A stretch of DNA of 63,535 bases, counting the filler, from Globobulimina sp. (lineage: Eukaryota), in the NCBI GenBank assembly GCA_003354225.1. It is 27 parts of 27 records of this genome, joined end to end, with 100 filler letters (N's around TTAATTAATTAA, not from the genome) between each part and the next. Parts side by side here need not be neighbours in the genome. Positions count along the whole stretch, not along the records: positions 51,861 to 54,115 come from PIVH01007850.1; 26 more parts are not named here. One strand, written 5' to 3'. The translations under genes and the position numbers were made by a program. Positions 1-63,535 of this stretch are shown piece by piece (position 1 is the first letter of the stretch; each line of letters starts with the position of its first letter). Below the pieces are notes generated by a model. That model saw only the letters and a list, made by a program, of their open reading frames with translations, was not told where the DNA came from and ran no database searches.

Positions 1-680
1 TTTGTATTTGATGATTTCATCGATTTAACACTTTGGCATTCAGTCAATCGTTCTTGTTCTGCAATAATTGCATTTTCAAATCGTTTCTTCAATAAATTCA
101 ATTGCATTTCATACATTTTTTGAATTCTGCTTTGTGTATCTTTATATTCATCGAATTTCCGCATTAATTTATTAAAATGTTGGGTATGGTGTTTCTGTTC
201 CTCTTCGTATAATCGTTCCAGTTCTTTAATCTGCTGATTTTTATCTGAAATATTTTTATCATATTTGTCATGCAAATGACGCACTTTGGATTTATGACTT
301 TGTTTTTTTAGCTCAATATCCGCCTCTTTATCACATTTAATTTGACATAAATCTGTCTCATATTCGCTAATTTTGTCTTGTAACGCCTTCATTAATTCCC
401 TCTCTTTTTTATTTTCACATTGCGCAGAAATTAACTGTTCTCGCAATTTATCCGTTTCTTTATCTGACCTTCTTTCTGTGCTTAATGTCTTTTTATTCAA
501 TTCATCATTTTTATGCCTCAACTTAGTATTCTTCTCCTTTAATTTCATAAATTGCTTCGACTGTTTCTCATATTCACATTGCATCGATTGCAAGTTATGA
601 CAAATTGAGTTCATTTCTGACACTGTTTCTTCTTTATTTGTATTCAATTCATTCACAGTCACACTCAAACTCTCAGATTT
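1..680 (-). CDS. Coiled-coil protein exon, partial (runs off window start)
   Basis: Uninterrupted minus-strand frame not in the ORF track (KSESLSVTVNELNTNKEETVSEMNSICHNLQSMQCEYEKQ...RFENAIIAEQERLTECQ). It is E/K/Q-rich and heptad-like, and is preceded by an AG acceptor-like TATATAG. Confidence 0.6.
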
Positions 681-783
681 CTATATATATATTTTACAAT
701 ATTCAGTCAGCTGCGCAAATAATTACGCAATATCGCCGATTATCAGAACAACAAAAAACAACTTAACAGAAACACAAAACATT

Positions 784-2259
784 ATGTCGTCATCATCAGA
801 CAATAACGGTTCAGGCTCCTGGCGGTATTCAAAAAACAAACAAGTCCTCGGTCCGACATCCTTATCAAACATCGTCGAAAGGTATAGTTTGGGCGAATTG
901 GACGATCACTGTCAAGTATGGAACGGCGACGATGTCGAGAAATGGACGTACATTAAAAAAGTACCAGCATTCGCCGCGCAAATATCAAGTTTAGATTTCC
1001 CGCCACTTCGCAGGAAAATGTCCATCGTCGAAGTCGGCGATCAAATAAAAAACAGAAAGTCAGAGGACGGAGGTGATAAATTCGGTGTTGGTCTGGGTAA
1101 ACACAGCGGAGTTATTCAAATTATTAACAATTTGCGTGCTGTGGGTGCTCAAATGGAAGTGGATCTGCCTTCCATTGCATTATGCGGACAACAATCATGC
1201 GGGAAATCGTCATTAACCGAGGCAATATGTGGCGTTCCAATGCCTCGCAACGCCGGAACATGCACGCGATGTCCAACAGAATTACGACTGATTCAAAGAG
1301 ATGGCAATTTCAAATGTGACATTGGTATTCGCTATGAATATGATGACATAAATCAAAGAGCACTGTCGAGCATCAAACAGCAACATGTTGGTTCAACAGA
1401 TGATCGCTTCCAAGTCGCTCCCATTGTTACCAGGGCACAAAAACACATATTGGAAGGAGGCCGATTGCAATTTAGTAGGAATGTAATTACTGTAACAATT
1501 TATGATGCACATTGCTTAAATTTAACGATTTTAGATTTACCAGGATTAATATTTGCAATTGAAAAGCGAGAAGATGCGAAATATATTGATTTAGTCCGAG
1601 ATTTGGTGGTAGATACGATAAAGAAAGCAAATACATTGATTGCGTCAGTCATTTCCTGTAAAGATGATATGGAAAACCAAGCCATCAACCAATTGGCGCG
1701 CGAGTATGACCCAAATGGTTCGCGAACCATCGGCATTTTAACCAAAGTCGATACCATTGAACATGGATTGGAGAAGGAATGGATCAATGTCTTATCCAAT
1801 AAGAAATATCCACTCAAATTAGGCTATGTTGCGGTGAAAAACCCAAATCAAAAGGAGTTAATGCAACAGTTAAGCTACGAACAGACGCGTTTGATCGAAC
1901 AAAAGCAATTCTCACAGCATCCGTGGTCCGCATTACCGTCAGAGATAAAGGAGAGATATGGCGCCGCTAACTTGACCCGCATATTAAGTGACACTTTGGG
2001 CTCATTGATAGTTAAACAGCTCCCGGCCATGAAGTGTGTGATTGAGGAGAAACTGATTGATGTTCAAAATGAATTAAAACAACTGCCGCCTGCACCATAT
2101 ACAGGCGATGAAACGCCGACGGAAATCGTGTTCAGAACATTGACCATTTACTGCGACAACGTCAAGAATTTAGTGCGTATGAACGATTCCGATTTCTGGG
2201 AAGATGCCATGGTCGAATTGCAATCATTTGAGAACAAATTGGAAAGAGTAAAGCCGCGG
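784..2259 (+). CDS. Dynamin-superfamily GTPase, Mx-like, with N-terminal GYF_2 (DUF4339-type) domain; 3' truncated
   Basis: G1 LPSIALCGQQSCGKSS, G2 GTCTRCPTELRL, G3 DLPG, G4 TKVD, plus YPLKLGYVAVKN. The N-terminus WRYSKNKQVLGP..LSNI...YSLGEL...CQVWNG....W..I..VP fits the GYF_2 pattern. Confidence 0.9.
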
Positions 2260-2359
2260 NNNNNNNNNNNNNNNNNNNNNNNNNNNNNNNNNNNNNNNNN
2301 NNNTTAATTAATTAANNNNNNNNNNNNNNNNNNNNNNNNNNNNNNNNNNNNNNNNNNNN
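2260..2359. other. Artificial contig linker (44N-TTAATTAATTAA-44N), first of 26 identical linkers
   Basis: Same 100-nt cassette with stops in all six frames starts at 2260, 4619, 6977, 9335, 11693, 14051, 16409, 18767, 21125, 23483, 25841, 28198, 30555, 32912, 35269, 37626, 39982, 42338, 44694, 47050, 49406, 51761, 54116, 56471, 58826 and 61181. Intervening contigs never increase in length (2259 down to 2255 bp). Confidence 0.99.
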
Positions 2360-2713
2360 ACCATACCTATGGTAAATGCTATATAAATACTTTTTTTCGA
2401 GTTTAGCATTTACCTACCTATTTATATACCATTTACCTAGTCAGTTTGGTTTTGTTAGTTTTTTTAAAAAAAATAATAATAACTAAAATAAATTAAATTA
2501 CATTAATGCAAGTCCTCAATGTTTTCTTCGTTTTTTGACAGGTGGTGGATAAATATTAAATTTCCACGATTTTCCCACAAACATTTAAATAACAATTTAG
2601 AAATGGTGCTTTAAAATGATTCACTCTCCATGCTAAACTGTATGCTCTCCATTTATGTTTAGGAGGGGACAGGCCCAAAAACCCAAGAGGAAATTTTTTC
2701 TTTTTTTAAAGTT

Positions 2714-2826
2714 GAAATGAGAATAATCGACGAAAATGAGAAAAATCGATGAAAAATGAATAATCCAGGAAAAATGGGAAAAATCCATGAAAATGAGAAT
2801 AAACCATCAAAATGAGAAAAATGAAT
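2714..2826 (+). repeat. Degenerate ~18-19 bp minisatellite (GAAAATGAGAAWAATC-like)
   Basis: About six imperfect copies of gaaaatgagaa/aaaaatgaa(t)aatc in tandem. Confidence 0.55.
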
Positions 2827-3155
2827 ATGCAACCGCTGCCTCTTCCGCGTCTGCCTCGGCGTGGTCTGATGATGGCGTCTCTGTTGATTCTACGCCAACA
2901 TTATCAGGCGGATCGGAAGAGGACAATCCTTATATTGCACCCTCACCGCCACCACCACTCCATATCAATGGGTCAAGCCCTCATAAACCGGATACGCCCG
3001 CTCCTAAACCTAAAAAACATAAGAAAACATCGCTAAAGAAATATTTACATCAATCGAATGAGTCTGGTAATTTGGAGTTTGCTGCCAATCATATTCGTAA
3101 GAATAAAATCTCACATTATTACGCTGAATCAGAGGAGTTCGATCCTCTCGATTGA
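2787..3155 (+). CDS. Hypothetical S/P/K-rich protein (possibly a terminal exon)
   Basis: 122-aa ORF, GC-richer than its flanks, followed by a T-rich 3' UTR-like tract. No recognisable domain. Confidence 0.4.
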   Translation: MKMRINHQNEKNEYATAASSASASAWSDDGVSVDSTPTLSGGSEEDNPYIAPSPPPPLHINGSSPHKPDTPAPKPKKHKKTSLKKYLHQSNESGNLEFAANHIRKNKISHYYAESEEFDPLD

Positions 3156-3766
3156 TTAACTGATATTGTTCAAATATAGCCATAACTCTACTTTTTTGCT
3201 TTCTCATTTGTTTTTTCTGATGTTTTGTTTTTTATGTTTTTCTTTTATTTTTTTGCTGTGGTTGTTGGTTTTTTTTTTTGAAAATTTAATGTTTGGATTT
3301 GTATAAAATGACTGTTGTTTCAATGTAATGTTTTATTTTTTTTTTTTTGTGTTGGAAAATAAAATACGAAAATAATATAGTTTTATAATTTCTTTTTTTT
3401 TGGGTTTGTGTTTTTCTTCTTCAAATTTAGCCGTTCCTTTTTTTAATTTTTTTTATTTACTGTAATATCTAATTTTTTGTTCTCGGTTTTAATTTTACTG
3501 TAGTTTTTTTTTTGTTCCTATGCATTATTGTTATTGCCAATTCTGTCTTAATATATTATATTATATTAGAATCGATATCGTTTTATATTATTTCATCCCA
3601 CAAAATTATGTTTCTTGGACTGGCTAAACATATTTGATTATATAGCAAAATCTGGAATTTTAATTATGGTACTTATTATTAATAAGTAACTTTGTTTAAA
3701 TCATTGCAAGGCTAACGAACAGCACACAATCATTGAATTAAACACATGATTAGTGTTTCTTTTTTG

Positions 3767-4618
3767 TCACGTTTGAGTTCCACTGTTGGCGGTGGATTTC
3801 TTTCGTTGTTCTTCAAGCAATTCAACAAGTTGACTGTGGATTTTATGAAATTTTTCATTATCTTGAACAAATTTTTCTGGATCTTGTTTGAATTCATCCA
3901 ATAATTTCTTCACTTGTGGGTTCATATCAGATGTGTTTACGTCAGATGCAGTTTTTGTACCAGATGTGCCAACTTCAGATGCAGTTTCACCAGTTTGTGA
4001 TCTTTTGGTTTCATGTATCAACTTTATCCATTTTTCAATACTACCTATATCTGCAGCTAACAGCCAAGTTTTTGTTGTTTGATTTGGCTCTTTCGAGGTG
4101 ATACTAAATATTGGGAAAGAAAAGCCATGTTTTGGAACAAATTCACTTGTATATTCAGGTTCGATTTGTATATCTTGTAATTTCATTGTTCTTTTGTCTG
4201 CGGAAACTGTGTGCTGAATCTTACATTCTAATCTGTCAGCATACAAATAAAGCTCTGCCGGATACCATCTCTCATTTCCTGTCAATGATTGTAGAGAATC
4301 TAGCATTGTTGAAATCAATGGCACTTTACCTCTCCAACCACTTTGATCTCTCAATTTATCTAAGCTTGTTTGATCTTTTGCAAATATGATGTAGTGAAAT
4401 ATTAATTCATTTGATTGGGTATCACCTAACATTTGTCTGCTTCTTGATTCATGATGCAATTTATAATTATGTTTGATGGTGGATGTGTAAAATAATACTA
4501 CGGAACAGATGACAACAATGAGTGCTATTACTGCTATTGCTTTCCGAATGTATTTATTTAAGTATTTGATATAATCATCAGTGCAAACAGTATTGAAATG
4601 ATCTTCAAATTCTTGCTG
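3767..4618 (-). CDS. Membrane-anchored protein with C-terminal PH-like domain; 5' truncated
   Basis: The frame stays open from the contig end through the hydrophobic segment KAIAVIALIVVICSVVLFY. The PH-like end reads FSITSKEP..KTWLLAAD..SIEKWIKLI. Confidence 0.6.
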   Translation of the reverse strand, partial: QQEFEDHFNTVCTDDYIKYLNKYIRKAIAVIALIVVICSVVLFYTSTIKHNYKLHHESRSRQMLGDTQSNELIFHYIIFAKDQTSLDKLRDQSGWRGKVPLISTMLDSLQSLTGNERWYPAELYLYADRLECKIQHTVSADKRTMKLQDIQIEPEYTSEFVPKHGFSFPIFSITSKEPNQTTKTWLLAADIGSIEKWIKLIHETKRSQTGETASEVGTSGTKTASDVNTSDMNPQVKKLLDEFKQDPEKFVQDNEKFHKIHSQLVELLEEQRKKSTANSGTQT

Positions 4619-4964
4619 NNNNNNNNNNNNNNNNNNNNNNNNNNNNNNNNNNNNNNNNNNNNTTAATTAATTAANNNNNNNNNNNNNNNNNNNNNNNNNN
4701 NNNNNNNNNNNNNNNNNNCAACAGACGGACTTTGCTAAAATATGACATAATCGCCATACAATACGCACTAAATACCAATAATGACTACAATCTGGAAATA
4801 TTGCTCTCTGTTTAATGTTTGCGTTCTTTCCTCAACATAACCTTTATCAGACCATCCATATTTATTTCCAATACTAAATAAACTCCCCAATACGCTAAAT
4901 ATTATTAAACTACATTTGCTCCACTTTCCCTTAGAAGCTAATACAAAAGTTTTAACTGAAAAGT

Positions 4965-6976
4965 ATGGGGACGGGTTCAAAACCATTGTTGACAAGCACT
5001 GGACTTGAATCTTCAGCATACACCAAGTCGCGATGCAGCGCCAACAAAATTATCATTGTCGCCATATCTTTTTTAGCCATATTAGCAATTATCTTAGTAT
5101 TGACATTGGCAATTGATTGGTCCAGCGATACTTCCACATCCCGCAATAACAAATACTGGCAAACACAGTTTTTATCCTTGCCATCAAACGAATCATGCAA
5201 ACAAATCTCCATTGATCTGGCCTCTAAACCTCATGTTGCTGGATATCCACAACAAATAGTAACTGGCGATTATGTTACGCAATTGTTTGAAAATGCCAAC
5301 ATTGCCACCATGAAACAAGAATGGACCAATACGGTTTTAGATCGTTTTATATCATCAGAATTGCGAATGTCATATAATGACAGTGCATGGGTTACATTAA
5401 ACATCTCTGAAGAAATAATTGCCGAGGATCCAGATACAAATACCTCATTTCGGTCACATATTTGGAATGCATACAGCGCCAATGCCTCTGTTACCGGCTC
5501 TGTTGTCTATATTAATTATGGCAGACGCAGTGATTACCAGCAATTAATCGACAATGACAACTATACGACCATAACTAGCAATATATCATTTGCCGGGAAG
5601 ATAGGTTTGGTTCGATATGGGAATATGGGCAGAGCTATCAAGGTAAAAATTGCGCAACAATATGGTATTATTGGTTTATTAATGTTTAGCGATCCTGCTC
5701 AATATGCACCAGATCCGGATATGGTGTATCCGTACGGTCCATGGCTGCCTCCAAGGTATGTTCTGTAGGATCCCGCACAAAACACTTTGTATACGTAATG
5801 CATAATATATTTTTAGTGGTGTGCAGCGAGGGACAGTTAAGTTTGCATCATGCCCTGGAAATCTTGATATGACGCGAATGCAGAGTTTATGTGGTATTAA
5901 TAGTATGGAAGAAGCCATTCCGTCCATACCTGTGATGCCATTATCATATAGGAATGCGGAAATATTATTCAATTATATGACTGATGCTGTTTCCGCACCA
6001 AATGCATGGTACGGTGGCATTAATGTTGATTATAAAGTTGATTCCTATGATTTGATGATAAATTTAAATGTTGAAACTGATTTGAGAGTGGATGACTTGA
6101 CACAAAATGTTTACGGGATAATCGAAGGACAGGAATTTGCGGATCAGATTGTTATGATTGGTGCTCATAGAGATTCCTGGGTTTGTTTACTTTGTTAACA
6201 TGCAATGTTTGTTTATGTATATAAAGAATAACTGTTTTCAAAGGTATATGGAGCTCAAGATGACGTCTCTGGCTCTGCCACAATTTTGGAGGTTGCCAAA
6301 GGGTTTGGCATGTTATACGAAAGAGGATGGAGGCCACGGCGGACGGTAATATTTGCATCGTGGGACTCTGAAGAAAGTGGATTAATCGGCTCGACAAATA
6401 TGGGCGAAATGATGAGGATCAATGATGATTTGGTTTTGAATGATTCGTTAATTGCTTATATAAAGTTAATATACACTATAAATTCTGTACCAATGTGTGA
6501 TTATATTGATTATTAACAACATATAGTTTGGATATGACGACTGGCGGAGATACTTTTGATATATCCGGCCATCCATTATTACGTAAAGTAAGTGAGGAAG
6601 CCATGAGATTTACGCCGATAAGAAACCAGCGATTAAGTCAATTTGATACTTTTTACGATAAATATATGAGTGAGAGCAGTCAATGGGGCATTTTAGGCCA
6701 AGGTTCTGATCACACCGTATTTGCATATTATTTGGGAATCAGTGCAATGGATTTGGGATTTGGTGGCGACACTGGAGGGGGTGCATATCATTCAGTGTAT
6801 GATACAATTGGATGGCAAGAGACAGTGGATGCAAATTGGATGTTAGCTGAAGATATTGCCCGTTATACAGGAATTTTAGTGATGAAATTATTGGATAGTA
6901 AGGTTATTCCGTTTGATTTAGAAATATTTGCTGCTACTATTAAAGAATGGTTTGTTGTAATATGTAAGATGGATTT
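4965..6976 (+). CDS. Glutamate carboxypeptidase II / NAALADase-like (peptidase M28B, PA domain), type II membrane protein; introns 5756-5816, 6181-6243, 6465-6526; 3' truncated
   Basis: N-terminal TM, then PHVAG, VYINYG and GKIGLVRYG. Splicing the three GT-AG introns restores PPSGVQRG, GAHRDSWVYGAQDD and AYINLD. Also present: RPRRTVIFASWDSEESGLIGS, GSDH and YHSVYDT. Confidence 0.93.
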
Positions 6977-7076
6977 NNNNNNNNNNNNNNNNNNNNNNNN
7001 NNNNNNNNNNNNNNNNNNNNTTAATTAATTAANNNNNNNNNNNNNNNNNNNNNNNNNNNNNNNNNNNNNNNNNNNN

Positions 7077-7160
7077 TCGATGGCACCGATTTGCTCTGAG
7101 CGTATATTGTAATCGCCACCAATAATTATCGTCGGCGCCGTATCACTCATATAATTAGCG
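7077..7160 (-). mobile_element. Fragment of APE-type endonuclease (likely non-LTR retrotransposon)
   Basis: APTIIIGGDYNIRS matches the IIxGDFN catalytic motif. Only a short piece is visible before the linker. Confidence 0.45.
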
Positions 7161-7388
7161 ATAAATCTGTGTAGACAACGGCAAAATATTTTGCGTTCAC
7201 AACACTTTACTAAAAAAAGGAAAGTAATCACTTATTAAATATACTTATCTCTGTCAAATAAAAAGAAAAACTTCGCGACAATAATCTGTATACAAATACA
7301 CACAAATAAACAGACACAAAGATCAACAACTTATTCGATGACAAAGTTTATGCTAAACACCACAGCCAAGTGGCGGTTAGCTATTTGT

Positions 7389-8680
7389 TTACTCGCTGCG
7401 GTGAACCACGTTATTTTGTGGAACACCAAAGTTTAATGCATTAAATTGATTTATATTATTATTATTATTATTAATTTGCAAATTAACCATTTCTGTGTCT
7501 TGTGAAGCATTATTATTATTATTTAATGACTCATTCTGTTTAATACAATGATCAAATTGAATTATTGTCTCATTACAATTAATTGACCATATTTTATTTC
7601 GTATTGCATATAATATCGTGTCTTTTGGGCATAAGTCACTATTTTTGAAGTTAAATATTCTTATCATTGCATCCAACAATAACTGCTTTGATATTTGATA
7701 CTTTTTATGTTTAAGCGCCTGTTTATGGATAGCCTCAATTACTGGGTCATGGATACATAAACCATTCATTTTTAATTGAAATTCACTTTTTTGCGCTTCA
7801 TTGTTAATTAATAACTTTGTGTCTGTAGCCCTTTTGATTTTAATCGCGTAATTCTTATATTTAATCCGCACGGCAGGCCATTTATTGTGTAATTTTTCGG
7901 TATATATATTCTTTCGTCGTCTGGTAAGTCTTCAATTCGTGTATTTGACGAAAGTTCAAATGAGTTGGGTTTAAATCGCTGACTAAGGACATCAAAGGAA
8001 GCAAAAAATTCCCATTGTCCCGGCTTTAATCCACTCATCTTCGACGCAAAAAAGATGGCAATTTGTTGCAGCGAACCTAAATCTTTGATACTGCACGAAA
8101 AGAAATTCGGTCTTATTCCGTGTATTCTATAGTTGTACAGATATGCGGCATTCTTATTTGTTGTAAAATGGCACATGGAATCTGTACCATTACCGCCTAA
8201 ATACCGAACTAAGTCTGCATTGCCAATTAAATGCTTCTTAATTTTTTCAATTACGTTATTTAATTTATATGCTTCTTCGGCATTTACTATGAATAAAACC
8301 TTGGCATACTTAACAAATTCGCATTTATCTTCGCTTATATGCCGTACCACCGTCACATCACTGACTAATTTGTTAATATCAGCGGCAATGTCGAGGTCCA
8401 CAACGTTGGCTAATAAGCTGGCAAAACCATATTGACTCATATCACTCGCACGTTTTTCTTTAATTACTAATTGTATTTCGTGTTTAATTTGTGTGGTATT
8501 GTGATAATCTCTGAATGTACGAACGTATAAGGCATTGTCCGCATAGTTCAATATTAATTGTTCCATGTCACGCGATGTAAAACCAAGCATAGATTCAGCA
8601 ATCACATAATTTCCGTGACATTTAATGAATTCTAACTGATCGTTACTTAATACTTTCTTTGCTTGTTTAAAATCTGCCAT
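7389..8680 (-). CDS. Hypothetical ~430-aa protein split by one frameshift near 7870; possibly retrotransposon ORF1/gag-like
   Basis: Overlapping 290-aa and 160-aa ORFs in adjacent frames with no intron signals. It lies upstream of an APE motif on the same strand, and its 5' flank has short direct repeats. Confidence 0.4.
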
Positions 8681-8938
8681 TTTGTATTGCGAAAATGCGT
8701 GTAATTTTTATTAATAATCTTCTACTTACGACCACCTAATACTTCTATCAAAAAAGAAATTAAATGTACTGTGTTACGCTGCGCTAATTTATTTGTGTTA
8801 ATTCCAATGACTTTTGACTTTTGTCTCTTGTGACTTATTATTTGTTTCACGAATTAGACTTTTTGTGTTTTAGTTTTTGCAGCAATGTGCCATTAAGAAG
8901 TAAGGTGTGAAGTATTTTTTTAGCCAAAACGTTTTTTT

Positions 8939-9118
8939 TATTGAGTGCAAAGATAAAAAATATTGAGTGCAAGGAAAAAATAGAATTTTCCAGAAATTTC
9001 TAGAATTTTTATTTTTTCAAAAACTGTTGTTTATAATTGTACACAACACAATGCGGTTATTACAGTAATGCAACGCACAATGCTGTTGTTGTACACAACA
9101 CAATGCTGTTATTGTAGT
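8939..9118. repeat. Short direct repeats (TTGAGTGCAA x2; ACACAACACAATGC(G/T)GTTATT-like x3)
   Basis: Directly visible tandem imperfect repeats. Confidence 0.6.
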
Positions 9119-9483
9119 TTCATGATGTTTTACTTCTTTTTGTGAAAAATAGTTAAATACCTGTCTCTACAATGGTGGTGGAGGTAATAATCTGCCTGTA
9201 AGATCAAAGAGTTAGTTGAGATGTTGCAATAATAATGATTGGACTTGACGGGACGAAAGGATTGTAAATGAATAAATGTGAAAATTATCTAAAGTTCGAG
9301 TGAAAACAGTTTTTTTTTTTGAGTTAGTAGCTGANNNNNNNNNNNNNNNNNNNNNNNNNNNNNNNNNNNNNNNNNNNNTTAATTAATTAANNNNNNNNNN
9401 NNNNNNNNNNNNNNNNNNNNNNNNNNNNNNNNNNACAAGAAATCATAATAAATAATTACAATGTCTATGGATCAGCATTTTGT

Positions 9484-11692
9484 TCAATATAATGGGCCAA
9501 TTGTATTCACTTCCTGTATAATCTGTTCATCCTCATCACCAACTACCACTTGCATTGTATTCACTTCCTGTACCATATGTTCATCCTCATTACCTTTGCT
9601 TGTTAATGGTCTCGCAAATCCACTGTCACTTGGTGGTAATGGTGGTGCAGGAATATTATGTATATCATCAATACTTTCTCGTCTCATTATACCAGTCAAA
9701 TTAACCTCTACCCCTTCATCTTCATCACCCCCTTCCATCATAACATTGGTTTTATCCCGTTTGTATGATGGTGGTTCCTCATTAGTTAATATTACGCGTT
9801 GCAGTGGTTGCGGCAATATTGGTGCTACCATAACAGCATTTTCTGCCATATTATATGCATTGTTAACTGTCATTGGTAACTGCTTCATATATGCATCACT
9901 GGCTGCTCCCGGCCCCTCTGCATATGCTTGAATTGGCCGATCAATTCCTGCATTACCACCCATATCATCAAACTGTATTTTTTTATCACCATTTTGCTTA
10001 TTTTTGCGCCTGCGGCCTAACATCAAAAGTACAGCAATTACAATGCAATAAAATACTGCCACCCCAATGATAATAAACCATATTAACTTATTTTCAAATA
10101 TATTCGTGTGTTGATTTGAAGGCTGCACTTCATCCCTTTGCTTTACTTCTTTCTCCGTTTCAACATCGATATCATTTATGCTTATTTCTAAATCATTATT
10201 GCCAATCAATGCTGTCCACAAATCACTGGTCAATGTATTATCTGCATAAGTTATCATATCATCTGCAGCGTATTCGGTAATTAATTCAGCATCAATTGAA
10301 ATAGTAATTGTTCGTAGCTCTGTATCAAAAGATACTGAAACTATTAATTTATCATCAATCATACCGGCAACATTTTCATCCAATAAGTTAATAACAAGCG
10401 TCTGTATGACATACACATCATTGCTCGTTATATCACCAACGTATTCCATCAAAACTGTCAATACAACTTTATAAATATTATCATCTGTGGTGTACATCAT
10501 GTCATATGTTGTTTGTGTTGACGTTGTTGCTTCCGTAGCAACGTTGGTTGGCGTTTCTGACGGAAATTTTGTTGGCGAAGTAGTGCGCGGAAACGGTGCT
10601 GGAAAGGCATATAATTATCGTCAGATAGAAGGTTAACGGGCCTATATACAATTTGATGTGTACATACCTCCTTCCATTGTGATTAAAAAATCTTGATAAT
10701 TATTCAATAACACACTGTTAAGATTCGGTACTGTCATTTGCATGCTGTCACCGGTCATGTATTCAATGCTTTGTGGTCCGACAGTACGTTGGAATAAACA
10801 TATACCGCCGTTGTTGAGTACAGTGTGTAAAGATAGCGTCCAAACGTAATACTCCTTTGCAGTTAAGTCAATACCACCGATTTGTAACACTTTAGGTATC
10901 CAAAAAAGCTTTGTTATATTGGTTGATAGGATGGTATTGAGTCCGTTACCTGCCGCAAAATGAGGTTCTGGCCATGCTTGAGCTGCAGTAAAATAATCAT
11001 AGAATGAAGTTGGTGTGAATTCATCTGTGGCACTTAAACCGATGAGGTGTGGAAGCAAAATAAATTGAAAAGTACATTTCATGTCGATATGAAAAGAAGT
11101 TAAGTTAGCAATATCTAATTGATTTGGATAAAATTCCTGTGCAAAATGCCAGTGATATGAGTTATTAACGTGAATGGAATCAATATCCCAAAGTGATGGG
11201 CCATCAACCAATGAATTGCAGGAAGTGCAATCAGCTGCTATGCTATATACAAAGTTTGCTGCATTGGAGGTTTGGATATTTGTTAATGCGGTATTGACAT
11301 AGAAATGTTTGTTATTGAAATTACGGAATGGTTCCGTTTGTATGGATATCGAGAATGGTGCATTTTGTGGTTGTGATATTTCTAATATCCATGTTAATTT
11401 GTTGTAATTTAACAGCCATATTTGATATTTGGTGGCAAATTCAAATATTAATGTCATGTTTGTGTCTGGTGGTATAACCAAACCACATTGATAAAATATA
11501 TCAGTCTCATTTAGTTGAGCGGGTTGAGGGGATTGTTGAGAGCATTGGTTTGATTGTACGTATGCTATGAATGAATTAATGCTATTATTATTGCTCGATA
11601 TATCATCTCCAATAATATAAAAATTAATGTTGACTGGATTAGTATTATTATTTGTTGTTATAGAAACATTGTTAAATGTTAATGAATTAAAA
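9484..11692 (-). CDS. Type I membrane protein (large ectodomain, Thr/Pro stalk, TM, acidic tail); intron 10599-10667; 5' truncated
   Basis: A 69-nt GTATGT...TTCCAG intron joins the two track ORFs in frame (EG-A-PFPRTTSPTKFPSETPT). TM LIWFIIIGVAVFYCIVIAVLLML is followed by RRRK. Confidence 0.75.
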
Positions 11693-11827
11693 NNNNNNNN
11701 NNNNNNNNNNNNNNNNNNNNNNNNNNNNNNNNNNNNTTAATTAATTAANNNNNNNNNNNNNNNNNNNNNNNNNNNNNNNNNNNNNNNNNNNNTGAATCCA
11801 TCTGGTTATATATCGACGAGAGGGATA

Positions 11828-12049
11828 ATGGCGGCGAAAGGGATTGCGCGTAAAGTGCAGAAACAACAGGAATTGCAATTGGATAAGGAAAAGGTGAGGA
11901 GAATGAAGAAAAGAGCAAAGAAGAAAAAGAGGAAATTGCAGAAGAGACAGAAGAAGAATGAGGAGGATAATGATGGATATGGCGCGGAAAAAGAAGACAG
12001 TAATGACCCGCCACTGAAGAAGGTCAGATTTGATGATGATACGGCATAG
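11828..12049 (+). CDS. Short Lys/Arg-rich C-terminal fragment
   Basis: Basic low-complexity ORF with an NLS-like PPLKKVR. Confidence 0.35.
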   Translation: MAAKGIARKVQKQQELQLDKEKVRRMKKRAKKKKRKLQKRQKKNEEDNDGYGAEKEDSNDPPLKKVRFDDDTA

Positions 12050-12173
12050 AGTCTGTAATGTTTTATTTAACAGAATTGTATTACCCTAAATTGATTCCAG
12101 ATTGTACGTTGATATTCTATTGTTTTAATTACACACTTAATCCACTACAGATCGTGAGAATTTTAGTTCAATC

Positions 12174-13190
12174 ATGGAGTTGCAAGACACTTTTGGAGGA
12201 GAACATTTTTGTTATGAAGATGACGACGAAAAAGCATCGTCTAACGTAGAAATTAAGGAAGATGATCACAATCTATATTATGACATTGAATACGAAGACA
12301 CTTTACAACAACAACTGTTGCATTTAATATTTAATTTCGATGATACAAATTGGATCGATGCGAGCACCAACGATATCAATCCTGTCTCGTATCATTACAG
12401 ATTTATAAGTTCAACATCGTATCAAATGCGAGCTCGTATGCTTTTTGAACATAAATTGGATGATAATATTAATGGCATATTCGATTATTATGATTATTTG
12501 GAAGCTGGCTATAACGACGATGATATGCAATGGATGCACAATAAATCCATAAATAAAATGGTAAAAATGTTCGATAATAACCATCAGTTAATGTACAATA
12601 AAGGAGCTTCTGGCTATTGGACTTATATTATATCGCAAAGGGATACATGTTATATCCGAACAAGATTTAAACGAAATTCTTTTCAATTTAAAGAAACAAG
12701 ATATGACATTGCAGGATCATTAAATTACAGCGCTAAACAGGATCATCTTTTTTATTATCCGTTAGATACAAAATGCATTCGGGTTGACATGAAATATCGA
12801 GGTTTTATATTGGTGCATAATAAAGAATTTCGGCGCACAGAATTATTTTACATCGCTTTCTTTGATATAAAGGGTTCTATTCCTAAATGGTTTCAGTCAT
12901 TGGGATTAAAGTCGATCGGCGCAAATTACATTAAACAATTTCATAAAACATGGATGGATAAAATGGAATGTTTGAGTGAAAGAAGAAAAAAGAAACAAAG
13001 ACAGCAATTGAAATCATGGTTGATTTGTAAGTGTAAATTGCCACAATATTTTGATATTTTTATCGATAATGGATTTGAAGATTTGTCTTATTTTATGAAT
13101 TTGGATTTGACTGAGAAAGATTTAATCGATATTGGCATAAAATTAAAAGGTCATCGATTAAAAATAATTTCAGAAATAGAAAAATTATAA
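12174..13190 (+). CDS. START-domain protein with C-terminal SAM domain
   Basis: START-like motifs IISQRDTCYIR, CIRVD...GFIL and TELFYIAFFDIKGSIPKW. SAM motif LKSWL...LPQYFDIFIDNGFEDL...LTEKDLIDIGIKLKGHRLKII. Confidence 0.85.
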   Translation: MELQDTFGGEHFCYEDDDEKASSNVEIKEDDHNLYYDIEYEDTLQQQLLHLIFNFDDTNWIDASTNDINPVSYHYRFISSTSYQMRARMLFEHKLDDNINGIFDYYDYLEAGYNDDDMQWMHNKSINKMVKMFDNNHQLMYNKGASGYWTYIISQRDTCYIRTRFKRNSFQFKETRYDIAGSLNYSAKQDHLFYYPLDTKCIRVDMKYRGFILVHNKEFRRTELFYIAFFDIKGSIPKWFQSLGLKSIGANYIKQFHKTWMDKMECLSERRKKKQRQQLKSWLICKCKLPQYFDIFIDNGFEDLSYFMNLDLTEKDLIDIGIKLKGHRLKIISEIEKL

Positions 13191-13300
13191 TTATATAGCG
13201 GTAACATTCACTCACCGCAGATACAAGATTTTTATATAAGAATTTGTGTGAATGTTGTGTTGCTAAAAAATTATCATTTATCAAAACCAAATAATTTTAG

Positions 13301-13900
13301 TCATTGCAGCGTGAAATAACAACGTGGCCGATTACATGCTTCTAATACCTTAATAATATCACCATTCATAATTAATTCAAATGTTTTATCACATTCACTT
13401 GCTTTGGACCATGGCCTCAATCCAATTATCATCGTAAATAATACAACTCCAACACACCAAATATCATTTTTCTTCGCATCAAACGTTTGTTTACAAATAA
13501 TTTCTGGTGATTTATATTCTAATTTACCACAATATTTATTACAGCGATAACCGTTTCCCTTTTCAAATAATTGGGATAAGCCAAAATCAATCAATTTGAT
13601 CTGTATATTATCGCATACAAACTGTACTTTTGAATCTTTAATTGCACTCTTTTGAATGCATTGTATTTCAACGCCACATCATTAATAACATAATTTTCAA
13701 CTGAAATATCGAAATGACAAATATTTTTTGAATGTATAAATTCAATGCATTCAACCATTTGTTTAAAGATATTTTTTGCGGCTTTATGCCATTCACAAAT
13801 ATCGATATGTCCGATCAATATAAGATTATGTACCTTTTGTATAAAATTAAGTAAATTATCACCACTATCTTTTATAATTAGGTAATAATTTGTATTGCTA
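13301..13900 (-). pseudogene. Ser/Thr protein kinase (HxDISxEN catalytic-loop type), frameshifted near 13670
   Basis: Motifs ICHFDISVEN, IQIKLIDFGLS, CGKLEYKSPE and DIWCVGVVLF. The frame changes between ENYVINDV and VEIQ...KVQFVCDNIQIKLIDFG with no intron needed, and the C-lobe ends prematurely. Confidence 0.7.
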
Positions 13901-14150
13901 TATATATTACAAATAATCATTCTGAAAAACATAATATAAATATAGAAAAAGAGACGACTGTTTTTGCAAATAACATAAAATTACTTACCATTCCAAAAAA
14001 CCGCAATACATCGTAGCATACTAACCACTTCTGATCACTTTATATTGGTCNNNNNNNNNNNNNNNNNNNNNNNNNNNNNNNNNNNNNNNNNNNNTTAATT
14101 AATTAANNNNNNNNNNNNNNNNNNNNNNNNNNNNNNNNNNNNNNNNNNNN

Positions 14151-15552
14151 AATTGGTATTTGGGGCGCGAACTCGCATTGGAGTGCCGTGTTGAACGTCA
14201 TCATCGGCACACTGCGGAATATCCTCATTAAATACACGAAGGGCATCCACAAATACCATAGCCTGCAAACAGAGGAGCCATACTTAGAAATATTACGCCA
14301 AATCGAAAACGCTGCTAATAAGCCACTTAAAAAAAAGAAGGAGTCAACCGAATAGGTGGCGTATTGAAGGAATATAGTATAAAAATGTTGCACTAAGTAT
14401 TTAAAACCAGTGCTATGTTCAGGCAGTACGTTATCGCTGCCACCACCTTCTACCATTATTTGCAAACCGTTAAAGGTTAATATATTTGAAGCGCCAGCTA
14501 ACCAAAATGCGAGATATGAATGTCCCAAAATAACCCATGTCATGCTCCATACACGTATACCATCTAAAAAATTCAACGACGGATTTGATCGCAAACCAAC
14601 AAATGAGGAATATACTGATTCGATGTTGAAGGATACAATAAATACATTATCGATAACTGATTGTAATTCTTGAAAATATCTATAAATTAAACTCGCCACA
14701 ACCACAAAAAATAAAAATATAAAAAATAATGTAAGCACAAAGCACGGACCAAATTTATCCAAATTCCGAGGGATTGGCTCGCAAATATTTGTCACATTTG
14801 TATCCAAACTAACTCTCATTCGTTCTGCATATACTTTGTAACACCAATTATTATTTGTTAATATTTTCAGTGCGTCATCGCCAACACAGCTTCCTGGTAT
14901 ACAGCCTATATTTGTTTAAATTGCGTATATAAATAGTTATAAAAATTAAAGAAAAAGCTATAACGAAACAGGCGTGCTGCCACATTGGATAATTTCCAAC
15001 CACTGCAGGCGTATAACAATAATTACCGCCCCAAAAAGCGCACATATCTTCATTCCCGTCGTCACCATATGACAAAGGCCCCGCTGATATGGAATAAAAG
15101 CCAGTCATTCTCGTCAATTGTTGTTTTGAGAAGGAATCGTTTGCGGCGATCAAGGATATCCACGTCAACACATTATTATAATAGAAGCAATCCGCAGCAC
15201 ATTCTTCCGATTCTAATTTTAATGACTCACACTTTTCTTTTGCATACTTTTCATAAATCTCAAAGATCCTTTCCCACTTTGTACCATTTATGCAATCCGG
15301 CAAACTGCCATTTCTTGCCATATATGATGATGCATCAAACATATCCATTACACTCGAAAAGGAATCTGCTACGGTCTCATCAAACAGTTCTAAATCATCC
15401 GCAGATAAATAACCAAATACTTTTTGAAGCGCATATCTTGCTGTTTCTGCGTTGGATGTATCAATTAATGGTTGGCTAAACACCATATACGATAATAAAA
15501 TATATGCCACAACACAATGCATCATACATTTTGCCTTTTCAGCAAAAGCCAT
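14151..15552 (-). CDS. NRF-6 / acyltransferase-3 family membrane O-acyltransferase; intron 14906-14969; 3' truncated
   Basis: Signal peptide and Cys-containing NRF region (spliced HACCIPGSC), then LNFLDGIRVWSMTWVILGHSY, SVDSFFFLSGLL and R.FR..P. Confidence 0.88.
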
Positions 15553-15631
15553 TATTATCGCCTACTGTATATGACTTAGTTCAGTAAAAAATTTTACTCT
15601 GAGGTTTTGCCAAAAAAAAAAGAGTGAAATC

Positions 15632-16408
15632 ATGTCAACGGATGAAGATGACGAGATGACTGATATCGCCCCAAAATCAGGTAAATTTATAGATTGGAGC
15701 AAGTTTAAAAGATTATTTTTGTTTAATAAACGTGTTTGGAAATATATGATATTATATGCTGTGATATATTTTTCATTTCGCAAATACTGTGCACCGTGGT
15801 TTGATAACAAAAAAGTTGCAGCATCGCTCGGTACAATAGATAGAGACGAAATGATTATTGAAAATCTCGTCGGCCATGATTCGCATAAAGTAGCTACGAA
15901 CATGGCCATTTTAGCTGATTCCATCGCTCATTTATATTTAGTATCGGGATCGAAATATCGTAATGCTACAACTCAACAATTAGTAAATTCCATTACTAAT
16001 AAATATAAAAATGATGAGACAGATAATCATATATTGGATGTTCATGTTTCTGTTTGGGTATTTTTATTGTTCTTAGATATGTTGTATTGTATTAAAAAAA
16101 AAAATTTTAGCAAAGATGACGCTTTGTGGTGTTGTCATCATTCATGCGGATTAATAACATCAGCAATTCTTAAATATAAAGAAAAAGGCGGATTATTTTG
16201 GTGTTGGGTCGGTTTTTGGAGTGAAGGTATTGCGGTTTTAATGTTGCTTGGTTCTATCACAAGAACCTTTTATCAGAAACAAAGACCGGATCTAGTTTGG
16301 ATCAGAAATTTTAGTGATGTGACATTTGCAATGAGCATAATTGGTTTTGTGTATGCGCGAATATATTTATTTACCAAAGTATCATATGGGTTTACTACAA
16401 CTTGGTGT
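15632..16408 (+). CDS. TLC (TRAM/LAG1/CLN8) domain membrane protein; 3' truncated
   Basis: Multi-TM protein with FLFLDM, HH motif (CCHHSCG), SE motif and F...RIYLF. Confidence 0.65.
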
Positions 16409-16729
16409 NNNNNNNNNNNNNNNNNNNNNNNNNNNNNNNNNNNNNNNNNNNNTTAATTAATTAANNNNNNNNNNNNNNNNNNNNNNNNNNNNNNNNNNNN
16501 NNNNNNNNCAGATAATCTTTGCACCTGCAAAAAGATTAGCAGCCATATATTATCCATCCAAATGCCAACTACAAAAAGTAAAAAATACCCTAAACACAAT
16601 AATAAACATAGAAAATAAAATAGAAAACTCCATACAATATAAATTAACTTATATAAAAAAACCACTCAAACCACTTAACCCAATAATTTCTAAAATACGA
16701 CAATACAAAAGCTATTCTTATGATACCGA

Positions 16730-18766
16730 CAAAATAAGGAAATTAGAAAAATTCCTAAAAAATCATAATTTCTGCCAAAATAACCCCAAACTAGCAAATA
16801 AACATACAGGAAAACATTCCATAACCTGGGAACTACCTGAACAAAAAAACCACAATGAAATGATACAAAAATGGAAACAAACAAATATACAACTTAAAAT
16901 TAAAACCTCTAACTATAATCAACATATAGAAACAGCCCAAAATGAAGCCACTGAAGCACTAGAACAAAGTGTTAAAAATGCCATATATAATATTAAAAAT
17001 ATCAAACCAGAAATTTGGAAAAAAACAAAATGTAGACTAAATGAACTAATAAGTAAATATACCACCCTCCCAACCACACAACAAAAAGAGGAAAATATTT
17101 CCAGATTTCCAATGAACCAATTTTATGATACTGAAACCAATACCATCACTTCAAAAATAATCAAAACCCCCCTACATACAATGGCCACCTTCAACATTGG
17201 AGGCGGAGCAAAAAACAAACTAACAAACCAACACCCCTACATTAACCACATAATAACAACACACAAACCTGACATTTTAGCAATAACAGACGCACGTTGC
17301 ACCACACGACCAACTTGGTCCATACCAGGATACAAAAATGTTGCATTTAAAAAACCAATACCAAATGGAAAAAATATTGGAGGAATTTTGATCTTCACAA
17401 AAAGAACACTCAAAGAACAAATCCAACCTAAAACCCGCCAAGACCCAGAAAATGAAACCCTCTGGTTCAATCTAGGAAAAATCACATACTGTATAACATA
17501 CTGTAGACCACCAAATTCAGAAATAAATAGACAAAGAACCAAAAATTTCTTTAACAAACTAACATTGGATATAAACCAGCACACCAAGCGAAACAACAAT
17601 CCGATAATCATAGCAGGAGACTTAAATGCAAGATGCGGCGCAGAATACAATGAACCAAAAGGTCAATTAAATTTAAATGGCAAATTACTCCTAAAAATGC
17701 TAGAAAAAACAAAATTACAATTAGCAACCCCTATGTTTGCACCAGGTATTCCAACCTACACTGACTCCAAAGGAGGCTGCTCACAGATTGACCATATACT
17801 TAGTTATAAACCAACTATAGAAATACAAGACATAAATATTGATACCCACCCAATGTTCCGAGGTGACCACTCACCAATCATACTTACACTAAAAAAAGAA
17901 CACACTACTATACTAGAGGACTTTTTTACCTTTGACTTCCGTAACTCTCCACTAGAAAATACCGAAATTGAATGCAAAACATTAATAAATAAATACTATA
18001 AACAAATCAAAGCCCTACATACCCAACTTATCCCCTTAATAACAACACAAACAGATAAAGAAATAGTCTCTAAAATCATTACTACCTTAATAATATACAC
18101 ACTACACAAAGCAGCAATTATACGATTTGGCCTCAAAAAAGTTGATAACTCGAATCCCTGGTCACCAACAAATATTGACCTAATCGATATAAATACAAGA
18201 ATATCCATCTTAACAAAACATACCGAAGACAACTACAATGAAATAAAAAAACTCAAAAAGAAATTAAATTTAGTAAATATACAAAGAAATAAAATAAAAA
18301 TACAACAAAATACAGAAAAACTATGCCAAGAAAATCTTAGTGATAACACCCATGCAATAGCCAATCTCTTCAGCCAGCGAGAACAACGTCCACTAGCTGA
18401 ATTTCTAACAGAAAATAATCAGCAAATACCATTTAGTGAAGCAATGAGAATACACTACAATCAAATATATAGTGAAATTATACCATCCAGTGACCAGCAT
18501 ATGCAAAAACAAGCAACAGAATACTATAATCAATTAAAAACCCACACAGCACCAACATTAAAAATACATACCCCCATTATAAATGAAGAAAAAAAAGAAG
18601 ACTATGAAAACAGTATCAGCATGCCACCCACAATTATTAATACCACTGATGAAATGGAACCAGAAATAGAAGACATAACCCTACCATCAACAGTTGAAAG
18701 TGCACTCAAACTAACCAATGCAAATGGAGCAGCAGGATATGACCGACTAACACAACCAATCTTAGC
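16730..18766 (+). mobile_element. Non-LTR retrotransposon polyprotein: N-terminal region + APE endonuclease + start of RT
   Basis: Motifs TFNIGG, PDILAITDA, GGILIF, YCRPP, IIIAGDLNA, PTY, SQIDHIL and GDHSPI. It ends in the RT domain-0-like GAAGYDRL. Extreme A+C strand skew. Confidence 0.9.
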
Positions 18767-20117
18767 NNNNNNNNNNNNNNNNNNNNNNNNNNNNNNNNNN
18801 NNNNNNNNNNTTAATTAATTAANNNNNNNNNNNNNNNNNNNNNNNNNNNNNNNNNNNNNNNNNNNNTTATTTAAAAGCCATATTAAGGAGAAACTGAAAC
18901 TGGCTCTATCCAAATTGTAAACCAATTTTGGAGTTGTTCACCATGTATATATGTAAACAGTACAAGTGCTGCACCTAAGGACTCTGTTCACTCACAAAGT
19001 AGATATTATTGATTATGAATAACACAGACTTTGACACAGACAAAACAATGAAATAAATACTTTTACCATCACTTGAGACAGTCCCTCATCTGATCAAAAC
19101 ATAAAAAACATTGCATGATTGCTTTTATCAGCAATTACAAAAAATTAAAAGAAAATATCAGAACTCATCGAAATATAAATTCATCAAATTACTCAGTATA
19201 TAGTAAGGCGAATTATATGCTTTATCATCATTTTATATACTCATTACTTAGAAAAAACCATTACCTGTTAATTACATCGTAATTAATTTCCAGATCTTTC
19301 TCATTCAAATCACCTCATTATATGTGTACGTTACTTGTTTCATTCGATTGTAATTTTAATAATTCTATGTATCACAAAACAAAAAAAAAATTGTGAACTG
19401 TATAATTAAACATTCAGCAAAAAAAGAATTGTATAACAAAATGCGATTTGTTCAGTAAAAACGAGTTATTCCTCATGCACCAATCAGATAATAACAGGTC
19501 TGTTTTTTTGCTTGTCATCAATTGCAATAAAATATTCCTTTTATAGTAACATACCTTTTATAGTGACGTCACATGGATTGATTCGAGTATTTGCTGTGTA
19601 ATAAAATGTATTGTTAGCGACTAACATCGATATCATTTAGCATTGACACTTAATTGTTATGTTTGTTCAAAAAAACTTTGAATACATTAAATTAAATGAA
19701 TGTATCATTGCAAACTGTTTCAAAAGGAAACATAAAAAAGATTTGGATGCTTAATTAGCCAACAAAGGTAATATAGCATTCATATGAAAGAAAGAACATT
19801 TATATCAGAATAAAAGAAAATGATTTTCTGATCAAATGAATGCGGCATAAAAATGTATTAAATGAAAATGAATAGTTAACTGTGTGGACGTTGGTTTTGC
19901 TGTTGCTGTTGTTAGATCATTTGCAAATTATTTCCTTTGTTTTGCAAATTATTTCCTCGATAAAGACTTATTTTTAATTTGTGATTTCTAATGCTGCCAT
20001 GGTAACGTGCTGCAAATAAAAAAGAAAAATTGAGCTCGAGAGTGTAACTTTCTTCACAAAAACCAAAACAAAAACAAAACATCTCATTCAAACGTAAACG
20101 CCGCCCTACCAGCCATC

Positions 20118-21124
20118 ATGACGTGGACATTGTTGCCAATTGTCTTTTTCTGTACTTTGCATTTAAATGCAGCCAAGCTCATGAACGTCAAAGTCACCAT
20201 CCCCATGAAAGATATACATACCTTATTCGACGATGGTGAGATCTGGGGCATGGAATTTAACAATGTGACGCGAGATATGGTGCAAGTCGAGGTGGTCATC
20301 GATGAAGCCAAATCCCTGAAAATCTTGCAATATCCAACGGTAATGGGCTTCGAGACGATTCATCCCGACGCAGAAGCTGCCATTCATAAAACCGCGCAAC
20401 GATTAAGGAACCGCACCCCTTGGACCTCGCAGATGGAGCCGGATACCTTTTTCCTAGATTACAGAGACTGGCCTGAATACGAAGCGTTCATCGGCGATTT
20501 TCCAGACCGTTTCCCGACCCTCGCAAGCGTCGATTATCTCCCTGGCGAAACCATCCAAGGGCGGGAGATCCCGGTGGTGACATTGTCGACGAGCAGTGGC
20601 GAGAAGCCAGGCTTTTATCTCCAAGCGAGCTTACATGCGAGGGAGTGGATTGCCAACAGCGCATTGACGTACATCTTGAATGCATTAGCAGAGGGCTACG
20701 GAGTGGACGACCGCATCACTGAGATCTTAGAAGGGGTGAATTTTTATATTGTGCCCACGGTGAACGTCGACGGTTATATCTATACCTGGGCCGCAGACCG
20801 AATGTGGCGCAAAAACCGGCGCGCAAACAGTGGCGGCTCCTTTGGCGTGGACTTGAACCGCAATTATGGCGCTCCGACAGGAACGTGGTGCGGGCCCGGC
20901 GCGTCCAGCAACCCTACGAGCAATACGTATTGCGGCACCTCGGCGTACAGCGAGCCAGAGACGCAAGCGAGCCGCGACTTTATGCGCAACGACAGTTACA
21001 ATATCCAGGCTGCGTGGGATATGCATACGAGCGGGCCAATGATATTGCATCCTTATGGCTATACACATGATCACATTTCGGATCCGGCGATGCAGGAATT
21101 TTATGTCGATTTAGGTGCCAATTT
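20118..21124 (+). CDS. Secreted zinc carboxypeptidase (M14A); 3' truncated
   Basis: Signal peptide and prodomain, then LHAREW, VPTVNVDGY, RMWRKNRR, GVDLNRNY, YCG..AYSEPET and DMHT. Confidence 0.95.
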
Positions 21125-21364
21125 NNNNNNNNNNNNNNNNNNNNNNNNNNNNNNNNNNNNNNNNNNNNTTAATTAATTAANNNNNNNNNNNNNNNNNNNN
21201 NNNNNNNNNNNNNNNNNNNNNNNNTTCTTTACCCTACTGATTTAACCGATATATATAAAGTAGAACAGCAATACGAAAAAGCAAAAAAACTGGATTATCC
21301 AACTACTTATAAAATTGTTAAAGAACGAGGAATAGGGAATGCAAGTGAACATGATTATAATATT

Positions 21365-23482
21365 GTGATAAATTGGGGCAAAATTAAGGAGGAAGAGCCG
21401 CCCAAAACCATTAAAGCATTGTGTGTCATGTTTAGACGCGATGGCGATGACAATAATGTAGGCAGCACCACTTTTGATCAGCTGATCAGTGGTTTGGGCT
21501 TTTATTTTTTTAGTGAGATCTGGCGATATCAAGGCTGCGTAATCTCGCGCTCGTTGCGTAAAAACCGTGCCTTTCAAAAGACGGTTTTGTTTAAGAATAT
21601 ATTTGAAAATGTTGAGTTGATTGAGATGGAATCAGACGAACATAAATCATCGTTTCAGGAGAGAATGTCCGGTGCAATGCACAAGATATTTGATGATAAC
21701 ATCTTTAATTTGTTAAAAGAGGATGGGCATAGTTTACGTAGTTTGACTGCTTCTGCATTTACGCTGCGAAAGTTACAGAAAACCATTGGAAATACCATTA
21801 GGCGGTTCAAAACCACACAGATTGGGAATATTGATGAGCACATTGAGGAAAAGGAAACGTATTTGTCGGATAAAAACAAAAGAAAACGAGGCTCGCAGTT
21901 AAATTTAGATAAGAATAGATTTATTATAATATCCACCGCCATTTATGAATGTTTGCATCAAAAAAAGAAAATCCCCACCGATTTATCCTTGGATAAGCAC
22001 GAATTTGTCCACGTGGTTGGCTCTATTTTTAATTTCTCGTTTTTGTACTGTGGGAAAGCCGATACGCGCAGATTAGAATCGTGGATCAACAGTTCCTCTC
22101 AACTTGCGATTCCGGCACAAAATACGCGTGGACGCATATTGTTGCATCAATTATTAAATAACAGCAGCGGTGACTCGCAATTGAGGCTAAAAGCGGGCAA
22201 ATCTAAGGCACCGCCTTTGGAGCATGTACAACGCATTCGGTTGGCATGGCACTTGTTTGGTGTCGCTATGTCCATTATGAAAACCAATCAGTTCCGAAAG
22301 TTGATTGAAACTCCAAGTTACTATCAAAACGGATATTTAATTGGTATGCCCGAACCATCAGATATACAGTTATTAAAAGCCTCGGTTGGACAATATTTAT
22401 TTATCAATAAATCCACAAAGGAGAAATATTTTGTGCAACATCATCAGAAACAAGCTGAGATTATGCGTGGCAATGAATGTGTTGGTAAAATCAATGAAAA
22501 TGGCGATATTATGCCTAATACAGATAGCATTGACATTGATTCTGGCGACAGCCAACCGGATCGATTTGATATGTATCAGCCGGTAATACCGCGAGAATAT
22601 CAATCGTTGGGCTATATATTAATCGATATCAAACAAACTGAAGATGCCACTCGCAACTTATCTGAAATTGGCGTGTATATTTTACGCTGTTTGATCGAAT
22701 GTTGTTTGTGGTTACATCAATCGCAACAGCATAATGAAGTGAATATGGATTTGATTAAATTTATCGGTTTCCCCAAACGCATATTGTCGACTGAAATTTC
22801 GCGCAAAATCCAGAAAAAAATTGCAAAATATATCTCCAAATTGCAGCATTGTTTGGGTCGGTCGCATGAGGATATATTGTATGTGTTACATGCGGTGATT
22901 CACAGATTATATTTAGAATATAATATGGAGTATCCATTAGGAGATGGCGCCAGAAAAGACGCCAAAACTCGTAGGAAATTTGAATCATTTTTTATGGCTC
23001 TATGCGTGGAGCCAGTCATTCAGAATTTAGATATGTCCATCAACAGTGTTCGTAGCGTGGTTTCTGAGGATCGATTCAAGAAATATTGGTCGAAACGCAT
23101 TGATATGGGATTTAAGAAAAATAATTCCGAGGATGAAAAAGAAAAAAATGAATTCATTCGCACCTATAATGCGCACTTATTTCTACCTTTTCGCCATATC
23201 ACAATCAGTAATTTCAGGGCGTATATTTTGAAAAAGGGCAATATTGAAAAACAACCGGCTTTATTTGGCATTATAGACACGATGGATTGTGTGGGGAATT
23301 CCATTTATTTGACGCAGAATATCGCAGATATTGTGATTTGGATGAAATTGGTTCGAAAGCGGTTAAATGGGCGAATATCGCGCAAAGAAATTGAAGAAAA
23401 GAATGAATTTGGCGAATATATTTATACCGCACAATGGCTATTAAACAAATGCAAAGAGGAGAACTTGGGCGATGCGGTGCTG
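21365..23482 (+). CDS. RNF213/mysterin-like protein, C-terminal E3 region (internal fragment)
   Basis: Ordered motifs resemble the RNF213 C-terminus as recalled: P...NGYLIGMPE (AFLPTMPED), LGYIL...RNLSEIGVYILRCL (GHVLG...RGLPPVVFLLIRLL), RRKFESFF...VEPVIQNL (RNNWEKEI...ISPELEHL) and IADIVIWMKLV (LPEILALQRDL). Confidence 0.65.
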
Positions 23483-23597
23483 NNNNNNNNNNNNNNNNNN
23501 NNNNNNNNNNNNNNNNNNNNNNNNNNTTAATTAATTAANNNNNNNNNNNNNNNNNNNNNNNNNNNNNNNNNNNNNNNNNNNNTTTTCGCCCATCGCT

Positions 23598-23659
23598 GCG
23601 GATACACACCATCCGTAAGCTTTTGGGGCTATAAACATCAACGGATGGTGTGTATCCGC
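23598..23659. repeat. Perfect 19-bp inverted repeat with 24-nt loop
   Basis: GCGGATACACACCATCCGT (23598-23616) / ACGGATGGTGTGTATCCGC (23641-23659). Confidence 0.95.
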
Positions 23660-23708
23660 TCTATGTCCCCAATTTTGGGATGATTTAAATTTTCCAAAAG
23701 CCTTAACG

Positions 23709-24851
23709 CTATTTACCCAATTCAAACTCATCTTTATTCTGCACTTGTAACTGTAAATCGTGATTTTTCTGCCGAGACAGAAACGGAATGACATTATAAT
23801 CATCATCGCCTTCATTGATACCAAACACCTTTCTCCAATCCAATGTTTCCTGATTGACCGCAACCTGTTTCCCTCGACTTCCCGCTCTATTTTTCTTTGG
23901 GAATCTTTTATTGCTTTGACAGCCCAAAAAGTCATTCAATTTCTCCATCATATCACTTTCTGGATTTTCCTCATCCACTGTAACAACCAACAAATCGTTT
24001 GCTCGCTTTTCAAAGTATTTCTCCACCATTTTATTATGCAAATGATACCTCCGAATGGCCAATGTAGAAAACACCTCATCTGTCAATCCTTGCTTTACAT
24101 ATTGTTTCTTATTCTTTTGTATATATTTTAAGTACGAATTAATATACGTTCCTTCGCTTTTTCTTTTGCTTAAAATAAATTTACTGTTTGGATACAACAC
24201 ATCGAATATAGGATACATAAAACACCACGGCGAGTCTCCAAAGTTTAAGCCATGAAACGAATCCGCCAGATATCGTTGCCATAGCTTTGGTATTTTGATG
24301 AGTGACAAATCAAGAACTTCCTCAGGCTGCGATATATGAACGCCGTCCATCAAAAAATCCCAATTTCCGACGTGAATACAGCTGTCGCCATGACATTTAT
24401 AGCCGAGAGTTTTAAGCGCAGCATTCATCGAAGTGGTGCCTGTTTTCATTATTCCCAACGAGAAAACCTTTCCTTTGTGCGTACACAATTCATTTTGAGG
24501 CAATGGAATGGATACTAAATGTCCAGCACTCGGAGCTGTTTCCAACGGTTTCAATGAGGATATGGTTAGGTTTAATTCCTTGCGAATGTTGTCCAAACCT
24601 ACAATGTTTACTATATCTGTGTTTTCACTGTTTTGCTGGATGTTGTTTGGTTTAGCTGCAGTGTGATATTCATGCATTAATCTGGATCTCTCAAAGAATT
24701 CAACATCATGAGGTGAATCGCGATCATGTGTAGATGTCATGAACTGCAACTCCATAAGCGACATAATAGCAAATATGAATGTAATTCCAATCCAAAATAC
24801 TGTTATTTTTTTGCTGGGAAGTAACTGTTTGATATATCTCAAAAGTGACAT
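23709..24851 (-). CDS. Type II membrane sulfotransferase-family protein (Sulfotransfer_4-like)
   Basis: N-terminal TM and stem, PAPS loop KVFSLGIMKTGTTSM, D.PW, YPNSKFILSKR and YHLHNKMV. Confidence 0.82.
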   Translation of the reverse strand: MSLLRYIKQLLPSKKITVFWIGITFIFAIMSLMELQFMTSTHDRDSPHDVEFFERSRLMHEYHTAAKPNNIQQNSENTDIVNIVGLDNIRKELNLTISSLKPLETAPSAGHLVSIPLPQNELCTHKGKVFSLGIMKTGTTSMNAALKTLGYKCHGDSCIHVGNWDFLMDGVHISQPEEVLDLSLIKIPKLWQRYLADSFHGLNFGDSPWCFMYPIFDVLYPNSKFILSKRKSEGTYINSYLKYIQKNKKQYVKQGLTDEVFSTLAIRRYHLHNKMVEKYFEKRANDLLVVTVDEENPESDMMEKLNDFLGCQSNKRFPKKNRAGSRGKQVAVNQETLDWRKVFGINEGDDDYNVIPFLSRQKNHDLQLQVQNKDEFELGK

Positions 24852-24944
24852 GATTCAAACTCTTTTTTTACTGAAAAACTAATAGTACACAAAGCGTGTA
24901 TAGTAGAATATGAATGGTCAATGCTATCATATAATATTCACAAG

Positions 24945-25840
24945 TTACAACGGATTAGTTTTATTTTCTAAAAATCTTCCATAATTACCAATTTGCTTCG
25001 GTTTTGTGCCAACAATACCATCAATCTCTTCCATAATCTCAACGGTTAACCTTTTCGCAACCTCCAATGCTTTTAAATTCTCTTCAATCTGACCTTCCTT
25101 TGTCGCACCTAACAAAACACTCGAAACGTTTTTATTTTTAATACACCATGCAATCGCTAAACAACTCACACTCGTTTTCAACCGATCCCTTGCAAACTCA
25201 ATCAACTTCTCCACGATCGGTATTCTTTTACCTTTCTGTTCCTCCCACCGTATAGCCAACCATTCGTAGCCTTTCTCCGCCATCCTCGAACCGCTCGGTG
25301 TCTCTTTATTGTATTTCCCAGTCAATATACCAGATTTCAATGGTGACCAACAAGTGGTACCCAATCCATACGGCAACTTACCCAAATTTAGTACAATTTT
25401 GTTCTAATAAATTCATATTTTATTGTTTTTTGCATGCATTTATTAGAACAAAATTGCACATAAATAACTCTAAATAAACGCAAGAAATTCTTTTCTATAT
25501 TTTCCCTTTCAAATAATTTGTATTGCGGCTGTTCAACCACCGGTGGTATTAGATTCTTTATTTGCGCCCTCCAGTAAGCCTCGGTTATTTGTTGTGCAGT
25601 CCATTCAGAAGTGCCCCAATAAAACGCCTTTCCGCACTGTATTATGCTAGTCATGGCCCGGTTCTTCAATGGGCGTTAGTATATCGGCGCGATGACAAAA
25701 TACAATGTCAACATAGTCTAATTGCAATCTATTGAGTGAGGCAGTGACCCCTTCAATTATGTGTTTGCGGGATAATCCCTTTTCATTTTGTCCACCACCT
25801 GGTCCCCAGAATATTTTTGTGGTGATCCATAATTTAGAGG
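24945..25840 (-). CDS. Voltage-gated K+ channel beta subunit-like aldo-keto reductase; intron 25377-25468; frameshift near 25660; 5' truncated
   Basis: Motifs [68 protein letters not shown] and [19 protein letters not shown]. Confidence 0.92.
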
Positions 25841-26098
25841 NNNNNNNNNNNNNNNNNNNNNNNNNNNNNNNNNNNNNNNNNNNNTTAATTAATTAANNNN
25901 NNNNNNNNNNNNNNNNNNNNNNNNNNNNNNNNNNNNNNNNATCTGGATAATAATAATTGTTCTGATCATAAAATGGTCAAAGCCACATTTACTGACATTT
26001 TATTTAATATTGGATGTAGTGGATAGGAGTTTGTACACAAACTGTGAATAAACAAAATCCAGCGAGTTCAAAAATTGCTGGTGAAGTTATTATAATTA

Positions 26099-28197
26099 TT
26101 ATTTTGTGAACAATTGTCTTTGAACCAATTTGGAATAAACATTATCTAATCGAATTAGTTGAGAATGCGTTCCCTTTTCAACCACAGCGCCATTGTGTAT
26201 GACCAAAATCTGATTTGCATTTTTAACTGTTGATAATCTGTGAGCTATGACGATGACTGTTTTGTTGCTGTCATTAATTATTGTATCCAATGCCCGTTGC
26301 ACTAAATGCTCGCTCTCTGTGTCCAAAGCAGAGGTTGCTTCGTCGAAAACAATTATCTTTGGATCATTCAATATGGCTCTCGCGATCGCCACTCTTTGCT
26401 GCAATATTTTAATTAGAGTCAAAGCACAATTAATAAAAATAAAACATAGGTTCGATCATACTTTTTGTCCGCCACTCAAACGAATGCCTCGCTCTCCCAC
26501 CAAAGTCTCAAATCTCTCCGGAAACGACATAATAAAATCATAGGCGTTGGCTTTCTTTGCGGCGTCGACAATCTCTGCCATTTCTATCCGATCACTTTCA
26601 TTCTCATTCTCATTCTCATCCAATTGCAATCCGAATGCAATATTATCTCTGATGGATCTGCCAAATAACACAGGTTCTTGCGATACATATCCAATTTGTT
26701 TGTGCAGCCATTTCAAATCATACTCTTTCAAATCGATTCCGTCCACGGTTATTGCGCCTGACATTGGATCATAAAATCTCAATAATAACTGGACGATGGT
26801 CGACTTACCGCCGCCTGACTCGCCAACCAACGCTGTGACGCTTCCTGGCGACGCTGTGAACTGCAACTCATTCAAAACCAGCACTTCTCGGCGCGATGGA
26901 TACGCAAAACGCACTGCGTTGAAAATAACATTCCCGGCAAAGTCATCAATGTTTCTCACCAAATGTTGGACCACTTTGGCTGTCTCAGTCTCAGTCTCAC
27001 TTTCTTTAATATCATCCATTGGCATTTGGTATGAGTACGGCGTTTGTGTGGACCTCATTGCTTTCTGCCCGCCATAGGCTGCAATGTCCGAATATCTGTC
27101 GATGAGTTTGAAGGTCCTCTCGCCGGCACCCAATGCCTTCATGACAGCACTGTACAAACTGACAGCTCTCGACAACGCAAAGCCGACTTGCAACGACATA
27201 ATGACATAAGTGCCCAGATCGCCCGCCGTCAATTTGCCTTCAATCACTTGTTTAGCACCAAACCAAACAATCAAACTCATGCTCGCATTGGCCATTATCT
27301 GTACGAATGAAATAAAGCACGCAAAGGCAAACGCCATCTTCTTTCCTTGTGCATACGTCTTAAATATGGCCATTCCGTACAGGTATTCCTGCGCACTCTC
27401 ATTGGAAAAGGCTTTGACAGTACGAACATTGCAAATTGATTCCGCTGCGACCTCTGTGGCTTCGGCCAGCACATCTTGTGTGGTTTTCGATTGTCTGCGA
27501 TAATACATTCCAAAGTAGCGGCCAGTTATTGCTACCAAGGGAACCACGGAGAGCATGACCAAAGTTAGCGACCATGACAAATAAAATACGTATATTAAGG
27601 CTAAGATGACACTCAATACAGAGTTGATTGACTGCGCCAATTGTTTTGTGCACACATTTTTGAGTTCGGTCGTGTCTGCGCTTAATCGGTTGATCAATTC
27701 TCCACTTTTGGTGACATCAAACATGCCGACTTCCGCAAACATAATGGAATGAAATAATTGGTTTCGCAGACGAGCTACGACTCGCTCTCCCGCCAAATCC
27801 AACAAATACCACCGATTAAAGGCAAAAAAAGCAGAGAAAAAGCCGAGTATAATCACGGTGAATGTGCCAGTATTTAATAAATCCATTTCATTGTCAAAGC
27901 AATCCCAACCAAACAAAGGCAGTGCTATGCCACAGATAGACTCCATTGGTCCCGTTATAGCATCCCGGTAATCCGCGTATGTTAAGACGTTGATTATTAT
28001 GCCCATCAAAATAGGAAAGACCATTTTTGTCAACTGAATAGATACAAATATTAATGTCAATTCATATTAATTTTTGTATACTAAACGACTGAAAACAAGG
28101 TAGCTGCCATGCCCCCGATGAGTAACCACTTTTGCTTCCATGACAAACCAAATAAACGCTTGAAATTCAGCCTTCTTTCTGTCATTGACAGTTTCTT
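26099..28197 (-). CDS. ABCB half-transporter (ABCB10/TAP-like); introns 28034-28086 and 26399-26461; 5' truncated
   Basis: TMD with GERVVARLR and [11 protein letters not shown], Walker [10 protein letters not shown]-loop VSQEP, signature [14 protein letters not shown] (spliced), DEATSALD and IAHRLST. Confidence 0.95.
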
Positions 28198-28297
28198 NNN
28201 NNNNNNNNNNNNNNNNNNNNNNNNNNNNNNNNNNNNNNNNNTTAATTAATTAANNNNNNNNNNNNNNNNNNNNNNNNNNNNNNNNNNNNNNNNNNNN

Positions 28298-30438
28298 TTT
28301 TCCATTATAATATCATCATCTTCTTCTTCTGCAATTTCTTTATTTTTAACATCCATTTCATCCAAAATTATATTTGTGTTTCCAACGCGTCTCTCATTAA
28401 TTTTATCCTTTTCACTCTGCATATTACCACTCTCATTCTCTGTATTTGGTCTGATCAAATATGCCATAAACTGATCAAATATATCATCAATAGGAGGCAA
28501 TGTATGCGGTGCGCCACAAAACATATCTTCCACAGCATTTGTTGCTGAATATTGACTCGGCGTTAACTTTAACAGTCGTTCTTGAGTCAATTGCCGTTGT
28601 CTCGCAAATTCCACTTTGCTGATTGGTCGCGATTTTAATTGTTTTGTTCCAAATATTTTCTCGAAAACCGAACCGTTTCCACTAATTTTATCTAAATATT
28701 TGCTAACTGCGTCAGTGCTGTCGCCACTGTCCTTATTAGTATTGATTTTTATGTCTTTTCTGTGTTTCCATTGCGTGAATAAACATGGAATGCGAATGGG
28801 ACCAGTTACAGTCATAAATATAACATCGAAATCTCTCTCACAAATACCGCCATCCATATCCATTGACTTTGCTATGCGTTTATTTGTTTTATGCGCCTGA
28901 ATAATCATTGAATTTCTTTTAATTTCAATATCTTTCGGTAATACCCATTTATGCCTAATCTCTCTATAAAAGTAAAACACATAAAAAACAATAATTTATC
29001 CTTGCGCTGCAACAAAAAGAAAAAGAAAACTAAACTTCTTTTGCATATCACACAAAATGAGATATTTATTATCATTATTCTGCAATGTACATGCCACTAA
29101 AAACAATGACTGTGAATCTTTAAATGGAATCACAATCACATCCAATATCCGTTTAATACGCACATTCAAACACCAATACTCATCGAATTGGATTAAATCC
29201 CAAATCACAATGTTATTATCCTTCGCATCGCCAACCTCAATCAACAAATACGGCGAATCACGAAAAGTTTGCAGACCGCGCACCCTCGATAACTGATCCA
29301 CTTTTTTCAGCAACATTAAGTTATCCGCATTCCATAACGTAATACTTTTGCCACTGCAGACAAACAAAATACTTCCATCATTGCTGAAATTGGCAGCCGA
29401 TATTTGATTGCTGTCATAATACGCACTCATCCACGATTTCCACGTCACATGTTTTTCTTGGCTGTTCTTGTCATTTAGCTCTAACGTTTTTGGTTTTAAA
29501 TACTTTGTCACATAACATTCGCTCCAAAGTTTGAAGTTATTGTCGTTATGGGCATAGCTTAAAAATCTATTCTTTATGGGATGGAATACAATGCCTCGGA
29601 TTAAATTTGCATTATGCGGCGAATCAATGCGTGTATTTAATATAAACTCATCCCGCTTGACATCATAATGCCATATTTGTAATGTAACCAAATCCACCAA
29701 ACTCTCCGTCTCATTCACGGTATTTGCGGTATTTGCTGCATTTCTCTCTTTGTCCATGCTCCCTAAAATAGAATATGCGCTGCGTTTAATCACCGTAACT
29801 AACCAACTTCCATCGAGATTGAATTGCATAAACTCGCAAACATATCGATGTGGATATTGCTCATTTATCCTCGAAAGCAAGTTATATTCAAATATCTTCA
29901 ACACACCACGCGATTTATCACCATTCAAATCATAAAATTGTACAAAACCGGGCAAGGAGGGAAGGACATAATTGTTTATATCACGCGGATTGTATGAAAA
30001 TCGTTGATGATAATTATGTATTTGATTTGGTGCAATTTTGTGACAAATACCAAGGCCCTCAATGGTTTTGATCACCTTATTATTGATGGAGTCAATGATA
30101 CGGATTTTATTACTATTCAAACCCACTGCGAATTTCATCTCATCGCTGCTCACTGACACAAACGTAAGACCACCGCCCAAACGCGGTAAATATTGCCGTC
30201 TGTACGTCTCCAATTGGGTCAATACCAAAACTGACTCCTCACCGCCAGATAACATGTACGCGCCGTCAGTGGTAAACTGTAGACACGATATCATATGCGA
30301 GTGCCAATGGATCTTTTTCATCAAATACCGCTGTTCTCTGCTGCCTGCTACTGCTTTCGCGCTCTTTTTGTTTAAGTTTCCTTTTTTCACTTTCATAGCT
30401 TGCATTTGCGTATGGCTTAAATACGGGAATTCAGCCAA
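28298..30438 (-). CDS. WDR75: WD-repeat protein 75 / Utp17 (t-UTP), internal fragment; intron 28964-29035
   Basis: Diagnostic HWHSHMISCLQFTTDGAYMLSGGEESVLV...QYLPRLGG, FILNTRIDSPH, FSNDGSILFV and the C-terminal APHTLPPID motif. Confidence 0.85.
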
Positions 30439-30444
30439 CCACGC

Positions 30445-30554
30445 ACTGATACTTTGCGAGAACAGTTTGTTCTTCCAGGAAAAGGAGTAACGATACTATT
30501 GGTGAACGGGAAAGCAATAAGCATTCGTGGTGTCGATCGGCATGAAACAGATCC
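30445..30554 (+). CDS. Fragment of GH2 beta-galactosidase-like glycosidase (probable chimeric end)
   Basis: Plus-strand frame DTLREQFVLPGKGVTILLVNGKAISIRGVDRHETD matches the GH2 LLxNGKxxxxRGVxRHE motif. Confidence 0.7.
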
Positions 30555-30726
30555 NNNNNNNNNNNNNNNNNNNNNNNNNNNNNNNNNNNNNNNNNNNNTT
30601 AATTAATTAANNNNNNNNNNNNNNNNNNNNNNNNNNNNNNNNNNNNNNNNNNNNCAGCATGCTGCAATACTCACGCAGCAGACGGCCTTCCTCGTCGCCT
30701 ACGAAATCTCCTGCGATGACACCTCA

Positions 30727-32838
30727 TTGACAGTGGGCGTGCAATTCATTGAATGCGAATTTACAACGCCAACCAGCACCGCCTACCAATTTAACATCGC
30801 GTCCATCACTTCCTTCGTCCACATAAATCCCAGCGGCGTCTATGGGCTTCCTATCAATATGGCGGCCTCCATCATGAATGCAGTCGGTACACAGTTATTC
30901 TTATCCGACACAAACACCGTTGTACATACAGAGCAAACCCAGGAATTTGTATTCGCGCAAACCACCAAAACCATCGCCTTGGCAGAAAACACCAACTACA
31001 AACTGCGCGTTTTCGTGACCAGCGAAAGCAATGCATTGATTACGTTCCACTCCGTCCACAAAGTACCGGTATTAAACAGTATCGCAACGGCCAGTCCCTG
31101 TTTATTAGCAGCCAATGTCGCAGTAAATGACAGCATGAAATTTGCTGTACAAAGTTTATGCAATTCGAGTAATGCGGCGCCTGCGCATCGCAGCGAGTTA
31201 GAACGCGTATTTTATCAAAAAAGTTCGGCGCAAACTCTACTGTCCCACACTAACTTGGTTAAGTTAAGAAGAAGATTGCGACGAAAAGCGGCATCCGCCG
31301 ATGGAGGCATCCCGGGGTGTACCACATGTGGCGGCGGAACAGACTGTAAATGCAGCGGCAACAGTTTGCATTGCACCTTTTCCAACAGCACCACTGTGAC
31401 CATTGCAAATGACTCCATTGTCCCATATTATAGGCAATGTTTGGCGGTGGATATTGTTACTAATCGCGTGTTTTCTGTAGGCGGCGAATACGTGGATGGA
31501 TTGGCCAGGAATGAGTTGAAAGTGTATCAGATTGAAAGCTTAACCAAAGCCAAGTTGACCGCTGAGAATATTTTGTTAGATCGCGCCCGAACGGGGTCGA
31601 TGTGCTATTTCTGGAATGAATATATTGTGGTTATTAATGGGATGGGCCATGCCGACGATATGAGTGACGCTGCGCAGTGGTATAATGACATTGTGTTTGT
31701 GTCGGTAGATGCCACCCAGAATAATATTGTTATGCCGCGGATAAAATTAAAATATAATGTGATGGATATGCGGCCAGTGATTACCGGTACAAATATTTTA
31801 TATTTATTTGGCGGTCGCGATGCAGACAATGCGCAAAATTACATTCAAGCGGTTGATTTAAGTGAGCTGTTTGTGGACGGAGTGGATATCGATGATGTAT
31901 TTACGACCGTGGATCGAATGGAAGCTATGATTGACAATGTTGTGATTCCTTTTGTTGATTTTGTGAATGTGAACGGGAAGAGTTGTCTGATGGTATTTGG
32001 TGGGCAAAATTATGTGAATAAAGAGTGGATTTCTATCGATATTCCAGCCGAGAGATTGCAATTAATTTGCAATGATAATATTGCCATTGACAGGAATTTA
32101 ATTCCTGTGCATCAATTCAGTGAGTTTGATCTGGCCAATTTCGAAAGTGTTGCTGTGTTTGACTCTGAGGTTACAACCGCAAATAATGTATTTTTGACTG
32201 ATTATAATTTCGAAAATGATGATATTTGGTATGAGTTCAGTGCTTCATTCGAAGTCTGTTTACCTGCCGCTGACTTGGAGCATAATGAGGAATATTTGAC
32301 AAAGGTATTGAATGTGTTTGAGAGTGCTAGTTTGGTGGACAATATTTTGTACGAATCGCAAAGAAATTATCGAGAATGGAATGACGGGTTTAGTGCAGTT
32401 GAGATGTCGCATATTAATTTCATAAGGAAAGCAGCTGTGGGAGCAAGTGATTATTGTTCAGGTCTTTCTATTTCTGCGTGTAATGGTTTGGTGATTGCGC
32501 AAAATGGTGGCGATCAAGAATGTGCGTTTAATCATTTCAGTAATGAATGCTATTCCATTCAAAGGCAATTAGTTGTGGGCAGTGCGGGCAATTTGAATGA
32601 GAAAAGTTCTGATAATAATTCGCATGCAAAAACGCCATTTTTTTCATATTCACACTCAAAATTGTATGCCGTAGTGGGTGTATTGAGCGGTGTTACAGTT
32701 TTATTATTATTATGTATTGTGTGTGGTGCATGTTTTATGTGCAGAAATAAAAGAAAAACATGGAATTATTCGCTTCATGAAAATGTATCGGTGACTGTGG
32801 TTGATGGGGTTGACGTAAATACTAATTCATCCTTATAA
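30727..32838 (+). CDS. Membrane protein with Kelch-like repeats and C-terminal TM; 5' truncated
   Basis: Kelch-type repeats VFSVGG, IVVING, LYLFGG and LMVFGG. A basic RRRLRRK precedes a Cys cluster. TM LYAVVGVLSGVTVLLLLCIVC is followed by RNKRK. Confidence 0.7.
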   Translation: MTVGVQFIECEFTTPTSTAYQFNIASITSFVHINPSGVYGLPINMAASIMNAVGTQLFLSDTNTVVHTEQTQEFVFAQTTKTIALAENTNYKLRVFVTSESNALITFHSVHKVPVLNSIATASPCLLAANVAVNDSMKFAVQSLCNSSNAAPAHRSELERVFYQKSSAQTLLSHTNLVKLRRRLRRKAASADGGIPGCTTCGGGTDCKCSGNSLHCTFSNSTTVTIANDSIVPYYRQCLAVDIVTNRVFSVGGEYVDGLARNELKVYQIESLTKAKLTAENILLDRARTGSMCYFWNEYIVVINGMGHADDMSDAAQWYNDIVFVSVDATQNNIVMPRIKLKYNVMDMRPVITGTNILYLFGGRDADNAQNYIQAVDLSELFVDGVDIDDVFTTVDRMEAMIDNVVIPFVDFVNVNGKSCLMVFGGQNYVNKEWISIDIPAERLQLICNDNIAIDRNLIPVHQFSEFDLANFESVAVFDSEVTTANNVFLTDYNFENDDIWYEFSASFEVCLPAADLEHNEEYLTKVLNVFESASLVDNILYESQRNYREWNDGFSAVEMSHINFIRKAAVGASDYCSGLSISACNGLVIAQNGGDQECAFNHFSNECYSIQRQLVVGSAGNLNEKSSDNNSHAKTPFFSYSHSKLYAVVGVLSGVTVLLLLCIVCGACFMCRNKRKTWNYSLHENVSVTVVDGVDVNTNSSL

Positions 32839-33026
32839 ATTAGAAAGTATTTTATTTTATTTTTATTATTTGTTTTTTTTTATTATTTTTTTTCTCTTAT
32901 TAGTTTTTATTNNNNNNNNNNNNNNNNNNNNNNNNNNNNNNNNNNNNNNNNNNNNTTAATTAATTAANNNNNNNNNNNNNNNNNNNNNNNNNNNNNNNNN
33001 NNNNNNNNNNNGATAATACATTTGCG

Positions 33027-34521
33027 TCAAAGATTTAATATCATTTTGATTATTGACACACGTAAACAAAATAATGGTATATTCAATTTTAGAAAAGATA
33101 ACAGATGAAAAATAATGAAAAAGCGTGTATAGTTTCGTACAGAGTTAATTTGTTTATAATCCAAATATATTTTCTGCACAATGTGATTTATGTGCGTACG
33201 CGGTGACAGATCAAAATTCAAATAATAACCGACATATTTCACGTATTTTTCTGGTATCGATCGAGTAATATCATTGATTTTAAGTGACGGCATTGGGATT
33301 TTATATTTATTCTTCATGTGATTTGTATAAAAAATGATATATTTCGTTTTCCGCTCAGATAACATCATTCCATTCAAACGCAACCAATTTACAATATTAT
33401 CGATTGCATATTGCAGTCCATATTCAATATCATATAAAAAGACGCTTTTCAACACAGTCCACATCACCAAATCATCCACATATATATATAGATTTTTAAT
33501 GGTAAATATGACGGAATCACATAATATAAAGGGTCGAGGTACAACATATTAAGAAACGGACTCAAAGGCCTCCCCTGTCCCAATCCTATTAATTGCAACA
33601 TCCAATTGGAACGTATGCCATTTACAACAACAGCACACCAACAATTTATAAATAAGTCATAAATAATACGTATATATTTCATCGGGAAGCCATAATAACG
33701 ATGCAACCGTTGAATAAGAATATGGTACTGCACAGAGGGAAAATCTTGGGCAATATCTGAGAAAATCGCATAAGTTGGCACCTGGTCATTCCATTGTGTC
33801 TTAATATCATTTAATAATAACATAACTATGTCGCGAGTCGATTTACCTTTGATGTTTGTGGTATTATTCGGATGGATTACATCACAATCAATCACAAATT
33901 ATAATCCTTTATGTAACAAACATAACTCATACATTTTTTTTATACAGCCATTAAGGGAGATTTCACGGTAATTATCAATGGAATGGTGGTCACGTTTTGG
34001 TTTCGCGATGGCTGAAATAAAGGTTAATTTATGTATTCGTGGCATATATTCATATACAAAGAACATATTCAAATATTTATATAGGAATTGATGGATATAC
34101 GGTTCAAGATATATTAATAAATGCAGATGAATGCCAATGCCATGATTACATTTTTTGTTCATTATTCGCAAAATATAACGGATCAAATGCAGAGTTATAG
34201 GATTATTAATATTACGCACTGCAGCTACATATTTATAGTCACCTTTAATTAGTCGCGGATTATTTATATGGTTCGCCTCTAAAATATCAGAATCAATCTC
34301 ATTCAGAGTCGCAGTGCAGGGATACATAGAGTCCATCAATGGAATATTACGAAATTGGATACGTTGCATAGGTTTATATGCAATATTTTTAATTGTGCGA
34401 TGACAAAACTTCTCCGCAGACAAAACTTCTCCGCAAAACAATAAAAATCATGTGATATCTGATCTATTCTGACACAGCATTTTGATTTAATTGCATCAAT
34501 CCGTAACTCCAAATCTCTCAA
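33027..34521 (-). pseudogene. Degenerate non-LTR retrotransposon reverse transcriptase
   Basis: Motifs NYREISL, KGKSTRD, FSDIAQDFPSV (DxxKAFD equivalent), GLGQGRPLSPFL, YVDD and KYVGY. Disrupted by a 17-nt tandem duplication (~34405-34438), an in-frame TAA at 33899-33901 and an AT-repeat frameshift at ~33480. Confidence 0.9.
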
Positions 34522-34652
34522 AGCCTGTATAGTACGGCATTTATAGGAATGTAAATTCTTCGGATTTTTAAAGCGGTAATGAACATTATTAGATTATCAA
34601 TTCATTCGTAATCTTCCTGTATTCATCACGAAAGAAACTATAGCCATCAATA

Positions 34653-35268
34653 TCATCTTCCTATGTTTCCATCGCAAATCTCTTGGTGGGAATATGTAGT
34701 ATATAGCATCGTAATTGCACCGAAGAAACGCTTCCGTTGTACATGATAATATGGACAAGTCATCATCAAATGTGCCACGTCTTCAATGTTACCGCACTGT
34801 GCACATCGTCCACTATGATTGCCCGCGCAACACGGAAGATTACATGTGATGTATTGAATATGTGTACGATTTATACGATTTTGCCTATTATAATATCCAC
34901 GATGCTCTCGTATGTGATAATATAAATTAAGTGATATATGGCCAGAGCGCAATTGTAATAACAGGCGAGACGCATATTGAGGCAGTCGGAGTTCCTGCAA
35001 AGGATTAAAATGTATCAAAATATGACGCCTCCATTTGTATATATTATGAGATAATAAATGATTGTCACGCAATGTATCAATATTATAATGCTTTTTTATT
35101 TTTATTATAGAGTTATTTACCAATTTTTTAGCAATCTTCTCTGAGATTGGCAATTTATTATATTTATTTTTATTTCGATCACAACAATGCGCTCCACGTT
35201 TAGCTAAAATATCGGCAACACGAATTCCATGATTTGTGTCTCTTTTACATTTTTGAAACTTAATATTT
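34653..35268 (-). mobile_element. Non-LTR retrotransposon C-terminus: RNase H end + CCHC zinc knuckle
   Basis: HGIRVADILAKRGA (GNxxADxLAK equivalent), LLQLRSGH.SLN and CAQCGNIEDVAHLMMTC (CX2C-X7-H-X4-C). Confidence 0.8.
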
Positions 35269-35589
35269 NNNNNNNNNNNNNNNNNNNNNNNNNNNNNNNN
35301 NNNNNNNNNNNNTTAATTAATTAANNNNNNNNNNNNNNNNNNNNNNNNNNNNNNNNNNNNNNNNNNNNATGCAATAAATCTAAAATAAGGTTGTACGTAC
35401 AACTGAAACAATATACTGCACATACTCGCAAGTCTACAAACACTGTCAGACAGTGTAGCGTTGTCATATGACAGTATATTGTTTCTATTTGTCCATATGT
35501 GATGTCTGATTAGTTTGATCACTTTGATGTTGAAGCCGGTCGGATATCTCATATCTGTTTTGAATTAACACTGAGTATATCTTTTAAAG

Positions 35590-36528
35590 CAATCATGGGG
35601 TTTGGTTCCATATACCGGCGCAGCTTCACTAGATTCACATTTTGATCATTTAGGACCAATGGCAAAAACTGTACATGATGTTGTTGAGACATTAAAAGTC
35701 ATTGCAGGCACAGATGACTATGATTACAGACAATTACATGCTCCGCCACACGGCGATAAAACCTTTCTAAATTCATTAGATACTGCAATGGCAATGGGAA
35801 ATGTCAAGGATATTAAAATTGGTTTGGTGAAGCAAGCTTTTGTTGGATGTGAACAGGAGACAGAAGATCATGTACGTGATGCTGTGAATTTATTGGATGC
35901 CAAAAAAGTGATTGAAGTGGATGTCCCTTTGCACGATGATGCAGTGGCTATTTGGAGCGCAATTGCAATGAGTGGGCAGTTTTTAACCATGTATTTAAAT
36001 GGAGGTTTGGCTCCATTGCCAAGGGCTAAATGTGATGTTAATGCAATTGAGATGTATGTGAATGGATTACAAAATGGAATGATGCAGTATTCTCCAACAA
36101 ATATATCAAATATAATTGCGGGTGAATGGATGTTCCAGGAATATGGCGCAAGTTATTATGCAAAAGGTACTGAATTATCAAGGATTTTAAAGAATGAATA
36201 TGAGAAAGTTATGGATGATAATGATTTGGATGTATTGATTTATCCGACAATAAAATTTACGGCAGCGCCATTGCCAAAAGATGTTGTTAATATGAATGTG
36301 AATGAGTGCATAGAACATGCTTTTGCAATGTTACTGGACATCCAAAATACGATGGCATCAAATATTACTGGACATCCAACATTAACAATTCCTGTTGAAT
36401 ATAATAACATGAATGGTTTACCAATCGGAATGAGTATTGTTGCAAAGAATTATCAGGATGCCAAATGTGTGCATGTTGCTAATGTATATGAGAAATTGAG
36501 AGGTCCTTTGAAAAATTTGCAATCATGA
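35590..36528 (+). CDS. Amidase signature family protein, C-terminal exon
   Basis: SWGLVPYTG, DHLGPMAKTV.D, DVLIYPT and N.TGHPTLTIP...GLPIGMSIV. Confidence 0.9.
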   Translation, partial: QSWGLVPYTGAASLDSHFDHLGPMAKTVHDVVETLKVIAGTDDYDYRQLHAPPHGDKTFLNSLDTAMAMGNVKDIKIGLVKQAFVGCEQETEDHVRDAVNLLDAKKVIEVDVPLHDDAVAIWSAIAMSGQFLTMYLNGGLAPLPRAKCDVNAIEMYVNGLQNGMMQYSPTNISNIIAGEWMFQEYGASYYAKGTELSRILKNEYEKVMDDNDLDVLIYPTIKFTAAPLPKDVVNMNVNECIEHAFAMLLDIQNTMASNITGHPTLTIPVEYNNMNGLPIGMSIVAKNYQDAKCVHVANVYEKLRGPLKNLQS

Positions 36529-36694
36529 ATTGTAGTATAATAATTATTATAATACAGTATATTTATATTTTTATAGGCAGTAACTTTGTAAATGTATTGC
36601 CAAACTAACCTATTTATATCAAATCAAACGTTCCCAAATTTTCTTTTGAAAAACATTATTCGTGAAGTTTTTCTGAAAACCCTGTGGCGTGGCC

Positions 36695-37625
36695 ATGCGC
36701 ACATTGATACTTTGTTTGTATCTACTGCATCCTATTCTGAATGACAATGCGACTGCAAACAGCAGTATGCAAACTGATTTATCGTTAACAAACTGTGAAT
36801 GCATTACAAAATGGACAATGGCAGACATCAATTGTATCGCCTCCAATATTGACACACTACAATCTTATCTGACATTGCATCCCCTCAATTGTTTGCAAAT
36901 GTGCTATGAAAACAGTGCTTGTCAGCAATCCTTTTCCTTATTAACTCAATACTACAATTATTGCCCACTCGGCTCCGTATCACAGGACATAATCAGTGAA
37001 TTTACAAGCAATTCGACATGCAACCATTGCAAAACAGATACTCTATATACCAATAACAATTTATCCCAGTGCTTAAACATAAATTGTACTCAGAAAAATG
37101 AAACACAGACATTCATGCATTCGATTGATGACATTGAACTCAATTGCAATGAAAACATAACCGATGAATGTAACCCGCAATGTCAAAACAATTGGGATAT
37201 AATAGCATCCCATCAACGACAATGCAAACCCTATCCATTGGATTATTTATTTAAAATCCATCCCTCTCTTACACAGTGTCAAACAGATTGTAACGTACAA
37301 TATGACCGACAATCCGAGCTTTGCCCACCTAACAACTATACCAGATTAGAGCTCGCCGAATTAGAGAAACAAACTAAACTTTGTTTTTACGGATTGAATA
37401 TTCAACATCCAACGTCATATGATTTAATATGCGTTGCCAGACAGGATTTGAATGCAAGTGGCATAATATCATATAAACAGATGCAAAGACAGAGTAATAA
37501 TTTATTTTGGTCGTCATTTGCCAATATATTCGATATGGATATTGTATGGGTATTATTGTGTGGGATGCTTGTTTTTTTTATGCAATTAGGATTTACTTTG
37601 TTGGAAGGTGGCAGTGTTAAAGCTG
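36695..37625 (+). CDS. amt: Ammonium transporter (Amt/Mep/Rh family) with signal peptide and ~280-aa Cys-rich N-terminal extension; 3' truncated
   Basis: The final residues DIVWVLLCGMLVFFMQLGFTLLEGGSVK match the Amt TM1 signature (W.L....LVF.MQ.GF..LE.G.V). The upstream frame is continuous from an ATG with a hydrophobic leader. Confidence 0.8.
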
Positions 37626-37727
37626 NNNNNNNNNNNNNNNNNNNNNNNNNNNNNNNNNNNNNNNNNNNNTTAATTAATTAANNNNNNNNNNNNNNNNNNN
37701 NNNNNNNNNNNNNNNNNNNNNNNNNAA

Positions 37728-37858
37728 TCTGTGACTGTTAGATTGTTTCTTCGTAGTTTAATTTAATAAATTTTAAGTTTTTTATTATTGTGTTGAATTC
37801 TGTGAGATTGTTTCTTCGTAATTTAATTTAATAAATTTTTAAGTTCTTTATTAATGTG
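37728..37858 (+). repeat. Two imperfect ~65-bp direct repeats
   Basis: GATTGTTTCTTCGTA(G/A)TTTAATTTAATAAATTTT..AAGTT(T/C)TTTATTA at ~37741 and ~37806. Confidence 0.8.
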
Positions 37859-37887
37859 TCACAAGATGATAATTATGCGCACGGAAC

Positions 37888-39981
37888 ATGCAGTGTGAAT
37901 TTACGAAAAGCGACAAACTTTGCTGCTATAGCATCATGTCTGCGCTTCAACTTTCCGTGCTCTTAATGTTATCAAACATTCTTTCCATACGTGCCAACAA
38001 CATAACATGTGTACAATCAGCATGTCCAACCAAAATGCAATGCAATCCAGACGAAGATTGTACTGTGACCTGCTCAGCAGCCTGCAATCAATCAGTAATT
38101 CAATGCCCAGCCAATCACAAATGCACTGTAACATGTACCGATACTTCCGCATGCAAAGGTGCACTAATTAACGGCACAACTTCCTCTCAATTAACCCTCA
38201 ACGGATGTAAGGATAGCAATGCCTGCACTAATTTAAACATATACTGTCCACCAAACAAAAACGGTACTAAAACCTGCTCAATCACTGGAAATAACAACAT
38301 CCGAAACAATGTGAAATATTATGCGATTAATGGTTGGTCCGATGTAGATATTTTCAACTACACTGCTGATTACCTGTACAACAACACTCATATGTATTGT
38401 GGCTCGGACTATAACATATCTTGCTCTATATCTCACAATTCATTTCAATGCGATCCAGATGGTGACACCTATTGCAACGAAGCAATCACGGTCGCTACAA
38501 CTGCATTTTTCACCACCAATCAGTTAAACTACAATACTCTACAAACAACATTTCAAAATAATCAGTTTCTGTTTCTACCTATTTCAAAATGACATATTGT
38601 TTTTACATATCCAGACCGGATGCTTCTGTGTTCTCTACATCGACAACTCCAAAACCTACACCCGATCCACTTTTCGCTCTGGGATCCATATTTGGAGTGC
38701 ATATCATATATATCATGATCGGCTCGTTGGCCATATTGATTTGTTGCATAGCGTGTTGTTTATTGTATTTCGTGCGACAGTCGTTGCAAATGAAAAGGTT
38801 AATACATAAACAGACCATCGAGTTGCAAGTAGTGCGAACAATGAGTATTATATCACCTGAACCGAATCGTGGCGACACATTGATGGTTCACGAGTCTTCC
38901 TCCATTACAAATGAACCACCCGTAACTCCCTTCAGTTCGTCTGTAATGTCTAATGGAACTACAAATACTAATTCTAAAAATATGCATAAACTACCAAACA
39001 ACAAGAAAAACATTGTGCCTTTGCACAGTAACAGTAACAATAACGTTCACCGTAACAACAACAACAATAATAATCAATTTGCGAAACACGCAACACTTTC
39101 TAGATCGAAATCAAATACAAATAATAACCGTAATTATAACAGACATAAATCATTGCCATTTGCTCAATATCCACATTCACCACATTCACCACATTCACCA
39201 CAGCAAAATCAACGACCATTTAATAACAGTAACAGGCAGAGACCGCCACCGCCTGCACGTGTTCCACATGGCAGAGACCGCCCGCATACTATAACAAATG
39301 GGAATGGATATTATAGTTCACAGAAATCGGTGCATCACAATTCACCGCTACCAAATGAAAATCTTAATACTGCTGCATCGTTCAAATCACTTTATTCATC
39401 GTCAACTGCAACAGCAACACAAACACAACAAACACAACAACAACAACACCAGATACAAAATATGCAACCAATCGGATCATATGATCAATATCGGAATAAT
39501 GCAAAATCGCAGCACATGCAACAAAATTATGGATCATATTCCCAAAATATGCAAAATATGCAAAATAGAAACATTAATTATAATAATCAACCAGCACAGA
39601 TACCTGCTATGAATCCACAAATGCGGACACAAAATTCTGCACCGTTACAAATGCAAATGAGACCTATTCAAATCATGGCTCCTCAACAACATAACAACAG
39701 TAATATTCATGCAAATAGTCCCCATGCAAATAGTCCTCGTGTAATGAATAAGAACCTGCAGATGCAAGCACCTCCAATACGACAACAAGAGTCTGCATTG
39801 ACAGATGTGACAGATGTGACAGATGTGACATATGATACTGACAGTGGCAGTGACAGTGATACTGATAGTTCAGTGTCGGCAACCACAACTTATGAAAAAA
39901 CACCTGAACCTCAACCAAAGCAATATAATGTCGTGGTTGATAATATAAATACGAATGCATATGATGCTATGCAGTATTTTG
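37888..39981 (+). CDS. Type I membrane protein: Cys-rich ectodomain, TM, long N/Q/P low-complexity cytoplasmic tail; one intron ending ~38614
   Basis: Signal peptide, C-x-V-x-C repeats, TM IIYIMIGSLAILICCIACCLLYF and PHS/TDV micro-repeats. An AATCA|GT...TCCAG| intron joins the two track ORFs; the donor is ambiguous (38523 or 38564). Confidence 0.75.
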
Positions 39982-40473
39982 NNNNNNNNNNNNNNNNNNN
40001 NNNNNNNNNNNNNNNNNNNNNNNNNTTAATTAATTAANNNNNNNNNNNNNNNNNNNNNNNNNNNNNNNNNNNNNNNNNNNNTTGGGGTTGAAATAGACGT
40101 TTGGCGCCAATTCGTTGACAGAGAAAGAGGTTCGGTATACAATGACGGCCGCATTGCAGAGACCAAACAGTAATAATAATTCAAATAATAAGCAAGATGT
40201 TGGATTTAGACGTGTTTCGGCGGTGTTGTAAAGGAGGGAGGAGTTGGAACGTTTTTTCTCTTAAAAACTTTTATTCTTTTTGTTTTTTTTGTTTTTGTTA
40301 CATATGTATTCTAATTTTGTTGTGTGCATTTCCCTCATATTCGTATCCCTTAGTTAGTTTTTATTTATTTAGTAATACTTTATTTTGCACCAACTTTCTG
40401 AAATTACTCTCAGTGCCCACCATAGCAATAAAACAAAATAAAATACAAATTACTTATCTCAGCTTTAACACTG

Positions 40474-42337
40474 ATGCCCAGAGACTCCCGTCACTTTAGT
40501 ACTGGTTATATGATCAGTACAGTTCAGGCGGCACACACACACATACTTTATGAATATATTGAGAAACATCAACATTCCATAAGAAACTATTTCAAACACG
40601 TCAAAATTATCATGCACAAATCGCTCCGATGGGTCACGCTCAGAATGCCAGTCCACAGATACAATCCAATTAAGTATCACATTTTGCACAACTTCCCACC
40701 GAATGTCCCCTCCGCTTCAAAGCAATTCCATATTTGGACTCTACTGTTGAACAAATTCCCTGTATACAACTACATGCTTATAATAAAGATCCTGCCATAA
40801 TCAGAGAAATCCATGATTTTATCAATCGCTTCAATTACATCGAAGGCGAGCCCACCGTCCAACAATCCATAAAACACAATAAATATCATATACGATGGAA
40901 TGTGCCTGAAGCGAAGGATTACCACCAAATCCTGTCACATTGGCAGTCCATACAACGATTCAATTGCACCAATATATACCGCTTGCACCGCTCCAATCAG
41001 ATAAATAACATGAAAAACAATGCGATACTGGCATTGACGCAAATGTTCAAATATGCGACCTCCAAATACCGCACCGAGCACACCAACCTAAGACAATACA
41101 AAAAGTATTTCATCCATAAAATCCTTCAAACCCATCTTAATAACAACCAATTTAAGGAGGAGGATCTGCCAAATATTGTTCAGAAGTTCCCGTTCCTACA
41201 AATGTACGCCCCACACATTGAACCTGTCACAGCCACCAAAATAACACTAAAACAGCTGACCATTGGTTTTTTGAACATAAACGGGTCCACCAAATATAAA
41301 ACCCAACACAAACACCCCTACATGCAACAGCTGATAGTACATCATAAATTGGACATAATCTGCCTAATTGACACCCGCTGTGTAGCCAGACCTAAATGGA
41401 AAGTCCCCGGATACACATTAATTGCACACAAATCGCCAATGTTATCAAATAATAAATCGAGAATAGGGGGCATAAGAGTTCTACCTCTCATCAAGCGATT
41501 TGCCACCGGCACAGAGTTCTATACTAGCCCTAATGACAGAAGTTTCATATCACACATAACTTCCTTGTGTACAATGTACACGTTACACCTAGCAACGATC
41601 AACGCCTTTGGTGTTTCTGATTTTGAGTCCATAAGTAAATGGTCAGATTCCTCCATGAAACGCCTGAATATGTACATAAAACAATCCGTTTTAGTCAACA
41701 CAGACCCGGATTACGCCACAGGCAAAGAAATCCTGAATGAAGCAGCAGAGTTATATAAACAAGAAAAAATTGACAATTTGCGACGAAATACTGTTAATTT
41801 TGGTAAATTGAAACGTTTCAAATCCATGAACCGCAGCCTAGACTACATAGAGGATGAGCCGTATTTAAATTACAAAGGCAGCAAAGTCCCAAAGAACACA
41901 GCCTTAGCGGACCATTTTGCAAACATTAACGGGCCCATAATTGACCCCATAACAAACACTGCTGTGCCCAGAATAAATAGCTTCAATACCGACCTAAATA
42001 AATTCGCCCATAATACGCTCAAATTCATCCCCTCCAAACCCACTCCAACAGAAACAGACAATGATCTACCACCACCCCTTGAACCTATAGCTAACATCAC
42101 AGAGACTTGGAGCTGCCCAAACATAATTGAAGGAGTGCAGCACTATGATCCCAACTCCATTGGAGGACTCGAACGAGAACAAAATGAGATGTTCCACCTC
42201 GAATATATACACTCCCGTGACCTTGAGGATGATGATGACGATGTCATCCAAGGAATGCCAGACATCACTCCAGGCTCCGTCATAAACCCTGCGCCAAACG
42301 AACATAATAATATCAAACAAAGTCAGACTCCGCCTGA
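40474..42337 (+). mobile_element. Non-LTR retrotransposon, same family as 16730-18766, with internally deleted APE domain
   Basis: IGFLNINGSTKYKTQHKHPYMQQLIVHHKLDIICLIDTRC..RPKWKVPGY aligns with TFNIGGGAKNKLTNQHPYINHIITTHKPDILAITDARC..RPTWSIPGY. Frameshift near 40740-40800; A+C skew. Confidence 0.8.
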
Positions 42338-42437
42338 NNNNNNNNNNNNNNNNNNNNNNNNNNNNNNNNNNNNNNNNNNNNTTAATTAATTAANNNNNNN
42401 NNNNNNNNNNNNNNNNNNNNNNNNNNNNNNNNNNNNN

Positions 42438-43911
42438 ATTGCTTCAACTCAAACATTTCCGATATCAAATTATTTTCAGCCATAAATATAACGTATGTGG
42501 TGATGGTATCTTGCGATATTACATGTTTCCACAATTTATTATCTCCACTTAACATACATTCAAGTAATTGCATAATAACATGCACACAGATCTCAACATC
42601 ATATTTGATAACATCATTATAATAAATCCACACATTTTGATAAATTGTATGCAAAAATTTATCATCAATTCCAAATGTGTACAATCCAGCCACCTCATTC
42701 TCGTTTGTTTGGTATGCTTTTGCTAGAAATTCGACTCTGTTCAATAACAACTTTATACATTCAATATTGCCGCATAACGAACATCCATAAAATATATTTT
42801 TATACAATATTTCTATACTTTCCATAGACGCAATGGAATGCTTTGTTATATGTTCCATTTCCAACGGATTCAATTCTGATAATATTATTTTTAATGATTC
42901 AACATCCATTTCGGAATAGATTGCGTGTTTCGGCCCAATTTCAATTCCATTCTTCTCGTTTTTATACAGTGATATAAATGCATTTGCTACATTTTGTTGT
43001 GGTGTTTGAATATCAATCAATAATAAATCAAACGCAGAGGAACAAAATTGTGAAAATGTCTCTGTCTCCAACTTAGTTTCATGAACCATTAAAGTCAATA
43101 ATTCATTTAAAAAACGTATTATATGACCACTTAAATTCGGATGGTTCATCAAACACGAAATGTATAAATATTCCAATAAGATTAGCAAATATGATTCGTG
43201 GTTGCTTAATTGTTGCAGACATAATGATAAATTCTCATTTATTCCATTCTCATCATTTACGCATTTGCCACAATAATAATTTAAAAACGCTGCTCTGATC
43301 CGATGGAAATCAGTGATTGATAGGGATCGAAAGTGCATGCTATGATTGCACAGTGATAATATTGTACAGTATAATAATTCGCATATGATATCATTGTAAT
43401 TATTTGTGACAATATTATAAAATATTTGTGCGATCGCAGTGCGATTAAATTCATTTTGTCCCATTGATAATCTGCTGAATAATAACTGACATAACTTTAT
43501 TATTTCATCATTATCATTTATGGCAATGTTTGACTTATTTTTGTCAAACAAATTCAGCATAAACTCTTTGTAATTGTTAGTTTTATGATTCTGTACATTG
43601 ACTCTCGAGAAATAAATCGCATTGGAAATGGCCAATGTATTTTCGTTTTGCATCGAAGATATTAAATTAAATAACATTTTATCCATATCTTTCCACTCAA
43701 AAGTGTCCTCATTATTATTGCTGTTAATTTTGAAATTTATATCATTTGAAGGCGGATGCGTATAAAATATTTGTTGGTAGATTCTTTTTCTTAAATTCTG
43801 AGTCGGCGCAGATATTTTTATAACACCACCTTTGGACAAATCATATTTATCCTTCTCCATTATATTCATATCAATCTTTGAAAAGTGGGTCGAATCTCGA
43901 ATATATTTCAA
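42438..43911 (-). CDS. Hypothetical helical (ARM/HEAT-like) eukaryotic protein, internal fragment
   Basis: 490-codon open frame, AT-rich, with Leu/Ile-rich helices. No specific motif. Confidence 0.55.
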
Positions 43912-43939
43912 ATCTTTGTTGATTTGTTTCGAATTCCGC

Positions 43940-44544
43940 GCCTTACCCGATCTGCCAATGAAAACCTTGTCGTGAATACGGATGAAACCTCGATCGGAGA
44001 CGAACCAACGGATGATCGCGATTATGTTGGAAAAGGGGTGGCGGGTCTACTAGATCGGATTTCCTTATTTTCCGGTGAATATGTCGCTTATTGGTCCATC
44101 ATAGCTGTGTTTGTCTACTATTACGAAGTTGTCGTCCGTTACGTCTTTAACTCACCGACCAATTGGGCCCACGAATCCATGTTTCTGATGTTCGGCATGC
44201 AGTATTTGGTGGCCGGAGCCTACGCGATGCTGACAGAGAGTCACGTCCGGGTCGATATTTTCTATGCAAAAATGGCCCCTAAAGGCAAAGCATTTGTTGA
44301 TCTACTGACGTCCGTCTTCTTCTTTATTTTTGCGGGTACCTTGCTTGGAACGAGTTACATATTTTCTGTTGATGCAATTGGTCAGAATGAAGTTTCGTTT
44401 ACGGAATGGGCGGTTCATTACTGGCCCGTGAAATGTGTCATGGTGGTCGGTGCTCTGCTCCTCATATTCCAAGGAATATCCACAGTTATAAAGGATGTGG
44501 GTATTCTGATGGGCTCCTCTGAACATAATGGGGAGGCTGCTTGA
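43940..44544 (+). CDS. dctQ: Bacterial TRAP transporter small permease, 5' truncated
   Basis: YEVVVRYVFNSPTNWAHE, GAYAML.ESHVRVDIFY and WPVK motifs. Intronless and GC-richer than its neighbour. Confidence 0.9.
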
Positions 44545-44545
44545 T

Positions 44546-44693
44546 ATGGGACTTGAAATAGATATCGGGTGGCTCACCCTGATCATGTTTGGGAGCCTGC
44601 TTGTCTTGCTGGCAGCGGGCCTTCCTCTGGCTTTCGTCACCGGTGGTTTGGCTTGCGTATTCCTGTTTGTACTGGGGGATTCCAGAACCTTGA
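44546..44693 (+). CDS. dctM: Bacterial TRAP transporter large permease, N-terminus
   Basis: ATG 1 nt after the dctQ stop with Shine-Dalgarno GGGAGG at 44531-44536. Reads LIMFGSLLVLLAAGLPLAFVTG. Confidence 0.85.
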
Positions 44694-45022
44694 NNNNNNN
44701 NNNNNNNNNNNNNNNNNNNNNNNNNNNNNNNNNNNNNTTAATTAATTAANNNNNNNNNNNNNNNNNNNNNNNNNNNNNNNNNNNNNNNNNNNNAAAAATG
44801 CAATTTCTTCAAAACTTCAAAAAAGGTAAATTTCACTAAATGTCGATTTCTGCTCAAAACGCAAATCATCTAAAAATCAAATTATGTTCTTTTGGGATAT
44901 GGCAATTTATTCTGAATAAATGTGGTGAGACATACATTGTTGAATAGTTCTATTGCGGTTGCAACGGACATCTAGTTAGTGGCGAAAGTATTTTTGAAAA
45001 ACTTGTCACATATATTTCATAT

Positions 45023-46995
45023 TTACAGTAATGAGTGTCTTGAAGGGTTCATATTACTATGTTTATAGCCATACAAGATATAAATTATTATCCCCAATAT
45101 TAGCAAAGCAAGCCATTGCAAAAAGTATATAATTCCGCTGCTTGCCACCATATAGTTATTAAACACCACCAATACACATTGAGAATACGGTGAGAAAGGC
45201 ACAAACATTAAGTGCTCCAAAGGCGTTTCTTTTGAATCTATCCAATCTTTCCACGGAAGTTTCTTATCGAGATATATAATCACGGCAACTTGCATCATCA
45301 CAATAATTGCCAATACCCCAACAACTATCAGCCATAACACAGTCAAACCATTATTGTCGAAGTAATCATAATTGACAGCAACGAACGATGCTAGCAAGGA
45401 AATGAGAAAAAATGACCATATAAATTTAAATATCATCATATCGGACCAAAATGATGTTAATTGTATATCTGTGCCAACTGACATCTCTTTGCTGCGTATT
45501 TTCTCCAATGATAATGGACAATATTTAATCAATAATGTTCCGAGAGCAACAATGGTGTAATTTATTAACGCCGAAGTCGAAGCAAACGATAATACATCAC
45601 TTAAATCAAAAAACATTGATATTAAAAACGACACAGTGCCATATAATAAAACAGATGTAAATGGTGTCCGTGTTTCATGATGAACCTTTTTCAAAATTGG
45701 CGGTAGTAATCCATCCAAACTCATCCTATACGGTTGCCGCGATCCGCCAACGATGTATGCAAATAATAATAAACTTAATGTGCTAAATGCACCAAACGCA
45801 CCTAACAGTGTTAACATTGCATCATTTATGATTTGCAACTGTTGTAACGATGCTGATGGCAAGTTTTGTCACTAAAACAGTTGCAAATAATAAAGTGAGT
45901 GTACATATTCTTTGTAAGGTCATTTCATTGTGAACTGCAAAGGCTTCTGACAAAGGAGCTGTTTCGTCCAAACTGAAAAAGGGTACCATTCCAAATAAAC
46001 CTGCAAAAGCAAACGAATTTTTTGTATGATTATCGCAAAAACGTTTTAAAGCGAGAATTAAAGTACAAACCGAGCAAAATCATTTCATATAAAACAAACA
46101 CCAACAATAAAGTGGCCCAAATTGCACGCGGAAGATCTTTGGTTGGATTGATGCATTCCTCTGCCATTAATGTCACTTGTTCCGCCCCAGAAAATGTCCA
46201 AAATGCAATAGGCGATGCTTGCACAACCCCTGCAAATCCAAATGGAAGCCATGCGTTATACGCATCAGACGGACATGATTCATTTGAAAAAACGCGATTA
46301 TAATCACATGGATTTGTCATATAATCAGCATCCAACATCAATAAGCATGCGACAGTGAATAATATCAACAATAAGATGTTCCATACGGCCACTATGTTCA
46401 TTGCAGTGGCACCAATTTTGATATCACATACTATCATCAAAGTAAATAACAATATAAGCGAAGGGGCCACAATGTTGATACTGACAATGTTTGTAAATTC
46501 AAAGTCGAGGCCAAACCAAACTGTTTCTTCTAATGACTGTTTATCGATATCTGACGATAATGTCTCAATGAATGACCGTAAATAGCCAGAAGCTGCAATG
46601 GCATTAATCGACGCTGAACAAATACCATTGAACGTAGTTAATAATCCAACTGGAAATGCAACTGCCTCTCCTGTTGATATATAGACATAAGTGTAGGTAG
46701 TGCCTATGATGGGAAATCTTGATGAATATTCTGCAAAACAGAGCGCTGCTACGCCAGCTGAAAACAATCCGAATATCATTGATAGCAATAAACCCGCGCC
46801 GCTGATATTTTTCCCAGCTGATCCGGCCAAAACATAAATGCCTGATCCTACCACAGAGCACACTGCAAATATTACCAAATCGAGAAATTTATAGTGACGT
46901 TTCAATGCTATGTTTGGTGCATTTGATGGTAAGTCTGAGGGTGCTTTTATTGATGGATGTTGTTTATTTGTGATATCATCCAAATCAATATGCAT
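45023..46995 (-). CDS. Cationic amino acid transporter (APC/SLC7-CAT-like); introns 46001-46070 and 45802-45904
   Basis: VVGSGIYVLAG, ALCFAEYSSRFP..GTTYTY, AEECINPTKDLPRAI, spliced GLFGMVPF..LDETAPLSEAF and RICAFGA, MSLDGLLP and the AA_permease_C end FMVPFSPY...YILYGYKHS. Confidence 0.92.
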
Positions 46996-47149
46996 TGGCG
47001 GTTTTCCATTGTAAATGCTTGGGTTTCGATCTTGTGCTGTTGCTTTTAANNNNNNNNNNNNNNNNNNNNNNNNNNNNNNNNNNNNNNNNNNNNTTAATTA
47101 ATTAANNNNNNNNNNNNNNNNNNNNNNNNNNNNNNNNNNNNNNNNNNNN

Positions 47150-49405
47150 ATGCAGTCGGGATCAAAACTGGAATGATTTTATCACATATACGTGATGTGA
47201 ATGTATTAGGTTTGCCGTTTGAGAGTGTTAAGAAGAAGTTAATTGAATCGGATTTCCCATTAAAACTTGCCTTTGTGTTGGAAACAAACGTCATTAGATT
47301 CGATTGGGTATTATCTGCAGCATCGTTGATTAAATATGCATTGAATAATGAGTATGATCGAGATAATATGATTGAATTTTTAGTAACAGAGAAAATGTCC
47401 AATTTGGAGATAATATCCGCAATGCATTTAAGTGAGGAACATGCTGAATTGCTACCAAATGTGCATTTAATTGAAATGAGTGATATCGATATATCAAAGG
47501 AAATGAATGCAAATGTGTTATATTCGTTGTTTATGCAAACTGAATGGGCTCAAAAATATGCACCTAATTACAACGAAATATATACGCCACCAACCATTGC
47601 AATTGACAGATATAGCAAATCTGAATCAGACCTCCAATCAGTAATGGATGAAATGATGAGTACGTTTGGATTGGATATATTCGATCAACCTTGCTCTAAA
47701 TCGAAAAGTTCAAAATTATTATTCAGCAAAGATGAAAACAAAAATGATGAATATCCGGTGGACTCACCACAGACACTGAAACGACCAATATTTGTGTCGA
47801 AAATCCAAATGGATCCATCCAGCCCAATGATTGAGAAAACCAAAAGTCCCATAACTCCTATTGGCAAAATTGTAAATCGCGTGACTGGGCTATTTACGCC
47901 GAAAACGAAGAAGAAAATGAATGATGAACAGAAAGCTGCGGATATATTGAAGGTGGAAAGTCCATCATTGTATTTAGCATTGAATTCGGGCACAACTTCT
48001 GATAATTATGTGGATGAAAAAGATGACAATGTAACAAGGATGCAAAATAAACCAATTGCAAACGTTAAGAATGCTGGATTTTTATCGCAATTGCAATTAA
48101 TTAAAATAAATGCCAATGCTGGTTATGATGCGGTGGAAATTCCAAATAATTGTTATACAGAACAACATTTTGTCATCGCATTGAAGGAGAATTTTATTAC
48201 ATTTTCTGAGGATGAAATGGAAGAGATTCTGCAACATATATTGGATATTAGTGCTACATTGGAATATGGTGTCAATTTAATCTCAGATATCTCATTGAAT
48301 CAATTTGTTGTTTTTGGCGGCAAATCATCATCAAATGCAGTGGCTAAATTGTTCAACTTCATCACGGATCAAAATAAAACAACAACACCACAAATACTGA
48401 AACGACCGCAACGACCCAAGACTTTGCGACATTTATCCAAAGGGCAAGATATTAGTTTCAGTGAACCAATGATTGACAAGAATGAAATACTAAAACAAAA
48501 CGTATTCAAATCACCAAAACAATCAAAACGGCCAAAAAGGCCACAACGCTCTCGACAGCAAATTATTGTAGAAAATGTGGAGCCATTCAATGCCAATACA
48601 ACTGCAAAAAATACATACACATATACGCACACTCCATCGTCGGTAATTATACATAATGGGCCTGATGGAAAGGATGCAAATAGTCTGAATTCGAATAGTT
48701 TCAGATTGAGCCCAAAAAGGCAGATTACAAACAATGAATCTCCAAACAGTTTGAGTGTCGGCGGGAAAATCGCGAAACGGATATCCGCAATATTTGCACC
48801 AGAATCACCCAACAAACCGAAAAAAAGGACTCATAAAATTATGATTACGCCACCTGGCCATATTAATATTAATATAAATATTGACGATAACAGCACGCCA
48901 AACAGCAGTGCGAGGCAACAGGTTTTACATCGCATTTCTGGGCTATTCTCCATCTCGCGATCGCCGTCAAACAGTGCGTCACCAAAAAGGAAAAAGTTCA
49001 AAAGACCACAAAGGCCTCAAAGACCAAAATATATCACAAAAATCACTGTGGACATTGATGAAAAAAGTAACGAAAATAGCTTGAAAAGGCCACAGAGGGA
49101 AAATAAAAAAAATACAAACCGGTTAACTGTGCGGAAACAAGAGTCGTTGCATGGGCATACTGCGAGTGTTGGGCAACAAGTAATGAGTCGCATTTCTGGC
49201 TTGTTTTCAAAAAAAGAGAACCAATCGATGCATATGCGGAAAATGACAAAATTAGCAGATATCATTGCAGTTCCATCGGTATCATATTTAGAAATGTCGA
49301 ATGTGAACAGTGCGCATATCAAATTGCCGTCATATGCAGCTAAATTGCAATTGGTTTCAGATGAATCGAGTGGTGCAAGTCGTGACCATTTGAGGAGTCA
49401 TACTG
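47150..49405 (+). CDS. Large protein fragment: PDZ-like end followed by disordered SP/KRPQRP-rich region
   Basis: GIKTGMILSHIRDVNVLGLPFESVKKKLIESDFPLKLAF resembles a PDZ C-terminal half. Repeated R(V/I)(T/S)GLF and KRPQRP motifs. Confidence 0.6.
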
Positions 49406-50464
49406 NNNNNNNNNNNNNNNNNNNNNNNNNNNNNNNNNNNNNNNNNNNNTTAATTAATTAANNNNNNNNNNNNNNNNNNNNNNNNNNNNNNNNNNNNNNN
49501 NNNNNAACTAAAATGATTTTTTCTTCTCAGAAGGCTTGGAGCAGAATGATCAGAGTAGACCAGGGGGGGGTGTAACGAGGCCATTTTGGCAAAATATGAT
49601 CCACGCCAGCTACCTTATTTCACTACTACTCTCCAATACTTTGGGCTAGGGACTTGAAACTTGCTATAGGTAGAGTATGTCCATGTACCATGTCAATCAT
49701 CACCAACTTACCTCTGGCGCCACCTCTGACCCTGGGAGCCAGGGTCATTTTCACCCCCAGGTCATGACCAAAAATATGACCTTCGGGAAATTAGTGGCAA
49801 TTTCGTCAATCTTTGAGCCACAAACTCCGAGTTGAACTTAAAACCTTCTCCGGGCATCGCCAAACACTCTCCATGAAACGCAGACCTCCTACGACCCCCA
49901 GGTCCGGAGATATGACCCCTGGCGTTTGATACCTTTTTGGAACCCTGGATTTCTAAATTTTCAACCAACTCGAACTCACCTTTTCGACCATAACTCACCA
50001 ACCAGTCGGAGTTAGGGGTCCATCTTGCTTTCATTGGATACCCCTCGATCAGGGGCATCGACTGTTTCCCCCTACTTCCCAAAAATACCCCCCATAAACG
50101 TACCCCTATCGCAAATATGTACCCCTATCCACATTTGCGGCTCTGGTTTTGCATCTTCTATCGCGATTTTCTCAAAAACGAAAACAGATATCAAAATTCT
50201 GTTATACTCAATTTTTCGCCTTTCCTCAAGCTTTCGATTGCACTATTAAACATCAATTTTAGACCCCTATTTCCCTGTTGCCACTGCGTCTGTTTGAAGG
50301 GTACCCCTATACCCCTAAAAAATTGCTCAGAAAAATGGCCATAAAATGTCAAATAATTCTTCGTTTGTGCTAAAAATTGGAATATAGGGTTACTTTTGCA
50401 TGCCCGACACGATGGTGGTATCAGTTTTGCTCGATTCGAAAAAGAATTTTCACCTCCACATACA

Positions 50465-50870
50465 GCTGTCATGGGTTCGATCCCCGCCATGAGAACTTTT
50501 TTTATATCTTTTTATAACTTTTGTTTTCTGGTACGGGAGGGCTCGCAAGTTAAAAACCGAGTATTTTTAAGACACCACGGGCATGTTCGAACCCGGCGGT
50601 GAGAACTTTTTTTTATTTCTTTTTCTTTTTTTTATAATTTTAGTTTTCATGTCCGGGAGGGCACGCAAATTAAAAATCGAGTATTTTTAAGACACCACGG
50701 GCATGTTCGAACCCGGCGGTGAGAACTTTTTTTTTATTTTTTTTTATTTTTTTATAATTTTAGTTTTCATGTCCGGGAGGGCACGCAAATTATTTTTTAC
50801 GACACCACGGGCAAGTTCGAACCCGGCGATGAGAAAAAATTTTTTATTTCTTTTTATTTTAATTTTTTGA
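50465..50870 (+). repeat. Tandem 110-120 bp repeats each carrying a tRNA T-arm/B-box-like GTTCGA motif followed by oligo-T
   Basis: GTTCGA(A/T)CCC at 50475, 50585, 50705 and 50815. Units 2 and 3 are nearly identical. Confidence 0.85.
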
Positions 50871-52143
50871 GCGACAAAATAGGAAATGACAAAAAATAAT
50901 GCGTTTTTTCTTACTTCGGCGTACTGGAGTGGCTTACTTACTATAACAGTCGTCATTTTTATAAAATACCTATAATAAGTCCTCTAATGGAACTGGAAAT
51001 AAGTACTCGGTCGGGTGTACTTTCGCAACCTGAACATGTTGCTGAAATTGGTTTCGAACGACTCCCAAGAAAAATCAATGACATGACATGGTTCGGTCCC
51101 CAGGATGAGAAGATTTTTTTAAAATATTTCTTTACAACTTTCATTTTTATATTAAAGATAACACATGTAATTAAAAAAAAACAAGTATGGGTATGAGTTG
51201 AGTTTAATTTTTAGACATTTACAATATTGCTAACATGGTACATATTTTCATAATGTATAACGCACTTAGACACACAACTAAAAAAGTATGAGTACAACAA
51301 ACGGAGCCCTAATAAGACAAAAAAATTCATTTAAAATGGTGTGTTAACAGTGTCTAATGGCGTATTATCGATTAAATGAACAAAATAAAGTAAAAATGTA
51401 CAGGTTTTCAGGTTAAATGTACAATAAGGTGCCATCAGTTGCAAAATTTTCCCATAATCTGTCTTGTTGTTTGTTTTGCCCATTTGTCGATTGTACTTGG
51501 GAAATAAATTGGAGCTTGCTGCTCAACCATGGCCTTGATCTCCGATGTTAAGCTTGCTGCATTACTTTGTTGGCAATGGTCACCCTGCTCAAGTGGCACT
51601 CTGTTGATTGCATTTGTCGCAAAGTGCCGTAAATATTCGACCAGTCTACTCTGGAGCAGTCTATTACGAGGCACAGTGAAAATCATAGTACCTACTGGGG
51701 TCCAACTGACATAGAGTGCTGCATCAGCATTCAGAGCAGTAATCTCCAAAAGGACCTGAANNNNNNNNNNNNNNNNNNNNNNNNNNNNNNNNNNNNNNNN
51801 NNNNTTAATTAATTAANNNNNNNNNNNNNNNNNNNNNNNNNNNNNNNNNNNNNNNNNNNNAGTTTGGAAAGAGAGAATTACCGGGAAACGTTGGGAGAGA
51901 GATGGCACAAAAGAATGTGTTGGTTGAATTGAGTGTCTTGTCAAAGTTAACTACAATCCCAGAACACGAGGTAACGACTCCCAGTATCACGTTGACGCAG
52001 ACACAAGAACAAGAAGAGACAAACCCTAGCAAATAAGCTATTTTGTCGATCATTTTTTTATTCTATTTGCATTGTACTTTATTTACCACTCTTGTTATTT
52101 ACTTTAGAATAGTTGGTTTTCTATTGCAACTCATCGTTAATTG

Positions 52144-53255
52144 ATGCTGTCCAGAGTACGAGTCGCGTTGTATCCCGTAACATTACGAAAATGCACATTT
52201 GCTACATCGTCTTCAGAGAAATGGCTAGATATAGATGGTTTCTCGAGATATCAAGTTTCATCATTTGGAAACGTGAGGAATGTTCAGTCGAATAGATTAT
52301 TTACCATTAATAATGAGAGATTCAAAAAGCTGAACGTGAGGCCAAGTGTGATGCTTATATCAGACAGTGGTAAATGTACGAGTTTGAATCTTAGTCGGAT
52401 GATATTGAAATGTTTTGATCCAAAGGACGATGCAGATGAGTTATATGCACTGCACATTGATGGCAACAAATATAACAACAACTTATCCAATCTACAATGG
52501 AATGACAAAATTCTTCGACACGCTCAGAACACATGGGGTGAGCCTGTAACATTACAAGCGATGACAACAAAGCCAGATATGCATTTTTATTCTGTAACAG
52601 CGTGTTCGAAACATTTCAAACCTGCACCGGCTACACAAACAATATCCAGATGGTGTTATCAGAAGAAAATAAGGCATGGATATAAATTTATGTTTGTGAA
52701 TGAGTCAAAATATTGTCAAAAAATTCTTGATTTAAATGGTGAGAAATGGAAGTTATTTCATGAAACAAAATCAATGAAAATTAAATGTTATATCTCATCA
52801 TTTGGAAGAGCAAAAAAGGTGTATTCAAATGGTAGAGAATCGTTATACAGAACACAGATTGTCAATGGATATCATCAGCTTAACATGAATATTGGTAACC
52901 ATTCAAGACTTGTGTCAAGAATTGTGGCGCTATACTTCGTGGATAATCCACGCAAGCATACGTTTGTTGATCATAAAGATTGCACTCCAACCAACAATCA
53001 TGCATCAAATCTAAGATGGATAAAAGACCTAAAACAAAATGCAAACAATCCAATATCCAAACAGCGATATTCAGAGGCAAAGCAGAGCAAAAAAAAGTTG
53101 AACAATTAACTTTGGATGGATCTGTTATCAACGTATGGGATCGACCAATATGTATTGAGACACTTGGTTACAATCATGGTTATATACTAACTGTTTGTAA
53201 TGGCAGAAGAAAGACGGCATACGGTTTCAAATGGCGTTTTCATTCATCACAATAA
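52144..53255 (+). CDS. Tandem (NUMOD4-HNH-NUMOD1)x2 homing-endonuclease-like protein; -1 frame change at A8 run 53089-53096
   Basis: NUMOD4 motifs WLDIDGFSRYQVSSFGNVRN and EKWK...CYISSFGR. HNH motifs LHIDGNKYNNNLSNLQW and VSRIVALYFVDNP...VDHKD..PTNNHASNLRW. NUMOD1 motifs FYSVTACS..ISRWC..HGYKF and VEQLTLDG...VCNGRRKTAYGFKWRF. Confidence 0.88.
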
Positions 53256-53426
53256 CACGTTTCCATTCATGCGCATTTGTTGCTATTTTTTGGAAGCTAG
53301 TAAAACGACTAAAACCCCGTTTCAATTGAATTCAATTAAAAGTTCATGTATAAAAAAAAGGTGAAAATGCCTTCGGTTTAAAAGTTAAAAATACACTATA
53401 ACACAAAAATAAAATATTATTATTGT

Positions 53427-54115
53427 TTAATAATCGGAACTCGACCAATCCGAACCAGTCTCACTATCACTATCGTCCGCCATAAACTGTCTCCGATTCA
53501 ATATCGCAAAGATTGTATTATCCACACTTTCCTCTTTTTTTACATTGATCTTATCCGCGGCCACTTTCTTCAATCCAGTTTGTCCTTTTTTTTTCAACGC
53601 AGCCAGCAACATATCTCTTTTCTCCATTTTCGGCTCTCTCTTCACCACAGTCGTCTTTTTCAACTGTATCCCACTGCGAATGCCTGCCATCAACGCATTA
53701 GGCTTCGATGCATTCGCAGCTTTGGGTGATGCCGCTTTCTGTACAGCCACTGGCCGCCTATACGCACCCGACGACTCTGCTCGCTGTGCACTCAACGCCG
53801 CCATCTCAGCCCCCGTCAATTTCTTCTTCTGCACTGGTACGCGGGGTACGGGCGGTGGTCCACTGGCAATGGGCACTGGCGGTGGTCCTCCACCTCCATT
53901 CGCGACGCCATGGCCAGGTACTGGCACAGGCGGAGGCCCTCCACCCCCACCCACTGCATTTGGCACCGGCGGCGGTCCACACCCTGCCACAGTCACGCCA
54001 CCTGGCTTTGCAACAGGCACTGGCGGAGGGCCTCCCACTGCGACACCAGGCACCGGCGGGGGTCCACCACCAGAGCCACCCGGATGTTTCTCCTCCATCG
54101 CAGCTGCAGCTATCA
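53427..54115 (-). CDS. WASP/WAVE-family actin nucleation-promoting factor C-terminus (polyproline, 2x WH2, C, A)
   Basis: GPPPVP repeats; WH2 motifs ALMAGIRSGIQLKKT and MLLAALKKKGQTGLKKV; central IFAILNRRQFM; acidic DDSDSETGSDW. Confidence 0.85.
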
Positions 54116-54299
54116 NNNNNNNNNNNNNNNNNNNNNNNNNNNNNNNNNNNNNNNNNNNNTTAATTAATTAANNNNNNNNNNNNNNNNNNNNNNNNNNNNN
54201 NNNNNNNNNNNNNNNTTCAACAACTAACACACACACATAATATCAAAATAAGCAGAAATTCTGCGTTACACTTGAATTTATGACGTATTAAAATATGTT

Positions 54300-54319
54300 C
54301 ATGACTACTAGTAGTCATG
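54300..54319. repeat. Perfect 20-bp palindrome CATGACTACTAGTAGTCATG
   Basis: Self-complementary, followed by a short GC hairpin AGGGGCTGCGGCCCTG. Confidence 0.85.
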
Positions 54320-54411
54320 TTTTTCGGCTAAATCTAGGGGCTGCGGCCCTGCAAAAAACTTAAAAAAAACGAAAAGATGTGGTAGTACTGAATCTATATC
54401 CGGCTTCATTC

Positions 54412-56470
54412 TCACCAATTTGTTTTTTGTGCGTATTCTTGCCATATCTGAAAGTGTGTTTTTTGTTGACGATGCTGTCCATATATTGCTTGTTGTTGAC
54501 GATGTTGTCTTTGTATTTGTGCAGTTAACTCATTGTGTTTTTGTAATAATTTATTTTTTAAAATCATAATTTTTTCTTGTTCCTGTTTTAATATTGTTTG
54601 ATCAGCACAGAATTTTAATTTTGGTAATTGATGTTTAATACTTTGATTTACTTTTGTATTCCACAAATAACCCCCACAAACACAATAGATATACAACTCA
54701 TCATTGTCATAGCCGTACCACCCTTGAATTAAACAAATAACATCGTCGGATAACAATCTCACGCCTTTAAATGCGTTGCTTTCCCAGCATTGTCTAAGAA
54801 ATGCATCAATTAATATGGTGGTCTTATTTATAATAAGTGGATAAAAAAATGGATACTCTTTCAACGGCATTGGATACTCTGCTCTTTCAACGGCATTTGA
54901 AAGCAAAATATTGACGGAATCAAAGTAAATTAATTTATAATTTGATATATCTAATAACAATATTTTCCCAGCAGAAGAACAGATGTTACTGCTGTTTGAC
55001 AATGGAGATCCTGGGAAAATGAGCACATATTTCTCATCATTGGTTAATGCGAAACCAAACATATAATCCAATGACAGCGGATCATTTTTATATTTTATTG
55101 AAAACCATTTATTTTGTTTCAATGAATGAACATAAAGTTGATCTCCAAAATAGCGTCCAAATAACAGTAAAATATTCCTATGTCTACAATGAATAAATGC
55201 AGTGTTAGCGTTTGAATACAAATGTTGTGTTTTTGGGGTCAAATTATTCAAACAATGTGCTAATTGTGCTTCTTGTTTCATTTCTTTATTCCAAATAAAA
55301 TGCATTCCGATTTCTTTATTTTGTTCCACCACAATCGCAAAAAAATGAAACATATTTTCAACCAATAACATAACATCGGGAAGGTGTGGGAAAAAAACAT
55401 AATATTTCACACTTTCAGATGTCAATAAATCAAGTTGTGTGATATAGAAATTACATGCTATTTTTTGTGATAATATATAAAGTATATTTTTGTCTTCATT
55501 TAAACAACAAGTCACAATTTGAAAATCATGTGTTCTCCAAACAATCCATTTATTTGACGTTATAAAATATTTATATATATTATAGTCACTTATTTGTATA
55601 ATACAGGATATTGATAGATTGATATTGGAATTTATTTATTTCTAATTATGCAATTGTAGTGATCATAATTAGAAAGCAATAAAATATTCAATATATCAAT
55701 GTATAATATTGCAAAATAACTAAAATACCTCACTGCGATAATTTCATTGTTATTTAAGGACATCAATTTCTTAATGTTTCCGTGTGTATCCTTCGAATAC
55801 GGATTGGCTGTCAACGCTTTCCAGTTTAACAAATCCATCGAAATATCAACATATTCATATTTCGTTCTAAACACAGATATTTGTTGAGAGTTATCTGTAT
55901 GTGTCCATTCCGCACAATTCCTACTCTGACATTCATACATAACCTAACACAAAATCAAAGATAATGATCACAGAACAAACATTTTGTTACAGAACTTGTG
56001 ACCTAACATACTTCAACTTGGCCAGAGTTACAATCCACATTTGTTACTTTACCGCATGTCCACTGACCAAACAACGTTGGTTTAAAATCAACCATATCAC
56101 CAACCGATAATTGCTGCAATCGATGAGCAGGTCGGGCAGAGATAGAGCCACTGACTGCAAACTGTTGTAAGTCGGTTGTATAATCACACCACGTATCAAA
56201 AAGGGAAGGCAACTCATCCATATGCACCAATAATTGTGTGTTTTTCTTGTGTAACACTGTAGAATGCATAAATTTGCCATGAGTGTTCCTAAAATCTATT
56301 TTGTCCCAAGCTCTCAGATTCTGCGCAGTAACTGAGTCCATATGAGCTGTGAAGGGCACATTATTGAGTGCTGCTTTTGCAGTGTTTATTAATTGCTGCA
56401 ATTCTGAGGGACGATTTAATAATTTTATTAATTTGTTGGTGTTCCATTGTAACATCATTCCAGTGATTTT
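54412..56470 (-). CDS. MLLE/PABC-like + tandem Tudor/Agenet-like + Kelch-like protein; introns ~55944-56010 and 55589-55728; 5' truncated
   Basis: KITGMMLQW..NKLIKLL..PSELQQLINTAKAAL (KITGMLLE motif); DKIDFRN..GKF..STV....LLVH....FDTW and VGDMVDF..GQW..GKV; LLLFG and VLIFPG Kelch-like blades. Both introns splice in frame. Confidence 0.65.
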
Positions 56471-56570
56471 NNNNNNNNNNNNNNNNNNNNNNNNNNNNNN
56501 NNNNNNNNNNNNNNTTAATTAATTAANNNNNNNNNNNNNNNNNNNNNNNNNNNNNNNNNNNNNNNNNNNN

Positions 56571-56845
56571 AAATCATTGAATATAAGCTACCATCTCCTA
56601 AATTATAACAGACACCGGTGGCTTGGGCTTGTGGAATGCACAAAGCATCGGCACTGGAACAGCACACGGCTTCTCCATCATCGCCAACTTCCGGCTGCGG
56701 CGTCTTGGGATCAACGGTGCACGAATTGCCTACCACATAATTATCGTCTCCGCCGCATTCAAATGAATTTAGTTCAGAGTCTGCCATGGAAGGGGTATAA
56801 TCTACAATTGTGCCGGTTTGAGCCTGACAAGTATCACTCCTCCAC
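56571..56845 (-). CDS. Cys-containing secreted-type protein fragment (probably chimeric with neighbour)
   Basis: GC-richer open frame ...FECGGDDNYVVGNSCTVDP...VCCSSADALCIPQ. Composition changes abruptly at ~56870. Confidence 0.4.
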
Positions 56846-56846
56846 C

Positions 56847-58825
56847 TTATTGTCCTGTTGTGGCTGTTTTTCCACAACTATGCAAGTCAAATTGCCGATA
56901 AATTTCATCGGTATATCTTGGTATTTTGACATTTGTATGATTTATTTCTTTAAACTGAAATAATAAATATTCATTAGGTAAATCCATTTGAAAATATAAT
57001 TGGTAATTAATCCATTCCTTTTTTGCAATAAAGATTTTATATAAAATATCTCCGTCATTATCCTCTTTTATTCGATAACAAAATTGAATATAACATTGTG
57101 CATTGTCCATATATTTATTAATTACACTCTGTAATGTATCATATTTATTTATCCATGAATATAATGGCAATCCTATATAACAGTAATTTGTTTTAAATTT
57201 AATTTGTAATTTAATGTTTCTTGTTCCGTCAACCGGCTTAACCCGAATCATAAATAAATCTAAATTCACAACATGTTGATCAAACGTATACGTATTTAAT
57301 GTCTTTATGGGTTCCATTTCGTAATGATTTTGAAAACAGTCTGGTCTTTCATGCAAAATAAATTTCATTCCCAGACATGGTTTTCTTTTAATTTTTTCTG
57401 GTTGCTTAAGATCACAGTCCTTACTGTCATCTATATCATCATCTTTATTATCATAATTACTGTAATAATATAAATAAATTAAATCTTTAAAATACTCATA
57501 GAAAATATGATCAGTTGTCTGAGATTTAAGCATTATACCAAACAAATCTTGAATAAAATCATCAGTTTTAAATTGTGCTTTATACGCAATTGTAATAGTT
57601 TTGCATTGAGTATGTTCAGAATAAAATGGATATGCCCCATTGGTCGGAGTATATATATTCACATTATATAATGTATTTTGATTGTTAACATCATAAACAT
57701 TACATATAATATAACAGTCATATTTATCCATATGTGCATAATCATTATCACGGTCATCATCAAACATTCTTTCGTGGAATTGAATATATTTTGGTGCTAT
57801 AATACCACCGTATATTTTACTTATTTTCTGTTTCAAAACACTTATTTGATTGACGGCTGCATTAATTCTAAATTCAAACTTTGATATATTGACTAAATCG
57901 TACGTTGTTTGTATATCACAATCAAATATTTGCCGTTCATATTTATTCAGTCGGTTTGCATAATGATGTTTCATACATAATTTTAATGCATTTTTATCTA
58001 TTTTCATTTTCACCAAAACACCTCTCATATTTTCATAAACCTTAACAACATTTGACTCAAATTTAATATTATTTTCTTTGCATTTTGTTTTAATAATATT
58101 CAATTTATCGGCAGCACCTGTAATAAACCATGGATGTTTATCATTAATTTGTAATGTGTATACATTGCCTGCCAATCTATCAAATAACGAACATCTTTGT
58201 TTTGTTGTACGTCGACATATATACAGACTCAATTTGGCCTCACCGGGCCATGGATTATTATTCATTTGTTTAAGAATATGCTGTAAGTCATCATACCATT
58301 TACTGTCAACTCCATCGATGGCAATAAACGCATTTTCAACATATTTAAATAACTCCGCCACTCCAATACCAACTTGAAATAAAATAAATTGAACAGTGCC
58401 AACAGTTTGATTCATAATATCAAAATAACGCAATATCATTAATTTATAATTATAACTACAATCAATATTTTTTCTTAATTTATCGAATATTTTGCAACAA
58501 TTCCTCTCTAAAATAACTGTTTTTGTTTTATCTAAAATTAAATATGGACACTGATACCTCGATGATGTTAATCTAAAATTAGTATAATAACTACTAAAAT
58601 TAATCAGTTCGTGATCTTGAAATAACAATATATTATTTTCATCGATGTTGTATGTTTGACTCCAATGTGTATATAACGAACGGAATGATTTTTCGCCATT
58701 ATACCTTGTGGTGGTTACAAACGAGTAATTACATGGATTGATACCATTTATATCATGATTTATAAGCATATTATTTCCATTTATAGATTTGATGGGAATT
58801 TTTCTGTTTAACAGCATTTCCTTTA
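56847..58825 (-). CDS. Protein with putative USP7 C-terminal-type ubiquitin-like repeats; 5' truncated
   Basis: LMILRYFD..NQTV..V and IGLPLYSWI...DTLQSV resemble USP7 Ubl motifs (LFFKLYDP..QEL.Y; GIPF...I...E.F..V). Otherwise divergent. Confidence 0.4.
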
Positions 58826-59143
58826 NNNNNNNNNNNNNNNNNNNNNNNNNNNNNNNNNNNNNNNNNNNNTTAATTAATTAANNNNNNNNNNNNNNNNNNN
58901 NNNNNNNNNNNNNNNNNNNNNNNNNACTGTATGCACACATTTTCCGTGTAATATGTACAAAAGTTCAGAAGGTGTTCGTTTTTGCAGAGTGTTGAGACTA
59001 TATAAAAAATGTGCTCATTTTTCATGTTTACTTAAGCTTACTTTGACTAAAAAGTTTTTCACTGTAAAGGTGTCATCTTCTTAAAGCAAGAAGAAGTCGA
59101 AGAACATATTGATGTCTCTGATAACGAACAGGGCAACGATGGC

Positions 59144-60133
59144 ATGGTAACTGCCAGCATCGCCTCGCTAAACACTGCCGTGATTGAAGCAAGGAAACGG
59201 ACCCATTTAGGTTCGTTATTAGCTCCCGGCGGGGATTACGATGAAAGTCATGTCACGCCGCAGTTAATGGCTTATATGACACGTTTAGCGATTTACGAAA
59301 ACGACTATACCAAACCGCAGACTGTGCAACATACAAATTCTAGTTTTAAAAAATATAACGTCTCTGCTACAAACAATGAAAGTGAAAATGAGCAGAAAAT
59401 AGATTTGAAAATGAATGAGAGTGCGCTTAACGGAGTGATTATATCCTCGTCACTCACGGAACAGACATCCAATGCTTCCAACAGTTCGTCCTCGCCATCC
59501 GTAACCAATTCGAGTGTACCTATATCCGATGGCGAATATGATACCATTTCCAATGACGACTACAAAATCAAACAACAACAGAAAATTCCAGCTCATCTGA
59601 ATGCATCGGATGAAGAATTACATCTATTTCTACGTAATCCACCCACACCGCCCATTCCATTCTATCCCACAAATATACATTTTACAAACACGCCAAATGC
59701 GCCAAACACACAGCATAAATATCGCAGATTTAATACGCGGAAAACGCGTAAATCTCCGCATAAAAATAAAAAGTCGGATGCAAAGAAAGCATATTTTGCG
59801 GCGCCAAATGACAGCAATGAAGTTACTGTGATATACCCAGATAATGTTAATCATAAAAAACGGAAGAAAGTGTCAGAAATAGCTATAGCGGAGGTAGAGG
59901 ATACATATTTACTGTCAATTTCTGATGAGAATCATATGAAATATCTGAGTCCAGAAAGTAAGAAATCAATGGCTGCGATTAAAGATGCAACAAAATCGTC
60001 GTTGCTGGACGATGTGGACGTGACTGCTTCGCAGACATTGAGCGCATTGAATACGCCGAGAAATATAGATGAAGCGGAGGAGGATATATTGCATGGAAAT
60101 TTTGCAAATTTGAGCATTGATAATGGTGACTAA
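59144..60133 (+). CDS. Hypothetical disordered S/N/K-rich C-terminal region
   Basis: 329-aa ORF followed by a long T-rich 3' UTR-like region. Confidence 0.55.
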   Translation: MVTASIASLNTAVIEARKRTHLGSLLAPGGDYDESHVTPQLMAYMTRLAIYENDYTKPQTVQHTNSSFKKYNVSATNNESENEQKIDLKMNESALNGVIISSSLTEQTSNASNSSSSPSVTNSSVPISDGEYDTISNDDYKIKQQQKIPAHLNASDEELHLFLRNPPTPPIPFYPTNIHFTNTPNAPNTQHKYRRFNTRKTRKSPHKNKKSDAKKAYFAAPNDSNEVTVIYPDNVNHKKRKKVSEIAIAEVEDTYLLSISDENHMKYLSPESKKSMAAIKDATKSSLLDDVDVTASQTLSALNTPRNIDEAEEDILHGNFANLSIDNGD

Positions 60134-61430
60134 TAATTTTTCTTTTTGTTCAGAATTGATTGTTTGACAAAAATATATAAACACACATACAACAAATGAT
60201 TTTTTAAAGCTTTTTCTCATTTAATTAACTATAAAATTTATTTACAAAGAATGTTTTTCTTTTTTTTTATTTTTGTTATTAATGTGAGATTAATGTTGTT
60301 TTATGTTTTTCGTTTTTGTGTTTCACAATGTAGTTTATTAATAATTATTATCTACGGATCTTTATTCACATAAAATTTGTAGCAACGCAAACTTTTTACT
60401 TTCGTTTATATTTATTTCTCGTTATAAAAAATATTTTTTATTTTTATCTGTTTTTGGTTGAATGTTTTGATTGAAGTTTTGTTTGTGTTTATTGTCGGCA
60501 CAAACAAAACTATTCTGATTGGTATTTACAAATTTAAAACGAACAAACATTGTTTTTTTCATTTTGTTCGAAACAAATAATTGACAGAACATCATTCGAA
60601 CAAATTATTGCATGAATAAATTCTTTTCTTCTGTGAAAACTAGTACTTTTCAAGTAAAGTATTAAGAAGACGTCTTTTTCGGAAAATGGCATTATTTTAA
60701 TTACCAATTTAATAATTCTGCATTTACTGATACTGATATGTTGGGGTTGTATGTCAAAATTCTGTGTCTTGACTTTCCATTTTTTAACTCTCTCAAATCA
60801 ATACATTCCACACCAACTCAGAATATGCAATATATTTTTATCTTCAATCCACAACAACGAAATGAAAAGGAAACAGAAACCACAGAATATGATGAATACA
60901 GATTATATTCATCGTAGAATGAGTTATATGTATGAGTCTGATAAAGATATTATTGTTTAGTCTCCGTCATATTCACCATTATGCCGTGAATTTTTTTGTT
61001 TATTTCTCTAACTTCACATTTTTCCCACATTACCATTCTTTTTTTTTTGTGCATGAACTCGTACTTTGTATCATTTCGTTCGACCACGAATTAATTCGTA
61101 ATGGAGAATCAGCAAACAAATGATGATAAAAGTACCAACACAGTCAAACCAAGCATTGATTTCAATTTTTTTTTAAACACNNNNNNNNNNNNNNNNNNNN
61201 NNNNNNNNNNNNNNNNNNNNNNNNTTAATTAATTAANNNNNNNNNNNNNNNNNNNNNNNNNNNNNNNNNNNNNNNNNNNNTATTGTAAAATTATCAAAAA
61301 CACAATTAATAACAATGAATTATAGAGTAAGGTATGTGTATATTGATAATAATAAGAAAAAAAGTAAGGAACAAAAAAATAAACCAATCTAAGTTCATAC
61401 AAACATTAGATACAAAAATAACAAATGGGG

Positions 61431-62829
61431 TCAACGGCAACATTTAAACCATTTAGCAAAAAAAGAATAGCCTTTAATATAAAAATAATTGCCAAGTAAA
61501 ACAATAACAAAACCACTCAATCGAATCCATGAATATTGGCCTTGCCATTCTTCGCCATATTTTGAACAGATCGCAAAAGCAATCAACGACAGCACCCATG
61601 TTCCCGACGGATAGATTTGTTGAAATAGTTTCCTTGTCAATGAACTGGATAACGATGTCATTCGCATTTGCATTGTATCTTTACCGTAAATAGCAATTAA
61701 AAATAACGCAAAGCATATCATCAACACAGGTGCCACTAATATGTTATTGTAAATATTGTCGAAAACATTTGTTTTGTCACCGATGTTATGAAATGGATCG
61801 ACAATAAATAATATAACGCCAATAATGAGTGTAAATAATAGTGATACAATGGATTCCATTCCAACCACAAAATTCGAATCTAAATTATCATTTTTTAATA
61901 GTAACTCTTCGATGTCGTTTCTTATCGCACCGCAACAACCAACTACAAACATGATAGTTATACCAATCAAACTATCTTTTAATGTCAGCGCTGTCTCATC
62001 CTTTTCTGCATCATTTGTAATCACAATATTCTCGGCGGCGACCATCAATAAACCAATTATTGTGATCACAATGCCAAACAATTGCGACCATTCTAGTGTT
62101 TTATGATGGAAACACCGTCTAAATTAAATATAATGTATACATTTTTGACGATATTGTTATAAATAAATTGTTAGCTTTGCTACTCACAAACCTTAAAAGT
62201 GCCAAAAACAATAATTGCGTTCCATTTTTTAGAATCGATACAACGGCGCCAGATAAAAACACTAAGCCTAAATATCTGCCACCGGTCACAAAAAAATCCA
62301 TAACAGAGGGAACGCATATTTTTAAAAACAATTTCTTGTTTAATTTATTGTACGATGTTAGTGCTGCTTTTGTAAATATGGCAACTGAGCAAATTAAAAA
62401 AGACCCAAATGTCAATGTCAATGTAATCCAATATTCGTTTTTTAGCGCATCGATGCCATGCAAACTGTGGTTGTTACCTGGGAACATTTGATATATTAAT
62501 TTACCTAAAAAATCATTGCATGATCCACAGCATATCATAATGGTCAATGTTATAATGAATTTAGTATAATTGGATGAACCTTTGGTTGGACCAGATATTG
62601 AATCAATCCGTTCTTTCTCAAAATGCTCTGAGGGTGGTGAGTTTTCGTTGTCTTGTCGAGGAATTGAATCCATTGAGACACTTCCCAGGGTCTCCTCCTT
62701 TCGAATCGGGGACATTGACATTGATTCAAGTTTGCGATAATAATGATATATGCCGCCGAGACAAAACAGCAATACAATCATTATAGCGATGAGATGTCCG
62801 TATAGCATCCCATCGAAACTAATGAGCAC
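61431..62829 (-). CDS. SLC35F6-like drug/metabolite-superfamily transporter; intron 62119-62191
   Basis: VPSVMDF..TGGRYLGL.FLSGAVVSILKNGTQLLF, spliced RRCFHHKTLEWSQ..GI, IEELLLK, VVGMES and SSLTRK. Confidence 0.8.
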
Positions 62830-63032
62830 ATCTTGATTACTTGAATGAATATTGTATGTATACGTTAATTTATATGTTTAGTTTGCATACAATTTTGGAT
62901 TTGATTATACAAATTAACTTTGTGGGGGGTGTCCACATGGTTCGATCAAAACAGAGTTAGACTAGCGTCAATTTCAGGTTAGATTAAAAACAGCTTAAAT
63001 GTAACATTTTGTTCGTGCAAAAAGTCCGGAGT

Positions 63033-63380
63033 TAAATAGTTACCTAGGTTTCCTAAATAGTTGCCTAAATAGTTCCCTAAATAGTTAACTTGTGTAGACT
63101 CAAAGTCCGATCAATTAAAAGAGCATCAGGTCTTCAGCGTCAGATTTTTATTGTTTCTGAGAAAGTCACCAGAAACGGTTTGCTTACACCTTACCCCAAT
63201 AAAAATCTGACGCTGAAGACCGGATGCTCTTAATTCGCATCATAAACAGCCAGATATTTTGATATCCAACAACCAAAAATTATCGGACTTTGTGCACAAT
63301 ACAGTTTGCTAAAGGATCAACAATTATATATTTATATCCACGCGGGAAATATTCATTTAATATTGATCCTTTAGCAAACT
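63033..63380. repeat. Cluster of tandem and nested inverted repeats (MITE-like or structured RNA)
   Basis: (CC)TAAATAGTT x4 at 63033-63086; 11-bp IR 63101-63111/63282-63292; 35-bp IR with one mismatch 63119-63153/63197-63231; perfect 18-bp IR 63303-63320/63363-63380. Confidence 0.92.
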
Positions 63381-63535
63381 CACTAAAACTTTTTTGTTTT
63401 TTTTTCATGGCATAACAGTTTTTCATTCGCCCAATGATAGGGGCATAGTAAGTATACTCTATGAAGAAGGAACGAAGAGCAATGTAATATTGAAGTCAAA
63501 TTAATTCATACGGTGTTTATTTATTGAACAGTATT

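Follow-up and report, generated by a model that had tools for sequence, protein, structure and literature searches.

The gene described here encodes a protein of two I-HmuI-like units in tandem, each made up of NUMOD4, HNH and probable helix-turn-helix (HTH) modules and each retaining the catalytic His and Asn, behind an N-terminal extension that recurs among its relatives. Judging from sequence comparisons, we lean towards the view that a giant-virus-type nuclease family was captured by foraminifera, was given a mitochondrial presequence and then expanded.

The gene and its contig

The DNA analysed (the window, 63,535 nucleotides) consists of 27 unrelated contigs of 2255-2259 bp each, with linkers of the form N44-TTAATTAATTAA-N44 between them. 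The true genomic context of the gene is the contig at 51861-54115 only; the position "between eukaryotic sequences" given in the preliminary description is not a valid context, because the window is concatenated and only that contig is contiguous with the gene. When the protein was compared with the other 26 contigs by tblastn, no further HNH copies were found (best E 2.3).

The start codon proposed earlier, ATG at 52144, is fixed by an in-frame TAA directly upstream (52138-52140); the next in-frame Met is residue 70, within NUMOD4. A contig of organism C is colinear with the window back to 52120. The frame that opens at 52144 (frame A) ends at a TAA at 53107-53109, after 321 aa, and the last 52 codons of the gene lie in another frame, behind a run of eight A's, and extend to a TAA at 53253-53255. 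The interval 52144-53255 had been taken as one gene, but its 1112 nt are not a multiple of three; the frameshift had been missed and silently bridged. Homologues read straight through the break (SEAKQxKxKVEQLxLDG), which needs nine A's against the window's eight. In sequencing run X1, the probable source run, one contig has an extra A behind 53088 at a depth of 6.6 of 36; this nine-A form, a minority in X1, restores the frame. The indels seen in relatives and alleles keep the frame, at 6 nt each for positions 52154 and 52291 and a net 3 nt for 52628-52636. The one-nucleotide homopolymer frameshift of the window copy most likely reflects an error of sequencing or assembly, or else belongs to one allele. 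A rough comparison with the organism-C copy gave a dN/dS of ~0.48 (15 nonsynonymous and 8 synonymous codons; 616 and 158 sites; partial list of differences), a value that would indicate moderate constraint only, and the listed differences create no stop codons.

The gene is convergent, tail to tail, with a minus-strand gene for a WH2/VCA actin regulator 171 bp away. This neighbour, with its Pro-rich stretch, WH2 and acidic Trp-containing end, bears out the WASP-family assignment made earlier. Its reading frame runs from 53427 to 54098 and continues to the contig end, with the WH2 motif at about 53634-53699 (Pfam, E 2.5e-6). Its homologues are 473-521 aa long and 44-68% identical, and include one from the foraminiferan Ammonia sp. 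(MMETSP1384). One X1 contig covers 53089-53688 with 0 differences and links the tail of the HNH gene to this neighbour. We place the HNH gene in the nuclear genome of a foraminiferan, or of a very close relative.

Assembly graphs break at the conserved HNH region of unit 2 (HNH-2), and contigs exist that share just 52776-52815 with the window; the source sample therefore holds many copies. Two joints in X1, one from 52926 to 52982 (55 nt skipped) and one from 52930 to 53068 (137 nt skipped), were considered as splicing and rejected for their short sides and lack of intron-like ends; we read them as tangles between paralogues. Runs X6 and X7, which are RNA by guess only, contain a copy that is mostly 90-99% identical, at a depth of 3-5. 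The HNH gene is uncovered in run X5, and X6 and X7 stop by 53087; these blanks carry no weight.

The HNH gene sits between two host-type genes, the upstream one a candidate, on its 2.26-kb contig, with no marks of a mobile unit there. A repeat scan of 51861-54115 gave no flanking direct or inverted repeats of note. The possibility of a group I intron ORF was rejected, as Rfam had no match on the contig at E values up to 0.1.

The features of the gene and its contig are collected in the table. The preliminary description had the protein as a double NUMOD4-HNH-NUMOD1 nuclease. Pfam supports NUMOD4 and two stretches of HNH_3 (PF13392; E 3e-7, 30.3 bits against a cut-off of 24.8); the shifted-frame tail falls short, matching PF22083 (I-HmuI_NUMOD-like) with E 0.0011 and 19 bits, below the 27-bit cut-off. 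PHROGs returned HNH endonuclease families, also in two stretches (best E 1.4e-35). The NUMOD4 of unit 1 aligns to I-HmuI residues 2-33, the HNH of unit 2 to the VDHKDGNKDNN..NLRWV motif of I-HmuI, and the profile as a whole aligns to I-HmuI up to residue 156. The unit 1 HTH had no Pfam match. In the AlphaFold2 (AF2) model of homologue P0003 (mean pLDDT 90) two such units are visible, each with a beta-sheet domain, an HNH and an HTH built as beta-beta-alpha-alpha-beta. The first of these HTHs, at 139-186, has the topology given for I-HmuI/I-TevI HTHs in PMC10319021.

Catalytic positions are conserved in both units. In alignment A2, H104, N111, N112 and N116 of unit 1 and D276, H277, N284, N285 and N289 of unit 2 are invariant, as are E200, W202, K203, Y216-S219, G221, R222 and K224 in the NUMOD4-like domain of unit 2. 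Alignment A3 has the catalytic His in 36 of 38 sequences for unit 1 and 34 of 38 for unit 2, and the Asn positions in 33-38 of 38; N118 of unit 1 (P0003 numbering) and the Asp of unit 2 are present in all 38.

Features of the HNH gene and its contig, in window coordinates. Module coordinates were set by hand; those of the HTH domains and of the second NUMOD4 domain are approximate.
Feature	Position	Strand	Basis
N-terminal extension, candidate mitochondrial presequence, residues 1-24	52144-52215	+	3 R, 1 K, no D/E before residue 25
NUMOD4 of unit 1, residues 25-62	52216-52329	+	Pfam PF07463, E 8.2e-9, 36 bits against cut-off 23.4
HNH motif of unit 1, residues 100-119 (H104, D106, N111, N112, N116, W119)	52441-52500	+	columns invariant in alignment A2
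HTH DNA-binding domain of unit 1, ~residues 135-186	52546-52701	+	AF2 model of P0003 at aligned 139-186; boundaries approximate
NUMOD4-like beta domain of unit 2, ~residues 200-232	52741-52839	+	second PHROG stretch; AF2 strands 204-236 (P0003)
HNH motif of unit 2, residues 269-298 (D276, H277, D279, N284, N285, N289, W292)	52948-53037	+	best Pfam HNH_3 stretch
A8 homopolymer, reading-frame break	53089-53096	+	run read directly in sequence
Probable C-terminal HTH (NUMOD1/I-HmuI NUMOD-like) of unit 2, shifted frame	53097-53255	+	aligns to C-termini of P0001, P0003, P0004 and P0007
3' part of WASP/WAVE-like gene, cut by contig end	53427-54115	-	Pro-rich repeats, WH2, acidic Trp-containing C-terminus
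Divergent upstream candidate ORF, start ATG at 52053, cut by contig end	51861-52053	-	mechanical ORF listing; 90 bp from HNH start codon

The N-terminal extension

The first 24 residues had been described as free of Asp and Glu and as ending directly before NUMOD4. Both points stand, NUMOD4 beginning at residue 25, and the quoted sequence is correct. The recurrence of such extensions was followed in 154 relatives with a readable N-terminus, that is, those starting with Met and having NUMOD4 no more than 90 aa from the start. A profile search found 55 of these to carry a net-basic extension of 18-63 aa (median 31, with a mean of 0.45 acidic residues); a further 86 have no more than 14 aa there, acidic in most cases, and the remaining 13 have other N-termini. 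The extension-bearing class was defined by charge (at least 18 aa, net basic), so the depletion of Asp and Glu and the net charge of its members are circular as evidence. Independent of the class definition are only the Arg:Lys ratio, the Ser excess, a terminal motif and the clade structure.

The extensions are rich in Arg, Ser and Leu and poor in acidic residues. Arg accounts for 10.3% of residues in the extension and 6.8% in the mature part, Lys for 4.2% and 9.3%, and Ser for 13.1% and 7.7%. In nine of ten paralogue pairs the mature part is better conserved than the extension, whose make-up is kept, and in the AF2 model of P0003 the homologous stretch is disordered (pLDDT <50 for residues 1-21). 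A signal peptide or membrane anchor was rejected because the longest hydrophobic run is of at most five residues. The end of the extension often appears to read R-x-F/Y-(C/S)-S/T, like a processing-peptidase site. The pattern R-x(1,2)-[FY]-x(0,2)-[ST] was present within the 16 aa before NUMOD4 in 24 of 56 sequences, whereas 1000 shuffles gave 6.7 on average and never more than 16; this motif is of our own definition, after the R-2/R-3 type of processing site (with Arg at -2 or -3, an aromatic residue at -1 and Ser, Ala or Thr at +1), and shared ancestry inflates the count. The tail of the window protein itself (..LRKCTFATSSS) is not among the 24 matches: it has Phe-Ala-Thr, with the basic residues standing at -5 (R) and -4 (K) relative to the Phe, and is without a strict R-2/R-3 site. 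Maximum helical hydrophobic moments (12 aa, 100 degrees), a low-power test, did not exceed those of the sequences' own shuffles (mean z 0.05; 34 of 56 above zero), and the window tail gave z = -1.36. Matrix presequences are N-terminal stretches of about 15-60 aa with a net positive charge, hardly any acidic residues and much Arg, Ser and Leu. Taken as a whole, the composition suggests a candidate mitochondrial matrix presequence.

In trees built without the extension columns, all 48 extension-bearing rows fell in one clade. FastTree placed them in a clade of 52 (SH-like support 96) and IQ-TREE in a clade of 51 (SH-aLRT 80), in which three rows, P0047, P0058 and P0094, are without an extension. 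Because the 48 rows form one clade, the extension arose essentially once; it would have been gained at the base of a family common to at least three foraminiferal lineages. The recurrence of the presequence in paralogues, which the preliminary description had put forward as a check, is thus positive.

Relatives and known systems

Eight close homologues are 45-57% identical to the window protein. The close relatives are transcripts from two foraminiferal species, Bolivina argentea and Nonionella stella: 29 proteins were looked up, and all 20 that are named come from one or the other (10 each). Paralogues are highly diverged, being 25-58% identical. A metagenome scan with alignment A2 gave just two distant loci (27-31% identity). 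The corresponding viral scan gave 119 relatives with at most ~38% identity over one unit or 26% over both; rows at 50% (two) and 46% (one) are short best segments with E values of 5e-5 to 1e-4. The literature search found no published description of the foraminiferal double-HNH family and no proteome or imaging data on its mitochondrial import, and the passages searched in published foraminiferal mitogenome papers make no mention of HNH targets, introns or homing sites.

I-HmuI (PDB 1U3E) was the sole relative in the PDB by sequence (E 2e-24), and by fold no other PDB entry reached significance (E 8.6e-10 for I-HmuI). It shares with the window protein the NUMOD4 beta domain and the VDHxDGNxxNN..NLRW motif and, probably, the C-terminal HTH. 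Each half of the window protein corresponds to one I-HmuI. I-HmuI is an HNH nicking endonuclease encoded in an intron of Bacillus phage SPO1; it is reportedly a single unit, lies in a phage group I intron and nicks one strand. The window protein, in contrast, has two units in one chain, is free-standing and intronless in a eukaryotic nuclear contig, and has an extended N-terminus.

Double or multiple units are found alike in giant-virus NUMOD4-HNH proteins (Klosneuvirus KNV1, Mimivirus LCMiAC01, Fadolivirus, Iridovirus LCIVAC01, Marseillevirus LCMAC101 and the EsV-1-119 family). Full-length structural matches to giant-virus HNH proteins were obtained in BFVD, over 350-380 columns (best E 6e-29), and the nearest ESM Atlas clusters are multi-unit NUMOD4-HNH endonucleases of giant viruses. 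The phage/giant-virus type assigned earlier is thus upheld, as I-HmuI type, by Pfam, PHROGs, the 1U3E match, BFVD and the ESM Atlas. Giant-virus genes are also the nearest named sequence relatives outside foraminifera, but they are only 25-36% identical and lie outside the extension-bearing clade; viral and other relatives start 3-14 residues before NUMOD4, without an extension, and the giant-virus leaders are acidic.

Nucleases of selfish elements that have been captured by the nucleus, some of them retargeted to organelles, include yeast HO and the plant organelle-targeted LAGLIDADG and maturase proteins (OTP51, nMATs). These differ from the present family in being LAGLIDADG proteins, or RT-maturases with an En domain, and in forming single genes or small families; the plant proteins act in RNA splicing and have mostly lost DNA cleavage. 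EndoG/CPS-6 is a nuclear-encoded, presequence-bearing mitochondrial nuclease of the beta-beta-alpha-Me fold (His-Me finger superfamily) that acts on mtDNA; it differs in belonging to a non-specific DNA/RNA endonuclease family, without NUMOD4 or HTH, and in being a single conserved gene that is not sequence-specific. Intact homing-type HNH endonucleases are known from phages, giant viruses and organelle introns, and are not known to form large nuclear families with organelle presequences.

A rhizarian parallel is provided by the DB-sCTPs of Paulinella chromatophora, described in PMC10319021 as a 161-member nuclear family that is targeted to the chromatophore and has the HTH of I-HmuI/I-TevI-type homing endonucleases (PDB 8B6E). 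The likeness is that of an expanded rhizarian nuclear family which is sent, or in foraminifera would be sent, to a DNA-containing organelle, and Foldseek matched 8B6E to the HTH of our model (prob 0.99, 50 columns, rmsd 2.7). DB-sCTPs are HTH alone, without a nuclease, whereas both nuclease centres are retained in the foraminiferal family. Paulinella itself yielded no intact HNH or GIY-YIG endonuclease (PMC10319021), and the target there is the chromatophore, reached by a different import route. A stand-alone HTH of the DB-sCTP type (~50-60 aa) was rejected for the window protein, which has two full nuclease units and resembles 8B6E only in its HTHs.

Alternative explanations and significance

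The family could belong to the host without being mitochondrial, the extension being some other signal or a flexible leader and the proteins acting in the nucleus or cytoplasm, as free-standing selfish endonuclease genes that spread through the nuclear genome or as a defence by cutting the DNA of giant viruses. The neutral result of the amphipathicity test is in keeping with this, as are the giant-virus affinity of the nearest relatives, the many copies in the source sample and the extent of paralogue divergence, which is such as an arms race or selfish spread would give. We nevertheless regard it as unlikely. A basic extension of 20-45 aa with more Arg than Lys, rich in Ser and poor in acidic residues, is kept in 48 diverged members with a terminus resembling R-x-F/Y-S/T, its sequence drifting while its composition is held; we read this as the signature of a cleaved organelle presequence and not of a nuclear localization signal, there being no K/R cluster, and the short hydrophobic runs argue against a signal peptide. 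A selfish mobile unit is further opposed by the lack of repeats or an intron on the contig. Targeting to another compartment with signals of similar make-up, for example kleptoplasts (sequestered diatom plastids) in kleptoplastic species, or dual targeting, would account for a Ser/Thr-rich, acid-poor extension, which also fits plastid transit peptides; Nonionella stella is kleptoplastidic according to PMC11736642. We give this very little credence: mitochondrial processing is the better match for an extension with 10% Arg and the R-x-F/Y motif, and a single gain at the base of a family present in at least three foraminiferal lineages also speaks against it. Foraminifera are not known to have a permanent plastid or an import route to stolen plastids.

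A viral remnant is improbable too. Here the gene would be part of a giant-virus insertion or of viral contamination, with the window copy decaying as a pseudogene and its N-terminal tail devoid of meaning. The A8 frameshift, the rough dN/dS and a double-unit architecture typical of Nucleocytoviricota can all be cited for it, and the named homologues presumably come from field-collected (meta)transcriptomes, where viral transcripts can occur. Against it, the viral and other relatives are distant, at only 25-38% identity, and lack the extension, whereas the extension-bearing proteins form a clade of their own; the gene shares its contig with a conserved foraminiferal actin-regulator gene; the nine-A variant restores the frame, the other indels are in-frame and the listed differences add no stops; and the catalytic residues are retained family-wide.

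We therefore return to capture from a giant-virus-type source followed by acquisition of a mitochondrial presequence. The earlier proposal of a captured nuclease retargeted to the mitochondrion holds as to the I-HmuI-type enzyme, the foraminiferal nuclear contig and the recurring extension, and its further steps, import into mitochondria and a role on mtDNA, are hypothetical. The ancestor would have been a tandem HNH endonuclease, free-standing, such as giant viruses commonly encode. After capture, an N-terminal extension of 20-45 aa would have been acquired essentially once and the family would then have diversified to many paralogues. The precursor would be imported into the mitochondrion, and the presequence probably removed near R-x-F/Y-(C/S)-S/T, a few residues before NUMOD4. 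The mature protein is predicted to use its two HTH domains, together with its two NUMOD4 domains, to bind DNA at a long, asymmetric site, and the two HNH centres may nick the DNA, possibly one strand each, to leave a staggered double-strand break on mtDNA. Paralogue diversity would correspond to many target sites, and such a role would fit recombination-driven maintenance of mtDNA, or the policing of mtDNA variants or selfish elements. The fullest form of the proposal is one that we advance tentatively, rating it below an even chance: captured giant-virus tandem HNH proteins, with a presequence gained once and dozens of paralogues per species, would make up an imported set of sequence-specific mtDNA cutters, which could promote, or else hold in check, recombination, rearrangement and heteroplasmy in the fast-evolving mtDNA of foraminifera.

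The family appears to record the passage of genes from giant viruses into foraminifera and their long-term retention there. If import is real, foraminifera would possess a nuclear-encoded repertoire of site-specific nucleases acting on their mtDNA, which would bear on the maintenance, recombination and purging of their divergent, reduced mitogenomes. The proteins would be natural tandem nickases already equipped with mitochondrial targeting, and so of relevance to mtDNA manipulation. After the DB-sCTPs of Paulinella, they would be the second case in Rhizaria, and an independent one, in which modules of homing endonucleases were recruited to control an organelle genome; they would also be a DNA-level counterpart of the DB-sCTPs and of the PPR/OPR expansions.

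Reading frame and contig of the HNH gene

The HNH gene starts with an ATG at 52144, preceded by an in-frame TAA at 52138–52140. Its first frame runs for 321 codons to a TAA at 53107–53109, and the final 52 codons lie in a different frame that ends with a TAA at 53253–53255. The interval 52144–53255, which the preliminary description treated as one gene, is 1112 nt long and is therefore not a single frame. In aligned homologues the motif SEAKQxKxKVEQLxLDG is continuous over the break. Positions 53089–53096 are eight A's in the window, and the homologue reading requires nine. An extra A is present in one contig (depth 6.6 of 36) of X1, a sequencing run that is probably the source sample of the window assembly and hence not independent. 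The uninterrupted homologues, together with this contig, therefore indicate a homopolymer-length ambiguity. The break may be a sequencing error, an assembly error or an allele, and the window copy may be intact (nine A's) or frameshifted (eight). If the eight-A break is real, the loss would be limited to the last DNA-binding domain.

The window (63,535 bases) consists of 27 length-sorted contigs of 2255–2259 bp each, separated by N44-TTAATTAATTAA-N44 linkers, so that findings based on adjacency across a linker are invalid. The genomic context of the HNH gene is thus confined to its own contig, 51861–54115, and the reported position between eukaryotic sequences holds for neighbours on that contig and not beyond it. 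The WASP-family gene was correctly described as convergent with the HNH gene. Relatives of this WH2/VCA gene (44–68% identity, 473–521 aa) include one from the foraminiferan Ammonia sp. (MMETSP1384). One X1 contig is free of differences over 53089–53688, and the last domain of the HNH gene is therefore physically linked to the WH2/VCA gene. Neither an Rfam match nor flanking repeats were found on contig 51861–54115. The HNH gene is free-standing and lies on a foraminiferal nuclear contig.

Ordinary eukaryotic domains were also identified on other contigs of the window (kinase, SAM/START, ABC transporter, WD40, reverse transcriptase). The reverse-transcriptase fragment marks a retroelement remnant on its contig, and the bacterial type of the DctQ gene means that its contig may have come from a symbiont or be an assembly contaminant.

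Features annotated on contigs of the window
Feature	Position	Strand	Content or match
WASP/WAVE-type gene, 3′ part	53427–54098 on to contig end	−	Pro-rich repeats, WH2, acidic Trp-containing end (VCA tail)
DctQ (TRAP transporter small permease) ORF	43882–44541	+	E = 1.7e-21; bacterial-type
RVT_1 (reverse-transcriptase) fragment ORF	33467–33898	−	E = 1.6e-6

In runs X5 (organism B) and X6/X7 (organism C), summed depth over the 3′ part of the WH2/VCA gene (53380–54115) ranged from hundreds to several thousand, beside a depth of 0–7 for the HNH gene. The sequence there is in 60–117-nt contigs ending in Illumina adapter letters, and those of X5 are essentially identical. The excess could reflect strong expression, a library with short inserts, or attraction of other loci by the Pro-rich repeats.

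Protein architecture, relatives and constraint

In Pfam, residues 25–62 matched NUMOD4 (E = 8e-9), and two stretches matched HNH_3 (E = 3e-7). I-HmuI_NUMOD-like scored 19 bits on the frame-shifted tail, below its threshold of 27. HNH endonuclease families of PHROGs likewise matched two stretches (best 1.4e-35). When a profile was built from 38 family members, the sole solved structure matched was I-HmuI, the intron endonuclease of SPO1 (1U3E, E = 2e-24), and the alignment takes in the region of the NUMOD4 strands as well as the HNH and helix-turn-helix (HTH). The AF2 model of the homologue P0003 (mean pLDDT 90, pTM 0.60) contains the unit of NUMOD4, HNH and HTH twice, with a low-confidence linker at 127–133 and disordered residues 1–21. 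In Foldseek, 1U3E alone reached significance among PDB structures (8.6e-10), and full-length matches were made to giant-virus HNH proteins, headed by Iridovirus LCIVAC01 (6e-29) and followed by Marseillevirus LCMAC101, Klosneuvirus, Pithovirus LCPAC and a Mimivirus intron-encoded HNH. ESM Atlas neighbours were Nucleocytoviricota clusters. His and Asn are retained in both units: in the family alignment A3 the general-base His is kept in 36/38 sequences in unit 1 and 34/38 in unit 2; for the Asn positions the count is 33–38 of 38. These results together indicate that the architecture first proposed, (NUMOD4-HNH-NUMOD1) x2, is right in substance. The window protein belongs to the I-HmuI/HNH_3 plus NUMOD4 enzymes, whose defining motifs it carries, and is a predicted nuclease.

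Two kinds of variant were seen among the relatives. P0025, P0027, P0167 and P0255 (Bolivina and Nonionella; 448–454 aa) represent a subfamily with a third C-terminal HTH repeat after unit 2. One HNH centre lacks its His in P0019, P0068, P0042, P0049 and P0073, which hints at single-nickase or binding-only derivatives.

The eight closest proteins, from EukProt (45–57% identity, 70–94% coverage), were traced by exact look-up to the rotaliid foraminifera Bolivina argentea and Nonionella stella. Species names were attached to 20 of the 29 proteins examined, ten for each of these two species; the other nine are ENA, Logan or JGI records. When 1.84 billion representatives were searched with a profile, 93,878 matched at E ≤ 0.001 and 339 at E ≤ 1e-30; a further profile search yielded 1304 matches at E ≤ 1e-20. 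The nearest named relatives outside the foraminifera were the giant viruses Klosneuvirus KNV1, Mimivirus LCMiAC01 and Fadolivirus (26–36% identity).

Run X1 contains a second version of 52242–52376 (depth 6.8, against 15.6 for the window version) that differs by eight substitutions and by 6 nt inserted in frame behind 52291. Six of its listed substitutions are common to the copy in organism C, and this version is an allele or haplotype, or a recent paralogue, in the source sample. The organism C copy was recovered from X6 and X7 in pieces mostly 90–99% alike, with in-frame indels, one of them a 6-nt deletion inside the extension at 52154. Its best-supported differences listed affect at least 23 codons (8 silent and 15 nonsilent, at ~158 and ~616 sites), which gives a ratio of roughly 0.48; none of them creates a stop codon. 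On this codon comparison the HNH gene appears to be under moderate purifying selection, neither dead nor tightly conserved. Contigs of X1 and X7 that match only 52776–52815 (40 nt) have unrelated sequence on both sides (loose ends 69–255 nt), and 52929–53088 is unspanned among the longest X1 contigs listed for the gene; both point to further paralogues with common conserved motifs.

Recurrence and nature of the N-terminal extension

Among 255 relatives, 154 had a Met start and a NUMOD4-like motif at most 90 residues in. A net-basic extension of at least 18 residues recurs in 55 of these (median length 31); its mean of 0.45 acidic residues, the last four positions excluded, is circular as evidence because the class is defined by charge. 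Leaders of at most 14 residues, typically acidic (MEEI.., MEEYTPIEE..), occur in 86, and 13 are of other kinds. Trees were built from 102 proteins of 295–480 aa with everything before NUMOD4 removed, leaving out shorter, longer, non-Met and motif-less proteins. In both trees all 48 extension-bearing rows, including the window protein, fall in one clade (52 rows with SH-like support 96 in FastTree; 51 rows with SH-aLRT 80 in IQ-TREE, LG+G4). Three or four extension-less rows (P0080, P0058, P0094, P0047) are basal to or within it. The presence or absence of an extension has to change at least three times on the tree, for instance through a single gain and two losses or wrongly called starts, and Bolivina P0238, scored as extension-less, is a 5′-truncated form starting inside an extension. 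Bolivina and Nonionella members are spread across several subclades, so the expansion is older than the split of the two. We consider it very probable that these tandem HNH nucleases of viral type are a genuine nuclear family of foraminifera, with a conserved N-terminal extension that arose once.

The extension (18–63 aa, disordered in the AF2 model) is obligatorily translated, since the next Met lies inside NUMOD4. A signal peptide is excluded by its longest hydrophobic run of at most five residues. The mitochondrial presequence originally proposed is consistent with its make-up: Arg and Lys account for 10.3% and 4.2% of it (mature part, 6.8% and 9.3%) and Ser for 13.1% (mature part, 7.7%), with Leu and Phe also enriched. 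Sites of the matrix processing peptidase follow the R-2/R-3 rule, which the motif R-x(1,2)-[FY]-x(0,2)-[ST] resembles. This motif occurs within 16 residues of NUMOD4 in 24/56 extensions, a count inflated by shared ancestry, against a mean of 6.7 and a maximum of 16 in 1000 shuffles. The window protein has Phe-Ala-Thr with an Arg five residues upstream, and so falls outside the 24. For 9/10 paralogue pairs, conservation is lower in the extension than in the mature part (42% against 79% for P0003 and P0006), with the make-up of the extension kept. The helical hydrophobic moment showed no excess over shuffles (mean z 0.05, 34/56 above zero, window z −1.36). Overall, the extension is probably a mitochondrial presequence. 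The explanation as a whole, a captured giant-virus-type nuclease that gained a mitochondrial presequence and expanded into a family, is one that we favour slightly.

Known systems and possible action in the mitochondrion

The HNH gene falls outside the definition of a homing endonuclease gene, because its contig carries no intron, intein or mobility mark. More distant parallels are offered by yeast HO, EndoG, and the LAGLIDADG and maturase proteins of plant organelles. The nearest functional counterpart is the set of DB-sCTPs of another rhizarian, Paulinella chromatophora. The paper on these (PMC10319021) describes 161 nuclear-encoded, chromatophore-targeted DB-sCTPs, stand-alone copies of the I-HmuI/I-TevI HTH that bind organelle DNA, and reports finding no intact HNH or GIY-YIG endonuclease there. 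In Foldseek, DB-sCTP 8B6E matched the HTH of the P0003 model at rank 20 (prob 0.99, rmsd 2.7, 50 columns). The foraminiferal proteins would be a second rhizarian family from a homing-endonuclease module, here with candidate organelle targeting; unlike the DB-sCTPs, they keep the whole double nuclease and carry a mitochondrial-type extension.

The site bound by I-HmuI is long and asymmetric, and the enzyme nicks a single strand. Its DNA-binding mode is described in the Paulinella paper (PMC10319021). If each unit of the window protein is equivalent to I-HmuI, a chain with two intact centres would touch tens of base pairs of DNA and could make two cuts, possibly one per strand. A matrix presequence would make mitochondrial DNA the substrate, and the many diverged paralogues suggest many target sites. 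From this reasoning throughout, we infer that the enzymes might initiate recombination-dependent replication or repair, or remove particular mtDNA variants or selfish elements. The searched passages of foraminiferal mitogenome papers mention neither HNH genes nor homing sites; one paper reports a GIY-YIG gene and many repeats in a planktonic species. In the open-access literature we found no description of a foraminiferal double-HNH family. The enzyme type is already known; what is new is its genetic setting, in which the nucleases form a multigene family in the nucleus and probably carry an organelle presequence.
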